Part shown: positions 1 through 64,000 of the stretch, piece by piece
How positions within the stretch are numbered: position 1 is the stretch's first letter
Layout: each line of letters begins with the position of its first letter
Source: Alphaproteobacteria bacterium
GTDB taxonomy: Bacteria; Pseudomonadota; Alphaproteobacteria; UBA2966
Direction: 5' to 3'
Assembly (NCBI GenBank): GCA_964291395.2
Contig: OZ219858.1
Location: 192,001-256,000, forward strand
DNA: 64,000 nt
Notes under the pieces: model-generated
What the model was told of the DNA's origin: nothing
Databases searched by the model: none
What the model saw: the letters and a program-made list of their open reading frames with translations, nothing else
Made by a program: the position numbers and the translations under genes

Positions 1-1101
1 GAGGTTCTCGGACCCGAAACCGCCGATCTGGAGTTTCATGCGGCCCCGCCCGCCTCCGTCCTGATGGTCGGACTGCAGGGCTCGGGCAAGACGACGACCA
101 CCGCCAAGATCGGAAACTGGCTTACCGAGCGGCAGAAGAAAAAGGTCCTGATGGCCTCTCTCGATACCCGGCGGCCCGCCGCTCAGGAACAACTCAAGCT
201 GCTGGGAGAACAGGCCGGCGTGGCGACACTGCCCATCGTTCCCGGCCAGATGCCCGAAGACATCGCCAAACGGGCGATGAACGCAGGCCGCCTGCAGGGA
301 TGCGACGTGATCCTGCTGGATACCGCCGGACGCTTGCATGTGGATGAAGCGCTGATGGCCGAAGTGGTGGGCATCCGTGACGCGACCGGCCCCGCGGAAG
401 TGCTGCTGGTCGCCGACTCGCTGACCGGTCAGGATGCGGTCAACATTGCCGAACAGTTCAAGGAACGGGTCGGGGTAACGGGTATCGTCCTTACCCGCGT
501 GGACGGTGACGCCCGTGGCGGAGCAGCGCTCAGCATGCGCGCGGCGACAGGTTGTCCCATCAAGCTCTTGGGCACCGGCGAAGCGATCGATGCCTTGGAA
601 GTCTTCCATCCCGATCGTATCGCGTCCCGCATTCTTGGCATGGGCGACGTGGTTGGCCTCGTCGAGCGGGCCGCCGAGACGGTCGAACAGGAGGATGCCG
701 CGCGACTCGAAGAGAAGATGCGCAAGGGCACTTTCGACCTTGACGACCTCGCCCAGCAGCTTCGCCAAATTCGCCGCATGGGCGGGATGGACGGAATCAT
801 GGGCATGCTGCCCAGCGTCGGAAAGGTGAAACAACAGATGGCCGATGCCCGGGTCGACGAAGGCCTGCTGAAGCGGCAGGAGGCGATCATCCAGTCCATG
901 ACGCCACGGGAACGCCGCAACGCAAAGCTCCTCAACGCCTCGCGGAAACGGCGTGTGGCAGAGGGCTCGGGCACCTCGGTCCAAGACGTGAACCGCCTCC
1001 TCAAGCAATTCAAACAGATGTCTTCCATGATGAAGAAAGTCAGCAAGTTGGGGAAACGGGGCCTGATGCGGCACGGACTCCCCGGCTTGCCCATGAGATG
1101 A
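1..1101 (+). CDS. ffh: Signal recognition particle protein Ffh (5' truncated by window edge)
   Basis: [11 protein letters not shown]-loop, DTAGR, DGDARGG, RILGMGD, Met-rich M domain with [11 protein letters not shown]; frame is open to the window start. Confidence 0.97.
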
Positions 1102-1160
1102 GGCGAAACGCCAACCGATCCGAACTCGACGGGAAACCCCAACCAGGAGTGAACACAAGA

Positions 1161-1770
1161 ATGGCACTGAAGATCCGATTGGCCCGGGCGGGCGCCAAGA
1201 AACGGCCCTTCTATCGAATCGTCGTCGCCGACTCGCGGAGCCCGCGGGACGGCCGTTTCATCGAAAAGCTGGGGACATATAACCCGCTGCTCAAGCGCGA
1301 CGATCCCAACCGCGTAACGCTGAACGAGGATCGTGTTCACCACTGGTTGGGTCACGGGGCGCGGCCGACCGACCGTGTCGCACGGTTCCTGGGCAACGCC
1401 GAGATCATTCCCATGCCGACCCAGAAGAACAATCCGACCAAGGGTCAGCCCGGAAAGAAAGCACGGGAACGCCTGAAGGCCGCCGAAGAGGCAGCGGCGG
1501 CTGCCGCGGCGGTACCGGCGGAAGAAGCCGAACCGGAGGAGAGCGGATCGGAGGCGTCGGCCGAAGAGGCTGCCGCAGAAGCGCCGGCCGAGGTGAAAGC
1601 GCCCGCGGAGGAGGCCGAGGAGCCGGCCGCAGGGGAAGCCACGGCCGACGAAGCTCCTACCGAGGAGTCGGCCGCAGGAGAAGCCACGGCCGACGAAGTC
1701 GGCCGCGGACGAGGAAGGCAGCGAAGAGCCGGAGGCCCAAGCAGAAGAAAAAGAGAGAGAGGAGGATTAG
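1161..1770 (+). CDS. rpsP: 30S ribosomal protein S16 with long acidic Ala/Glu tail; apparent frameshift near 1698 (as given, the frame runs to 2165)
   Basis: [42 protein letters not shown]; the acidic tail continues in another frame to TAG 1768-1770. Confidence 0.93.
1625..1700 (+). repeat. 45-bp tandem repeat in the rpsP tail; second copy is 14 nt short
   Basis: ggccgcaggggaagccacggccgacgaagctcctaccgaggagtc (1625-1669) followed by ggccgcaggagaagccacggccgacgaagtc (1670-1700). Confidence 0.9.
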
Positions 1771-1797
1771 TCTCCCGGCCAGTTCCCGGAGACCGCC

Positions 1798-2322
1798 GTG
1801 GGCGCGCCGCACCGACCGTGTCTGGGCGTTATCACAGGCGCCAGGGGGATCCGCGGCGAGGTGCGCATCCGTACCTTCACCGAGCGGGCAGAGGACATCG
1901 CCGCATATGGGCCGCTGACCGACGAGACCGGCGCGCGGTCGTTCACCCTCGTGGACCTCAGGCCGGTCAAGGGCGGCGTCGCGGCCCGGGTCGAGGGTAT
2001 CCAGGACCGAACGGCTGCCGAGGCGCTGAAAGGAACGCAGTTGTACGTCGCCCGGGATGCGCTGCCCGACTCGGAGGACGACGAGTTCTATCACACGGAT
2101 CTGCTGGGAATGCGGGTGGTGACGGTGAATGGCGAGGAATTCGGACGCGTCTTGGCGCTGCATGATTTCGGTGCCGGCGACGTGCTGGAAATCGAGCGCA
2201 CGGATGGGCCGCCGCTCGTCGTGCCGTTCACCCGCGACACCGTTCCGGAGATCGATACGGACAAGAGCCATCTCGTCCTGATTCCTCCGCCGGGACTGCT
2301 GAACGACGATGAGGTGAATTGA
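1798..2322 (+). CDS. rimM: Ribosome maturation factor RimM
   Basis: [39 protein letters not shown]; position in the trmD operon. Confidence 0.95.
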
Positions 2323-2393
2323 GGGGGTTCGTACCGGGGATGGCCGAGGTCGAGCAAACATCGCCGAAACGGTCCGGGGCCACGACACGCGGC

Positions 2394-3113
2394 ATGGCTG
2401 CGCCATGGACGGCATGGGTGTTGACGCTGTTCCCTGCGATATTTCCCGGTCCGCTTGGCGAGTCCCTGGCGGGGGCAGCGCTGAAAAAGGGGATTTGGCG
2501 TCTCGAAACAGTGGACATTCGGCAGTTTGCGAGCGATAAACGCCGCTCGGTCGACGACACCCCGTTCGGCGGCGGTCCGGGAATGGTTCTCCGGGCCGAC
2601 ATCCTTGCCAGATCGGTCGACGAAGCTGCCGCGGCCGCGGGGCCCGAGGTGCCGATATTTTACCTTAGTCCACGTGGCCGTCCCTTCGATCAACCGCTGG
2701 CGAGGTCTTTGGCGGAAGGCGCGGGCGTAGTGTTGCTGTGTGGCCGATTTGAAGGGATTGACGAGAGGCTGCTTGAAGCCCGGCCGATCGAGGAAGTAAG
2801 TCTCGGCGATTTCGTGCTGTCCGGCGGTGAACCCGCGGCGATGGCGATCGTTGATGCGGTTGTTCGCCTGCTGCCCGGTGTGACGGGGGACCCACGCTCG
2901 GTGACGGACGACAGTTTTGAGAGAGGATTGTTGGAGTACCCGCAATATACGCGGCCACAGGAATGGGAAGGCCGTACCGTCCCGGAAGTTCTGCTGTCGG
3001 GTCACCACGAGCGGATTTCCCAGTGGCGCCGCGAACAGGCGGAACGGACGACCAGGACACGCCGACCGGATCTGTGGAAACGGTACGCGGGAGCGCGGGA
3101 CAAAGCGAGGTGA
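2394..3113 (+). CDS. trmD: tRNA (guanine37-N1)-methyltransferase (start uncertain: 2340 or 2394)
   Basis: [44 protein letters not shown]. Confidence 0.96.
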
Positions 3114-3118
3114 CGACA

Positions 3119-3562
3119 ATGGATATTCTGCAGAAGTTTGAAGAGACCCAGACCGGGAAGATCCAGGCCGAACGTCCCGTTCCCGAATTCGGACCCGGCG
3201 ACACGGTCCGTGTGATGGTCAAGGTAGTCGAGGGCTCGCGTGAGAGATTGCAGGCGTTCGAGGGTGTATGCATCGCGCGCCGAAACCGCGGCCTCAATTC
3301 GTCCTTCACGGTGCGGAAAATCTCCTACGGCGAGGGCGTGGAACGTATCTTCCAGCTTTATTCGCCGCAGATCGCCGATATTCAGATCGTGCGGCGCGGC
3401 GACGTACGCCGCGCCAAGCTCTATTACCTTCGTGGATTGCGCGGCAAGAAGGCGCGCATCGCCGAACGGCGTGATGACCGGCGCCCCATGCGGGACGCGG
3501 AAGCGGCGGCCTCGAAGGCCGATCCGGCCCCGGAGAGCGGGGCCTCCAACGGCGAGGAATGA
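3119..3562 (+). CDS. rplS: 50S ribosomal protein L19
   Basis: [43 protein letters not shown]. Confidence 0.97.
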
Positions 3563-3606
3563 CGGCGTTCCCATCCTCAATGGGTGATCGCCCGGTGGAG
3601 CGACAG

Positions 3607-5013
<1,407 letters not shown>

Positions 5014-5023
5014 AGGATTCATC

Positions 5024-5647
5024 ATGGAAGAATTCACGACGCTGAGCGGTATCGCGGCGCCTCTCCCGATGGTCAACATCGACACCGACGCCATCATCCC
5101 CAAGCAGTTTCTCAAAACCATCAAGCGAACCGGCCTGGGAGTCCACCTGTTCAATGACCTGCGCTTTGACGAGACCGGCAGCGAACGTCCGGAATTCGTG
5201 CTCAACAAGGCGCCGTACCGCAAGGCGAAGATCCTGATCGCGTTCGACAATTTCGGCTGTGGTTCAAGCCGCGAGCATGCGCCATGGGCCCTCGCGGACT
5301 TCGGAATCCGCTGCGTCATCGCGCCGAGTTTCGCCGATATTTTCTACAACAACTGCTTCAAGAACGGCCTGCTTCCCATCACACTGCCGAAGGACGCCGT
5401 TGTCGGGCTGGCAGAAGTCGCCGCGCGCGGCGCCAACGCAACCTTTTCGGTCGATCTGGAAGCGCAGGAGATCTCGGATCCGGACGGCAACACCATCTCG
5501 TTCGAGATCGATCCGTTCCGCAAGCATTGTCTGTTGAACGGGCTCGACGACATCGGCCTGACGATGCGGAAAGCCAGGTCGATCGACGATTTCGAAGAGT
5601 CCCAACGCGCCAGCCAGCCCTGGCTCTACGCCGCGGCGGGCGGCTAG
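5024..5647 (+). CDS. leuD: 3-isopropylmalate dehydratase small subunit
   Basis: [28 protein letters not shown]. Confidence 0.97.
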
Positions 5648-5676
5648 CCGATGCCCGGCAGGGCGGCGGAACACCA

Positions 5677-6789
5677 ATGGCATCGAACAAGAAAATCCTG
5701 TTTCTGCCGGGAGATGGAATCGGCCCCGAAGTCATGGCGGAAGTGCGGCGGATCCTGGAGTGGCTGGAGACCAGCCGTGCCTTGGGATTCGATATCACGG
5801 AAGACCTGGTGGGCGGCGCATCTTACGATGCGCACGGCACGCCCCTGACAGACGACACGATGAATGCGGCCATGAACGCCGACGCCGTGCTGTTCGGTTC
5901 GGTGGGCGGGCCGAAGTGGGATGATCTGGATTTCTCCTTGAAGCCGGAGCGTGGCCTCTTGCGACTGCGCAAGGAAATGGACCTGTTCGCCAATCTGCGG
6001 CCGGCTATCGTCTTCGACGCCCTCGCGGAGGCCTCGACCCTCAAGCCGGAGATCGTCTCAGGTCTGGACATCATGATCGTCCGGGAGCTGACCGGGGGCA
6101 TTTACTTCGGTGAACCGCGGGGTATCGAGACCCTGGAGGACGGCACCCGGCGAGGCATCAACACCCAGGTATATACGACGTCCGAGATCGAGCGCGTGGC
6201 GCGTGTCGGCTTCGAACTCGCCCGCAAACGGCAGGGACGTGTTTGCTCCGCCGAAAAGGCCAACGTGATGGAGTCCGGCATTCTCTGGCGCGAGGACGTG
6301 CAACGCATCCGCGACGAGGAATACCCGGACATCGAACTCACGCACATGTACGCCGACAACGCGGCGATGCAGCTGGTTCGCGACCCCAAGCAGTTCGATG
6401 TCATCGTCACGGACAATCTCTTCGGGGACATCCTCTCGGACGAGGCGGCCATGCTCACGGGGTCACTCGGCATGTTGCCGAGCGCATCCCTGGGCGCTCC
6501 CGACGGTACGGGGCAACGGCGCGCGCTCTATGAACCGGTCCATGGCAGCGCGCCTGACATCGCGGGCCGGGGAATGGCGAACCCATTGGCCTGCATCCTC
6601 AGCCTTGGAATGATGCTGCGTTACTCGTTCGATCTGGGAAGTGAAGCCGACCTTATCGAAACCGCGGTGTCGAATGTCCTGTCGGAAGGTCTCCGGACGG
6701 CTGACATCATGCAACCGGGGAAAGCTGGGGTGACGACCAGCGTCATGGGCGACGCGCTGCTTCGGGAGTTGGACGAGATCGGAGCCTGA
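5677..6789 (+). CDS. leuB: 3-isopropylmalate dehydrogenase
   Basis: [43 protein letters not shown]; true start is well inside the track ORF. Confidence 0.97.
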
Positions 6790-6840
6790 CATCGGAACTT
6801 GTTCGTCGCGGCACCGCAGTGACGGCACGGGAATTGGGAT

Positions 6841-7890
6841 ATGGGATACAGAGTCGCTGTCGTGGGTGCGACCGGGAACGTCGGTCGCGAAATGCTTCAA
6901 ATTCTCTTCGAGCGGGAGTTTCCGATAGACGAGGTGGCGGCGGTCGCTTCTGAACGCTCGGCGGGTCGCGAGGTTTCCTTCGGGGACGATGACGTGCTCA
7001 AGGTTCAAAACCTCGAACGCTTCGACTTCGCCGGCTTCGACTTCGCCCTGTTTTCGCCGGGTGCACGGGTTTCAGCGGTCCACGCACCGCGCGCCGCCAA
7101 GGCCGGCTGCGTCGTCATCGACAACACCTCGCAGTTCCGGATGGACCCGGACGTCCCGCTCGTCGTCCCGGAGGTGAATGCCGAGGCCGTCGCGGACTAC
7201 GACAAGAGAAACATCATCGCCAACCCCAACTGTTCGACGATCCAACTGGTCGTCGCGCTCAAACCCCTGCATGACGAGGCGACCATCAAACGGGTGGTGG
7301 TGGCGACCTATCAGTCGGTCTCGGGGGCCGGCAACGCGGCGATGGACGAGCTGTTCGAGCAAACCAAGGCGATTTACGTCAACGATCCGCTCGAGCCGAA
7401 GGAATTCACGAAGCAAATCGCCTTCAACGTCATCCCCCACATTCAGGACTTCATGGACGACGGATCCACGAAGGAAGAATGGAAGATGGTCGCCGAGACC
7501 AAAAAAATCCTCGATCCGAATATCAAGGTATCGGTGACCTGCGTCCGGGTGCCTGTTTTCGTCGGCCACTCCGAGGCCGTGAACATCGAATTCGAGGATC
7601 CGATCACGGCGCAGCGGGCTCGCGAGATCCTGCGTGAGTCGCCGGGCCTCATGGTCGTTGACCGACGGGAGGACGGTGGTTACGTCACGCCCGTGGAGGC
7701 GACCGGCGAATACGCCACCTACGTGAGCCGCATACGCGAGGACTCGACGCTTGAGAACGGCCTCAACATCTGGGTGGTTGCCGATAACTTGCGGAAGGGC
7801 GCGGCGCTCAATTCGGTCCAGATCGCGGAAGTTCTGATCAACCGACACTTGTCGGAAACGGCGCCAAGGGCGGCGGCCGGTTCCGCCTGA
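6841..7890 (+). CDS. asd: Aspartate-semialdehyde dehydrogenase
   Basis: VVGATGNVG, IANPNCST, TYQSVSGAG, DNLRKGAA. Confidence 0.97.
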   Translation: MGYRVAVVGATGNVGREMLQILFEREFPIDEVAAVASERSAGREVSFGDDDVLKVQNLERFDFAGFDFALFSPGARVSAVHAPRAAKAGCVVIDNTSQFRMDPDVPLVVPEVNAEAVADYDKRNIIANPNCSTIQLVVALKPLHDEATIKRVVVATYQSVSGAGNAAMDELFEQTKAIYVNDPLEPKEFTKQIAFNVIPHIQDFMDDGSTKEEWKMVAETKKILDPNIKVSVTCVRVPVFVGHSEAVNIEFEDPITAQRAREILRESPGLMVVDRREDGGYVTPVEATGEYATYVSRIREDSTLENGLNIWVVADNLRKGAALNSVQIAEVLINRHLSETAPRAAAGSA

Positions 7891-7909
7891 CCGCACGGGC
7901 CTCGCCCCG

Positions 7910-8761
7910 CTAATCGATCCGTTTCACGTCGAAATATCGAGAGGGAGCGACGATCTCGTCCTGAGCCTTCAGGATTTCGAGCTCCCGAGCATCCGTATCG
8001 GCGGTGGTGCGAAGAACGCCATAGGTGGCTGCCACGGAAACTTTCAGCGCGTTCTCGACATCCCGGGACCCCAGGTAATTGCCGAGGAACAGAGCGGCGA
8101 ACAGATCGCCCGCGCCGTACAGGCCTCCGGTCAGGCGGGGCGTCGCGACGAGCCAACTCCCCTCCGGCGCAACGGCGAGAGTCGCGATTTGAGACCCGGG
8201 AACTTCTTCAACGCCCACCGACGTCACGATCACGACTTCAGTACCTCGAAGGCGCAACCGGGCGCACGCCTCGGTCACGGCAACCAGCGAGGACAGGGAC
8301 TCGCCCGTCAGATACTCGAGCTCGAACTGGTTGGGCACGATGACGTCTGCGGCCGGAACGATCCGTTCCCGGAACAGATCCCGAAGATCCTCGGGGACGA
8401 AGAACCCGTCCCGCTCGCGGCCCATGACCGGATCGCAAACGTACAGAGCATTCGGGCTTCGGGATTTGACCAGGCGGACCGCTTCAATTGCGGCCCGTCC
8501 CACCGAAACGTCACCGACGTAGCCGGTGATTATGGCGTCGCAGCACTTCGCCATACCGAGATCATCCAGTCCGGCGACCAACTGGGCGACCAATGCCGCT
8601 TCCGTCACGCGACCGCGAAACCTGCCGTGACCGGGATGATTTGAATACGCCACGGTGCTGATGGCCCATACCTCGTGACCCATCCGCTGAAGGGGAAATA
8701 CGGCAACCGAGTTTCCCACGTGTCCGTAGACCACATGGGACTGCAGAGAGAGAACGTTCAT
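7910..8761 (-). CDS. pdxY: Pyridoxal kinase
   Basis: LSLQSHVVYGHVGNS, CDPVMG, PNQFELE, GAGDLF. Confidence 0.92.
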   Translation of the reverse strand: MNVLSLQSHVVYGHVGNSVAVFPLQRMGHEVWAISTVAYSNHPGHGRFRGRVTEAALVAQLVAGLDDLGMAKCCDAIITGYVGDVSVGRAAIEAVRLVKSRSPNALYVCDPVMGRERDGFFVPEDLRDLFRERIVPAADVIVPNQFELEYLTGESLSSLVAVTEACARLRLRGTEVVIVTSVGVEEVPGSQIATLAVAPEGSWLVATPRLTGGLYGAGDLFAALFLGNYLGSRDVENALKVSVAATYGVLRTTADTDARELEILKAQDEIVAPSRYFDVKRID

Positions 8762-8838
8762 CCAAATTCCGTCTTTTCAGTTGCGGACCGTCAAGAAGTC
8801 TTCAGGGGATGAATGACGGACAAGCCATGGCACTCGCG

Positions 8839-8867
8839 TTGACTCGCATCGGACCTGGGTCTTAAAT
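8839..8867 (+). promoter_or_regulatory. Candidate sigma70 promoter of sdhCDAB
   Basis: TTGACT-N17-TTAAAT upstream of sdhC. Confidence 0.4.
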
Positions 8868-8920
8868 CTGCCCACCAAGAAGGCGATGGTACCCCCCCGA
8901 GCAGGCGGAGACATACGATT

Positions 8921-9316
8921 ATGGCCCAGGTTGAAAGGCCGATTTCCCCGCATTTGCAAGTCTACAAGCCACAGCTCACGTCAGTTCTTTCCATTCTGCA
9001 TCGCATCACGGGCGTGGGACTGGGAGCCGGCACCCTGTTGCTCGCCTGGTGGCTCGTTGCGGCCGCCTATGGACCCGACCAATTCGAGACGGCTCGAGCC
9101 TTCATCGCGTCGTGGTTCGGTCGTCTCCTGTTGTTCGGCTTCACGTTTTCCCTGTTCTACCACCTCTGCAACGGCATCCGGCACCTGTTCTGGGATGCGG
9201 GCTGGGGGTTCGAGCTCAAGACCGTATACACCTCCGGCTGGCTGGTGGTCATCGCGTCCCTGGGACTCACGGCGGTCAGTTGGATCGCCGGTTACGCGAG
9301 CGGAGGCGCTCTATGA
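8921..9316 (+). CDS. sdhC: Succinate dehydrogenase cytochrome b556 subunit
   Basis: RPISPHLQVY, SILHRITG, HLCNGIRHLFWD. Confidence 0.96.
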   Translation: MAQVERPISPHLQVYKPQLTSVLSILHRITGVGLGAGTLLLAWWLVAAAYGPDQFETARAFIASWFGRLLLFGFTFSLFYHLCNGIRHLFWDAGWGFELKTVYTSGWLVVIASLGLTAVSWIAGYASGGAL

Positions 9317-9693
9317 GCCATCGAACGCCGGCCGGCCGGGTACACGGCCTGGGAAGCGCTCAACACGGCGTCGATCACTGGTGGGCCCAGCGCTTGACGG
9401 CCCTCGCCCTCATTCCGTTGATCATCTGGTTCTGCATTTCGATCATCGGCCTGATCGGGGCGGATCACGCCACATTCGCCTCCTGGCTGTCGACGCCGGG
9501 ACGGGCTGTCGCCATGCTGTTGCTCGTCGTCGCGACCTTCTATCACATGAAGCTGGGACTGCAGGTGGTGATCGAAGATTACGTCCACGAGCGCGGCTGG
9601 AACGTCACGCTGCTCGTACTCAACAATTTTGCCTGCGTGTCGCTCGGTACGGCCTGTGCGTTCGCCGTTATCAAAGTGGCGGTCATGGGGTAA
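9313..9693 (+). CDS. sdhD: Succinate dehydrogenase membrane anchor subunit
   Basis: [29 protein letters not shown]; ATGA overlap with sdhC. Confidence 0.95.
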
Positions 9694-9697
9694 GGGC

Positions 9698-11488
9698 ATG
9701 ACCGAGGCCTACCATATCCAGAACCACCACTACGACGCCGTGATCGTCGGCGCCGGAGGAGCGGGCCTGCGCTCGACGCTCGGCATGGCGCATGCGGGCT
9801 TGAAAACGGCCTGCATCACCAAGGTATTCCCCACCCGCAGCCACACCGTCGCCGCGCAGGGCGGCATGTCGGCCGCCCTCGGCAACATGGGGGACGACGA
9901 CTGGCACTGGCACATGTTCGACACCGTCAAGGGATCGGACTGGCTCGGCGATCAGGATGCGATCGAGTACATGTGCCGCGAAGGGCCTGCGGCGGTCATC
10001 GAGCTGGAGCATTTTGGCGTGCCCTTCTCGCGCACGCCGGAGGGAAAGATCTATCAACGGGCCTTCGGCGGCATGACGACCCACTACGGAGAGGGCATCG
10101 CGCAACGCACGTGCGCGGCGGCCGACCGGACCGGCCACGCCATCCTGCATACGCTGTATCAGCAATCCCTACGGCACAACGCGGAGTTTTTCGTCGAATA
10201 TTTCGTGATCGACCTGGTCATGGATGATGAAGGCGCGTGCCGAGGCGTCCTGTGCTGGAACCTGGACGACGGCTCCCTCCACGCTTTCCGCGCCCATGTC
10301 GTCGTGCTGGCGACGGGCGGCTACGGCCGCACCTATTTCTCCTGTACGTCGGCGCACACCTGCACCGGGGATGGCAACGCCATGGTATTGCGTGCCGGGC
10401 TGCCGTTGCAGGACATGGAGTTCGTTCAGTTCCATCCGACCGGCATTTACGGCGCCGGCTGTCTGATAACGGAAGGAGCCCGCGGCGAGGGCGCCTACCT
10501 CGTGAATTCAGAGAACGAGCGTTTCATGGAGCGCTACGCACCGTCCGCGAAGGACCTGGCATCCCGCGATGTGGTCAGCCGCGCCATGACGATCGAGGTT
10601 CGCGAGGGCCGCGGTGTGGGCAATGACCGGGATCACATCTTCCTTCATCTCGACCATCTCGATCCGGACATCCTGGAAGAGCGTTTGCCCGGCATCTCCG
10701 AGAGCGCCCGTATATTTGCCGGCGTCGACGTCACCAAGGAACCGATCCCCGTCCTACCCACGGTCCACTACAACATGGGCGGCATTCCGACCAACTTCCA
10801 CGGCGAGGTCGTGACTTTGAAGGACGATGATCCCGATACCGTCGTTCCCGGATTGATGGCGATCGGAGAAGCGGCCTGCGTGTCGGTCCACGGGGCCAAC
10901 CGGCTGGGTTCCAATTCGCTGCTCGATATCGTCGTGTTCGGCCGCGCCGCCGCGCTCAAGGCGGCGGAAAACATCGATCCCGGATCGCCGCACAAGACAT
11001 TGATCAACGGCGCGTCCGATCATGCGCTCGAACGGCTGGACAGGTACCGGCACGCGAAGGGTGGCACGTCCACGGCGGAAATCCGGCTGAACATGCAGCG
11101 TGTGATGCAGAGCAATTGTGCCGTGTTCCGCACCGGCGAGATCCTCGAAGAAGGCAAGAAGCTCATCGCCGACGTCGTGAGTTCCATGGCCGATATCGGT
11201 TTGAGCGACCGCTCCATGGTCTGGAACTCGGACCTGGTCGAGACGTTGGAGCTGGAGAACCTGATGCAGCAGGCCGTGGTCACGCTTCACTCTGCGGCGA
11301 ACCGCCAAGAAAGCCGGGGAGCCCATGCGCGGGAGGACCATCCCGACCGCAACGACGACGAATGGATGAAACATACCTTGAGTTGGCTGAACGACTCGTA
11401 CGGCGTGACGCTCGACTACCGGCCCGTGCACACCCACACTCTGAGCAACGACGTGCAGTACTTCCCGCCTCAAGCCCGGGTCTACTGA
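9698..11488 (+). CDS. sdhA: Succinate dehydrogenase flavoprotein subunit
   Basis: [39 protein letters not shown]. Confidence 0.98.
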
Positions 11489-11538
11489 GCGGCCGTCAAA
11501 CGAAAGCACAAGACGGGTAACGGCAATTAGAGAGCGTC

Positions 11539-12318
11539 ATGGTTGAATTAACTCTGCCCGCCAATTCCAAGATCGGCACCGGTAAGACGGTAAATTCCGC
11601 CAACGGCGCATCCCGGTCCAAAACCTTCAAGATCTATCGCTGGAATCCGGACGACGGCAACAGTCCGATGGTCGACACGTTTGTCATCGACCTCGAACGC
11701 TGCGGCCCGATGATCCTCGATGCCCTCATCATGATCAAGAACGAGATCGACTCGACGTTGACCTTCCGTCGCTCGTGCCGGGAAGGGGTCTGCGGTAGCT
11801 GCGCCATGAACATCGACGGCGCCAACACGCTTGCTTGCACCAAGGCAACCGCGGACGTGAAAGGGGACGTCCGTGTCTACCCATTGCCGCACCTGCCCGT
11901 CGTCAAGGACCTGGTGGGCGACATGTCCATGTTCTATGCCCAGTACGCGTCCGTCACGCCATGGCTCCAGGCCGATAGCCCGCCGCCGGAGGGCGGAGAA
12001 CGCCTTCAGTCCAGAGAAGATCGCGCCAGATTGGACGGGTTGTGGGAGTGTATACTTTGCGCCTGCTGCTCGACGAGTTGCCCGAGCTACTGGTGGAATG
12101 GCGAACGCTATCTCGGTCCCGCCGCACTTCTGCAGGCATACAGATGGATCGCCGACTCGCGCGACGAGGCTGCCGGCGAACGTCTCGACGCCCTGGAGGA
12201 CCCCTTCCGGCTCTACCGCTGCCACACCATCATGAACTGCACAAAGACGTGTCCCAAGAGCCTCAATCCAGCCAAGGCCATCGCCGAAATCAAAAAGAAG
12301 ATGCTGGAGCGCCGCTAG
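11539..12318 (+). CDS. sdhB: Succinate dehydrogenase iron-sulfur subunit
   Basis: [34 protein letters not shown]. Confidence 0.98.
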
Positions 12319-12346
12319 GGCGGCTCCAATTTGACCGGAGCCGCCC
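12318..12346 (+). terminator. Perfect 10-bp stem-loop after sdhB (terminator or mRNA-stabilising hairpin)
   Basis: GGGCGGCTCC-aatttgacc-GGAGCCGCCC; U-tract is weak. Confidence 0.55.
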
Positions 12347-12440
12347 CGGCATTTCCTACCGCTCGCAGCAGTGGGCCGGCGGGCCTCGGTGTGGCCTCCG
12401 TTGGGGGGAATCAGTGCCGGACTCCTCTCCATAACTGACC

Positions 12441-13571
12441 ATGCGCGATCAGTCCTCTCCCGGCGTCATGGCGGCCTATCGCGCGCTCGTTCGCGATGGG
12501 ACGTGGCAGCGCGATCCCGCACAAGAGCTCGCTGCCGAGATGCTTCAGATCCTGAGCAACCGCCTGGTTCACTACGTTCCATCGAAACGGAAGAGCTGGG
12601 CGGAACGGCTGGGACTCCGTCAACAGGAAGACGTTCGGCAGGGGCTGTACATTTTCGGCGCCGTGGGGCGCGGGAAGTCCGCGCTCATGGACCTGTTCTT
12701 CGACGGCGCGCCGGTGAAGAGAAAGCGCCGGGTCCATTTTCATGCGTTCATGCTCGACGTGCATGCGCGCATCCACGCCCACCGCCGACGGATCAAGGAG
12801 GGCAAGGCCAAGGCGGATCCGATTCCGCCCGTCGCTACCGATATCGCGGATGAAGCCGTCCTCCTGTGTTTTGACGAATTTCAGGTTCACGACCCCGCCG
12901 ACGCGATGATCCTGAGCCGGTTGTTCTCCGAGCTCTTTGATCGCGGCGTGGTGGTTGTGGCGACGTCCAATCGTGCGCCGGACGATCTTTATCGGGGAGG
13001 CTTGAACCGCGAACTCTTCCTGCCCTTCATCGACCTGCTCAAATCTCAGATCGAGATACTGGCCTTGCACGGCGCTCGGGACTATCGTCTGTCGCGGCTG
13101 AAAACCATGCCCGTCTATTTCTCGCCGCTCGACGGCACCACGGACGCGAAGCTCGACGAAGCGTTCGCCAACCTCGCGGACGGCGCGGTCACGGCATCGC
13201 AGATCCTGGAAGTGCAAGGTCGAACCATAGCCGTTCCGGTGGCCGCGGCGGGTATTGCGCGCTTCACTTTCGACGACCTGTGCCGCCAACCCTTGGGAGC
13301 CGCGGACTATATCGAGATCGCCCGCCAGTTCCACACGGTGTTCCTGTCGGATATTCCCGTGATGAAGGCCAACCACCGGAACGAAGCCAAACGGTTCATC
13401 AACCTGATCGACGTGCTCTACGATCACGGAGTCAATCTGATCTGCAGCGCCGAGGGCGCGCCCGATCAGCTGTACACCGAAGGTGACGGCACCCCTGAAT
13501 TCGAACGCGCGGCCTCTCGCCTCATGGAGATGCAATCCGAGGAGTATCTGGCCAAGGAGCATCGGGCCTGA
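12441..13571 (+). CDS. zapE: AFG1/ZapE family ATPase
   Basis: GAVGRGKS, HFHAFM, CFDEFQV, TSNRAPDDLY, FERAASRLMEM. Confidence 0.93.
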   Translation: MRDQSSPGVMAAYRALVRDGTWQRDPAQELAAEMLQILSNRLVHYVPSKRKSWAERLGLRQQEDVRQGLYIFGAVGRGKSALMDLFFDGAPVKRKRRVHFHAFMLDVHARIHAHRRRIKEGKAKADPIPPVATDIADEAVLLCFDEFQVHDPADAMILSRLFSELFDRGVVVVATSNRAPDDLYRGGLNRELFLPFIDLLKSQIEILALHGARDYRLSRLKTMPVYFSPLDGTTDAKLDEAFANLADGAVTASQILEVQGRTIAVPVAAAGIARFTFDDLCRQPLGAADYIEIARQFHTVFLSDIPVMKANHRNEAKRFINLIDVLYDHGVNLICSAEGAPDQLYTEGDGTPEFERAASRLMEMQSEEYLAKEHRA

Positions 13572-13662
13572 CCCCCGTTCATCGAAGTTCCGGCCGGCGC
13601 CCTCCGTAAATCAGCTATGGCCGAGCGACAGACTTGGGACAAGTCCGCATCCCGTGGTGTCG

Positions 13663-14535
13663 CTACCAGTTGAAACGGTGTACGGCTCCGATCGGACGGT
13701 GCCCCGACTCATCCACCATCCTTTGCAGCACGCTGGCGGGATCTCCTTGCCCTTCGCCCAGAAGATCCTCGGCGTGGAGGCCACCCATGACGAATATGCC
13801 ATCGATGCCGGCGGCGTTCGCGCCGGCGATATCGGTACGAAGCGAATCGCCGGCGGCCAAGATTCGATCTCTGGGAATCCCGTTCAACACCTCGAAGCAA
13901 AACTGGTATGGCCGCATGTGCGGCTTGCCGTGGTAGCGCACATCCCCCCCGAGTTCCTCATACGCCCTGGCGAGGGAGCCAGCGCAGAGCACCGTCCTGT
14001 CACCCCGCATGACAGCAAGATCCGGATTTGCGCACACCATGGGAAGAGACCGCGCCGACGCCGTCTCCAGTCGGTCAGCGTAATCCGCCAACTCTTCCGT
14101 CTCGTCGTCGAAAAGCCCCGTGTTGAGCATGAAGTCGGCATTCTCGACGCTGTCCACAAGCTCGAGCGCCAATCCCTCGACCAGGCCCCAATCCCGTTCC
14201 GGCCCGATCAGCCAACAACGGTCGCCGAGTGCGGCGTGCCACTCGTCGTAGCGTCTCGTCAACGCGTCACGGGTAATGTCGCCCGAAGTAATCACGCGTT
14301 CGTACTGGTCATCTCGGATCCCCATTTCCCAAAGCCGCTTGACGACTTCGTCGCTGGGCCGCGGCGCGTTGGACAACAGCAGAACGCGCGTTCCATCGCC
14401 GCGAAGACGGTCCAGGCAGTCCGGAACACCGGGATACGGCGACACGCCGTCGTGGATGAGGCCCCACAAGTCGAGAATCATCGCGTCATACCACGACGCA
14501 AAGGACGACACACCTTCAAGGATGGGAACCTTCAT
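13663..14535 (-). CDS. HAD-superfamily subfamily IIA hydrolase (TIGR01459-like)
   Basis: DLWGLIHDG, LSNAPR, CANPD, GKPH, GDSLRTDIAGA. Confidence 0.88.
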   Translation of the reverse strand: MKVPILEGVSSFASWYDAMILDLWGLIHDGVSPYPGVPDCLDRLRGDGTRVLLLSNAPRPSDEVVKRLWEMGIRDDQYERVITSGDITRDALTRRYDEWHAALGDRCWLIGPERDWGLVEGLALELVDSVENADFMLNTGLFDDETEELADYADRLETASARSLPMVCANPDLAVMRGDRTVLCAGSLARAYEELGGDVRYHGKPHMRPYQFCFEVLNGIPRDRILAAGDSLRTDIAGANAAGIDGIFVMGGLHAEDLLGEGQGDPASVLQRMVDESGHRPIGAVHRFNW

Positions 14536-14641
14536 CGGCACTCCGCAAATGTTGTAACGCTCGAGCCGCGTTGCGGCTGGACCCAGCTTCCCGAACGGAT
14601 CCCTTCCGCGAACTCCACATCGAGATCGATCTGCGCACGTT

Positions 14642-15700
14642 CTAGCGATTTCCGACATCGACGCCAACCGCCTGCGAGACGTTGTCGTAGCCGTCGGCGG
14701 ACAGGAGCTCCGCCAGCTCCCGCTTTATCCTGTCGATCAGCCGGGGACCCTCGAACACCAGGGCCGTGTAGATCTGCACCAAGCTCGCACCGGCCTTGAT
14801 CTTTTCATAGGCATCTCTTCCCGATGCGATGCCCCCCGCGCCAATGAGAACCAGCCGCCCCTCCGTCAGCCGATACATCTCGGAAAGGAGACGCGTCGAC
14901 GGTTCAAAGAGAGGCACGCCGCTGAGACCGCCGCTCTCCTTCCGGTGGGCACCCAGCAACGGCGGGCGATCGACCGTCGTATTACTGACAATCAAGCCGT
15001 CGACTCCATGGGATAGAACGACATCCGCGACTCCACCGTATTCTTCGTTCGACAGATCGGGGGCGATTTTCACGAACAGCGGAGTCCGCTGGCTTTCGTC
15101 GCTACGGACCCGCAAAACACGTCCGAGCAGGGCTTCGAGAGAGTCGCGTGCCTGCAACGACCGTAGTCCCGGCGTATTGGGAGACGATACGTTGACGACG
15201 AAGTAGGCGGCGAGTCCTTCCAGTTCCTCGATGCCCTCGACGTAATCTGCGAGCGGGTCATCGCTCTCCTTGTTCGCCCCGAGGTTGACGCCGATGATCC
15301 CGGACCGCCTCATGCGCGCGCGCAATCGGTCCGCGACGGCGGCCAAGCCTTCGCTGTTGAATCCGTAGCGGTTGATGACCGCACGGTCTTCGTCCAGACG
15401 GAACACGCGGGGACGGGCGTTTCCGGGTTGAGGGCGCGGCGTCACGCTTCCCACTTCGACGAAGCCGAACCCCAAGGCCAGCATCGCATCGGGCACCTCC
15501 GCATGCTTGTCGAACCCGGCGGCCAAGCCCACGGGGTTGGGGAAGTCCCGGTCCAGGACGCATGTCTTGAGAGATGGCGGATCAACGACCCGTGCTCGCC
15601 GTGCCGGGAGCATGCGCAGGCCCGCGATCGTGAGACGATGCGCCGTCTCGGGATCGAGGCGGCGCAGGAACGGCGCGGCGATGTTGAAGAGTTCAGCCAC
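14642..15700 (-). CDS. pyrD: Quinone-dependent dihydroorotate dehydrogenase
   Basis: GLAAGFDK, INRYGFNSEG, NVSSPNTPGLR, SNTT, GASLVQIYT. Confidence 0.96.
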   Translation of the reverse strand: MAELFNIAAPFLRRLDPETAHRLTIAGLRMLPARRARVVDPPSLKTCVLDRDFPNPVGLAAGFDKHAEVPDAMLALGFGFVEVGSVTPRPQPGNARPRVFRLDEDRAVINRYGFNSEGLAAVADRLRARMRRSGIIGVNLGANKESDDPLADYVEGIEELEGLAAYFVVNVSSPNTPGLRSLQARDSLEALLGRVLRVRSDESQRTPLFVKIAPDLSNEEYGGVADVVLSHGVDGLIVSNTTVDRPPLLGAHRKESGGLSGVPLFEPSTRLLSEMYRLTEGRLVLIGAGGIASGRDAYEKIKAGASLVQIYTALVFEGPRLIDRIKRELAELLSADGYDNVSQAVGVDVGNR

Positions 15701-15910
15701 GAGTTAGGACACTGTACCGCATGTAACGGGCATCCGGACCTTTCAATTCACACCATATGTACGGAAAAACGCCCGTTCACCACGACATGGTTGCCGCCGA
15801 AGCGGTCATGGAGAGGTGGGTGACTTCTGGACAATCGCAAGTTCGAGGATATGCTGCGCCCGAGACCTGTTGTTGATCGCTTCAACATCATTTCGGGCGG
15901 GAAAGGAGCT

Positions 15911-16756
15911 ATGGCCGGTATCTATTACGCGGACGGCAAGTGGACGGACGAGAATCCCAAGCTCACGGGCCCCATGGATCATGCTTTCTGGATGTCATCT
16001 GTCGCGTTCGACGGCGCCCGGGCATTTCAGGGCCTGGTGCCCGACCTTGAACCCCACTGCGTCCGCCTCGTGAATTCGGCCGTCGCCATGGGCCTGGATC
16101 CGACGTTGGACGCCGACGAGGTCGCGGAATTGTGTCGAAAGGCGGTGCGCAAGTGCCCAAGAGACGCCGAGCTGTACATCCGACCCATGTTCTACGCGAC
16201 GGAGGGGTTCGTTCTTCCCGAACCCGACAGCACGAAATTCGTTCTTGCCGTCTACGACAGTCCCCTGCCGGGCTTCACGGGCTTCAAAGCCTGTTTGTCG
16301 AGCTACAGGCGCCCTGCCAGGGACATGGCGCCGACGGACGCCAAGGCGTCCTGCCTCTATCCGAACTCACAGCGTGCTTTGCGTGAGGCGGCAGACCGTG
16401 GCTTCGACAACGCCATCATCCGGGATCCAAGCGACAACATCGCCGAGTTCGCCACGGCGAACATTTGGATCGCAAAAGATGGTGTGGTCTCGACACCGGT
16501 CGACAACGGTACCTTTCTTGCCGGGGTGACACGAAGGCGCGTGATGGATCTCCTTGCGGACAACGGTATGCACGTCGAAGAACGCACGACGACCTGGGAC
16601 GACGTGATGACCGCCGACGAGGTATTCAGTACGGGCAACTACGGCAAGGTCATGCCGGTCACGCAGGTGGAGGACCGCGACCTGCAGCCCGGTCCCATCG
16701 CGACCATGGCCCACGACCTCTATTTCGAGTTCGCGAAATCCACCAGCGTGTTCTGA
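15911..16756 (+). CDS. Class IV (branched-chain amino acid) aminotransferase
   Basis: FDGARAF, LYIRPM, AKASCLY, EFATANIW, LAGVTR; SD AAGGAG before ATG 15911. Confidence 0.88.
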   Translation: MAGIYYADGKWTDENPKLTGPMDHAFWMSSVAFDGARAFQGLVPDLEPHCVRLVNSAVAMGLDPTLDADEVAELCRKAVRKCPRDAELYIRPMFYATEGFVLPEPDSTKFVLAVYDSPLPGFTGFKACLSSYRRPARDMAPTDAKASCLYPNSQRALREAADRGFDNAIIRDPSDNIAEFATANIWIAKDGVVSTPVDNGTFLAGVTRRRVMDLLADNGMHVEERTTTWDDVMTADEVFSTGNYGKVMPVTQVEDRDLQPGPIATMAHDLYFEFAKSTSVF

Positions 16757-16785
16757 CGGCATACCGGGTCGCTCACGGCGAAGCA

Positions 16786-18408
16786 CTATTTCACCTGGTC
16801 TCGCTCGGCAGCCGTACCATCACCGGACTCCGAAAGATCCTCGACCGCCAAGGCGCGCCGCACGAGAGCAACCGTCTCGTCGATGCCGTAGAGCGCGATG
16901 AACGATCCCATCCGCGGACCCTGGGATTGACCAAACAAAATCTCGTAAAGCGCCCCAAACCAGTCCCGGAGATTCTCAAATCCATGGCGCTTGCCGACTT
17001 CGTACACCTCGTGCTGGATGGCTTCCGGGCCGGTGCCGTCCGGGAACGCCGTCAGTGAGGCCGCGAGGTCTTCCAAGGCCGTTCGCTCCTGGTCGTTGGG
17101 CGGGCGATAGCGCTTGGTCGGCTTCACGAAACCTTCGTAGTAGGCGAGTGCAAATCCGACGAGCGAATCAAGGATCGGATGAGTTTCCGGACTTGCGTCC
17201 TCCGCGTAGTTGCCGATGAAACCCCACAACACCGACTTGTTCCCGGCGTTGCACGCACTCGCCAGATTGAGAAGCATGGCGAAGGTGATGGGAACGGTTT
17301 CTCCCGGCGGCCGACCGTTGTGGATATGCCAGACCGGATTCGCGTACCGCTCCTCTTGAGTTTGATCGGGGAACTTCCGCAGCTGGTCGAGGTAGTCGTC
17401 AACGGCCCTGGGGATCACGTCGAAATACAGGCGCTTCGCCTTGCGAGGTGACTGATACATGTAGAGCGAGAGACTCTCGGGCGCCGCATAGTGGAGCCAC
17501 TCCTCGATGGCGAGCCCGTTTCCCCGGGACTTTGAGATCTTCTCGGCGTTCTCGTCGAGAAAGAGCTCGTAGGTGAAGCCTTCCGGCGGCGTACCGTCGA
17601 GGATTCGACAAATCCGGCTCGACAGCTTGACCGAGTCGATCAAATCCTTGCCCGACATTTCGTAGTCGACATCGAGCGCCACCCAGCGCATCGCCCAGTC
17701 CACCCGCCACTGAAGCTTGCAGTGACCGCCCGTCACGGGAACCTCGACGAGGCGCCCCTTCTCGTTTCGGTACGCTACCGTTCCCGCGTCGGCATCACGG
17801 TGTTCGATCGGAACCTGCAGCACCCGACCGGTATCCGGGCACAACGGCAGGAAAGGACTGTACGTCGCGCGGCGCTCGGGCCCCAGCGCGGGCAAGACAA
17901 CATCGACGATCTCGTCGAAGTGCTCGAGAACGCGAATCAGTATCTCGTCGAACCTGCCGGATCGGTAGCATTCGGTCGCCGAGACGAATTCATAGTCGAA
18001 CCGAAAGTCGTCGAGAAACGCTTGCAGGCGCGCGTTGTTGTGATGGCCGAAGCTTTCGTGCGTCTCGAAGGGATCCGGTACGCTCGTGAGCGGCTTTCCC
18101 AGGTGCTCGGCGACCATTTCCCGGTTTGGGATGTTGTCCGGCACTTTCCGCAGGCCATCCATATCGTCGGAGAATGCGAACAGGCGAGACGGTGCTTCAC
18201 TGAGCAGCGAGAACGCGTTCCGTACCATCGTGGTTCTCGCGACCTCGCCGAAGGTGCCGATGTGGGGCAGCCCCGAGGGACCGTAACCGGTTTCGAACAG
18301 GACATAACCTTTGGGATTGGGACGCGATTCGAGGCGGTCAAGAAGCCTGCCCGCCTCAACGAACGGCCATGCCTTGCTGTCGAGCGCCAAATGACGATCA
18401 GAAACCAT
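16786..18408 (-). CDS. lysS: Class I lysine--tRNA ligase
   Basis: [38 protein letters not shown]. Confidence 0.95.
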
Positions 18409-18523
18409 CGATCGCGTGTCCGAAATCCGAAGCTCTCGGTGAGAGGTCGAACCTAGGCGGAAGCAGAAATACGGTCAATGGCATCGCGTAGTGACCCGAT
18501 AGACCGCTCGATATACTGGCATC

Positions 18524-21283
18524 ATGGCGCTCGAGGCCGACAATTCTCACCTGTCGATTGCCAACGATCCGGATGCGGTTCCGCGGTATCCCATCGTGGT
18601 CGCGGGCCTGAGCCGCACGGTTTGGCTGACCCCGGATGGCGAGATCACGGAACTCGGTATCGGGAACGCGGCGAGGCGGATCACCGAAGAGCGCGCCATC
18701 GTCTGCTATCGGCCGGGTATCGCGCGACGTCTCTCCGTCCGGCGTTTCGAAGCTCTGGACGTCCTCGAGCTGTTCGCGTTCGTTCGCCCCGCCCGGTTCT
18801 GCCTGCCCACACCGGCCGGCATCGCAAAGGCCCTGAATCTCCCGACGCCCAACGCATTGGAGGAAGCGGCCGTGACACTGCTTCGGGCGACGAGCAACCT
18901 CCTGGCAGAGCTCGCGAACCTGGGCAACGACGCCCAACTGGCTTCATCGGCCCGGGGCCTTGCGGCTTCGGGCTGGTTCTGGGCGCCATGCGTACTTGCG
19001 GCCTTGAGGATTGACGAGGCTGATGTCGGCCCGAGCGCCGTACGCCAGGGTCTCGCCATCTGGGAGCAGATACCTGATTGGGACGAGCGTGCACCGCCGC
19101 CTCCGCCTGGCCATGCTCCCGTCTCGGCCGACGAGGCTGAGATCGAACTCAAACGCCTTCTGGGAGACGGCGCCGAGGCGCGCCCCCAACAGCGGACCTA
19201 CACGCGATCGGTCACGCCGGCTTTCGCGCCACCGGAGTCGGTTGGCGAACCCAATGTCGTACTCGCCGAAGCGGGGACCGGGGTCGGCAAAACCCTTGGA
19301 TATATATCCCCGGCAGGAATCTGGGCACGTCGCAACGACGGCACGGTCTGGCTTTCGACCTACACCAAGAACCTTCAACGTCAGATAGACCAGGAACTGG
19401 ACCGCCTGTTTCCGGATCATGCGGAGAAAACGGCAAAGGCCGTTGTCCGTAAAGGACGGGAGAATTACCTCTGTCTTCTCAACTTCGAGGAGGACGCGAG
19501 CCGGGCGGGCCTCGGGGGTGGCGGCGTCGCTCTCGGCCTGATGGCACGCTGGGCTCTGTCCACGCGCGGCGGTGACATGATGGGCGGTGACTTTCCCGCT
19601 TGGCTGACCCATCTGCTTGGCCCCGAACACACGATCGGGCTGACCGATCGCCGAGGTGAATGCGTCTATTCCGCTTGTCCCCATTATCGGCGCTGTTTCA
19701 TCGAGGTCGCGCAGCGGAAGTCATGGTACGCGGACTTGGTGATCGCCAATCATGCCCTGGTAATCGTTCGGGCGGCGACGATGGGAGACGATCGCGAATC
19801 CCCAACTCGCTACGTATTCGACGAAGGACATCACCTGTTCGACGCGGCGGACAATGCCTTCTCTGCCCATTTGAGCGGACTGGAAGCGGCGGAATTGAGG
19901 CACTGGATTCGAGGAGCCGAAGGCCGGCGCCGGCGCCGTGCCCGAGGTCTCGAGCGCCGCGTGGCTGATCTTGTCGCGGAGCACGAGTCGGGAGAGAAGA
20001 TGCTGTCGACAGCCGTTCGTGCCGCGGTCGCGTTGCCGGGTACCGGATGGCTCGGCCGGATCGAGCGGAACCAGCCTCGCGGACCCTTGGAGACGTTTCT
20101 CGTCGGTGTACGCGAACACGTAGAGGCGCGGCAGTCGAACGCCGAGCTTGGATATAGCCTTGAGGCCGACACGTCTCACCCCGGGAAAACACTGACCGAC
20201 GCGGCGGGAGACGCTGGCGCGGCCCTACGAGCGCTCGTCGAACCGCTGACATCCCTTGGCCGCTTTCTTGCCGAACGTCTCGATGCCGAGGCCGGGGAGT
20301 TGAACCCGTCAATGCGTGTGCGCATCGAAGCTGCCTGCAACGGCCTGAACAGACGAGCCGACACGGTACGCATGTGGGCGGCCATGCTGGACGATATCGA
20401 TGGAATCCCGCCCGAGGCTTTCGTCGACTGGTTCGAGGTCAGTCGAACGGACGGCAGGGTGGTTGACATCGGCATGCGCCGGCATTGGCTGGATCCCACG
20501 ATCCCCTTCGCCGAATCGGTGTTGAGCCGAGCCCACGGGGCCGTCATAACGTCGGCCAGCCTGCGGGACCGGAGCGTCGACGATGACGAAAACTGGATGG
20601 CTGCGGAGATCCGGACGGGCGCCCAGCATCTCGCCCTTCCGGCACGACGAAGCAGCGTGTCGTCGCCGTTCGATTATCGCCGGCAAACGCGCGTACTGAT
20701 CGTCTCCGACCTGCGGCGGGATGACCCCGATAGGGTGGCAGCTGCATATCGCGAACTGTTCCGGGCATCCGACGGCGGCGCCCTCGGGCTGTTCACGGCT
20801 ATCGCCCGGCTTCGCCAGGTTCACCGGAGGATCGCCGAGCCGCTCGAGACAGCGGGCCTGCCGCTGTACGCCCAACATGTTGACGCGATCGATACGTCGA
20901 CATTGGTTGATATCTTCCGGACCGAAACCGATTCGTGCCTGCTGGGAACCGACGCAGTGCGCGACGGCGTGGACGTACCGGGAGACAGCCTGCGGCTCAT
21001 CGTTTTCGACCGTATTCCCTGGCCACGTCCGGACATCCTCCATAAGGCTCGCCGTTCGATGTTCGGCGGGAATCGTTACGACGACATGATCACGCGCCTT
21101 CGATTGAAACAGGCCTATGGCCGACTGATCCGGCGTACCACGGACCGCGGCGTGTTCGTTCTGCTTGATCGGATGACTCCCTCCCGCCTGCTCGACGCAT
21201 TTCCGGGTGATGTCGAGGTGGAACGCGTCGGACTTGCAGAAGCAGTCAAGGCCACTCGAACGTTTCTCCAACAAGGTGAATAG
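18524..21283 (+). CDS. ATP-dependent DinG/YoaA-family DNA helicase
   Basis: RPQQ, EAGTGVGKT, KGRENYLC, Cys cluster ECVYSACPHYRRC, DEGHH, QAYGRLIR. Confidence 0.9.
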   Translation: MALEADNSHLSIANDPDAVPRYPIVVAGLSRTVWLTPDGEITELGIGNAARRITEERAIVCYRPGIARRLSVRRFEALDVLELFAFVRPARFCLPTPAGIAKALNLPTPNALEEAAVTLLRATSNLLAELANLGNDAQLASSARGLAASGWFWAPCVLAALRIDEADVGPSAVRQGLAIWEQIPDWDERAPPPPPGHAPVSADEAEIELKRLLGDGAEARPQQRTYTRSVTPAFAPPESVGEPNVVLAEAGTGVGKTLGYISPAGIWARRNDGTVWLSTYTKNLQRQIDQELDRLFPDHAEKTAKAVVRKGRENYLCLLNFEEDASRAGLGGGGVALGLMARWALSTRGGDMMGGDFPAWLTHLLGPEHTIGLTDRRGECVYSACPHYRRCFIEVAQRKSWYADLVIANHALVIVRAATMGDDRESPTRYVFDEGHHLFDAADNAFSAHLSGLEAAELRHWIRGAEGRRRRRARGLERRVADLVAEHESGEKMLSTAVRAAVALPGTGWLGRIERNQPRGPLETFLVGVREHVEARQSNAELGYSLEADTSHPGKTLTDAAGDAGAALRALVEPLTSLGRFLAERLDAEAGELNPSMRVRIEAACNGLNRRADTVRMWAAMLDDIDGIPPEAFVDWFEVSRTDGRVVDIGMRRHWLDPTIPFAESVLSRAHGAVITSASLRDRSVDDDENWMAAEIRTGAQHLALPARRSSVSSPFDYRRQTRVLIVSDLRRDDPDRVAAAYRELFRASDGGALGLFTAIARLRQVHRRIAEPLETAGLPLYAQHVDAIDTSTLVDIFRTETDSCLLGTDAVRDGVDVPGDSLRLIVFDRIPWPRPDILHKARRSMFGGNRYDDMITRLRLKQAYGRLIRRTTDRGVFVLLDRMTPSRLLDAFPGDVEVERVGLAEAVKATRTFLQQGE

Positions 21284-21357
21284 GCAGCGGACTTGCCGTC
21301 GTGACATCGGGTCCCATATGTTGCGCACCCCGGATCACCGAAGAAGGCCAGCCCCGG

Positions 21358-21756
21358 ATGGAACACGCCGCCCTGATCTACACGATGGTCATCATGTCCG
21401 CTGCCGACAGCGATATGACGGATAAGGAACTGTTCACCGTCGGCGACATCATCCGGACGCTGCCGGCATTCGAGGATTTCGACCAGGAACTGCTGCCGCG
21501 CACGGCGGAGGACTGTGCCGAACTTCTCGCCGAGGAGAACGGACTCGATACGGTGATCGGATTTATCGACCAGAATCTGCCCGACAATCTTCGGGAAACG
21601 GCCTACGTCCTGGCGTGCGAAATTGCGGCGTCGGACGGACATCTTCAGCTCGAGGAACTCAGATTGCTCGAGATGCTGCGGCACCGCCTCGAGATCGGAC
21701 GGCTTCCCGCCGCTGCGATCGAACGATGCGTTCGCGCGCGCTATCAGAGGGTATAG
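21358..21756 (+). CDS. TerB-family (tellurite-resistance-like) protein
   Basis: ALIYTMVIMSAADSDMTDKEL, RETAY, DGHLQLEELRLL. Confidence 0.8.
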   Translation: MEHAALIYTMVIMSAADSDMTDKELFTVGDIIRTLPAFEDFDQELLPRTAEDCAELLAEENGLDTVIGFIDQNLPDNLRETAYVLACEIAASDGHLQLEELRLLEMLRHRLEIGRLPAAAIERCVRARYQRV

Positions 21757-21814
21757 AACGGTCTTGCCGAAAGGGGATGTGAAGGCCTGACCATCGAAAC
21801 CGGGGGTGTCTCAA

Positions 21815-22705
21815 ATGGCGGCGCTTGACGGACGGACCATCGGGTTCATCGGGCTCGGCCTGATGGGGCGGCCGATGACGGAGAACCTCCTCGCAGCCGG
21901 TGCGTCCGTGGTTGGCCACAACCGAAGTCGGGCGGTGATCGAGGAACTGTCCGCCAACGGACTCCGGCCCGCCCGCAGCCCCGGGGAAGTCGCGGAAGCC
22001 GCCGATACCATAATCCTCATGCTGCCTGATACGGACACGGTCGAACGGATCTTGCTGAGCGAGCAGGGTGTCGTCGGGGGCCTCCGAGCGGACGCCCTCG
22101 TCATCGACATGGGGACGACGGCAGTCATGGCCACGCGGCGATTTGCGTCGGCAGTCGCTGAAGCCGGCGGCCACTACGTGGATGCCCCCGTCTCGGGTGG
22201 TGCCGTCGGCGCACGGGATGCCGCGTTGTCGATCATGGTGGGCGCCAGTCCGGAAGCCTTTGACCGCGCCGAACCCGTTTTCGAAGTCCTCGGTCGGAAC
22301 ATCAGTCACGTCGGTGACGTCAGCGCGGGTCAGGTCGCGAAAACGGTCAATCAAGTCATTGTCGGTTTGACCATCGGCGCGGTGTCGGAAGCCCTGGTCT
22401 TGGCAGAGACCGCCGGTGTCGACCCCGCCAAGGTCCGCGATGCCCTGATAGGAGGATTCGCGACATCCCGAATTCTGGAGCTGCATGGGAAACGGATGAT
22501 CGACGACAACTTCGAACCCGGCGGCCGTGCGAAGACCCAGCGGAAGGACATGTTCGAAGCCACGGAGTTCGCATCCACTCTCGGGATCGAATTGCCTGCC
22601 CTGAACTTGAATTTGGAGCTATATGACAAGCTGTTGGACCGCGGGTGGGGCGATCTCGATCACTCCGCTCTATACAAGCTGATCAAGGACCTTCAGAAGT
22701 CCTGA
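21815..22705 (+). CDS. NAD(P)-dependent beta-hydroxyacid dehydrogenase (2-hydroxy-3-oxopropionate reductase-like)
   Basis: GFIGLGLMG, DAPVSGG, KTVNQ, ILELHGKRM, LDHSAL. Confidence 0.88.
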   Translation: MAALDGRTIGFIGLGLMGRPMTENLLAAGASVVGHNRSRAVIEELSANGLRPARSPGEVAEAADTIILMLPDTDTVERILLSEQGVVGGLRADALVIDMGTTAVMATRRFASAVAEAGGHYVDAPVSGGAVGARDAALSIMVGASPEAFDRAEPVFEVLGRNISHVGDVSAGQVAKTVNQVIVGLTIGAVSEALVLAETAGVDPAKVRDALIGGFATSRILELHGKRMIDDNFEPGGRAKTQRKDMFEATEFASTLGIELPALNLNLELYDKLLDRGWGDLDHSALYKLIKDLQKS

Positions 22706-23325
22706 TCAACGAATTCCACCACGGCCTGAATCCCCTCCTCCCAGTTTTGCATTTCCGTCCGACCGGAAGCCTTGCGCGGCTTGAAACTGTGATCACCGTC
22801 GGCAAGCCAATGCACGTGAATTGCGGCCGACAATGCGTAGCCGGCCAAGTCCTCGCGCGTCCCCAATGGATCCCGCTCGCCTTGAACGATAAGGGTGGGG
22901 GTCCGAAGCGACACGAGATGCTCGATCCGGGTGCGCTCAGGCTTGCCCGGGGGATGGAAGGGATAGCCCAGGCAAACCACGCCCGCGACTCCCGCCTCAT
23001 CGGCGATTAGGCTGGCAATCCGGCCGCCCATCGACTTCCCGCCGATGAATAACCGCTCACGCGGAATCCCGGTCTGATACAGGCCGTCTATGGTGGCACG
23101 CCAGCACTCGATCAACACGGGTCTCCGGTCCGGCGGTCTCCGTCTACCGTCCTCGCGGCGTCGAGTCATGTACGGGAACTCGAACCTCGCGACACGGATA
23201 CCGGCCGCACCAATTCCTTCGGCAAACGCGGCCATGAAGGTACTGTCCATCGGCGCGCCGGCGCCATGCGCGAGGATCACTCCACGGCGGGCATCAAGCG
23301 GGCCGTCAAGCAGGATTTCGGTCAT
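22693..23325 (-). CDS. Alpha/beta-fold hydrolase (KANL3/Tex30-like)
   Basis: LAHGAGAPMDS, GGKSMGGR, GYPFHPPGKPE, QGERD, GDHS. Confidence 0.85.
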   Translation of the reverse strand: MTEILLDGPLDARRGVILAHGAGAPMDSTFMAAFAEGIGAAGIRVARFEFPYMTRRREDGRRRPPDRRPVLIECWRATIDGLYQTGIPRERLFIGGKSMGGRIASLIADEAGVAGVVCLGYPFHPPGKPERTRIEHLVSLRTPTLIVQGERDPLGTREDLAGYALSAAIHVHWLADGDHSFKPRKASGRTEMQNWEEGIQAVVEFVDQDF

Positions 23326-23423
23326 CCGCTCCTCTCCGGCGTCAAAGAAGGGCCGTGATCCGTCTCGCCGAGGAGGCATCGAGCATTGTACTTTTTCCGG
23401 TGCTGCAGCCTGGAGTGACGCCG

Positions 23424-24284
23424 ATGCAGGATTGGCTGGCGGTCCATGAACCGGAAATCCGGCTCAGCACCTTTCTGTCGGTTCTCATTGCGATGATGAT
23501 CTGGGAAGTTGCGTCCCCGCGACGGCAACCTTCCCAGGGACGGGGTGGCCGTTGGACCGCCAACCTGCTGATGGTCGCCATCAATACCGGGGTCTTGAGA
23601 GTCGCGTTCCCGATCCTGGCGGTGGGCACGGCGGAGGTTGCGTCGGCACAGAACTGGGGGTTGCTGCATGCTTGGGCGCTCTCCCCATGGATATCCGTGC
23701 CCATCGCGGTGCTGGCGCTCGATTGTCTGATCTACGGCCAGCACGTGCTGTTTCATTCCGTGTCGCCGCTCTGGCGTCTCCACATGATGCACCACAGCGA
23801 CCTCGACTTCGATACGACAACCGGCGTGCGGTTTCATCCAATCGAAATCGTCATCTCGATGGGTATCAAGATGATAGCGGTCCTGGCGCTTGGGTTGCCA
23901 CCGGAGGCCGTCATTCTGTTCGAAGTCCTGTTGAACGGGACGTCGCTGTTCAACCACGGCAATGTGCGATTGCCCGACGGTGTCGACCGCGTGCTTCGCC
24001 TGTTCTTGGTGACACCGGACATGCATCGGGTCCATCACTCCATCCACAAGGCGGAGACGAACAGCAACTTCGGATTCAATTTTCCCTGGTGGGACCGGCT
24101 ATTCGGCACGTATCGCGCACAGCCGGCGGCAGGGCACACGGAAATGACCATCGGCCTGGAGCAATTTCGGGAACCATCCCGGCTTAGCGTGTACCGTCTG
24201 TTGCTGATGCCGTTCGTCGGCCCGACCGGCAGCTATCCGATCGCGCGAAAGGCCGGAGACGCGGGTCCGGCCGAGCGGACATAG
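23424..24284 (+). CDS. Sterol desaturase / fatty acid hydroxylase family membrane protein
   Basis: His boxes HVLFH, HMMHHSD, RFHP, HRVHH; SNFG..WDRLFGT. Confidence 0.88.
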   Translation: MQDWLAVHEPEIRLSTFLSVLIAMMIWEVASPRRQPSQGRGGRWTANLLMVAINTGVLRVAFPILAVGTAEVASAQNWGLLHAWALSPWISVPIAVLALDCLIYGQHVLFHSVSPLWRLHMMHHSDLDFDTTTGVRFHPIEIVISMGIKMIAVLALGLPPEAVILFEVLLNGTSLFNHGNVRLPDGVDRVLRLFLVTPDMHRVHHSIHKAETNSNFGFNFPWWDRLFGTYRAQPAAGHTEMTIGLEQFREPSRLSVYRLLLMPFVGPTGSYPIARKAGDAGPAERT

Positions 24285-24387
24285 CCGGCGGAACGATGGA
24301 GCAGAGGCAAATTCCGGATCCGGTTTGGGCCAGCAATTCAAGCCGACATCGATCAGAGCGGGAATAAATATTCTCTTTCAATGTCTT

Positions 24388-24401
24388 GGAAGAATTCTTC
24401 C
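24388..24401. promoter_or_regulatory. Perfect 14-bp palindrome upstream of the Fic module (possible operator)
   Basis: GGAAGAATTCTTCC is its own reverse complement. Confidence 0.35.
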
Positions 24402-24488
24402 TAGTGCGTTGACCGTCGAGTCCTTGAAGACTACTGTTTGGAGTTTAGACTACGGAACTCTTGCCGATGATTGAGAAAGAGGGGTCAT

Positions 24489-24665
24489 ATGCCAGATGAA
24501 CTAAATAAACTGATCGAAAGATCAAAGTCAGTAAGCATGACTCCCAAAGAAAAAGAAGAACAACGGCGCAGTTTTGCCTATGGGAACTCGAAAATCGAGA
24601 ACGACCGGATAACAAGGGAAACCATCGATCGAGAGGCAGAACTGATGAGACAGAATGAGCGGTAA
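24489..24665 (+). CDS. Small protein (58 aa), putative FicA/VbhA-like antitoxin
   Basis: SD-like GAGGGG before ATG; 11-nt overlap with fic; QRRSFAYGNSKIEN resembles the (S/T)xxxE(G/N) inhibitory motif. Confidence 0.65.
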   Translation: MPDELNKLIERSKSVSMTPKEKEEQRRSFAYGNSKIENDRITRETIDREAELMRQNER

Positions 24666-25323
24666 TACCGACCAACCGATACGGGAGAGTACGCCCGAAA
24701 CAGTCGAACTTCCCATCGATCCGGAAGCAATTGCCAGGAACGAGGCGAGGAACGCGCTTCGTCAATTCGATGCGGTCACCGAACTCATCGAATCCTCGTT
24801 GAAATCGGATGGCCCGTTCAGATTGCGGCCATCGACGACACTTGAGCTCAATAGACTAGCGATTGACGGAGTGAATGAGTACGCGGGGGTCTATCGCCCG
24901 CATGAAATCGGGATAAAGGGAAGCAAGCACAAACCACCCCCACGAAACCAAGTCCCTCGTCTCGTGGAAGAGATGTGCGACTACGTCAATGACAATTGGG
25001 ACTCCGCGTCGCCAATCCATCTTGCTGCGTACCTGTTGTGGCGAGTGAATTGGATCCACCCTTTCTCCGACGGTAACGGAAGGACGGCAAGGGCTCTCAG
25101 TTACATAGTGCTTTCAATTCGGCTCGGGCATCTGCTTCCCGGCTCCAGGACCATTCCCGAACAAATTTCGGAGGACAAGTTTCCGTACTACGACGCCCTG
25201 GAGGCCGCTGATGCAGCTCAGAACAAAGGAGACATCGACCTGACCGAACTCGAGAAAATGTTGAGCGATATGCTCGCGGCGCAGTTGCTACATCTTCACG
25301 AGCAGGCAACAGGCGGCGCTTAG
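24655..25323 (+). CDS. Fic-domain protein (putative AMPylating toxin)
   Basis: Canonical HPFSDGNGRTAR motif, GVYR flap, YYDALEAAD. Confidence 0.92.
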   Translation: MSGNTDQPIRESTPETVELPIDPEAIARNEARNALRQFDAVTELIESSLKSDGPFRLRPSTTLELNRLAIDGVNEYAGVYRPHEIGIKGSKHKPPPRNQVPRLVEEMCDYVNDNWDSASPIHLAAYLLWRVNWIHPFSDGNGRTARALSYIVLSIRLGHLLPGSRTIPEQISEDKFPYYDALEAADAAQNKGDIDLTELEKMLSDMLAAQLLHLHEQATGGA

Positions 25324-25414
25324 GTAAAGCCTTGATGGCTGTAAGTCCATCATTTATCCGAGACAGTTCGTCTCACTGACCTCCTGCCCAAGTAGCCGGA
25401 CCAGGGAAGTCAAA

Positions 25415-25852
25415 ATGAAGTTGAGAACCAGCGAACCGTGGATGCCAGCACCGGAATACGGCCGGTCCTTGTCGGGCTTGACCGTGAACCTGCTGGTCCG
25501 CGACATCGAGACGGCGCTCGCGTTCCAGCGCGAGGTACTGGGCGCGGAAATCGTCTACAGCGACCCGGATTTCGCGGTCCTGCGGTCTCGCGACGCGGAA
25601 TGGATGCTGCATGCGGATCACACCTATCAGGACCATCCGCTCTACGGCAGTCTGAGTGGTGAACTCGCCCGAGGGATCGGCAGCGAATTGCGCCTGCATG
25701 GCCGTGATCCCGACGAAGCGGAGCAGGCTGCGCGCGAGCACGGGTATACCGTCCTCGACGGTGCCAGCGACAAGCCGCACGGACTTCGTGAAGCCTACAT
25801 CGTGGATCCCGATGGCTACCTGTGGGTCCCCGATGTCCCGTCATCGGATTAG
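25415..25852 (+). CDS. VOC/glyoxalase-bleomycin resistance family protein
   Basis: NLLVRDIETALAF, DKPHGLREAYIVDPDGYLW. Confidence 0.82.
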   Translation: MKLRTSEPWMPAPEYGRSLSGLTVNLLVRDIETALAFQREVLGAEIVYSDPDFAVLRSRDAEWMLHADHTYQDHPLYGSLSGELARGIGSELRLHGRDPDEAEQAAREHGYTVLDGASDKPHGLREAYIVDPDGYLWVPDVPSSD

Positions 25853-25867
25853 CGCCAAGGAGACCCG

Positions 25868-27061
25868 CTAGAGGGAGATCGTGTTTCCGTCCCAACGTCG
25901 CGCCAACAGCACCGCACAACCGGCGCCGACCAGGGCCATCATGCCCATGAACAGGAACGCGCCGCCGCCAAACTGGGCATACAGGTATCCCGCCAGCGGC
26001 ATCGTTACACCGAAGCCAACCCCTGTGCCGAGCGCCGAATAGATCGACTGGGCCGAGGCGGACAGGTTCGGCGGCGCCGCCCGGGCGATGAAGTGGACGG
26101 CACCGAGATGGGTGGCTGCGAACGTGAAGGCGTGCAGAGCTTGAACCACCAAAAGCGGCACGAGGTCGGCGGTCAGTCCGGTGACACCCCACCGCAACGC
26201 ACCCGCAAGTCCGGCTACGACCATCAGCCGGACCGGCCCAAGACGAGCGAGAAGCGTCGCACCAAAGATGAACAATACCACCTCCGCGATGACGCCCTCC
26301 GCCCACAGCCATCCGATCATCACGTCGGAGTGCCCGGCCGAACGCCAGTAGAGGGTGGCGAAACCGTAATAGACCGCGTGACTTGACTGTATGAGGCTTG
26401 CACCGGCGAGAAATAGGACGAACACCGGATTACGCAACAGCCGGAACGATATCGATTTCCTCTCGTGCGCGGTCGGCCAACGGGCATCGGGGAGGAGAAA
26501 CGTCGACAGCCAAGTGGCGGCCACTGCCATCAACACCATCGCGAGAACCCATCCCTCGGGACGGCCTTCAAGAACGCGGCCACCCAGAATCGCGGCTACG
26601 ATGAAACTGATGGACCCCCACAATCGTACACGTCCGTACTGCAACTCCCGTTCGCTGGCGACACGTACGGTCAAATTGTCGGAAAGCGGGAACAGCGATG
26701 AGAGTGCAAAGCCGAACAGGCCTGAGATCAAGAGCAGCGTCCAGAAGTCGGCCGCCATCGCGAAGAGCATGGCGAACACGAGGCTCGCACCCGCCAGAGC
26801 GATCATCGGACGCCGCCTGTCGCCCCGACGATCCACGACGTGCCCGACGAGCGGATTTGCGAACACCTTGACCCACGTGCCAACCGCGAGCAGGAAGCCG
26901 ATCTCCGCCGTTGTCATTCCCCGGCTTTCCAACCATATCGGCCAGAAAGGCAGATAGACCCCGATGATCAGGAACAGGCACCAATAGAACAGCGAGAGGC
27001 GAGCGCCGGGACCCGGGCGAAAATCATCCGGCAAACGGATCGTGAATCCCGTTGGGTACAT
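25868..27061 (-). CDS. MFS transporter, HcaT (3-phenylpropionate permease)-like
   Basis: GVYLPFWPIWL, YGRVRLWGSISF, SHAVYYGF, QALHAFTF; multiple hydrophobic helices. Confidence 0.85.
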   Translation of the reverse strand: MYPTGFTIRLPDDFRPGPGARLSLFYWCLFLIIGVYLPFWPIWLESRGMTTAEIGFLLAVGTWVKVFANPLVGHVVDRRGDRRRPMIALAGASLVFAMLFAMAADFWTLLLISGLFGFALSSLFPLSDNLTVRVASERELQYGRVRLWGSISFIVAAILGGRVLEGRPEGWVLAMVLMAVAATWLSTFLLPDARWPTAHERKSISFRLLRNPVFVLFLAGASLIQSSHAVYYGFATLYWRSAGHSDVMIGWLWAEGVIAEVVLFIFGATLLARLGPVRLMVVAGLAGALRWGVTGLTADLVPLLVVQALHAFTFAATHLGAVHFIARAAPPNLSASAQSIYSALGTGVGFGVTMPLAGYLYAQFGGGAFLFMGMMALVGAGCAVLLARRWDGNTISL

Positions 27062-27131
27062 GCGGTGCGTCTATCGCCCCATCGAATAGGAGGGCGGAGA
27101 CCTCATGTACCGGCGCATCCGGGTCGCGCGG

Positions 27132-28922
27132 CTACTCTCCCGCTATGGACTCGGGGAGGAATCGCTCCCCGTAGGCCGGCGTCTTCTCGGGCAGCGGAGG
27201 ATACTGGGACGCCCCGGTGGGTACCGGCCTGATATCGCCGTCGACGTGGGCATCGATGAGACAGGGCTTCCCGAGGCCGAGCGCGTGTTCCAATGCGCCG
27301 GCAAAGTCCTTGTTGTGCGTCACGGTGATGCCTTCACACCCGGCGGCACGCGCCATCATGGCAAAGTCCGGGTTGTAGCGTTCCCCATCCTTGTAGAACA
27401 GCGTGCCAAGCTCCCGGCCCTGGAACATCCCAAGCTGAATGTCCCGGATGGATGTCCAACCGAAGTTGTTCCACACCACCCAAACTACCGCGATGTTGTA
27501 TTCGACCGCCGTCGCCACGACGTGGGGCGTCATCATGAAACTCCCGTCCCCCACAACCGCGACACACTCCCGTTCGGGCGCTGCGAGTTTGGCGCCCAGC
27601 GCGCCACTGGTCCCGAACCCCATGGCCCCGAACCCGAACGCGTTGAGCATCGATTGGGGACGACGAGCCTCCCACAACTGAACGAACCAGTTGTGGTGGG
27701 CCCCGACATCGAGCACCAGGATACCATCGTCCGGGAGCACGCTCCGGACGTCACGAACGATGCCCTCGGGCGTGGCCGGAGAAGCGCTTTCCTCGAACTT
27801 CGGCGCAAGAAATCTTTCCCACTCGCTTTTCCAGGACTGGATCTCGGCACGCCAAGCGGCGGTCCGTGCCGGATCCGGGGCACTCCGCCGACCCACCTCC
27901 TCGAGCAACTGCCGAAGGAAGGTTCTGGCGTCGGCGATGACGCCCACTTCCGCGGGGTATGCCCGGCCAAGCTCTCCCGGATCGATGTCGACATGGATGA
28001 GTTTGGTCGGGGGAATATTCCAGGAATAGCCGGGCAGCCAACTGGATGACGATCGGTCGTCGAAGTGGACGCCGACGGCGAGCAGCACATCGCAATGCCG
28101 ACCGGCCTGATTGGCCTGATAGGCGCCGTTGCGGCCATTGTGGCCGACATAGAGGGGATCGCGCGCGTCGACGACTCCCATGCCATTGGGCATCGACCCT
28201 ACGGGGAACTGGAGCGTTTGAACAAGCTCGACCAGCTCGGCACCCGCTTCGGATAACGCGACCCCGTGGCCGACGTAAATCAGCGGCTTCTCCGCCGCAT
28301 ACAGGAGATCCGCGATCCGTCGAATCTCCTCCGGCGACGCACCTGGACGCCCGGCCAGGGCATGCCGGTTGGAAGGTTCGTAGCTGACATCATCCGCCTC
28401 CTGGAAAACGTTGTAGGGCACGTCGACGCAGACCGGTCCCGGCCGGCCGCTGGTCGCCACGGTCATGGCTTGGCGCATGGCCAGAGGCAGCATGTCCACC
28501 CGCGTCGGCTGCAGGCACCTCTTCACGTACGGCTTGACGCTCGACGGGAAATCTGCGGGCTGATGGCGGTAGATCTCCTGGAATGCCCCCAACCCAAAAT
28601 GCTGGGTGGGAACATTTGCCGTGATGGCCAGATAGGCGGACGAGTCGAGAAATGCGTTCGCGAGGGGCAGCATCATGTTGACGGAACCCGGACCACAGGA
28701 CGTGAGCGTTGCAACCGGCGAATGCCGGACCCGCCAATAGGCGTCGGCCATGTGGCCCGCGGTTTGCTCGTGGCGCGGAGAGATCAACTTGATCTCGCTC
28801 TGTCGCTCGTACATGGCATCGAGAATACCGACGTTTCCATGTCCGCAGACTCCGAAGACGTACGGCACCCCCTCCCGGATCAGGAAATCAACGATGTATT
28901 CGCCGCCTTTCATGTTGGGCAT
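27132..28922 (-). CDS. Thiamine-diphosphate-dependent enzyme (acetolactate synthase/IolD-like superfamily)
   Basis: FGVCGHGNVG, RHEQ, SGRPGPV, GAMGFG, GDGSF..WNN ThDP motif. Confidence 0.9.
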   Translation of the reverse strand: MPNMKGGEYIVDFLIREGVPYVFGVCGHGNVGILDAMYERQSEIKLISPRHEQTAGHMADAYWRVRHSPVATLTSCGPGSVNMMLPLANAFLDSSAYLAITANVPTQHFGLGAFQEIYRHQPADFPSSVKPYVKRCLQPTRVDMLPLAMRQAMTVATSGRPGPVCVDVPYNVFQEADDVSYEPSNRHALAGRPGASPEEIRRIADLLYAAEKPLIYVGHGVALSEAGAELVELVQTLQFPVGSMPNGMGVVDARDPLYVGHNGRNGAYQANQAGRHCDVLLAVGVHFDDRSSSSWLPGYSWNIPPTKLIHVDIDPGELGRAYPAEVGVIADARTFLRQLLEEVGRRSAPDPARTAAWRAEIQSWKSEWERFLAPKFEESASPATPEGIVRDVRSVLPDDGILVLDVGAHHNWFVQLWEARRPQSMLNAFGFGAMGFGTSGALGAKLAAPERECVAVVGDGSFMMTPHVVATAVEYNIAVVWVVWNNFGWTSIRDIQLGMFQGRELGTLFYKDGERYNPDFAMMARAAGCEGITVTHNKDFAGALEHALGLGKPCLIDAHVDGDIRPVPTGASQYPPLPEKTPAYGERFLPESIAGE

Positions 28923-28979
28923 CCATGTCTACCTTTCTTGCTCGCGTTTCCCAGGCTGCGCCGTTCCGAAACGGGCCAG

Positions 28980-29282
28980 TCAGGACTCCGGAAACTCCTC
29001 CCAGAACCACCACTCCCGGCCGACGACCCAGTCGTCGATCTCTGCTCTCAACTCCTTGAAGTGGGGGGAGTTGCGGTGCGCCTTGTCCGCTGCTTGATCG
29101 GCATACACCTCGAACATCATAAAGCGCGTGGGATCATCGCGGTCCTGAAGCGTACGAAACACCAAACATCCTTCCTCGTCCGCCAGGCTGGTCATCGCGT
29201 GGCGCCGTATCCGCTCTTTGAATCGATCAACGTATTGCGGTTTCAGCACCAAGTGCGCCGTATGTACGTAAGACATCGTCAT
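28980..29282 (-). CDS. Antibiotic-biosynthesis-monooxygenase (LsrG/putative quinol monooxygenase) family protein
   Basis: EEGCLVF, RFMMFEVY, AHRNSPHF. Confidence 0.82.
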   Translation of the reverse strand: MTMSYVHTAHLVLKPQYVDRFKERIRRHAMTSLADEEGCLVFRTLQDRDDPTRFMMFEVYADQAADKAHRNSPHFKELRAEIDDWVVGREWWFWEEFPES

Positions 29283-29308
29283 CCCTTCAAAATCGGTCCC
29301 AAACGCGT

Positions 29309-30124
29309 CTACCAACCCATCGCGCCCAATTTCTCGATTCCCTCCGGAAAATCCACATCGGGTTCGGACGATATGATCTCGAGTACCACCGGCCCGTCAT
29401 ACCCGACCCGTTGCAACGCTTCGGCCACTTCCTGGAAAGGAACGTCGCCCTTCCCGATGGGATCGTGGCGAAACTCCTCCGTCGTCGTATCCGAGATGTG
29501 CACCAGCTTCATTCGCGATTCCACGAGCGCGATATCGGCGGCAGGATCGTCCTTGGCGAACACGCCGTTGGCCACGTCGTAGATGATTGCCAGGGAGTCG
29601 CCGTATCCTAACTCGTCCAGAACCGTCATCAGGTCCGCAGCCTTGGGAAGCCACGTGTAAGGGATGTTTTCGAATAGCAGATTCGTTTGCGCGCGTTCCG
29701 CCTCGGGCACCAGGCGATCAAGGCTCTCCTTGAGCCAATCCATCATGCGCTCTCGAGGCGCTGCCAGCAGCGGTCGCGCAAGACCCGGTGAAATGACTAC
29801 CCCCGGTACGCCCCACTCTCCCGCCAGTTCGACGATGCCGCCGAGATAGCGGCAGGTGTGATCACGCATCTCTCGGGACGGACTCACAACGTTGTTGTCC
29901 CAGCCGCCGGGATTGAAAGACGTGAATGCAAGCCCCCGGTCGCTGAGCAGCTTGCCGATGGCCTTTCGTGCCGGGGCATCGAGTTCCGTCGTCCACAGGT
30001 GCCCCGGCGTCATGATCGCCTCAAATCGCGTATGTCCCTGATCCGCAAGGTGATTGAGGCAGTCTTCGATCTTGTGGGTCCAGATCCAAGAGAACGTATT
30101 TATAGAGAAGCTCGTATTCGCCAT
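29309..30124 (-). CDS. Sugar phosphate isomerase/epimerase (xylose-isomerase-like TIM barrel)
   Basis: FEN, YDVAN, VHISD, PIGKGDVPF, GYDGPVVLE metal-binding pattern. Confidence 0.85.
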   Translation of the reverse strand: MANTSFSINTFSWIWTHKIEDCLNHLADQGHTRFEAIMTPGHLWTTELDAPARKAIGKLLSDRGLAFTSFNPGGWDNNVVSPSREMRDHTCRYLGGIVELAGEWGVPGVVISPGLARPLLAAPRERMMDWLKESLDRLVPEAERAQTNLLFENIPYTWLPKAADLMTVLDELGYGDSLAIIYDVANGVFAKDDPAADIALVESRMKLVHISDTTTEEFRHDPIGKGDVPFQEVAEALQRVGYDGPVVLEIISSEPDVDFPEGIEKLGAMGW

Positions 30125-30312
30125 TCCGTCCCCCCTGCTCGACCACGGCGCATTGACGCTTTTTCCTTCACGCGCCGCCCCACCGAAACCTGATCCCAGT
30201 ATAGCGACCTGCTCCGCTTGGCTGTATTTGAGCCCACAACCAAGCTTGTCATGGCTCGCACTCAGACGTTAGAACCCCTGGCGACCCAACGACACGGGTG
30301 GTTTTCGGTTGA

Positions 30313-30843
30313 ATGTCCAAAACACTGCTCCTCATGCGCCACGCCAAGTCAAGCTGGGACGATCCCACTCTTGACGACTTCGACCGACCGCTCAATGCAA
30401 GGGGTCAAAAGGCCGCCCCGCGCATGGGCGGCTACATCGAAAGCAACGGCTTGATTCCGGATCTCGTCGTGTGCTCCACCGCACGCCGCACCGGCGAAAC
30501 ATGGAAGCTCATGCAGAAATCGATCGGCGACGAGGTTCAGTCCAAGATGATGAAGAGTCTGTACCTGGCGTCCCCCAGCCAACTCCTGCGGGTGATTCAT
30601 CGCGTACCCGATGGAATTGGGCGCCTCCTCGTGATTGCCCACAATCCGGGAATACAGGAGTTGGCAGTGCGGCTCGAAGCGGGATCTGACGACGAGCGCA
30701 CTCGTGCTCAGCCCAGCGAGGTGCGCGCGAAATTTCCGACGGCCGCACTTGCCATCCTGTCCGTCGACGCGCGTTCCTGGTCCGAGACCGCGTATGGACA
30801 GGCGCAACTCGTGGATTTCGTCCGCCCCCGGCAACTGCGATAG
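30313..30843 (+). CDS. sixA: SixA-type histidine phosphatase
   Basis: LMRHAKSSW, DFDRPLNARG, HNPG, FPTAA. Confidence 0.85.
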   Translation: MSKTLLLMRHAKSSWDDPTLDDFDRPLNARGQKAAPRMGGYIESNGLIPDLVVCSTARRTGETWKLMQKSIGDEVQSKMMKSLYLASPSQLLRVIHRVPDGIGRLLVIAHNPGIQELAVRLEAGSDDERTRAQPSEVRAKFPTAALAILSVDARSWSETAYGQAQLVDFVRPRQLR

Positions 30844-30865
30844 CGCTGTGCGCCATCCCGTCTCC

Positions 30866-31783
30866 GTGGAGGGAACCCCACCTCCCCTCATCGCACATAA
30901 TCGCAGGATTGCAGTCATCTATAACCCGACCGCCGGGCAACGCAAGCGACGGCGCTACACTTCCGTCATGAAGGTTCTTGGCGAACTCGGCGTGTCGGTG
31001 ACCGAACTGCGTACCGGAGGACGCGGTGATGCGGAAAGGCTTGCAACCGGCGTCCAGCCTGGAGAGTTCGACGTGATTGCCGTGGCGGGGGGTGATGGCA
31101 CCATCAACGAAGCCGTAAATGGCCTGCGTGCCGACGCTCCACCACTGGCTATCGTGCCGCTCGGCACGGCGAACGTCCTGGCCGCGGAACTCGGGCTTCG
31201 GATCGACCCGACTCACATTGCCCGTACGATCGCCCGGCAACAGCCCACGGCCATGCACGTGGGAGTCGTCAACGACCGCAAGTTCACGATGATGGCCGGG
31301 ATCGGTATCGACACGCATGTGGTTCGCGACGTATCCCGGACGTTGAAGCGGCTTACGGGAAAAGGGGCGTACGTCTGGCAGGCTCTTGTCGAGCTCATCC
31401 GCTTTCCGTCCTCTGTTTATGGCGTGACCATCGACGGTGTTCGTCACGAGGTGGGTTCCGCCATTTTCGCAAATGGGCACTTCTACAGCGGGCGCTTCAT
31501 CAGCGTCCCGGAAGCCCGTCTGGAGGAGCGGTCCCTGTACGCTTGTTTGCTGGCAGGCCGCGGGGTATGGAACCTCATACGGTACGGCGTAGCGCTGACC
31601 GGAAACCGCCTGACACGTTTGAGCGATGTCTCGACCATTGAGTTCCGAGAGGCGCTGCTCGACGGCCCCGAGGGCGACCCCGTCCACGCGGACGGCGAAA
31701 TCGTCGGGCGTCTACCGGCGATCGTACGTTCTCATCCCAATCCGCTCGATGTATTGCGCCCATTGAATGGTGCCGAGAGCTAG
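30866..31783 (+). CDS. Diacylglycerol/lipid kinase (YegS-like); start approximate
   Basis: YNPTAG, GGDGTINE, PLGTANVLA, ADGE. Confidence 0.88.
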   Translation: MEGTPPPLIAHNRRIAVIYNPTAGQRKRRRYTSVMKVLGELGVSVTELRTGGRGDAERLATGVQPGEFDVIAVAGGDGTINEAVNGLRADAPPLAIVPLGTANVLAAELGLRIDPTHIARTIARQQPTAMHVGVVNDRKFTMMAGIGIDTHVVRDVSRTLKRLTGKGAYVWQALVELIRFPSSVYGVTIDGVRHEVGSAIFANGHFYSGRFISVPEARLEERSLYACLLAGRGVWNLIRYGVALTGNRLTRLSDVSTIEFREALLDGPEGDPVHADGEIVGRLPAIVRSHPNPLDVLRPLNGAES

Positions 31784-31789
31784 TCGACC

Positions 31790-32476
31790 GTGCGCACGCT
31801 CTCGCATGCCCGGGCAAAAAGGTTCTACGACCGATTCGGAACCAGACAGGACCGCAGCACGCTCTACGAGGAACGCCCCCTCGAGCTACTGATCGAGAAC
31901 GCCGAACTAGGCGAGGCGACCGCTGTATTCGAGTTTGGATGCGGTACCGGCCGCCTGGCCGAACGCCTGTTGCGCGATCATTTGTCGGAGCAGACGACCT
32001 ATACGGCCGTGGATGTCAGCGACACCATGTTCGGGTTGGCACGCGAGCGATTGGCGCAGTGGCCATCGCGGACCGAGGTTTACCTAACCACCGGAGAAAT
32101 GGATCTCGAAGTCGATGATTCCAGCTGCGACAGGTTCATTTGTACATACGTATGCGATCTATTGAGCACCAACGACATCCACAAACTACTTGAAGAGGCG
32201 CACCGTATCTTGCGACCGGGCGGATTGTTGTGCCTTGCGTCGTTGACCGCGGCCCATGGATTCGGAGCCAAGCTGGCGACAGGGCTGTGGCGACTCACCT
32301 ACCTGATCAGCCCCGTCCTTGTGGGCGGTTGCCGGCCGATCAGGCTGTGGCGATATATCTACGCGGATTACTGGGAAGCCCGATTTCGCCGCGTCGTGTG
32401 TCCCGGCGGCTTGTGCAGCGAAATTCTCGTTGCGAGCTGCATCAAGGACGGCGAGACGTTGTACGAAGATCGCTGA
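31790..32476 (+). CDS. Class I SAM-dependent methyltransferase
   Basis: FEFGCGTG, VDVS, RILRPGG, GGCRPI. Confidence 0.85.
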   Translation: MRTLSHARAKRFYDRFGTRQDRSTLYEERPLELLIENAELGEATAVFEFGCGTGRLAERLLRDHLSEQTTYTAVDVSDTMFGLARERLAQWPSRTEVYLTTGEMDLEVDDSSCDRFICTYVCDLLSTNDIHKLLEEAHRILRPGGLLCLASLTAAHGFGAKLATGLWRLTYLISPVLVGGCRPIRLWRYIYADYWEARFRRVVCPGGLCSEILVASCIKDGETLYEDR

Positions 32477-32655
32477 TCAGCTTTCGTGAGGGAGCACCGC
32501 GACAGGTTCTCAGGTCCCGGCCACCACGTTATGGTTGCCCATCTCGTATTCGTGCCCAAGCCGCCAACCGCAAGCCGGAAGCACCAAGAACCATTGGCTC
32601 CAGCGCGCCTGATTCTGTAGCGTTGTGGGCCTGATCCCAGGAGATACGACCGAGT

Positions 32656-32877
32656 ATGAACATCGAGATCGCTTACTGCTCAGTTTGAAACTACGAGCCT
32701 AGGGCCCTCCGTGCGAGGGAACAGATCTTGGCCAGGGTGCCAGAAGCCAACGTCCGGCTCGTAAAAGGGAACACGGGTGACTTCGAAGTCACCGTGGGCG
32801 GCGTGTTGAAGTTCTCCAAGCAGGAACTCAGGCGTTTTCCCACGGACGAGGAAACCGTCGGTCTGGTCTCGGGCTGA
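32656..32877 (+). CDS. Rdx family (SelW/SelT/SelH) selenoprotein with in-frame UGA at 32686-32688
   Basis: Manual translation MNIEIAYCSVUNYEPRALRAREQILARVPEANVRLVKGNTGDFEVTVGGVLKFSKQELRRFPTDEETVGLVSG; CxxU, GxFEV, FSK and RFP family motifs; SD AGGAG upstream. Confidence 0.88.
32705..32719 (+). promoter_or_regulatory. Candidate bacterial SECIS hairpin
   Basis: CCCTC-CGTGC-GAGGG; loop starts about 21 nt after UGA, with G at loop position 2. Confidence 0.6.
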
Positions 32878-32902
32878 GGCTGAATCGGCGTTGGCGAGGT
32901 GT

Positions 32903-32976
32903 TGGAGCGGGCGAGGGGAATCGAACCCCCGTCGTAAGCTTGGGAAGCTTCTGCTCTGCCATTGAGCTACGCCCGC
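32903..32976 (-). tRNA. tRNA-Gly(CCC)
   Basis: Reverse complement GCGGGCGTAGCTCAATGGCAGAGCAGAAGCTTCCCAAGCTTACGACGGGGGTTCGATTCCCCTCGCCCGCTCCA; cloverleaf, TTCGA, encoded CCA. Confidence 0.96.
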
Positions 32977-33128
32977 CCACCGATACCGGCAGTCAGCCGA
33001 ACGTCTAGATAGCATACTTCCGGGTTCGGCCGGGATGATCTTGCCGGATACTGGACATTGCCGAGTCTTGGATCGATATTCTGACATGGATACGCGTTGC
33101 TGGACCGGTAATCGTTTCGGAGCAGATC

Positions 33129-33521
33129 ATGTACAGCCAGAAGACGCGGTCGATCGAGGTCACGGTCAAGCCCATGTACCTCGACGACCAGTCCTCGCCG
33201 TCGGACGATCATTACGTGTGGGCCTATTGGGTCCGCATCGAGAACCAGGGATCGGAGACCGTGCAGCTCCGGTCACGGTATTGGCATATCACGGACGCGA
33301 CGGGCCGCATCCAGGAAGTCCGCGGTGCGGGGGTGATTGGCGAGCAACCAGTTCTGCAACCAGGTCAGTCCTTTGAGTACACGAGTGGAACGCCGCTGCC
33401 CACACCGTCCGGCATCATGCTGGGCCGCTACGAGATGGAATCGGAGCAGGGAGAGAGATTCGAAATCGACATTCCTGCGTTCTCACTGGACAGCCCGTAT
33501 CAGGAGAAGTCGATCAACTAG
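33129..33521 (+). CDS. apaG: ApaG protein
   Basis: [41 protein letters not shown]. Confidence 0.95.
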
Positions 33522-33653
33522 ACCTTGGTTGTACGGGATCCACCCAATCGCCGGCAACGCGAGCAGGCTCGCGGCCGCGTGTATGTATGGTGATTGCAGG
33601 CCCATCGGGAAAAACCACATGCGAGATCGGGGAGATATCCGTTGACCGCGCAA

Positions 33654-34289
33654 ATGACCGCCGAAGTGGACGAGAATGACGACGCGAATATCGCCGTGCA
33701 CCAGCGACCCACCCGGGCACAGGCGGAGGACGCGATTCGGACCCTCATCGCGTGGCTCGGCGACGATCCGAGTCGTGAAGGCCTGACCGGCACACCCAGA
33801 CGGGTCATACGCGCCTACCAGGAATTTTTCAGCGGCTACGAGGACGACCCGGTCGGATATCTGCAGCAGACGTTCGAAGAAGTGGATGGGTATGACGAGA
33901 TGGTCGTCCTGCGGGACATCCGCTTCGAGTCGCACTGCGAACACCACATGCTTCCGATCATCGGGTGTGCCCACGTCGCCTACCTGCCCACGTGTCGGGT
34001 CGTCGGGATCAGCAAGCTCGCGCGGGTCGTCGAGGCCTACGCCAAGCGGCTGCAAATACAGGAAAAACTCACCGCGCAGATCGCGAATACGGTGAACGAG
34101 GTGCTGCAGCCTCAGGGGGTTGGCGTTGTGGTCGAGGCCGCGCACCAGTGCATGACGATGCGGGGTGTCCACAAGCCCGGCGTCACCATGGTGACCAGCC
34201 AGATGCTCGGCAGGTTCAGAAGTGACTCCAGAACCCGGCGCGAATTCATGTCCTTGATCAACCACCAAAGCGGCTCGACGAATCTCTGA
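33654..34289 (+). CDS. folE: GTP cyclohydrolase I
   Basis: [27 protein letters not shown]. Confidence 0.96.
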
Positions 34290-34350
34290 CCGACGTCGCT
34301 GAGGCTCTGCCTCGGACGAAGCACGACGGCCATTGGCGGGCGAAGCGGCG

Positions 34351-35796
34351 ATGGACTATCGGCCCATCTTCTTCATCGTTGGCATTCTGCTGGTCATGCT
34401 CGGCGTTGCGATGCTGATACCGGCCATCGTGGACGCGGCCGCCCACAATCCGGATTGGTCCGTGTTCCTGGCATCGGCTTTTCTGACGCTGTTCGTGGGC
34501 GGCACTTTCATACTCATGAACCGTTCGCGGTTCGGGTTCCTTGGCGTCCGGCAGGCGTTCGTCCTTACCACCATGAGCTGGATCGTCATTGCGGCGTTCG
34601 GCGCCCTGCCGTTCACGTTCTCCAACCTGGAACTCACTTATACCGACGCGTTCTTTGAGGCCATGTCCGGAATCACGACCACTGGGTCGACCGTGGTGAC
34701 AGGGTTGGATTCGGCTCCTCCGGGAATCCTGTTGTGGCGGTCGCTCCTGCAGTGGCTTGGGGGGATCGGCATAGTCGTGATGGCTATCGCGGTGCTTCCC
34801 ATGTTGCGTGTCGGCGGCATGCAGCTGTTCCACATGGAATCATCCGATCGTTCCGACAAGATGATGCCGCGGGCAACTCAAATCTCCACGACCATCGCCG
34901 CGATATACCTTCTGCTGACTGCCGCGTGCTTCGCTGCATATTGGGCGGCGGGAATGCCACCCTTCGACGCGGTTGCCCATTCGATGACGACCATCGCGAC
35001 AGGCGGCTTTTCCACCTCGGATGCATCGCTTGGTCATTTTCAATCCCCGGCGGTTCACTGGATCGCGGTGTGTTTCATGATTCTGGGAAGTCTGCCGTTC
35101 CTACTCTATTTCGAGACGGTGCGCGGCCGGGCAACCGCTCTCTGGCGAGACACCCAGGTGCGCTGGTTCTGCGGCATTACGGTCCTCAGCTTCGCCGCCA
35201 TGGTCTATTGGCGCTGGCGTGACGCCGACGGACCCTTCCACGACACGCTTCGGGACTGCGCCTTCAATGTGACCTCGATCATTACGGGGACCGGATACTC
35301 GACCGCCGACTACACGACGTGGGGAACGTTCGCCGTCTCGGCATTCTTTCTGTTCATGTTCGTGGGAGGCTGCGCGGGGTCCACGTCGTGCAGCATCAAG
35401 ATTTTTCGGTTCCAGATCCTGTTCTCGGTCCTGCGCACCCAGTTGCTCCGATTGTGGCAGCCGCACGGCGTGTTCGTCCCCTATTACAACCGGAAACCTA
35501 TCGACGAATCGGTCACTGAAGCGGTGATGGTGTTCTTCTTCCTGTTCATCTTGACGTTTGGCGTGCTCGCGCTCGCGCTTGCCGTCATCGGACTCGATTT
35601 CGTGACGAGTATTTCGGGCGCGGCAACCGCCATCGCGAACGTCGGACCTGCGCTTGGCGACACGATCGGGCCGGGCGGCACCTTCACGTCACTGCCGGAC
35701 TCGGCCAAATGGGTGTTGAGCGCCGGCATGCTTCTCGGGCGGCTCGAGCTGCTCACCGTGCTGGTACTGTTCACGCCGGGCTTCTGGAGGGCCTGA
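34351..35796 (+). CDS. trkH: Trk-system potassium uptake protein
   Basis: FEAMSGITTTG, QWLGGIG, ATGGFS, GGCAGS, NVGP, LGRLE. Confidence 0.93.
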   Translation: MDYRPIFFIVGILLVMLGVAMLIPAIVDAAAHNPDWSVFLASAFLTLFVGGTFILMNRSRFGFLGVRQAFVLTTMSWIVIAAFGALPFTFSNLELTYTDAFFEAMSGITTTGSTVVTGLDSAPPGILLWRSLLQWLGGIGIVVMAIAVLPMLRVGGMQLFHMESSDRSDKMMPRATQISTTIAAIYLLLTAACFAAYWAAGMPPFDAVAHSMTTIATGGFSTSDASLGHFQSPAVHWIAVCFMILGSLPFLLYFETVRGRATALWRDTQVRWFCGITVLSFAAMVYWRWRDADGPFHDTLRDCAFNVTSIITGTGYSTADYTTWGTFAVSAFFLFMFVGGCAGSTSCSIKIFRFQILFSVLRTQLLRLWQPHGVFVPYYNRKPIDESVTEAVMVFFFLFILTFGVLALALAVIGLDFVTSISGAATAIANVGPALGDTIGPGGTFTSLPDSAKWVLSAGMLLGRLELLTVLVLFTPGFWRA

Positions 35797-35928
35797 GGTC
35801 ACTTCAACCAACCTGCGGCCCGGTCTCGCGCGGGTGGACGCTTCGGCGGCGGCGGCGCTATCGTTCGCCTTCTGGTCGCCGCGCATGAGTCGGTGGGCGC
35901 CGACCCGCCCGTGTTCCGGAAGAGTCTT

Positions 35929-37095
35929 ATGTCAGAACCCGCACCTTCCGCAGTGGAACTTCTCGAGAAACTCGTCGCATTCGACACGACGAGCCGCAAT
36001 TCCAACCTCGAGCTGATTCGGTTTGCCACGGACTATCTCGCCGCATACGGCGTCGACGCGGCGGTGATCCACGATGATACGAAAACGAAGGCGAATCTCT
36101 ACGCGACGCTAGGCCCCAAGCGGGACGGCGGCATCGTGTTGTCGGGCCACACCGACGTCGTGCCGGTGGACGGCCAGGACTGGCACACGGACCCCTTCGC
36201 TCTCGTGGAATCCAACGGCAGGCTTTTCGGTCGCGGGACCGCCGACATGAAAGGTTTTTGCGCCGCCGTGTTGGCGATGGTTCCCGAGTTCCTGTCACGG
36301 ACGCTCAAGGCGCCGCTTCACATCGCGTTCTCCTACGACGAGGAGGTGGGCTGTGTCGGTGTCCACGGCATGATTCCCTGCGTCGTCGTGCCCGGCGTCA
36401 CCCCCAAGGCCGTCATCGTCGGCGAACCGACCAGTATGCGAGTGGTCAATGCGCACAAGGGCATCCGCGCCTTTCGGACGACCGTGACCGGATTGGAGTC
36501 GCACTCGAGCGCCACCCACAAGGGCGTCAACGCCGTGATGGTCGCCGCAGAGCTGATTTCCTTCCTGTCGCGGGTGGCCGCGGACGAAAAGGCCGCCGCC
36601 GATCCGGAATCCCGCTTCGACCCGCCCTTCACGAGCGTCAGCGTGGGGCCCGTCTCGGGAGGGACGGCGCTCAACATCATCCCCCGGCACTGCAGTTTCG
36701 TATGGGAGTACAGACCCCTCCCCGATGCCGAAGAAAACGAGATCTTCGAGCGCTTCATGCAATACGTGGAGGACGACGTCCTGCCCCCCCTGCGTCAGAT
36801 CTCCGACGAGGTGTCGGTCGAGACCGCCGCGCTGGCGCGGGTCCCACCGCTGGTTCCGGAAGACGACTCGTCCATCGAGACATTGATCATGGCTCTAGCG
36901 GGAACGAACCAGACCTTCACCGTCTCCTACGGGACGGAGGCTGGCGTGTTTCGCGAGGCCGGCATACCCGCGGTTGTCTGCGGCCCCGGCGATATCATGC
37001 AAGCGCACAGGCCGAACGAATTCATCACCATCGAGCAAATGGAGGCGTGCACCGATTTCCTGCGCCGGGTCCTGGATCACGTTGCCGAGTCCTGA
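35929..37095 (+). CDS. argE: Acetylornithine deacetylase
   Basis: LSGHTDVVP, GRGTADMKG, YDEEVGC, VGEPT, YGTEAG, AHRPNE. Confidence 0.9.
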   Translation: MSEPAPSAVELLEKLVAFDTTSRNSNLELIRFATDYLAAYGVDAAVIHDDTKTKANLYATLGPKRDGGIVLSGHTDVVPVDGQDWHTDPFALVESNGRLFGRGTADMKGFCAAVLAMVPEFLSRTLKAPLHIAFSYDEEVGCVGVHGMIPCVVVPGVTPKAVIVGEPTSMRVVNAHKGIRAFRTTVTGLESHSSATHKGVNAVMVAAELISFLSRVAADEKAAADPESRFDPPFTSVSVGPVSGGTALNIIPRHCSFVWEYRPLPDAEENEIFERFMQYVEDDVLPPLRQISDEVSVETAALARVPPLVPEDDSSIETLIMALAGTNQTFTVSYGTEAGVFREAGIPAVVCGPGDIMQAHRPNEFITIEQMEACTDFLRRVLDHVAES

Positions 37096-37200
37096 CAGGG
37101 CGCGCCCCATGACGGTTCGAGCCCGACCGGAGCCGCCCCGGCGGAGCGCCGCCGCGCCGCCTGGCGCGCGAAGCCCGGAGGCCCGGTGCCACGGACCGGT

Positions 37201-37800
37201 CTACAAGAGATCCTTCCGCATATGCTGACGGATGTTGGCTTCCAGCACGGAATTCAGCTCCTTGATCATCTCCTCGGTCATTTCGAAGAAGAGCCGATCC
37301 CGTTCCGCCAGCGTCATCTCCTCGGGCATCGTGCGCGATCGGACCACGCGCGCGGTCGCGAACGAATCGCGGTACCCGCGTTCCGCCCTGACTTCGACAC
37401 GCGCTTCGAGCGCCGCGTCGTACCGGACTCCCTGCTCCTTGTACAGAAGGCCCCGCAGTCCCTTGCGCACCTTCAGCGGAACGGCGACCACGCGGGCGTC
37501 CTCGATGATGACGCGGCCGCGGCGGGTCTCTCCCGCCGCCTGAATGCGGTCAATGGCCCACTGACGCATCGCCGACAGAGGCGTGAGGGGAAACTGATGC
37601 TCCACATGCGGCGCATGAAGGGGCGGAACATAGTTTTCGACGATTTCCACCTCGGCGACGTTCAGACGGATCGGCGGCAGGTGGCTGAACGTGATTTCGG
37701 GGTAAGCCGCGGGCGGAGCGGGAACAGCGCACGACGCGACCCAGAAACTCGCCAGCAAGACTGCCGTCGCGGTTACGGCACGGGTAGAACCGTTCATCAT
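37201..37800 (-). CDS. Conserved hypothetical lipoprotein
   Basis: Signal peptide with VASC lipobox; coding-like codon bias. Confidence 0.7.
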   Translation of the reverse strand: MMNGSTRAVTATAVLLASFWVASCAVPAPPAAYPEITFSHLPPIRLNVAEVEIVENYVPPLHAPHVEHQFPLTPLSAMRQWAIDRIQAAGETRRGRVIIEDARVVAVPLKVRKGLRGLLYKEQGVRYDAALEARVEVRAERGYRDSFATARVVRSRTMPEEMTLAERDRLFFEMTEEMIKELNSVLEANIRQHMRKDLL

Positions 37801-37904
37801 ACCAAGGCGGTTCCCTGATGCGGAGCCTCGTGCACCCAAAGATGGTGCCGGAAATGCACCTTTACAAGACTCTTGGGTGCCCCATGCTCGTTCCGATCAA
37901 GAGG

Positions 37905-38831
<927 letters not shown>

Positions 38832-38850
38832 GGTGAGCCCTGGGGCCCGA

Positions 38851-40023
38851 TTACCCTCTGAGGCGTTCGCATACGGCTTCGAGTATTCGCACGGCATCGT
38901 CGACCTGATCCTCGTCGACGATGAGAGGCGGCAAGAAACGAACCACGTTGTCGGCGGCGGCCACGGCCAACAGGCCGTCGTCCCGCAGCGCATCGATCAC
39001 GTCGCCGGCCGGGACGGCGCATTTCAATCCAACCAGCAGGCCCAGGCCACGCACCTCCTCCACGATCTCGGGATAGGCGTCCGCGACAGAACCCAGTTTC
39101 TGTCTCATGAGGCCGGCGAGGCGTTGTACGTTGGCGAGGAAACCGTCCTCCAGCATGACATCCAGCACGGCGTCCGCCGCCGCCATGGCGAGCGGATTGC
39201 CCCCGAAGGTCGATCCGTGACTGCCCGACGTCATGGCGCCGGCCACCTTTGCGGAGGCGAGGCAGGCACCGACGGGGAACCCGCCCGCCAGGGCCTTCGC
39301 GACGGCCATGACATCGGGGACGACATCGTCCCATTGGTGCGCGAACAATTTCCCGGTGCGCCCCATTCCCGTCTGGACTTCGTCGTAGAACAGGAGAATT
39401 CCCGCGGCATCCGCGATTCCACGGAGTGCCTTGAGGTAACCTGGAGGCATGGGGTGAACGCCGCCTTCGCCTTGAACGGGCTCGACGAGTATCGCCGCCG
39501 TCTCGTCCGTGACGGCCCGTTTCATCGCCTCCAGATCCCCAAACGGAACCTGGTCGAAGCCATCGACCAACGGACCGAACCCGGCAAGGTGCTTCTCTTG
39601 GCGGCCGGCGGCGAGCTCTGCCAGCGTCCGCCCGTGAAACGCGCCCTCCACCGTGACGACCCGCCACCGCCTCGGGTTGCCTTCCTCGTGATGGAATCTG
39701 CGAACGGTCTTGAGGCCGGTTTCCACGGCCTCGGCACCCGAATTGCAGAAGAACACGGCGTCCGCGAAGGAATTCGCCGTCAGCTTCGCAGCCACCCGTT
39801 CCTGCTCCGGGATGCGGTAAAGGTTCGAAACGTGCCAAAGCCTTTCGGCCTGACGTTTCACTGCCTGTACCATTCTCGGGTGGCAATGGCCGAGGGCGTT
39901 GACGGCGATTCCCGCGGCAAAATCGAGATACCGCCGCCCATCGGTGTCGAACAGATAAGCCCCTTCGCCGCGCTCGAAGGCGACGTCATAGCGGGCATAG
40001 GTCGGGTAGAGCGGTGTATTCAT
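38851..40023 (-). CDS. argD: Acetylornithine aminotransferase
   Basis: [45 protein letters not shown]; directly upstream of argF. Confidence 0.94.
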
Positions 40024-40083
40024 GGTTCTTGGCCTGTGCACCGCGCGCGGATACGTTCGGGCGACGGGCGGAGAAAGGCGGGG

Positions 40084-40112
40084 AGTATGGTGACGGCGCC
40101 GCATGGTGTCAA
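40084..40112 (-). promoter_or_regulatory. sigma70 promoter of argD-argF
   Basis: TTGACA-N17-CATACT on the minus strand. Confidence 0.6.
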
Positions 40113-40349
40113 CGCGCGGAACCGTCCGCGGTCCGGGCTGCGTTGCTCAACGCCAAGGAGAACGTCGTCAGGAATGGAAACCCCGATTCGGATGGTGCCC
40201 GACGGTCCGCCGAACGACCTTTCGAAAGCGCCGAATTTCCTCGAGATACGGTGTCCAGGCACCAAGCCGTTCATTCGGTCGAGCGACACGCCCGATATCG
40301 TCATCGCGACTCCCGGTGCTCGGTTTCCGAAAGGAGCCTCGAAGCCCGC

Positions 40350-42662
40350 CTAATCGTCGCTATCGTCGGGAACGTCGGCCGCACGGCGTTGTGACGGTTC
40401 CGGCACGATGCCGCTTGACGGTTTCGCGTGTTCGCCCCGATGCCGGCTCACGCGTAACGGCGGCGCCTGCGCATCCTTGTCTTCCCCGAAATAGATGGTT
40501 TGATGCGGGAAAGGAATCTCGATTCCATGGTCGTCGAACTTGCGCTTCATCCGTCGGTTGAACTCTCGCGAGACCGCCCATTGCCGTCCCGGACTCGTCT
40601 TGAGGCGCACACGAACGACGACCGCGGAGTCCGCGAGCTCCTGCACACCCAATACCTCGAGAGGCTCCGGCAGATCATCGGCAAAATCCGGATCCTCCCT
40701 GAGCTCCGCGCCGATCTCTTCAAGCAACTGCGTGACGTCATCCGTATTCTCCCGATAGGCGATACCGGCATCGATGACGGCGTACGAGAATTCCTTCGTG
40801 AAGTTCGTGACGTCGGTGACCGCGCTGAAGGGCACGACGTGAACGCGGCCGTGCAGATCCCGCAGATTTATCGTGCGAACCGTGAGCCCCTCGACGACGC
40901 CCGTGTAACCGCCGACGCTCACGACGTCGCCCACCGCGATCTGGTCCTCGAACAGGATGAAGGCGCCCGTGATGACATCCTTGACCAGAGTCTGTGCGCC
41001 GAAGCCGATCGCAAGTCCCGCGACACCGGCACCGGCAAGAAGTGGGCCGATGTCGACACCCAGTTCCGACAGCACGGTCAGCGTCACTACGGAACCTATG
41101 ACGATCAGCAGAGCATTCCTTGCCAGCGGGAGCAGCGTCCTGACACGCGCACTGGCCGTGACTGACGAATCCTCGGCGTCGGCCCGCTCCAGGTAAACCG
41201 AAATGAGGAGACTGACCAGTTCCCAAATGGCCAGTCCCACCAGAAGAACCAACGCGATGCTGAAGGCTCGGGTAACGAGGATTTGCCCCGATTCCCCCAG
41301 GAACCAGGCGAAGACATCGATGTGCCAGGCCTGCAGCACCAGGAACGCCGCGACCGTGTAGATGGCAACGGTAAAGAGCCGGGAGATCAGCGGGACGTAA
41401 CGGTTGGCTCGTTGCTCGACTTGGGGATAGCGCTGGCGTATGTCACTGGATACTCGAAACAACCGGCGCACGCCTCGGTGCGCGACCCCGTTCACCAGTC
41501 GTGCGACGATCAGGATCACCACGGTCACGGCCGTCGCTCTGGCGACAAAAACGAACCCGCCCGGAACCTCGAGCGCCCAGATCAAATACACGCCTGCGAT
41601 ATAGAGAGCGCACAGGATATGCCAGACCTCGGCGATGCGCCCCCGCAACCCGTCCCACGCACGCGCCGTGGGTGACCGGGACGTCTGATCGGGACTCATC
41701 GCGTTGGCGACCGCTTCACGCATCTGCAGGACCAGCACGATCAGTAGAATCGTTTCCAAGAGGCCGACCAGCTTCAACAGGCCGGTGTAGCCCGCGGGAG
41801 GCAATCCCAGCGCGAGCGCAGCCTGAAGCAGGAAGAACCCGAAGACGGGTACGTTCACGAGGCGTTTCAACCACAGGTACGCGTACACCGCCGTCTGGTC
41901 ACTGATGTCGATGAGCCGAAGCGACGGGACCAGCGGCGCGAACGACATCCGCAGGACCACGACGATACCGCGCGAGATTGCGACCGCGTTCACGATGGCG
42001 ACGATCGCGATCCGAGTCGCCGGATTGGGATCGGCCACGGCGACCGTCAAATATGCGGCCACGGCAAAAGCCGCGACGGTCAGGAAATCCAGGACGGTTC
42101 GTGCGGCCAGCGACGTCGCCCTGACACCCAGCGAGGATGCCTCGCGCTGTTCGACCGCCAGGCGGGGACGTGCCAGCACTTTGTGCACGAACCATCCGAC
42201 CAGTGCGCCTGCCAGCACGACGATGGCCAGGTGGAGCAGGAGATCGACCCAGATCCTGCGCCGTTCGAAATCCTGGGCTTGATCGATGATCCACCTGCCC
42301 GTCTTGCGTGGATCGCCGACGAGGCCGGCGAGCGCCCCGAACTGCGCGCCGAGCGTAGCGGCCTTCTCGGCAATGACGGACAACGTGGGACTCGCCACCG
42401 GCTCGACCGGCGGCGCAGCCTCCGGTTCGAAACCTGGATGCGTGGCGAGCAAGGTCTTCAGGTGTTTGAGGAATCGCTGCCGCGCGGCGTCGTCTTCGAG
42501 CGTTTCTATGACGGCCGAAAGCTCTTCGACCGGCACGTCGTCGGTCTGCGCGCTGACGGGAGTGGACGTCCACGGCTGGAACACGCAGAACCATACGATT
42601 CCAACCAGAATGGTGACGCGCCACGATAATCGCGACGAACGGTCGATCCCGCTCATGTGCAT
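40350..42662 (-). CDS. Large MscS-family mechanosensitive channel (YbiO-like); start approximate
   Basis: LLAGAGVAGLAIGFGAQTLVKD, GDVV, GIEIPFP; many TM helices. Confidence 0.9.
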   Translation of the reverse strand: MHMSGIDRSSRLSWRVTILVGIVWFCVFQPWTSTPVSAQTDDVPVEELSAVIETLEDDAARQRFLKHLKTLLATHPGFEPEAAPPVEPVASPTLSVIAEKAATLGAQFGALAGLVGDPRKTGRWIIDQAQDFERRRIWVDLLLHLAIVVLAGALVGWFVHKVLARPRLAVEQREASSLGVRATSLAARTVLDFLTVAAFAVAAYLTVAVADPNPATRIAIVAIVNAVAISRGIVVVLRMSFAPLVPSLRLIDISDQTAVYAYLWLKRLVNVPVFGFFLLQAALALGLPPAGYTGLLKLVGLLETILLIVLVLQMREAVANAMSPDQTSRSPTARAWDGLRGRIAEVWHILCALYIAGVYLIWALEVPGGFVFVARATAVTVVILIVARLVNGVAHRGVRRLFRVSSDIRQRYPQVEQRANRYVPLISRLFTVAIYTVAAFLVLQAWHIDVFAWFLGESGQILVTRAFSIALVLLVGLAIWELVSLLISVYLERADAEDSSVTASARVRTLLPLARNALLIVIGSVVTLTVLSELGVDIGPLLAGAGVAGLAIGFGAQTLVKDVITGAFILFEDQIAVGDVVSVGGYTGVVEGLTVRTINLRDLHGRVHVVPFSAVTDVTNFTKEFSYAVIDAGIAYRENTDDVTQLLEEIGAELREDPDFADDLPEPLEVLGVQELADSAVVVRVRLKTSPGRQWAVSREFNRRMKRKFDDHGIEIPFPHQTIYFGEDKDAQAPPLRVSRHRGEHAKPSSGIVPEPSQRRAADVPDDSDD

Positions 42663-42704
42663 TGTTCGCTTATCGATCATCAGCGGGCACACAGTACACG
42701 AAGA

Positions 42705-42979
42705 ACCCCGGACCGGCATTGGTCCACGCGGCTCTCGGATTCCAGCTCGGTGCGTTCGACGCCAGGGTTCTCTCGGTGATGATCTTCGTGACGTTCCTGG
42801 TCAATATCTTCACGTCCGCAGGTCTCAAGTTCTGCGCGCCAGGACTTCACAAGCTGGGAGACACCGCGCACCTGCTGCTGAATGGAGATGCAAAGGGTGA
42901 GACCGGCGCGGCAGGCGATGCCGCGACGTCTGCCGCGTCACCACCGTCGCACGGAGTAGCGATTTCCGGAAAGACCTGA
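42705..42979 (+). pseudogene. 3' fragment of a membrane protein gene, possibly a cation:proton antiporter C-terminus
   Basis: PGPALVHAALGFQLGAFDARVLSVMIFVTFLVNIFTSAGLK with coding-like third positions but no credible start. Confidence 0.4.
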
Positions 42980-43000
42980 GCGCGACGACCCTCGGAGGAA

Positions 43001-43078
43001 TGGCGCGCCCGGGAGGACTCGAACCCCCGACCCCCAGATTCGTAGTCTGGTGCTCTGATCCAACTGAGCTACGGGCGC
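43001..43078 (-). tRNA. tRNA-Arg(ACG)
   Basis: Reverse complement GCGCCCGTAGCTCAGTTGGATCAGAGCACCAGACTACGAATCTGGGGGTCGGGGGTTCGAGTCCTCCCGGGCGCGCCA. Confidence 0.96.
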
Positions 43079-43123
43079 TGCATCATTCGCGAGAAGACGG
43101 ATCGTTTTCGCGAAAGCGAGGCG

Positions 43124-43152
43124 ACACTAAATAAAACGTTTCCCCCCCGCAA
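43124..43152 (-). promoter_or_regulatory. Candidate sigma70 promoter of tRNA-Arg
   Basis: TTGCGG-N17-TAGTGT on the minus strand. Confidence 0.45.
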
Positions 43153-43367
43153 GGGGAAGGAAACCGGGTCTCGAATCGAGAACGTCCGATAATGGCTTAC
43201 AATGCTTGAAGAAAACGCGCTTGTGGCGATTCCGACCATTAGTTAAGATCACCGCCGACCGGAGGCTGCCTTTGGGCTTTTCAGCCAGTTTATGTTTGCC
43301 TTCCAATAGAACGGTTTCCTGCCGCGGCTAAGCCGACACGAAGTCAAAGCAAGTGGTATTCGCAGGC

Positions 43368-44546
43368 ATGGCATTAAATAGATCGCGTGTCGCGGCGGTT
43401 GGCGCGGCATTGCTCCTCTCGAGTTGTTCATTCGCGACCGACGCGCTGTGGCCGTCGCTTACGGGAGAAAAGCCTTCCGAAGCGCCGCAAGCCCAGGCCT
43501 CCGAACCTGCCGCAAAGCCGATGTCCGCATCCACGCTTGGAACGGGGACGGGAGCGTCGCCCTCACCCCCGGCGCTTGGAACGACAAGTTTCGTTCTGCC
43601 GTCCGTGACGGCGGCCCAGCCTACGGGAACGTTCGTGGGCCAGAAGGTCGGGCAGCTGCGAAGCGAGCTTGAGACCTTGCAGAACAACGTCCGGCAGCGT
43701 AACGACAGCCTGCAGGAAATCCGCCGGACGACGACTCAGAACGCCCAGCGCTATCACGGGACGGTCGCCGCCGTTAACGCGCGATTGCAGCTCGGCACCA
43801 CGCCGGGCAACCCGGTGCTGGTCAGGCAATGGAATACCGCCCAATCGGAATTGGACCGGATCGGTGTCGATATCGCCGCGATGAACAGTCTGGCCAATTC
43901 GGTTGCGGCCGATTCGGCGATGGTATCCTACCTGCTCGAGACGACCCGCGCGACGTACGGTCTGCAAGGGGCTATCGACGAAGATCATCGCCAGCTCGCC
44001 ACCCTGGAGGATGAAACCAACCGGACGCTGGTCTTGATCGACCGATTGCTCAACGAGTTGAGCGAAGACATCAGTCGGCAGACCGCCTATGTCGGCAATG
44101 AACGCCGGAACCTGACGGCAATTTCACTCGCCATCAAGAACGGCGAGTACTACGGACAGAGCCTGTCGAGTCGCGCCTATCTCTCCGCCGCACCCCTTGC
44201 CAGCGCCGCGCCGTCGGGCAGCGACAGCAGCTTCGCCGCGGCCAATCGGCGGCCGCTCGTGGTGATTCGGTTCGACCGCGCGGATGTTCCTTACCAGCAG
44301 GCCTTGTACAACGCGGTTTCACGTGCACTCGAGCGTCGCCCGCAGGCCGCCTTCGAGCTCGTCGCCGTGACGCCCTCTCAGGGCACGGCGGCCGAGAACG
44401 CTCTCAACGCGTCCAAGGTCAAGCGGCATGCCGACGACGTTTTGAGAACGTTGATGGAGATGGGGCTCCCGGCGGACCGGGTCAACCTGTCGTCCACGAC
44501 CAGCGCGGAAGCGGCGACCAACGAAGTGCACATCTACGTGCGATAG
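43368..44546 (+). CDS. Hypothetical lipoprotein: coiled-coil region plus OmpA-like C-terminal domain
   Basis: LLSSC lipobox; heptad-rich middle; LVVIRFDR...LMEMGLPADRV...VHIYVR C-terminus. Confidence 0.75.
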   Translation: MALNRSRVAAVGAALLLSSCSFATDALWPSLTGEKPSEAPQAQASEPAAKPMSASTLGTGTGASPSPPALGTTSFVLPSVTAAQPTGTFVGQKVGQLRSELETLQNNVRQRNDSLQEIRRTTTQNAQRYHGTVAAVNARLQLGTTPGNPVLVRQWNTAQSELDRIGVDIAAMNSLANSVAADSAMVSYLLETTRATYGLQGAIDEDHRQLATLEDETNRTLVLIDRLLNELSEDISRQTAYVGNERRNLTAISLAIKNGEYYGQSLSSRAYLSAAPLASAAPSGSDSSFAAANRRPLVVIRFDRADVPYQQALYNAVSRALERRPQAAFELVAVTPSQGTAAENALNASKVKRHADDVLRTLMEMGLPADRVNLSSTTSAEAATNEVHIYVR

Positions 44547-44720
44547 GCTCCCCCGCCCTCCTGCGACGGACCTCCGGTCCGCGCCGAGGGAAGCAGGCGT
44601 CAAGCAAACGATACTATGCGGGGTCCGACACGGTAGGTCCGGAAGAGATCGACCGCACAGCCTCGATTGGACGACCGATTCCCCTGACGCCCTCTTCGCC
44701 TGTCCGGCGGGCCGCGGTCG

Positions 44721-46202
44721 TCAGTCCTCCCAATGGACCGCAGCCATGTCGTTCACGAACATCGGCCAGTTCTGCCACAGCCCCTTCAGCTCGCGGCGCG
44801 CAACCCCCGCCTTCGCCAACTGGAACAGAAAACCGTTCACGCAATCCGTCGCCAGCTTGCGCTGCGCCTCCCGGAGATGCGCGTAGCGTTCCTTCGTGTC
44901 GAGGACCGTATCCGCCTTCGCGATGATGTCCCGGAACTCCTGGTTGTCGTACTGGAAGTAATAATCCGGGCTTGCATAGATACTGATGTCGTTCGGCTCT
45001 ACGTGACTCACGATGCTCAGGTCATAGTTCTTCTGTTTGTAGACCACATCCAGCCAGCGCGCCCACTGCACGTTCTCGATGCTCACCTTGATACCCGCCT
45101 TGGCGAGTTGAGCGGCGATGATTTCTCCGCTGCGCCGGGCGTATTCGGGCGGCGGCAGCTGGAGCGTCAGCTCGAGACCGCCTTGGTGTCCGGCTTCCTT
45201 CAACAGGGCGCGCGCCTTGTCCAAATCGTGGGCCCGGAGATCGGTAAGGTCGACGTAGGCTGGATGATGCGGCGGGAAATGACTTCCGATCGGCGTTGCA
45301 TAGCCGAATTCCGACCCGTTGATGATTTCCTCGCGGTTGATGGCATGGGCGATGGCGCAACGGACCCGGACGTCATCGAGCGGCGGCCGTTTGTTGTTCG
45401 TCGAGAGAATGGTCTCGCCCTCGGTCGTTCCCTGGAGGATTTGGAACCGTGGATCGTTTTCGAACTGCTTCAGAGTCTCCAGAGCACCGATGCGCGGGAA
45501 CACGTCGACGTCCCCTGCCATCATCGCCGCCACTTGGGCATTTGCGTCTCCGACGAACTTGAACGTGACTTTGCTCAGCTTGATGTCACCCGGGCTTCGG
45601 TACTGAGGATTCCGTTCGAGAACCACCGAATCACCCTTCGTCCATTTCACGAACTTGAACGGCCCCGTTCCCACGGGATGGGTCGCATTCGTCTCTGCGG
45701 TTTCCGGTGCGACGATAACGGCCGTGCTTTCTCCCAGATTGAACAACAGGAGCGGGTTGGGTTCCTTCAGGCGAATGACGAGAGTCTGCGGGTCGGGAGC
45801 ATCCAAGCTCTCCATGTTCTCGAACCGGCTCTTGCGCTTGTTCGTGCTTTGCTCCGACGCGTTGCGCTCGAACGTGAACTTGACGTCAGCGGAATCGAAA
45901 GCGCTGCCGTCCGAAAACCTGACGCCCTGCCGCAGCTCGAACGTGAAGGTCTTCAAATCATCCGAAACGGTCCAGCCGGTCGCCAGCCCGGGTCCGACCT
46001 CGCCGCGCTCGTCGATGCGCGTCAGTCCCTCAAAGATGTTGTAGAGCGTTATCTGGCTGATCGCCGCGGCGGCGCCCATCGTCGGGTCCAGGCCCGGCGG
46101 TTCGAGGCGCATGCCTACGACGGCGCTGTCTCTGGCCGCCAAAGTGAACTGGGAAATCGTCAGGACGACGACGACGGTCAGACCGCCCAGAATTCCTTTC
46201 AT
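44721..46202 (-). CDS. ABC transporter substrate-binding protein, family 5 (peptide/nickel)
   Basis: LDPT, FELRQGVRFSDG, GTGPFKF, VRCAIAHAINR. Confidence 0.9.
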   Translation of the reverse strand: MKGILGGLTVVVVLTISQFTLAARDSAVVGMRLEPPGLDPTMGAAAAISQITLYNIFEGLTRIDERGEVGPGLATGWTVSDDLKTFTFELRQGVRFSDGSAFDSADVKFTFERNASEQSTNKRKSRFENMESLDAPDPQTLVIRLKEPNPLLLFNLGESTAVIVAPETAETNATHPVGTGPFKFVKWTKGDSVVLERNPQYRSPGDIKLSKVTFKFVGDANAQVAAMMAGDVDVFPRIGALETLKQFENDPRFQILQGTTEGETILSTNNKRPPLDDVRVRCAIAHAINREEIINGSEFGYATPIGSHFPPHHPAYVDLTDLRAHDLDKARALLKEAGHQGGLELTLQLPPPEYARRSGEIIAAQLAKAGIKVSIENVQWARWLDVVYKQKNYDLSIVSHVEPNDISIYASPDYYFQYDNQEFRDIIAKADTVLDTKERYAHLREAQRKLATDCVNGFLFQLAKAGVARRELKGLWQNWPMFVNDMAAVHWED

Positions 46203-46214
46203 TGGACCCTCCCT

Positions 46215-47222
46215 TTACGCTTCTTCGGTCCCCGCGCGGTGCCGTGACCGGTAACCCGGACTATCCCCCAGAGTTTCCGCCGCGTAAACGCCCCGGGCAA
46301 TGGCGCGGGACAAACAATCTGCGGCCATCATTCCAATCTCCGCCACCTGCTCGGCACCTTCGTGCGGTCCATCGCCCGTGGCAAGCGCAAAAACCGTATC
46401 GCCGTCGAAAGGCGTATGCGCGGGCCGAACCGCGCGGGCGATCCCGTCATGCGCCATCATGGCGACACGCTGCGCTTGCGCGACGTCCAGCCTCGCATTC
46501 GTCGCCACGACGGCGATCGTCGTATTCGCACCCGCTCCCGGGCTGCCATGGGACTCGAAGTCCTTGCCTGCGCTCGACCCACCCGGCCGTCCGCCGCCGA
46601 ACTCGTTGCCGTGCTCGAACGGCCAGGCCCAAAAGGCGTCACTCCCCGGCATCACCACCGATCCGTATGGATTGGCCGCTGCAAGAGCGCCGACCTGCAG
46701 GCCGCTCGGTGATACGGACGACGCGCTTCCCAGGCCGCCCTTGAGATCACCGGCCGTGGCGCCGAGACCGGCGCCGATATTGCCCAGCGGGAACTCCGCG
46801 GAGGCGTTTTCGCACGCCGCCCGAGCAAGTCTTCGGTACGGGGGTGTAGATCCCCATCCCTTGTCGCCCCCGTTCAGCAGGTCGAACAGGATGGCGGCAG
46901 GCACGATGGGCACGCGCGCGTCACCGACCGCGAATCCCCGTCCGCGTTCCCGCAGCCACGCCATCGCGCCGGAAGCGGACTCGAGCCCGAACGCGGATCC
47001 CCCGGACAGGACGATGGCATCGACCCGTTCGACGAGGCACGTTGGATTTAGCGCGTCCGTTTCGCGTGTGCCGGGGGCGCCGCCCCGCACGTCCACGGCA
47101 GCCGTCACTGACCGGTCGGGAAGAACCACGGTGACACCCGTTCTCATCTCGTGGTCTTCAGCGTTGCCGACGCGGACTCCGTCTACGTCCGAGATCAGAT
47201 TATTTGGACCTGGATGATGCAT
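46215..47222 (-). CDS. P1 family (DmpA/S58) peptidase
   Basis: DVRGGAPGTRET, LSGGSAFGL, ANTT, HTPFDGD. Confidence 0.9.
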   Translation of the reverse strand: MHHPGPNNLISDVDGVRVGNAEDHEMRTGVTVVLPDRSVTAAVDVRGGAPGTRETDALNPTCLVERVDAIVLSGGSAFGLESASGAMAWLRERGRGFAVGDARVPIVPAAILFDLLNGGDKGWGSTPPYRRLARAACENASAEFPLGNIGAGLGATAGDLKGGLGSASSVSPSGLQVGALAAANPYGSVVMPGSDAFWAWPFEHGNEFGGGRPGGSSAGKDFESHGSPGAGANTTIAVVATNARLDVAQAQRVAMMAHDGIARAVRPAHTPFDGDTVFALATGDGPHEGAEQVAEIGMMAADCLSRAIARGVYAAETLGDSPGYRSRHRAGTEEA

Positions 47223-47261
47223 GCGCCGACCGGGTGATGGCTCAACTACCGGGAGCTTCTC

Positions 47262-48026
47262 TCAGGCGCATGCCAAGATGAAGAGGCGTTTGAACGGAAA
47301 CAGCGTCATCCCGTCGGGCCTTGGTGGATACGCGTCGGAGACGCAACGTTCGTAGTGTCGCAAGAACTCGGCTCGCTCGCCTTCGGTAAGTGCGCCCAGC
47401 AATGGCCGCAATATCGTACCGGACGTCCACTCCACGACCGGCGCTTCGCCCTCGAGCACTTGGTAGTACTCGATTTCCCAGACCTCAACGGTGCTCGCGT
47501 AGGGTTTCAACAGGCCGTAGTAGTGCGCGGGAAGCGCAACCGGGTTCGGACGGGTAAGCGGCAGAAGCCTGTCGCGCCACGGCCCGGCATCGACGGCCTG
47601 CGTGATACAGGTGTGGGACGGCGCCGAAAAGTTTCTCGGCATTTGCACCGCGAGCGTCCCTCCTTTCGCCAGGAACCGCACGAGCCGCGGAAACAGCTGG
47701 TCGTGATGGTCGAGCCAGTGCAGCACGGCATTGGAGACGATGAGATCCGGCGGCGCGTCCGGGCTCCACCATTCGACATCCGCTCGTTGCCAATCGACGC
47801 CGGCCACTTGCTGCCGCGCTCGTTCGAGCATCTCCGGCGAGTCGTCGACGCCGACGATTCGGGAGTTTGGCCAGCGCTCCCGTAGAACCGCCGTGACCAT
47901 GCCGGTGCCGCAGCCGAGATCGACGATCACGTTCGGCGCATCGATTGAAACACGCGCCAGAAGATCGATGGCCGGACGAAGCCGAAGACCGTCGAATTTC
48001 AGATACTGCGCCGGATCCCAGCTCAG
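47262..48026 (-). CDS. tam: Trans-aconitate 2-methyltransferase (probable CTG start at 48026)
   Basis: SWDPAQY, RPAIDLL, DLGCGTG, NAVLHW, AVQMP, FPFKRLF. Confidence 0.9.
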   Translation of the reverse strand: MSWDPAQYLKFDGLRLRPAIDLLARVSIDAPNVIVDLGCGTGMVTAVLRERWPNSRIVGVDDSPEMLERARQQVAGVDWQRADVEWWSPDAPPDLIVSNAVLHWLDHHDQLFPRLVRFLAKGGTLAVQMPRNFSAPSHTCITQAVDAGPWRDRLLPLTRPNPVALPAHYYGLLKPYASTVEVWEIEYYQVLEGEAPVVEWTSGTILRPLLGALTEGERAEFLRHYERCVSDAYPPRPDGMTLFPFKRLFILACA

Positions 48027-48116
48027 ACGCTCACCCTCCGGCCACCAAACGACCGGGCCGCGTCTCGGCACCATTCGTCGTGCGCGGATTCCAGCCCATG
48101 CCGACACCGCGCCGCA

Positions 48117-49529
48117 TTATGCCTCTGCAAGTTCGACGCGGAATCGCGTCCCTCCGGGACCTGATTCCATGAGTCTGACCTCTCCGCCGTGAGCGCGCGC
48201 GATATCGCGGGCAATGACGAGTCCGAGTCCCGTGCTGCCTTCGCGCTCCGATTTCGCGAAGGCTTTGAAGAGACTCCCCCGCAGCTCATCGGCCAATCCC
48301 GGGCCGTCATCCGTCACATCGACCGAAACCATCCCATTTTCCCGATGCGCCGTGACCTTGACCAGTCCTTCGGCGCCCGAATCCTCGCTTTGGATCGCCC
48401 CCACGGCATTACGTCCGATGTTCAGAAGCGCTCGGAACACCTGCTCGCGGTCCGCCGAGAGCACGAAAGGCGAGTCGATTTCGTTGAACCACTTGATCTC
48501 GCTCTCCTGCGACAGGCCCAGGGACAGTCCGACGTCCTCCACCAGGTCACGAAGATCGAATTCACGTCGATGAATTTTGCCGTCGGCGTGACCGACGAAA
48601 CTCAGGGTATTGCTGCACAGGTCGACGGCACGATCGATCGCCCGAACCAGAGTCGGTGTTACCCGACGGACTTCGGGGTCCGTGCTGTTGACGATTCGGT
48701 CGGAGATCAACTGTGCCGTGGCCAGAATGTTCCTGAGATCATGACTGATCTTGCTCACCGCTGTCCCGAGCGTGGCGAGACGATCCTTCTGCTGAAGCGA
48801 AGCCCTGAGATCGACCTGCATGAGCACCAGTTCGCGCTGCGCCAGGCCGATCTCGTCCTTCCGCGTCGAAGGCACGATCGTACTGCTGACATCTTCGGGG
48901 TGCTCGTGGAATTCCACCATGCTCCGGGTGATTCGCGTCATGGGCCGGACCATGAGCCATTGCAGCGCGACGTAGACCAGACCTGCCGTTATTAGCGAGA
49001 TCATCACCGACAGGCTCATGATGCGCCAGGAGTAGTCGTACATCGCGGACACGAGCGGGGCCTCGTCGAGCACGACCTCGATGACGAGTTCCGGATTTTG
49101 GCGCGAACGCCCGACCACGTGGATGGTGCGGTCCGGTCGTGGGCGCAGTGCATCGAAAGCGTCCCGGATCAGATCGTGCGGCATCGCGTCACTGAGGTAG
49201 TACATGGCATCGATGTTCTTGGGCATGTCGTCAGCCAGTACCAATCGCCGTGCGGTGGGTCCCTTGATGATCACCGTCTTTGCCTGTGCGTGCGACAACA
49301 GCTCCATCGCCAGCTCTTCGCTGACCAGCTTGTCGGGCGTCGCTTCGAGCGCCAGTGACGCGAGTTCCGCAGCTGCAAGCCGTTGCTCCAGATATACCGC
49401 ACGGAAGCGGGAGATCGAGGGCACGAAGATGAGCACCTCGGCAAGCATGACAAAAGCGATGGTGAGCAGGAGCAGTCGCGCCGAAAGGCTGCTTGCCAAC
49501 GGTGGCTGAGTCAGCGGAGTATCCGTCAT
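48117..49529 (-). CDS. HAMP-domain sensor histidine kinase
   Basis: Two TM helices, DEIG, SHDLRN H-box, DDGPG, GLGL. Confidence 0.9.
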   Translation of the reverse strand: MTDTPLTQPPLASSLSARLLLLTIAFVMLAEVLIFVPSISRFRAVYLEQRLAAAELASLALEATPDKLVSEELAMELLSHAQAKTVIIKGPTARRLVLADDMPKNIDAMYYLSDAMPHDLIRDAFDALRPRPDRTIHVVGRSRQNPELVIEVVLDEAPLVSAMYDYSWRIMSLSVMISLITAGLVYVALQWLMVRPMTRITRSMVEFHEHPEDVSSTIVPSTRKDEIGLAQRELVLMQVDLRASLQQKDRLATLGTAVSKISHDLRNILATAQLISDRIVNSTDPEVRRVTPTLVRAIDRAVDLCSNTLSFVGHADGKIHRREFDLRDLVEDVGLSLGLSQESEIKWFNEIDSPFVLSADREQVFRALLNIGRNAVGAIQSEDSGAEGLVKVTAHRENGMVSVDVTDDGPGLADELRGSLFKAFAKSEREGSTGLGLVIARDIARAHGGEVRLMESGPGGTRFRVELAEA

Positions 49530-49721
49530 GTCCTCAACAGTTCGCCGGATCGATCCGGTCGATGCTCCTCGTGCCCACCTTTGCTCGGGACCGGCCGCAA
49601 TCATGTAGGACCCGTTGACCGAACCGCAACCTTCACGGTCCGCTCCGGGTTTCGGCCTCCAACGGGGAAATGGCGGAAGATTTCTCTCCCGCCGCCCGAT
49701 GATCGAGGTTGTGTCGCCCGA

Positions 49722-49750
49722 TTGACTTGAACAGGACGAAACCTTATACA
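49722..49750 (+). promoter_or_regulatory. sigma70 promoter of the rpmH operon
   Basis: TTGACT-N17-TATACA. Confidence 0.6.
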
Positions 49751-49802
49751 GCGCCCACATTCAGGGCCGCCCCGAGGGGCTTCACCCCATGGAGAATATT
49801 GA

Positions 49803-49937
49803 GTGAAGCGCACCTTTCAGCCGAGCAATCTCGTGCGCAAACGGCGGCACGGATTTCGCAAACGCATGTCGTCGGTCGGTGGTCGCGCTGTTCTCGCGCG
49901 GCGACGGTCGAGAAAACGCAAGCGTCTGTCTGCGTAG
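49803..49937 (+). CDS. rpmH: 50S ribosomal protein L34 (44 aa, not in ORF track)
   Basis: GTG start; [44 protein letters not shown]. Confidence 0.97.
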
Positions 49938-49942
49938 AGTCC

Positions 49943-50329
49943 ATGGCAGCCGGCGTCATACGGCTGAAACGACGGGCGGATTTCCTTAGAATTGCGGGAA
50001 GCGGGCGTAAGAGGGTGACGCCTGGCTTCGTATTGCAGGCTGATCGGACACCAACGGGCACAGCCGCCAAACAGGAAAACCCGGCGATGCGCGTTGGATT
50101 CACCGTGACCCGAAAAGTGGGGAAGGCCGTGGTCAGAAACAGAGCCAAACGACGCCTCAGGGCCATCGCCCAAGAGGTGCTCGCGGGCCATGGCAGGCTC
50201 GGCTACGACTATGTGCTGATCGGCCGACGGAATACGGTGTCGCGGCCCTATGGCGACCTCGTGACCGATTTGAAGTCCGCGTTGTCCGGACTGCACGCGG
50301 ATGGCCCCGCCGTGAGGGACCCGGACTAG
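49943..50329 (+). CDS. rnpA: Ribonuclease P protein component
   Basis: [32 protein letters not shown]. Confidence 0.95.
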
Positions 50330-50339
50330 GTCGGCGCGG

Positions 50340-50600
50340 ATGCGGGGCTTGGCATTCAATCCGCTGCTGCTGGTCCTGGTCGGACTGGTCCGCGCCTACC
50401 GTTGGGGGGTCTCGCCGTTCATCGTCCCGAGTTGCCGATTCGCACCGAGCTGTTCCGAGTACGCCCTGGAAGCACTGATTCGATTCGGAGCCCTGCACGG
50501 CGGATACTTGGCGGTGCGGAGGATTTTGCGGTGCCACCCATGGGGAGGTACCGGATACGACCCGGTTCCCGGGTCACCCCCTCCGATGCCTCGGTGCTGA
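50340..50600 (+). CDS. yidD: Membrane protein insertion efficiency factor
   Basis: [27 protein letters not shown]. Confidence 0.95.
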
Positions 50601-50620
50601 GCAAGATCGGCCAGCCCTAA

Positions 50621-52401
50621 ATGTCGGATCAGAAAAACCTCATCCTGGCGGTCGTGCTGTCCGTCGTCATTCTGATGTTGTGGGACATGATGTACCGGCG
50701 TCCGGCGGTTGATGACCTCGCGCCGCCACCGAGTACGGAGCAGCAGGTGGCGGAAAGGCAGTCGACGGCACCTCAGGCGCCACCGGCCGTCTCACCCGGG
50801 TCGGCGCCGACCGCACCCGCGGCGCCCGGCACGTCCGCCACCGCGCCGATGACGCGTCAGGCGGTTGCGGCCACCGACGATTCGCTGCGCGTGAGTATCG
50901 AAGCGAGCCGCATCGAGGGTTCCATCCGGCTGGAAGGCGCGCGCTTCGACGATCTCCTGCTCTCCGACTACCGCGAGACGATCGGGCCGGACAGCGAGAA
51001 CATCGTGCTGCTGTCACCTGCCGGCACGCCCGATTCGTACTATGTGGAATTCGGCTGGGCCGTCGGGGCGGGGACGAACGCGCCCGTGCCGAATACCACC
51101 ACGCCCTGGCAAGCCAATGGCGACGTTCTGGTGCCGGGGGCACCGATCACGCTCGAGTGGGACAACGGTGGGGGCCTGCTGTTTCAGCGAACCATATCCG
51201 TGGACGAGAACTATCTGATTTCAATTTCGCAGCGCGTCTCGAACGGCAGCACCGCACCCGTCACGCTGCACCCTTACGGTCTGGTCTCGCGCGCGAACCC
51301 ACCGGACACCCTCGGATTCTTCATCCTTCACGAAGGCCCCATCGGGGTCCTCAACGACGATCTCGAGGAGATCGATTACGACGATCTGCAGGACGACGGC
51401 CGGCAGACTATTCACAGCACGGGCGGTTGGCTCGGAATCACGGACAAGTACTGGCTTACCGCGCTCGTTCCCGACCAGTCCGAATCGATCCACACCAGCT
51501 TCAATCACACGGTGGTGGATGGTACCGACCAGTACCAGGTTGATTTTCTCGGCGGACCTCGGGTGATTCCGGCCGGGGGCGCGATCGAGGTTTCGAGTCA
51601 GCTCTTCGCGGGTGCCAAGGAGGTGCACCTGCTGGATACGTACACGGAAACCCAGGGCATTCCGCGGTTCGATCTCGCCGTGGACTTCGGCTGGTTCTAC
51701 TTCCTGACCAAGCCGATCTTTTTCGTGCTCGACTACCTCAACCGGGGGTTGGAGAACTTCGGCCTGGCCATTCTGGTATTCACCGTCATCATCCGCATTC
51801 TGTTCTACCCGCTGGCGAACAAGTCGTTCCGGGCGATGCACGCCATGCGCAAGTTGCAGCCCGAGATGACGAAGATGCGGGAACAGTACGCTGACGATCG
51901 CCAAAAACTTCATCAGGCGATGATGGATCTGTACCGCCGGGAAAAGGTCAATCCGATGGCGGGATGTCTGCCGATCGCCATGCAGATTCCCGTTTATTTT
52001 TCGCCCTGTACAAGGTCCTGTTCGTCACTATCGAGATGCGTCACGCACCCTTCTACGGCTGGATTCAGGACCTGTCCGCGGCCGACCCCACGACCATATT
52101 CAATCTGTTCGGCCTCATTCCCTGGGATCCGCCCCTGTTCCTGCAGATCGGGATCTGGCCGCTCCTCATGGGCGTCTCCATGTTCCTGCAACAGAAGATC
52201 AATCCGCAGCCCGTCGATCCCATACAGGCGAAGATCTTCCTCGCCCTTCCGATCGTGTTCACGTTCGTCTTGGCCCAATTCCCTGCGGGCCTCGTCATCT
52301 ACTGGACGTGGAACAACGTGCTGTCGATGGCGCAGCAATGGATGATCTACAAGCGTGCCGGAATCACCAAGCAACCGGCACAACCCGCAAAACCCACGTA
52401 G
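50621..52401 (+). CDS. yidC: Membrane protein insertase YidC, split by an apparent frameshift at about 51995-52000
   Basis: N-part to [15 protein letters not shown]; continues in another frame [19 protein letters not shown]...[12 protein letters not shown]. Confidence 0.93.
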
Positions 52402-52405
52402 CGCC

Positions 52406-53074
52406 ATGACGTCGGCGGTGGAACTTCCGCCGGAGGAGGCCTGGCGCGACGCGGACGCGCTGGAGCGCGGTCGACTGCTGTTCGCGGGACCCTGTGAGTT
52501 CGTCACCGGCGTCGCCGAGCTCGGTCAGTTGCCCGAATCGGGTCTGCCCGAAATCGCCTTCGCCGGGCGATCCAACGTGGGAAAATCGAGCCTCATCAAC
52601 GGCCTGACGAACCGAAAGGCTCTCGCCCGCGCGTCCTCGGCGCCCGGTCGGACACGTCAGATCAACTTTTTCTTACTCCATGAGCGAGTGATGCTGGTCG
52701 ATCTGCCGGGATACGGCTACGCCAAGGCGCCGAGGAGTGAGGCTCGGACCTGGAACAAGCTCGTCAATGCATACCTCGCTGGCCGGCAAACGCTTCTCCG
52801 AACCATCCTGCTCATCGACGCCCGCCACGGCCTGAAACCCGCGGACGATCCTGTGATGGAGCTGCTCGACTCCGCCGCCGTATCCTACCAGGCCGTGATG
52901 ACCAAGTCGGACAAGCTCAAACCTCCGGCGCGGCTCGAGGTTCGGACGGCTACCCTGTCGCAACTGTCGGGACATGCGGCGGCCCACCCAAGCCTTCTGT
53001 TTACCAGCGCCTCCGACGGCGAAGGCTTGCCGGAACTCCGATCCGCGATCGCGGCGCTGGTGGATGGTCCTTGA
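52406..53074 (+). CDS. engB: Ribosome biogenesis GTPase YihA/EngB
   Basis: GRSNVGKSS, PGRT, DLPGYGYA, TKSDK. Confidence 0.95.
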   Translation: MTSAVELPPEEAWRDADALERGRLLFAGPCEFVTGVAELGQLPESGLPEIAFAGRSNVGKSSLINGLTNRKALARASSAPGRTRQINFFLLHERVMLVDLPGYGYAKAPRSEARTWNKLVNAYLAGRQTLLRTILLIDARHGLKPADDPVMELLDSAAVSYQAVMTKSDKLKPPARLEVRTATLSQLSGHAAAHPSLLFTSASDGEGLPELRSAIAALVDGP

Positions 53075-53095
53075 TTACTCTATAACCCGCGGCTC

Positions 53096-54004
53096 ATGAG
53101 CCGCACGCGCAAAGACAAGCCCGCATACGACCTCGACACTGCTCGGACGCTGACCGAAGCGCTTCCTTACATGCACCGCTTTGCTCGTCAGACCTTCGTC
53201 ATCAAGTACGGCGGCGCGGCCATGGGCGACGACGCGCTTCGGAGCGCGTTCGCGTCGGACATCGTTTTGCTCAAGCAGGTCGGCATCAACCCCGTCGTGG
53301 TCCACGGGGGCGGGCCGCAGATTGGCGCGATGCTCGACCGCCTCAAGATCAAGAGCTCGTTTGTCGACGGCCTGCGCGTCACCGACGGCGCGACCGTCGA
53401 GATCGTCGAAATGGTTCTGTCGGGATCCATCAACAAGCAGATCGTCGCTGCGATCAATGAAGCCGGCGGCACGGCGGTGGGACTGTCTGGAAAAGACGGT
53501 CGGCTCATAACGGCCAAGCGGTTGAGACGGCGGAAACGGGACCCCGATTCGAACATCGAGCGCGTTCTCGATCTGGGATTCGTGGGAGAACCCACCGAGG
53601 TCAACGGTGCCGTGCTCGAGTCTCTGGCGGCCAGCTCCGTCATCCCCGTCATCGCCCCCATCGCGTCGGGGCGGACAGGCGAGACCTTCAACATCAATGC
53701 CGATACGGCGGCCGGCGCCATCGCGGGCGCCCTCAGCGCGAGCAAGTTGATCATGTTGACGGACGTCCCGGGCGTTCTGGACAAACGGGGCGATCTGATC
53801 AGCGAGTTGACGCCTGCTCAGGCCAGGCGCCTCATCTCGGGCAAAACAGTGTCGGGCGGCATGATCCCCAAGGTTGAGACCTGCCTGACCGCAATCGGGT
53901 CGGGGTGCGGCGCCGCTCACGTCCTGGATGGCCGGGTCCCCCATACGCTCTTGCTCGAAATCTTCACGGAGCAGGGAATCGGTACCAAGATCTATGGCAA
54001 GTAG
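53096..54004 (+). CDS. argB: Acetylglutamate kinase
   Basis: [30 protein letters not shown]. Confidence 0.96.
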
Positions 54005-54707
54005 TCCAACGGCTCCTTCCCACGGACAGTCCAGATTCGCCGAGCCGCGGGAGCTGCGGCACGTCAGAACCTGGATCTTCGATCTCGACAACACGCTCTA
54101 TCCCGCACGCTGCAGGCTTTTCGATCAGGTCGACCGGAAGATCGGCGAGTACGTGGCCTCGTACTTTCAGATCGACGCCGAAACCGCACGCCATCGACAG
54201 AAGGCGTTCTATCACAGCCACGGCAGCACCCTGCGCGGCATGATGTTCCTTCACGACATGGAACCCGATGGCTACCTGGAATATGTGCATGACATCGATC
54301 TCTCGCCCGTTGATCCGGATCCTCTGTTGAACGAGGTTCTGTCGCGGCTCCCGGGCCGTAAGCTGATCTTCACGAGTGCGACGTCGGCGCACGCGGAGCG
54401 TGTGACCCGGCGGCTGGGTGTCGACCATCATTTCGAAGAGATCTTCGACGTCGTTGCCGCCGACTACACCCCAAAGCCGCACGCCGAGACTTATGATCGG
54501 TTTCTGGAGCGACACGCGGTCGACCCGACGGAATCGGTGTTCTTCGACGACATTCCGCGCAACCTCAAGCCGGCGGCGGACATCGGCATGACCACGGTGT
54601 GGATCCCGGGGCACCACGGATGGGCACAGCCCGACGACGATGATGGGTACATTCACTACGTGGCGGAGCACCTCGCCCACTGGCTCGACGTCGCCGTGCC
54701 CGCATAA
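53994..54707 (+). CDS. Pyrimidine 5'-nucleotidase (HAD family)
   Basis: [27 protein letters not shown]; usual position after argB. Confidence 0.88.
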
Positions 54708-54725
54708 CCTGCGCTTCGGGCTCGG

Positions 54726-54753
54726 TTGACAGAGGACATCCCCCAACTATGTT
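54726..54753 (+). promoter_or_regulatory. Candidate sigma70 promoter of dapD-dapE
   Basis: TTGACA-N16-TATGTT. Confidence 0.5.
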
Positions 54754-54789
54754 CGGGCCTCGCTCGGGACTCGGGAAAAGGGAATGGTG

Positions 54790-55635
54790 ATGGCGACATC
54801 CGATCTGCAGGAAACGATCGAAGCGGCCTACGAGGACCGGAATTCGATTTCGCCCGAGACCTCGGGACCGGTTCGCGAGGCCATCGACACGGCCTTGGAC
54901 GGTCTCGATTCCGGCACCCTGCGCGTTGCCGAGAAGTCGGGCCATGGGTGGATCGTCAACCAATGGCTGAAGATGGCTGTCTTGCTGTCGTTCCGTCTCT
55001 ATGACATGGCGCCGATCGCCGGCGGACCGGGCGGGAACACCCCTTGGTTCGACAAGGTCTCCTCGAAGTTCGCCAATTGGGATGAAGCCCGGTTTCGCGA
55101 TGCCGGTTTTCGTGCCGTTCCGAATTGCGTGGTCCGGAGATCGGCGTACATCGCACCCGGCGTGATCCTCATGCCCTGTTTCGTCAATCTCGGCGCCTAT
55201 GTCGACTCGGGGACGATGGTGGACACCTGGGCGACCGTCGGCAGCTGCGCCCAGGTTGGCAAGAACTGTCATATCTCGGGGGGTGCCGGAATCGGTGGCG
55301 TATTGGAACCGTTGCAGGCCAACCCTGTAATCATCGAGGACAATTGCTTCATCGGGGCCCGTTCGGAGGTCGCCGAAGGCGTGATCGTCGAAGAAGGGGC
55401 CGTTCTTTCCATGGGTGTCTATATCGGCGCCTCGACCCGGATCGTGGATCGGGACAGCGGCGAGGTGGTCTACGGCAGGGTACCGGCATATTCCGTCGTC
55501 GTGCCGGGCTCCATGCCCGGCCGGAATCTCGCCGACGGATCGCCGGGTCCCTCGCTCTATTGCGCCGTGATCGTCAAGCGCGTCGACGCCGGAACACGTG
55601 CGAAGACGTCGATCAACGAACTCCTGCGCGACTGA
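54790..55635 (+). CDS. dapD: Tetrahydrodipicolinate N-succinyltransferase
   Basis: [41 protein letters not shown]. Confidence 0.96.
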
Positions 55636-55666
55636 TCGCGGTTCGCCGGCCGGGAAGAGCGGACTC

Positions 55667-56827
55667 ATGCCCCTCCCCCTCGACATCGACGCGACGGAGC
55701 TCGCTGCCCGCATGATCCGATGTCCGAGCGTGACGCCTGCGGACGAAGGCGCCCTGGATGTCCTGCAGGAGGAACTGCAAGGCCTGGGATTCGAGTGCTG
55801 GCGTCTGCCGTTTTCCGAGCCCGGCGCGGCCGATGTCGACAACCTTTACGCCCGGCTCGGCAACGGCGCCCCCGCCTTTTGCTTTGCCGGGCACACGGAT
55901 GTCGTACCGGTCGGCGATGCGGGCCAGTGGCAGTCCGATCCGTTCTCCGGCGAAATCCGTGACGGCGTCCTGTATGGTCGCGGGGCCGCCGACATGAAAG
56001 GCGCGATCGCCTGCTTCGTCTCCGCGGTGGCCCGGTTTCTGAGGGGCGGCGAGCGCGACTGGCAGGGTTCGATCTGCATGCTGATAACCGGGGATGAGGA
56101 GGGTCCGGCCGTCAACGGCACCAGGAAGGTGCTCCGATGGATGGCTGAGAACGGCGAGTCCATCGACGTCTGCCTCGTGGGCGAGCCCACCAATCCCGAG
56201 AACATCGGCGACATGATCAAGATCGGGCGGCGGGGGTCGATGGTCGGTCGACTGGGCGTCGAAGGTGTTCAGGGACACGCCGCCTATCCCCACCTTGCGG
56301 ACAACCCCATACCGCGGCTGGTCGCCATGCTTCGGGTACTCACCGAGACGGCCCTCGACGAGGGCAGCGAGCATTTTCAACCATCGACGATCGCCGTGAC
56401 GTCCGTGGACGTCGGGAATCCCGCAACCAACGTCATTCCCGCAAGCGCGTGGGCGACTTTCAACATACGGTTCAACGATGCGCATACCGGTGCGTCGCTC
56501 GAAGCGTGGCTGCGGGAACGGTTCGACAAGGTGGGCGGGGTTTACACGCTGGACGTCTCGGTCAGCGGCGAGGCATTCCTGACCAAGCCGGGCATGTTCT
56601 CCACGACCGTCGCGACCGCCGTCGAGCGCGTGCTCGGCGTAAGGCCCGAACTCGGCACGAGCGGTGGAACCTCCGACGCCCGATTCATCAAGGACCATGC
56701 GGAGATCGCGGAATTCGGTCTCGTCGGACGCACGATGCATAAGGTGGACGAGCGCATCGCGATCTCCGACCTGGCGAAACTCACCAAAGTCTACAACGCG
56801 ATCCTCGACGACTTCTTCGCCGCCTGA
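55667..56827 (+). CDS. dapE: Succinyl-diaminopimelate desuccinylase
   Basis: [43 protein letters not shown]. Confidence 0.95.
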
Positions 56828-56845
56828 GGCGGCCGCCACATGCCA

Positions 56846-57400
56846 ATGGGCCAGGAAATCCTCAATTCGGTCTTCGGCGCCTATCGTCTCGCGCTGCTCG
56901 ACGCCTCCGCCTTGCGTTGGTTCTCGGTGTCGGTGCCCGGATTCTGGCGCTCGTTCACGGCGGCCCTCGTGGTCGCCCCGCCGTTCGCGCTCATCGTGGC
57001 ACTGCGGTTCGATCCGCAAAGCACGACCGTCGAAAGCTACTGGCTCGTCGAGTCCGTGACCTACGCCCTCGGATGGGCCGTGTTTCCGATCGTCATGGTC
57101 CCGGTATGCTGGGCGTTATCCCTGGGCGGCCACTACATCACCTACATCATCGTCTACAACTGGTCGGCGGTCGTGCAGGTCGGTGCGATTCTGCCGGTCG
57201 TCATCGTCGACGCGGCCGGGATGTTGCCGGCGATGGTAAGTACCCTGCTCGGCCTGCTGGTTACCGGTGCCCTGCTCTTCTATCAGTGGTTCATCGCACG
57301 CACCGCCCTGCAAGCATCCCCGCTACTGGCGATGATCGTCGTGGCGCTCGACCTTTCGCTGGGACTGGTCGTCACGCTCGGAATCGAGCGGCTCCTTTAG
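56846..57400 (+). CDS. Hypothetical membrane protein
   Basis: Several hydrophobic helices; GFWRSF and YNW motifs; co-oriented after dapE. Confidence 0.7.
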   Translation: MGQEILNSVFGAYRLALLDASALRWFSVSVPGFWRSFTAALVVAPPFALIVALRFDPQSTTVESYWLVESVTYALGWAVFPIVMVPVCWALSLGGHYITYIIVYNWSAVVQVGAILPVVIVDAAGMLPAMVSTLLGLLVTGALLFYQWFIARTALQASPLLAMIVVALDLSLGLVVTLGIERLL

Positions 57401-57421
57401 CCCCGCCGGAAGATGGGCCCG

Positions 57422-58162
57422 TCAGTCATAATCGACCCTGACGAGGTAGAGGCCCCGTGCCGGCGCCGTAGGTCCGGCGCGTGAGCGGTCTCGCGCCGCC
57501 AGAGCTCCGGCAACGTCGGCGATACGCCACTTGCCTTCTCCCACGAGCTTCAGGGTGCCCGTCATCGCTCGGACCTGGTGGTGCAGGAACGACCGCGCGG
57601 ACACGTTCACTTCGATCTCCTCGCCGCGCCGGTCGACCCGCAGGAAGTCGAGGGTCTTGACGGGCGAGGTCGACTGGCACTGCGCTGCCCGGAAAGTCTT
57701 GAAATCGTGTCGGCCGACGAGCGCTTGGGCGGCCTCGTGCATGGCGGCCGCGTCGAGCGCGACGGGGACGTGCCAGATCCGGTCCCGCGCGATCGTCGGG
57801 CGTGCCGTGCGATTCAATATGCGATAGCGATAGTGGCGGGCCGTTGCCGAAAAGCGTGCGTGGAACCGCTCATCCACCTCATCGACACCGAGCACCGCGA
57901 TGGGAGCCGGCTGGAGATGGAAGTTGATGGCGTTCTGTACCGTGTGGGTCCGGTGATCGCGTGACAGGTCTACGTGAACTATCTGCCCCAGGGCGTGCAC
58001 ACCGGCATCGGTCCGGCCCGCCGCGTGCAACGTGACCTTGTCACCGCAGAATCGTTCGATCGCCCGTTCCAGGCATTCCTGCACCGAGAGGCCGTTGGCT
58101 TGGCGCTGCCAGCCGTGGAAGGGTGTCCCGTCGTATTCGACGGTCAACTTGTAGCGGGGCAT
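57422..58162 (-). CDS. truA: tRNA pseudouridine(38-40) synthase
   Basis: [34 protein letters not shown]. Confidence 0.96.
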
Positions 58163-58166
58163 GCTC

Positions 58167-59090
58167 TCAGCCTAGCTGCGTGCCTGTCGGCAGCGACCGT
58201 CCGCGCAGGAATGCATGGGCGTCCATCGCCCTGCGGCCTTCACGCTGGATCCGATCGAGGCGCAGCGCGCCGTCGCCGCAGGCGACGGTAAGCAGGTCAT
58301 CCAGGACTTCGCCCGGCGTGCCCGAAGACTCGTTCATCTTCGTGCATGCGAACACCTTGATACGCTCTCCATCGTGGCGAAACCAGGCGCTGGGCGCCGG
58401 CGCAAGCGCCCTGATCTGGTGATCGATCTCGTCCGCGGAACGCTGCCAGTCGATCTCCTCTTCCGAACGCTCGATTTTTCGCGCGTACGTCGCACCCTCC
58501 TTGGACTGAACCGTCGGTTCGAGGGTCCCCTCCGGCAACTTGGAAAGGGATTCGACGATCGATTCGGCACCCAATTGGGCCAAACGGTCGTGCAGGGAGC
58601 CCGCAGTTTCTTCGGATGAAACGGGGATGCGGCGCTGGAGATACACGGGACCGGTATCCAGCCCCTCGTCCATCAACATGATGCTGACCCCCGACTCGGT
58701 ATCGCCGGCCATCAGCGCACGCTGGATGGGCGCCGCGCCGCGCCAGCGCGGCAGGAGAGACGCATGGACGTTGAGACAGCCGAGGCGTGGGATGTCGAGC
58801 ACGGGCTTCGGCAGAACAACCCCGTAAGCCACGACGACGATGGCGTCGGGGTTGAGCGACGTCAAGAAGCGGCGCTCTTCCTCCGCACGCAAGGTCTCGG
58901 GAGCTCGAACCGCGATGCCGAGCCGGGTCGCGGACTCGTGCACCGGCGTGGGTCGGGCATGCTTTCCTCGACCGGTCTGCCGCGGAGGCCGCGTGTACAC
59001 CTGCGCCACGTCGTGACCGGCATCGATCAACGCTGACAGAGACGGCACCGCGAAATCCGGCGTGCCCATGAATATCAGCCGAAGCGCCAT
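58167..59090 (-). CDS. fmt: Methionyl-tRNA formyltransferase
   Basis: [31 protein letters not shown]. Confidence 0.96.
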
Positions 59091-59091
59091 G

Positions 59092-59616
59092 TCAGGCCGT
59101 GGCGTATTGCGCCTGTTTGCGTGCCTTCGCGAGCTTGCGAACAATCATGTTCCGCTTTACGGCGGAGAGGTGATCCACGAACAGAATGCCTTCGAGATGG
59201 TCCATCTCGTGTTGAATGCACGTCGAAAGTATCTCGCAGGCATGAATTTCACGCCGCACGTTGTCGTAATCGACATAACTGACCTTCACTTCCGAAGGGC
59301 GAACGACGCCCGCGTACTGATCCGGCAGGGACAGGCAGCCTTCCTCTCGCTCCAGGAATTCATCCGACGACCACACGATTTCAGGATTGACGAGAAAGAG
59401 AGGTCCTTCCGGCTGTGTCTCCCGGCCCAGGTCTACGACGATCGCGCGCCTGGGGATCCCCACCTGGATGGCGGCCAGTCCGATGCCCGGAGCCGCGTAC
59501 ATGGTCTCCAACATGTCGTCGAGCAACTGGCGGACCCCGTCGTCGACGCTCTCGACCTTCTCGGAGGTTACTTTCAGCTTCGCGTTGGGCGCTGCGATGA
59601 TGGGCAATATGGTCAT
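59092..59616 (-). CDS. def: Peptide deformylase
   Basis: GIGLAAIQ, EGCLS, QHEMDHL. Confidence 0.97.
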   Translation of the reverse strand: MTILPIIAAPNAKLKVTSEKVESVDDGVRQLLDDMLETMYAAPGIGLAAIQVGIPRRAIVVDLGRETQPEGPLFLVNPEIVWSSDEFLEREEGCLSLPDQYAGVVRPSEVKVSYVDYDNVRREIHACEILSTCIQHEMDHLEGILFVDHLSAVKRNMIVRKLAKARKQAQYATA

Positions 59617-59863
59617 GAATCTTCGTATCCGGCGCTTGGTAGCGACTTCCTTACCCCAGGTCGCATCTCAGGCGAAAGAGGCAAACGCTCCTTCGCCGAG
59701 AATCGATCGACCATATGGATTCCCCTCCTGAAGTCCGAGGTTGGATATAATATGGCGTCACGGGGGATGGCACTTGGTCGGACTGAAGTCATGACACGCG
59801 CCGGCCTCGATCCATTCACACCTCTTCTCACAGACCTCCGTCCGACAGGATTAAGACAGAGCA

Positions 59864-60619
59864 ATGCCCAAGGAAGCAACGCAGCTCGTTCTCCCCACCG
59901 ACGCGACATTCGACGCATCGACGGCCGGTGTATTCTCGGACCGGCGCACTATCGAGGCACCGCCATTTCCCCTGCCGCCGCAGTTGAAGCCAAACACGCG
60001 GCTCGTCATGGACGGGCTCGAGTTCTTGTCCCTTCTGCCCGATAACGCCGTGCCCGTGGCGTTCTTCGACCCTCAGTACCGCGGAGTTCTCGACAAACTA
60101 TCCTATGGCAATGAGGGCGTGGATCGCGGGCAACGGCGTTGTGCGCTCCAGCAAATGTCCGAGGCGACGATCGCGACGTTCATCCTCGACATCGGCCGCG
60201 TGCTGGTACCGTCCGGCCACCTGTTTCTCTGGGTCGACAAGTTCCATCTATGCGAAGGATTCAAGGCCTGGCTGGACGGAACGGCACTCGGCATCGTTGA
60301 CCTCGTAACCTGGGACAAGGGCAAGATGGGAATGGGGTATCGCACTCGCCGGACGGCGGAATACTGCGCCGTTTTGCAGAAGCGACCGCACAAAGCCAAG
60401 GGCGTATGGAAGATCCACAACATCGCTGACGTGTGGCGTGAGAAGGTGGTGAAGACAGGCCATCCGCATAGTAAGCCGGTTGATCTGCAAGGTGAGTTGA
60501 TGGCCGCCGTGTCTAACGAAGGAGATTTTGTGATCGACCCGGCGGCCGGATCGTTCTCCGTTCTGCAGGCGGCGAGAAACCGCCGCCGCACTTTCCTGGG
60601 CTGCGACTTGGACGGATGA
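59864..60619 (+). CDS. N4/N6 DNA methyltransferase (beta class), orphan
   Basis: Catalytic FFDPQY before HPHSKP and the SAM-binding DPAAGS; ends GCDL. Confidence 0.85.
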   Translation: MPKEATQLVLPTDATFDASTAGVFSDRRTIEAPPFPLPPQLKPNTRLVMDGLEFLSLLPDNAVPVAFFDPQYRGVLDKLSYGNEGVDRGQRRCALQQMSEATIATFILDIGRVLVPSGHLFLWVDKFHLCEGFKAWLDGTALGIVDLVTWDKGKMGMGYRTRRTAEYCAVLQKRPHKAKGVWKIHNIADVWREKVVKTGHPHSKPVDLQGELMAAVSNEGDFVIDPAAGSFSVLQAARNRRRTFLGCDLDG

Positions 60620-60789
60620 TCTTGCCGCCGCAGGATGGATTTTTGCAGGAGCGGCGCGCCCTTCGCCACTTCTTGCCGCGGCTTTTGTCCAATGTTGGAA
60701 AGGTACGCCCCGCCTCCCGCTAATCACGGCAGCAGCGGACTCCATATGCGTGGTATGGTGGTGGCGATGCATCGCCGGAATACACGTTG

Positions 60790-61869
60790 ATGGACGCGAC
60801 CAGTCTCGTCATCGTCGCCGTCGTGGCCGCCGTACCGCTGGCCGGCGCCGTTTTCCTCGCCATGTTCCTGATCGGCGCTCAACGGGAGATGAGCGGTCGC
60901 ATCGCTCAGATCGCGGAGAGTACGGCGGCGAACCAGGCGGATCTACGGCGCACGCTTGACGAGCGCCTCGACGGCGTTACCCGCAGACTGGGTGAAGGAT
61001 TGGAACAGTCGGCGACCCGCACCGCGGAAACGCTGGGCGATCTCAAAAAGCACCTCAATGTCCTCGACGCGGCACAGAAGAACATCACGGAACTGAGCGG
61101 GCACGTCGTCGGACTACAGGACATCCTCGCCAACAAGCAGGCGCGAGGTGCCTTCGGAGAGATCCAGCTCCACGATCTCGTGCAGTCCGCGCTGCCGCCG
61201 TCGGCCTACGAGTTCCAGGCCACATTATCGAACAACCGGCGTGCGGATTGTTTGATCAAACTTCCCAACCCGCCCGGGCCGATCGTCGTGGACGCGAAGT
61301 TTCCGCTCGAGAGCTATCACGCCCTGCGATCGGCAGAGAACGAAACGGCTCGGACGGCGGCTGCACGATCGTTCGCGCAGGACATTCTGAAGCATGTCGG
61401 CGACATAGCGGACCGGTACATCGTTCCCGGCGAGACGGCGGAGTCGGCGCTGATGTTCCTTCCCGCTGAAGCCGTCTACGCGGAGCTTCACGCCAACTTT
61501 CCGGGCACGCTCGAACGGTCGTTTCGCCGCCGCGTGTGGATCGTCTCACCGACCACGCTGATGGCCACCCTCAATACGGTCCGCGCGATCCTTCGGGATG
61601 CACAAATGCGAGAGCAGGCCGGCGTCGTGCAGAGAGAGGTGCAGGCCCTGCTGAAGGATGTCCTCCGACTCGATGATCGGGTTTCCAAGCTTCACCGGCA
61701 TTTCGACCAGGCGGGAGAAGACATGCGCCAGATCCGCATCTCCACGGAGAAGGTGATCAAGCGGGGCGAAAACATCGAGAACCTTCAAATCGGCGATACG
61801 GAAGATGGCGTTGAAGGCCCGGACGCCCAAATCCATCGATTGCCGCCCCGGGAACGCGACGCGGGGTGA
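60790..61869 (+). CDS. rmuC: DNA recombination protein RmuC
   Basis: N-terminal TM, coiled coil, RGAFGE, DAKFP, MFLPAE, SPTTL. Confidence 0.93.
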   Translation: MDATSLVIVAVVAAVPLAGAVFLAMFLIGAQREMSGRIAQIAESTAANQADLRRTLDERLDGVTRRLGEGLEQSATRTAETLGDLKKHLNVLDAAQKNITELSGHVVGLQDILANKQARGAFGEIQLHDLVQSALPPSAYEFQATLSNNRRADCLIKLPNPPGPIVVDAKFPLESYHALRSAENETARTAAARSFAQDILKHVGDIADRYIVPGETAESALMFLPAEAVYAELHANFPGTLERSFRRRVWIVSPTTLMATLNTVRAILRDAQMREQAGVVQREVQALLKDVLRLDDRVSKLHRHFDQAGEDMRQIRISTEKVIKRGENIENLQIGDTEDGVEGPDAQIHRLPPRERDAG

Positions 61870-61870
61870 T

Positions 61871-62464
61871 CTACATCGGCCGGCGGGATTTCAGCGCCGC
61901 TCCAATGGTTCCATCATCGAGATAGTCGAGTTCGCCGCCCACGGGAACGCCGTGGGCGAGTTGCGACACCTTGACGTCGCACCCCGTGAGACAGTCGTGA
62001 ATGTAATGGGCCGTGGTCTGACCGTCGACGGTCGCGTTGAGGGCAAGGATGATTTCCTTGACCTCCGGTGTCCTCGCGCGGGTGATCAAGCTGGCAATGT
62101 TGAGATCCTCCGGTCCGACGCCGTCCAGCGCGGACAGCGTACCGCCCAGCACCTGATATCGGCCGCGAAACACACCGGCACGTTCCAATGCCCAAAGGTC
62201 CGCGACTTCTTCGACCACGCAGATCTGAGACGAATCCCGGCGGGCATCCACGCAGACCCGACAGGGGTCCTGGGCATCCAGGTTTCCACACATCGAGCAG
62301 GGATGAACGGCGCCCGCGACGGTGTTCAGGGCCTGGGCGAGCGGTTCGAGGAGCGTGTCCTTCCGCTTGATGAGATGCAAAGCGGCGCGGCGTGCGGAGC
62401 GCGGACCCAGACCGGGAATCCGGGCCAGCAGCTGGATCAGGCGTTCGATGTGACCGTCGCGCAT
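61871..62464 (-). CDS. recR: Recombination mediator RecR
   Basis: [11 protein letters not shown]4 zinc finger, [19 protein letters not shown]. Confidence 0.97.
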
Positions 62465-62483
62465 GCCGGGAGGGCGGATGCCA

Positions 62484-62807
62484 TCAAAACGGCAGCTTGA
62501 AGCCCGGCGGCAATTTGAGCGCGCCCGTCACCTTCGCCATCTCTTCTTGTACCAGCTCTTCCGCCTTGGCCTTCGCATCGTTGTGCGCGGCGACGATGAG
62601 GTCCTCAAGCACCTCCTTGTCGTCCCCTCCGAGCAGGGATGGATCGATTTGAATCATCCGCATGTCCCCTTTGCCGGACAACGTCACTTCGACCATCCCG
62701 CCACCTGAAGCCCCGGTGACCTGCATGGCCCCGATTCGCTCCTGGGCTTCACCCATCTTGGCCTGCATCTCCTGCGCCTGCTTCATCATGTCACCCAGGT
62801 TGGGCAT
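62484..62807 (-). CDS. ybaB: YbaB/EbfC nucleoid-associated protein
   Basis: [27 protein letters not shown]. Confidence 0.95.
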
Positions 62808-62825
62808 GACAGCTCCTCTCAGTTC

Positions 62826-64000
62826 CTAAGATTCTTCCTCTTCCTTGAGGACCTCGGACATCTCGTCGGCGTCAGCGGACGGCACCAATGCCACGTCCCG
62901 GATCTCTCGGACCTCGGCGCCCGGAAAGGTGTCCAACGTCTTTCGCACCAATGGGTGTTGCTCGACCCGGGCGCGGCGATCCCGTTCCGCCGATACTGCC
63001 TGTTGGTTCAACGTCGGAGCGCCCTCGGCCGGCGAAACCGCAACCACCCAACGGCGTCCCGTGCCCTCGCTCAATAACGTTCCGAGACGGCTGGTCAGAT
63101 CGCGCTCGGCCTTGTCGTCCAATCTTAATTCGATCCGGCCGGGCTCGAAACTGACCAGATGAACATTGTTCCGTAAATTCGCCTCGAGGATCGGCTCCTT
63201 CATCTCACGAACGAAGGCGACGACGGAGTCGAAATCGGGCAGGGCCCGTCCGTGAGCCGGCTGCGAAGCCTTCTGCCCGGTCGGCACAGGCTCTGATTCC
63301 TGAGTGAGGGAGGGCACCGCCGTCACGGCCGCACTTTCGGCTGTGGCGTGAAGCGTGGCGTCCCCCGTAACCGAAGGCGTCGCCGCCGACCGAGCGACCG
63401 TGTCGGATGTATCGCCCGGTTCGGTGGCCATCGCGCCGCTGTCCGTCTCTCTCAGTTGACGAATGATCTCCGCCGGCGCGGGCAGACTCGCCGCGTAACC
63501 GAGACGCACGATGACCATTTCGGCCGCCGCGCTTGGAGAGGGTGCCGATCTCACCTCGCTCAACCCCTTGAGCAGCATCTGCCAGGCCCGGGTCAGTATC
63601 GGCATGGAGAGATCGGTCGCCATGCGCTCGCCGCGCGTTCGATCTGTCTCGGCCACGGTGGGATCCTCGAGCGAGTCCGGAACCACCTTTACCCGAGTCA
63701 GCCAATGGGTCAGCGTGAGAAGGTCCTCCACGATGAGGTCGGGTTCGGCTCCCGCGCCGACGAGTTCGCTGAATGTACCCAGTGCCGCGGCGACGTGGCC
63801 GTGCAACACCTGTTCCAACAGCCCGTACATTTGGACGCGATCGGCCAGACCCAGCATGTCCCGAACGCGGTCGACCGAGACGTCCTCGCCCGCCAGTGTT
63901 GCGGCCTGGTCGAGAAGCGACAGGGCGTCGCGCACCGATCCTTCCGCCGCTCGGGCGATGATATCCAGCGCGCCCCTTTCGATCTCGATGACTTCGTGCT
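62826..64000 (-). CDS. dnaX: DNA polymerase III gamma/tau subunit (5' part outside window)
   Basis: GSVRDALSLLDQ, RAWQMLLKG, alphaproteobacterial C-terminus FPGAEV; dnaX-ybaB-recR order. Confidence 0.95.
   Translation of the reverse strand, partial: HEVIEIERGALDIIARAAEGSVRDALSLLDQAATLAGEDVSVDRVRDMLGLADRVQMYGLLEQVLHGHVAAALGTFSELVGAGAEPDLIVEDLLTLTHWLTRVKVVPDSLEDPTVAETDRTRGERMATDLSMPILTRAWQMLLKGLSEVRSAPSPSAAAEMVIVRLGYAASLPAPAEIIRQLRETDSGAMATEPGDTSDTVARSAATPSVTGDATLHATAESAAVTAVPSLTQESEPVPTGQKASQPAHGRALPDFDSVVAFVREMKEPILEANLRNNVHLVSFEPGRIELRLDDKAERDLTSRLGTLLSEGTGRRWVVAVSPAEGAPTLNQQAVSAERDRRARVEQHPLVRKTLDTFPGAEVREIRDVALVPSADADEMSEVLKEEEES

Follow-up and report, generated by a model that had tools for sequence, protein, structure and literature searches.

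Evidence for a stand-alone SelW-like (Rdx) selenoprotein gene with an in-frame UGA and a downstream SECIS hairpin in an alphaproteobacterial genome

SelW-like proteins made up the most numerous family of selenoproteins in both the Sargasso Sea survey (48 genes; PMC1088965) and the GOS survey (427 genes; PMC2398784), and they are tabled as PF10262 proteins with a CxxU motif, predicted with high confidence (PMC9312934, PMC13188914). The function of the family has been called unclear; a redox role was suggested from the CXXU motif, and glutathione binding was mentioned (PMC1088965). For SelW of Campylobacter jejuni (CJnc60), a previously unannotated gene, Ribo-seq and proteomics showed translation past the selenocysteine (Sec) codon (PMC11955535). 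FdhA was the only selenoprotein of the Sec-decoding Alphaproteobacteria of 2006 (PMC1794560), and formate dehydrogenase (FDH) has been called Sec's primary role in this class (PMC8124441); FDH is scarce in marine selenoproteomes (PMC1088965, PMC13188914). Ten selenoproteins are tabled for Reyranella massiliensis 521, and most alphaproteobacterial rows of the same table give 0-2 (PMC5029168). BSepDB screened thousands of alphaproteobacterial genomes (PMC13326102), and genes such as the one described here may already be in the tables on its website. We found no paper specifically on SelW-like selenoproteins in Alphaproteobacteria or in sponge symbionts, in a search that covered little of the subscription literature.

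The gene described here shares with the prokaryotic SelW-like selenoproteins the domain, the CxxU motif, the size, the in-frame UGA and a downstream SECIS with a G in the loop. In contrast to the survey genes, it can be assigned to a near-complete genome of an alphaproteobacterium, and it differs from the Campylobacter gene, which comes from another class and has experimental support. Ten Prx/SelW reads were reported from GOS (PMC2398784), whereas this gene has no Prx neighbour. We regard it as very probably a stand-alone, functional selenoprotein gene of the SelW-like (Rdx) family.

The gene lies on the forward strand at 32656-32877 of the window, the whole 64,000-nt stretch of DNA that was analyzed. 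The first-pass annotation had described a reading frame interrupted by one TGA, and each of its elements is present: an ATG at 32656, ten codons encoding MNIEIAYCSV, TGA at 32686-32688, 62 further open codons, and a terminal TGA at 32875-32877. A Shine-Dalgarno-like AGGAG (32639-32643, +) lies 12 nt 5' of the ATG, a longish spacing, and the GGAG is spaced alike in two same-genus Rdx homologues. When the internal TGA is read as Sec, the product has 73 residues and contains C8-S-V-U11. Rdx proteins are characterized by GxFE(I/V) and C-terminal (F)P motifs, and the motifs reported earlier were located at residues 8-11 (CxxU), 41-45 (GDFEV) and 60-62 (RFP). A scan for promoters and terminators found none for this gene. 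The ORF listing (at least 50 aa) contains no plus-strand ORF at the locus, as had been remarked, and the suspicion that standard gene callers would truncate the gene proved correct. The four closest database proteins (79-96% identity) are fragments of 48-49 aa that start at codon 25 and lack CxxU; in the window, this form corresponds to a 49-aa product from an internal TTG (32728-32877, +; near-identical entries P0002-P0005). Public protein sets thus hold only the motif-less truncated product. The single gene closes this annotation gap and brings no new biology by itself, because SelW-like CxxU proteins have been catalogued since 2005.

The read-through translation scored 61.1 bits against Pfam Rdx (PF10262; cut-off 22.6), covering positions 1-72 of the 74 in the profile, and 51 bits against TIGR02174 (CXXU_selWTH, the SelT/SelW/SelH family; cut-off 34.2), which bears out the family assignment of the first-pass annotation. 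The part after the UGA alone reached 40.0 and 34.8 bits, respectively; because the full read-through scored higher, the N-terminal codons belong to the Rdx domain. The best-scoring NCBIfam model was NF041051 (SelTWH_Campy) at 82.1 bits, which is under its equivalog cut-off of 88. G41, F43, E44, R60 and P62 are invariant in an eight-row alignment. An AlphaFold model built from this alignment (pLDDT 95) places the motif between a strand (residues 2-7) and a helix (14-27), and the predicted structure is thioredoxin-like, as in Rdx proteins. Foldseek matched the model to the Cys-type bacterial Rdx structures Atu0228 of Agrobacterium (2fa8; TM 0.91, rmsd 1.1 Å), 2p0g, 2obk, 2oka, 2ojl and 3dex, and to mouse SelW (2npb; TM 0.79) and MIEN1 (2ljk), all of the same fold (TM 0.79-0.91, 21-29% identity); a sequence search of the PDB returned the same eight structures. 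The bacterial structures are longer (103-108 aa) than the 73-aa protein, and the alignment with 2fa8 shows CxxC at the motif.

A hairpin downstream of the UGA had been missed by the first-pass annotation; its selenoprotein reading is supported, and the SECIS is added here. The SECIS core (32705-32719, +) overlaps codons 17-22 and consists of a 5-bp stem and a 5-nt CGUGC loop (32710-32714) with G at the second loop position, the loop starting 21 nt past the UGA. With its flanks (32701-32722), the hairpin has an MFE of -8.6 kcal/mol. The bacterial consensus in PMC13188914 comprises a loop of 3-9 nt, a stem of 4-16 bp, a G among the first two loop nucleotides, a distance of 16-37 nt from the UGA and an MFE of at most -7.5, and the hairpin lies within every one of these limits. 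Across 28 TGA-type loci, the stem paired in 95.7% of 140 cells, and none of 500 shuffles paired as well; six cells, in two of the pairs, were altered on both sides. Slid registers paired at 36-61%; since the hairpin had been derived from the present sequence, register 0 is favoured in paired fraction. The full set of five pairs forms in 23 of the 28 TGA loci versus one of 14 Cys loci.

Codon choice within the stem is likewise constrained. Arg19 is CGT in 28/28 loci against a genome background of 15.5%, Leu18 is CTC in 27/27 (background 38%), and Arg21 is AGG in 19/22 (background 4%), while six codons are used for Arg16, which lies outside the stem. Some compensations alter the residue itself (L060; L058, L061, L065). 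The stem recurs unchanged in a second CxxU gene of this genome, there capped by a CGUGAA loop. Folded in isolation, the hairpin region did not exceed its shuffles in stability (z about +1 for three folding windows out of four, -0.7 for the remaining one), and the RNAalifold consensus energy was only -0.9 kcal/mol; the comparison across loci was the informative test. With their compensatory changes, the 28 loci offer naturally occurring versions of a compact SECIS from Alphaproteobacteria that are suited to read-through reporters.

The position corresponding to residue 11 was expected to hold Cys or Sec in homologues, and this is what was found. It is TGA in all 28 loci of the close clade, which represent this genome and 27 others from many families, and the frames in the 27 others are intact at 70-91 codons; in all 14 Cys-type homologues read, the column holds TGC. 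The Cys-type set consists of six of the 15 no-stop loci from the class and eight loci from named genomes, the latter all being Cys-type and outside the clade because the search pattern required Cys. The 28 loci are related, so these counts are not independent. Upstream of the UGA, C8 and I5 are invariant in 28/28 TGA loci and Y7 is found in 26/28; the aligned start codon is ATG in 22/28.

Among 40 relatives, seven carry the TGA form and one carries the Cys form. In 401 genomes of the class (this one included), 39 matches were obtained, 24 with one TGA and 15 without a stop. The occurrence of Sec genes follows this division: selA over the cut-off and tRNA-Sec were each found in 21 of 23 TGA-type genomes and in none of the 15 no-stop genomes. 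The selA exceptions among the UGA carriers are G033 (77% complete, no match) and G345 (84% complete, a partial match at a contig end). We placed no weight on a p-value for this co-occurrence, because the genomes are kin and not independent. The Cys-type homologues of the class form a separate branch of the tree, from which no donor or order of events was drawn, because it is based on 76 columns, is poorly resolved and has unsettled bootstrap values. Four Cys-type proteins (P0008, P0006, P0007, P0009) are nested in the UGA clade of this weak tree and are possibly Sec-to-Cys reversions; the SECIS-shaped peptide ALRAR is kept in P0008 and lost in P0006, P0007 and P0009.

The codon was also compared with Logan contigs, which are assembled contigs and not raw reads. 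In two public runs that belong to different studies (X1, which may be the source sample, and X3), contigs spanning the codon had no other letter at 32686-32688, and those of X3 differ from the window at eight other places with the TGA unchanged. A contig from an RNA library spans only 32717-32930 at a depth of 2.4 and stops short of the UGA; it was not taken as expression, and the remaining small-share matches in RNA runs are genes of relatives. In run X16, a sponge RNA library, two contigs with loose ends at 32685-32686 carry Rdx genes of other organisms with the same UGA-SECIS stretch.

The Sec pathway predicted from the gene is encoded by the genome, with selA, selB, selC and selD all present. 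A minus-strand cluster at C1:1022640-1026097 contains selA (574 bits), selB (426 bits) and a tRNA-Sec with a TCA anticodon (70.7 bits), and selD (310 bits) lies elsewhere on C1. The tRNA-Sec begins shortly beyond the stop codon of selB (1022759 vs 1022734), in contrast to some Alphaproteobacteria, in which it lies within selB (PMC8124441). SelD (C1:2559119-2561719, +) has an N-terminal NADH-dehydrogenase-like fusion and Cys (CGGCGAK) instead of Sec; Ndh-SelD fusions with CxxC have been described (PMC2398784). selA occurs in each of the 12 other genomes of the family. In G005 (C1:2288909-2290265) and G012 (C282), the selA match is split into two adjacent pieces, probably owing to assembly frameshift errors.

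The window is on contig C3 and the Sec genes are on C1; the completeness of the assembly is rated at 98% and its contamination at 9%. The two contigs have matching tetranucleotide composition (r 0.9995) and GC content (64.0/63.8%), and the tRNAs of one largely complement those of the other. Some 75 kb of C2 repeats the beginning of C1 (C1:1-87000) at 96-98% identity. Since the compositions match, the tRNAs are largely complementary and C2 copies part of C1, the assembly is better explained by strain duplication than by a foreign contig, and the duplicated part of C2 is likely a second strain and a source of the contamination figure.

Three readings in which the UGA does not encode Sec were weighed against these data. 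If a TGY Cys codon had turned into TGA, by mutation or by sequencing error, the gene would be dead or miscalled; strain-like duplications in the assembly would suit such a reading, as would the dispensability of the gene, which was not found in some same-genus genomes (see below). Yet the same TGA recurs in intact frames of 27 other genomes, the contigs of two runs agree on it, it tracks selA and selC, and the codons downstream are constrained, which leaves a pseudogene or an error extremely improbable. An alternative genetic code with UGA read as Trp or another residue deserves equally little credence. It is prompted by the Trp found at the Sec position in 53 of the best 150 library matches (P0008-P0156, P0002), among which 51 have Cys, 40 have no recognizable motif and six have other residues. 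The Trp entries are probably selenoprotein TGA codons that gene callers read under table 4. In this genome, TGA closes 440 of 794 filtered long ORFs, so it is an ordinary stop elsewhere, and no internal TGA occurs in the selA, selB, selD and FDH matches; the anticodon of the sole tRNA-Trp is CCA, and the tRNA with TCA scores as tRNA-Sec. The true product might instead be the 49-aa protein from the internal TTG, with the upstream part a remnant or a leader. This form is the one present in the databases, but it would be without the motif, the first strand and the larger part of the first helix, and the invariance of I5 and C8, the near-invariance of Y7 and the aligned ATG starts are at odds with a relic upstream; we consider it very improbable, if slightly less so than the other two.

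With the UGA read as Sec, SelB bound to the hairpin 21 nt downstream would, very probably, deliver Sec-tRNA(UCA) to codon 11; this step is taken from the established SelA/B/C/D pathway. The predicted product would be a 73-aa cytoplasmic, thioredoxin-like protein with C8-x-x-U11 in the loop before helix 1. By analogy, it probably acts, in outline, as a small thiol/selenol oxidoreductase: the selenolate of Sec11 would attack a peroxide or, on a partner protein, an oxidized cysteine or a disulfide, and Cys8 would then resolve the resulting adduct into a selenenyl-sulfide. Re-reduction of the latter might fall to a cellular thiol, for example glutathione or thioredoxin. A different role for a genuine selenoprotein, in which C-x-x-U holds a metal or forms a binding module switched by redox state and no turnover takes place, is unlikely, though it carries appreciable weight; it is conditional on the gene being real and shares its probability with the functional part of the preferred explanation. 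Binding would agree with the filing of the family under 'predicted' (PMC13188914), with its function having been called unclear (PMC1088965), and with the description of mammalian SELENOW as binding 14-3-3 through its U (PMC8508763). However, a motif that opens helix 1 of a thioredoxin-like fold is the classic redox geometry, and no metal-related neighbour recurs.

The Rdx gene is one of at least 11 candidate selenoprotein genes in the genome. The others have an in-frame TGA at a Cys-like catalytic position and comprise six PrdB-like genes (C1:550879+, C1:680227-, C1:464014-, C1:462777-, C1:804125-, C1:2343715+), two AhpD-like genes (C1:1088744+, C3:978699+), one Prx-like gene (C3:37286+) and one Ldi-like gene (L086:122-1675-), the sign giving the strand. 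The PrdB-like genes C1:804125- and C1:2343715+, which were checked only locally, may be strain duplicates. A motif scan gave 1181 TGA matches, 45 of them under a strict motif; ten candidates picked from it by eye and one further candidate were tested. Three of these 11 were discarded, namely an ArsR gene that has a start of its own and a pair of candidates without a family. The count of selenoprotein genes is therefore a lower bound. In a de novo scan by hexamers for UGA read-through genes, shadow frames on the antisense strand drowned the signal, and the Rdx gene itself was missed.

The FDH-family matches of the genome contain no internal stop, hence no Sec-FDH was found in it. In the 27 other Sec-Rdx carriers, surveyed with one model at E <= 1e-30, three had a TGA-containing FDH over the cut-off, 22 had stop-free matches only and two had none. 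GRDB-family profile matches were obtained in 22 of the 31 genomes searched. From these data, we incline slightly to the view that scattered Alphaproteobacteria of many families (23 of 400 sampled besides this one) keep Sec for an 'ocean-type' set rather than for FDH, the set being defined as SelW-like, PrdB-like, AhpD-like and Prx-like proteins. If true, this departs from the view that the selenoprotein of Alphaproteobacteria is mainly or solely FDH, it names a host class for part of the abundant and mostly host-less marine SelW-like genes, and these hosts would share one tightly conserved SECIS that constrains the peptide ALRAR. The Rdx gene could then serve as a marker of Sec use without Sec-FDH spread across uncultured Alphaproteobacteria. 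Reyranella massiliensis 521 resembles this genome in having about ten selenoprotein genes and not FDH alone, as far as can be told from a table that gives counts only.

Judging from its own markers, the host is an uncultured alphaproteobacterium. Records of Tistrella and Skermanella share about 89% identity with its 16S region, and the best 15 ArgF matches shown are all alphaproteobacterial; GcrA (PF07750) and ChpT (PF10090) were not found in a search of the genome. Of the 14 runs with half or more of the words, ten are labelled sponge metagenome and four have coded names.

The neighbours of the Rdx gene point to no partner or function. A class I SAM methyltransferase gene lies upstream (31790-32476, +), a tRNA-Gly(CCC) gene lies tail to tail with it at a distance of 25 nt (32903-32976, -), and apaG follows (33129-33521, +); the methyltransferase gene and apaG are neighbours only within the genus. 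A scan around the 28 loci covered 93 of 111 listed flanking ORFs (about 1.5 kb per side, longest frame per place), most of the other 18 being frames antisense to the Rdx gene; the methyltransferase and apaG of this genome were scanned separately. Recurrence of a family was limited to pairs within a genus or family and no metal-related neighbour recurred, so no operon-based function was assigned, and the locus, without informative neighbours, does not help in finding what this selenoprotein family, the commonest in the sea, acts on. Three of five same-genus genomes (98-100% complete) keep selA, but the gene was not found in them. In these three, the site beside the tRNA-Gly is rearranged, and no Rdx remnant was detected in seven loci around the same site. 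The gene is therefore accessory, stand-alone and dispensable in the genus, being absent from three of five congeners and having no recurring neighbours. The stretch between the methyltransferase and tRNA-Gly genes (window 32477-32976; L097, L098, L107) is variable in the genus: it measures about 0.4 kb with the Rdx gene here and about 5.8 kb in G001, is rearranged in G002, and in G004 spans 1.7 kb with a membrane protein in which pentapeptide-like repeats were recognized by eye.
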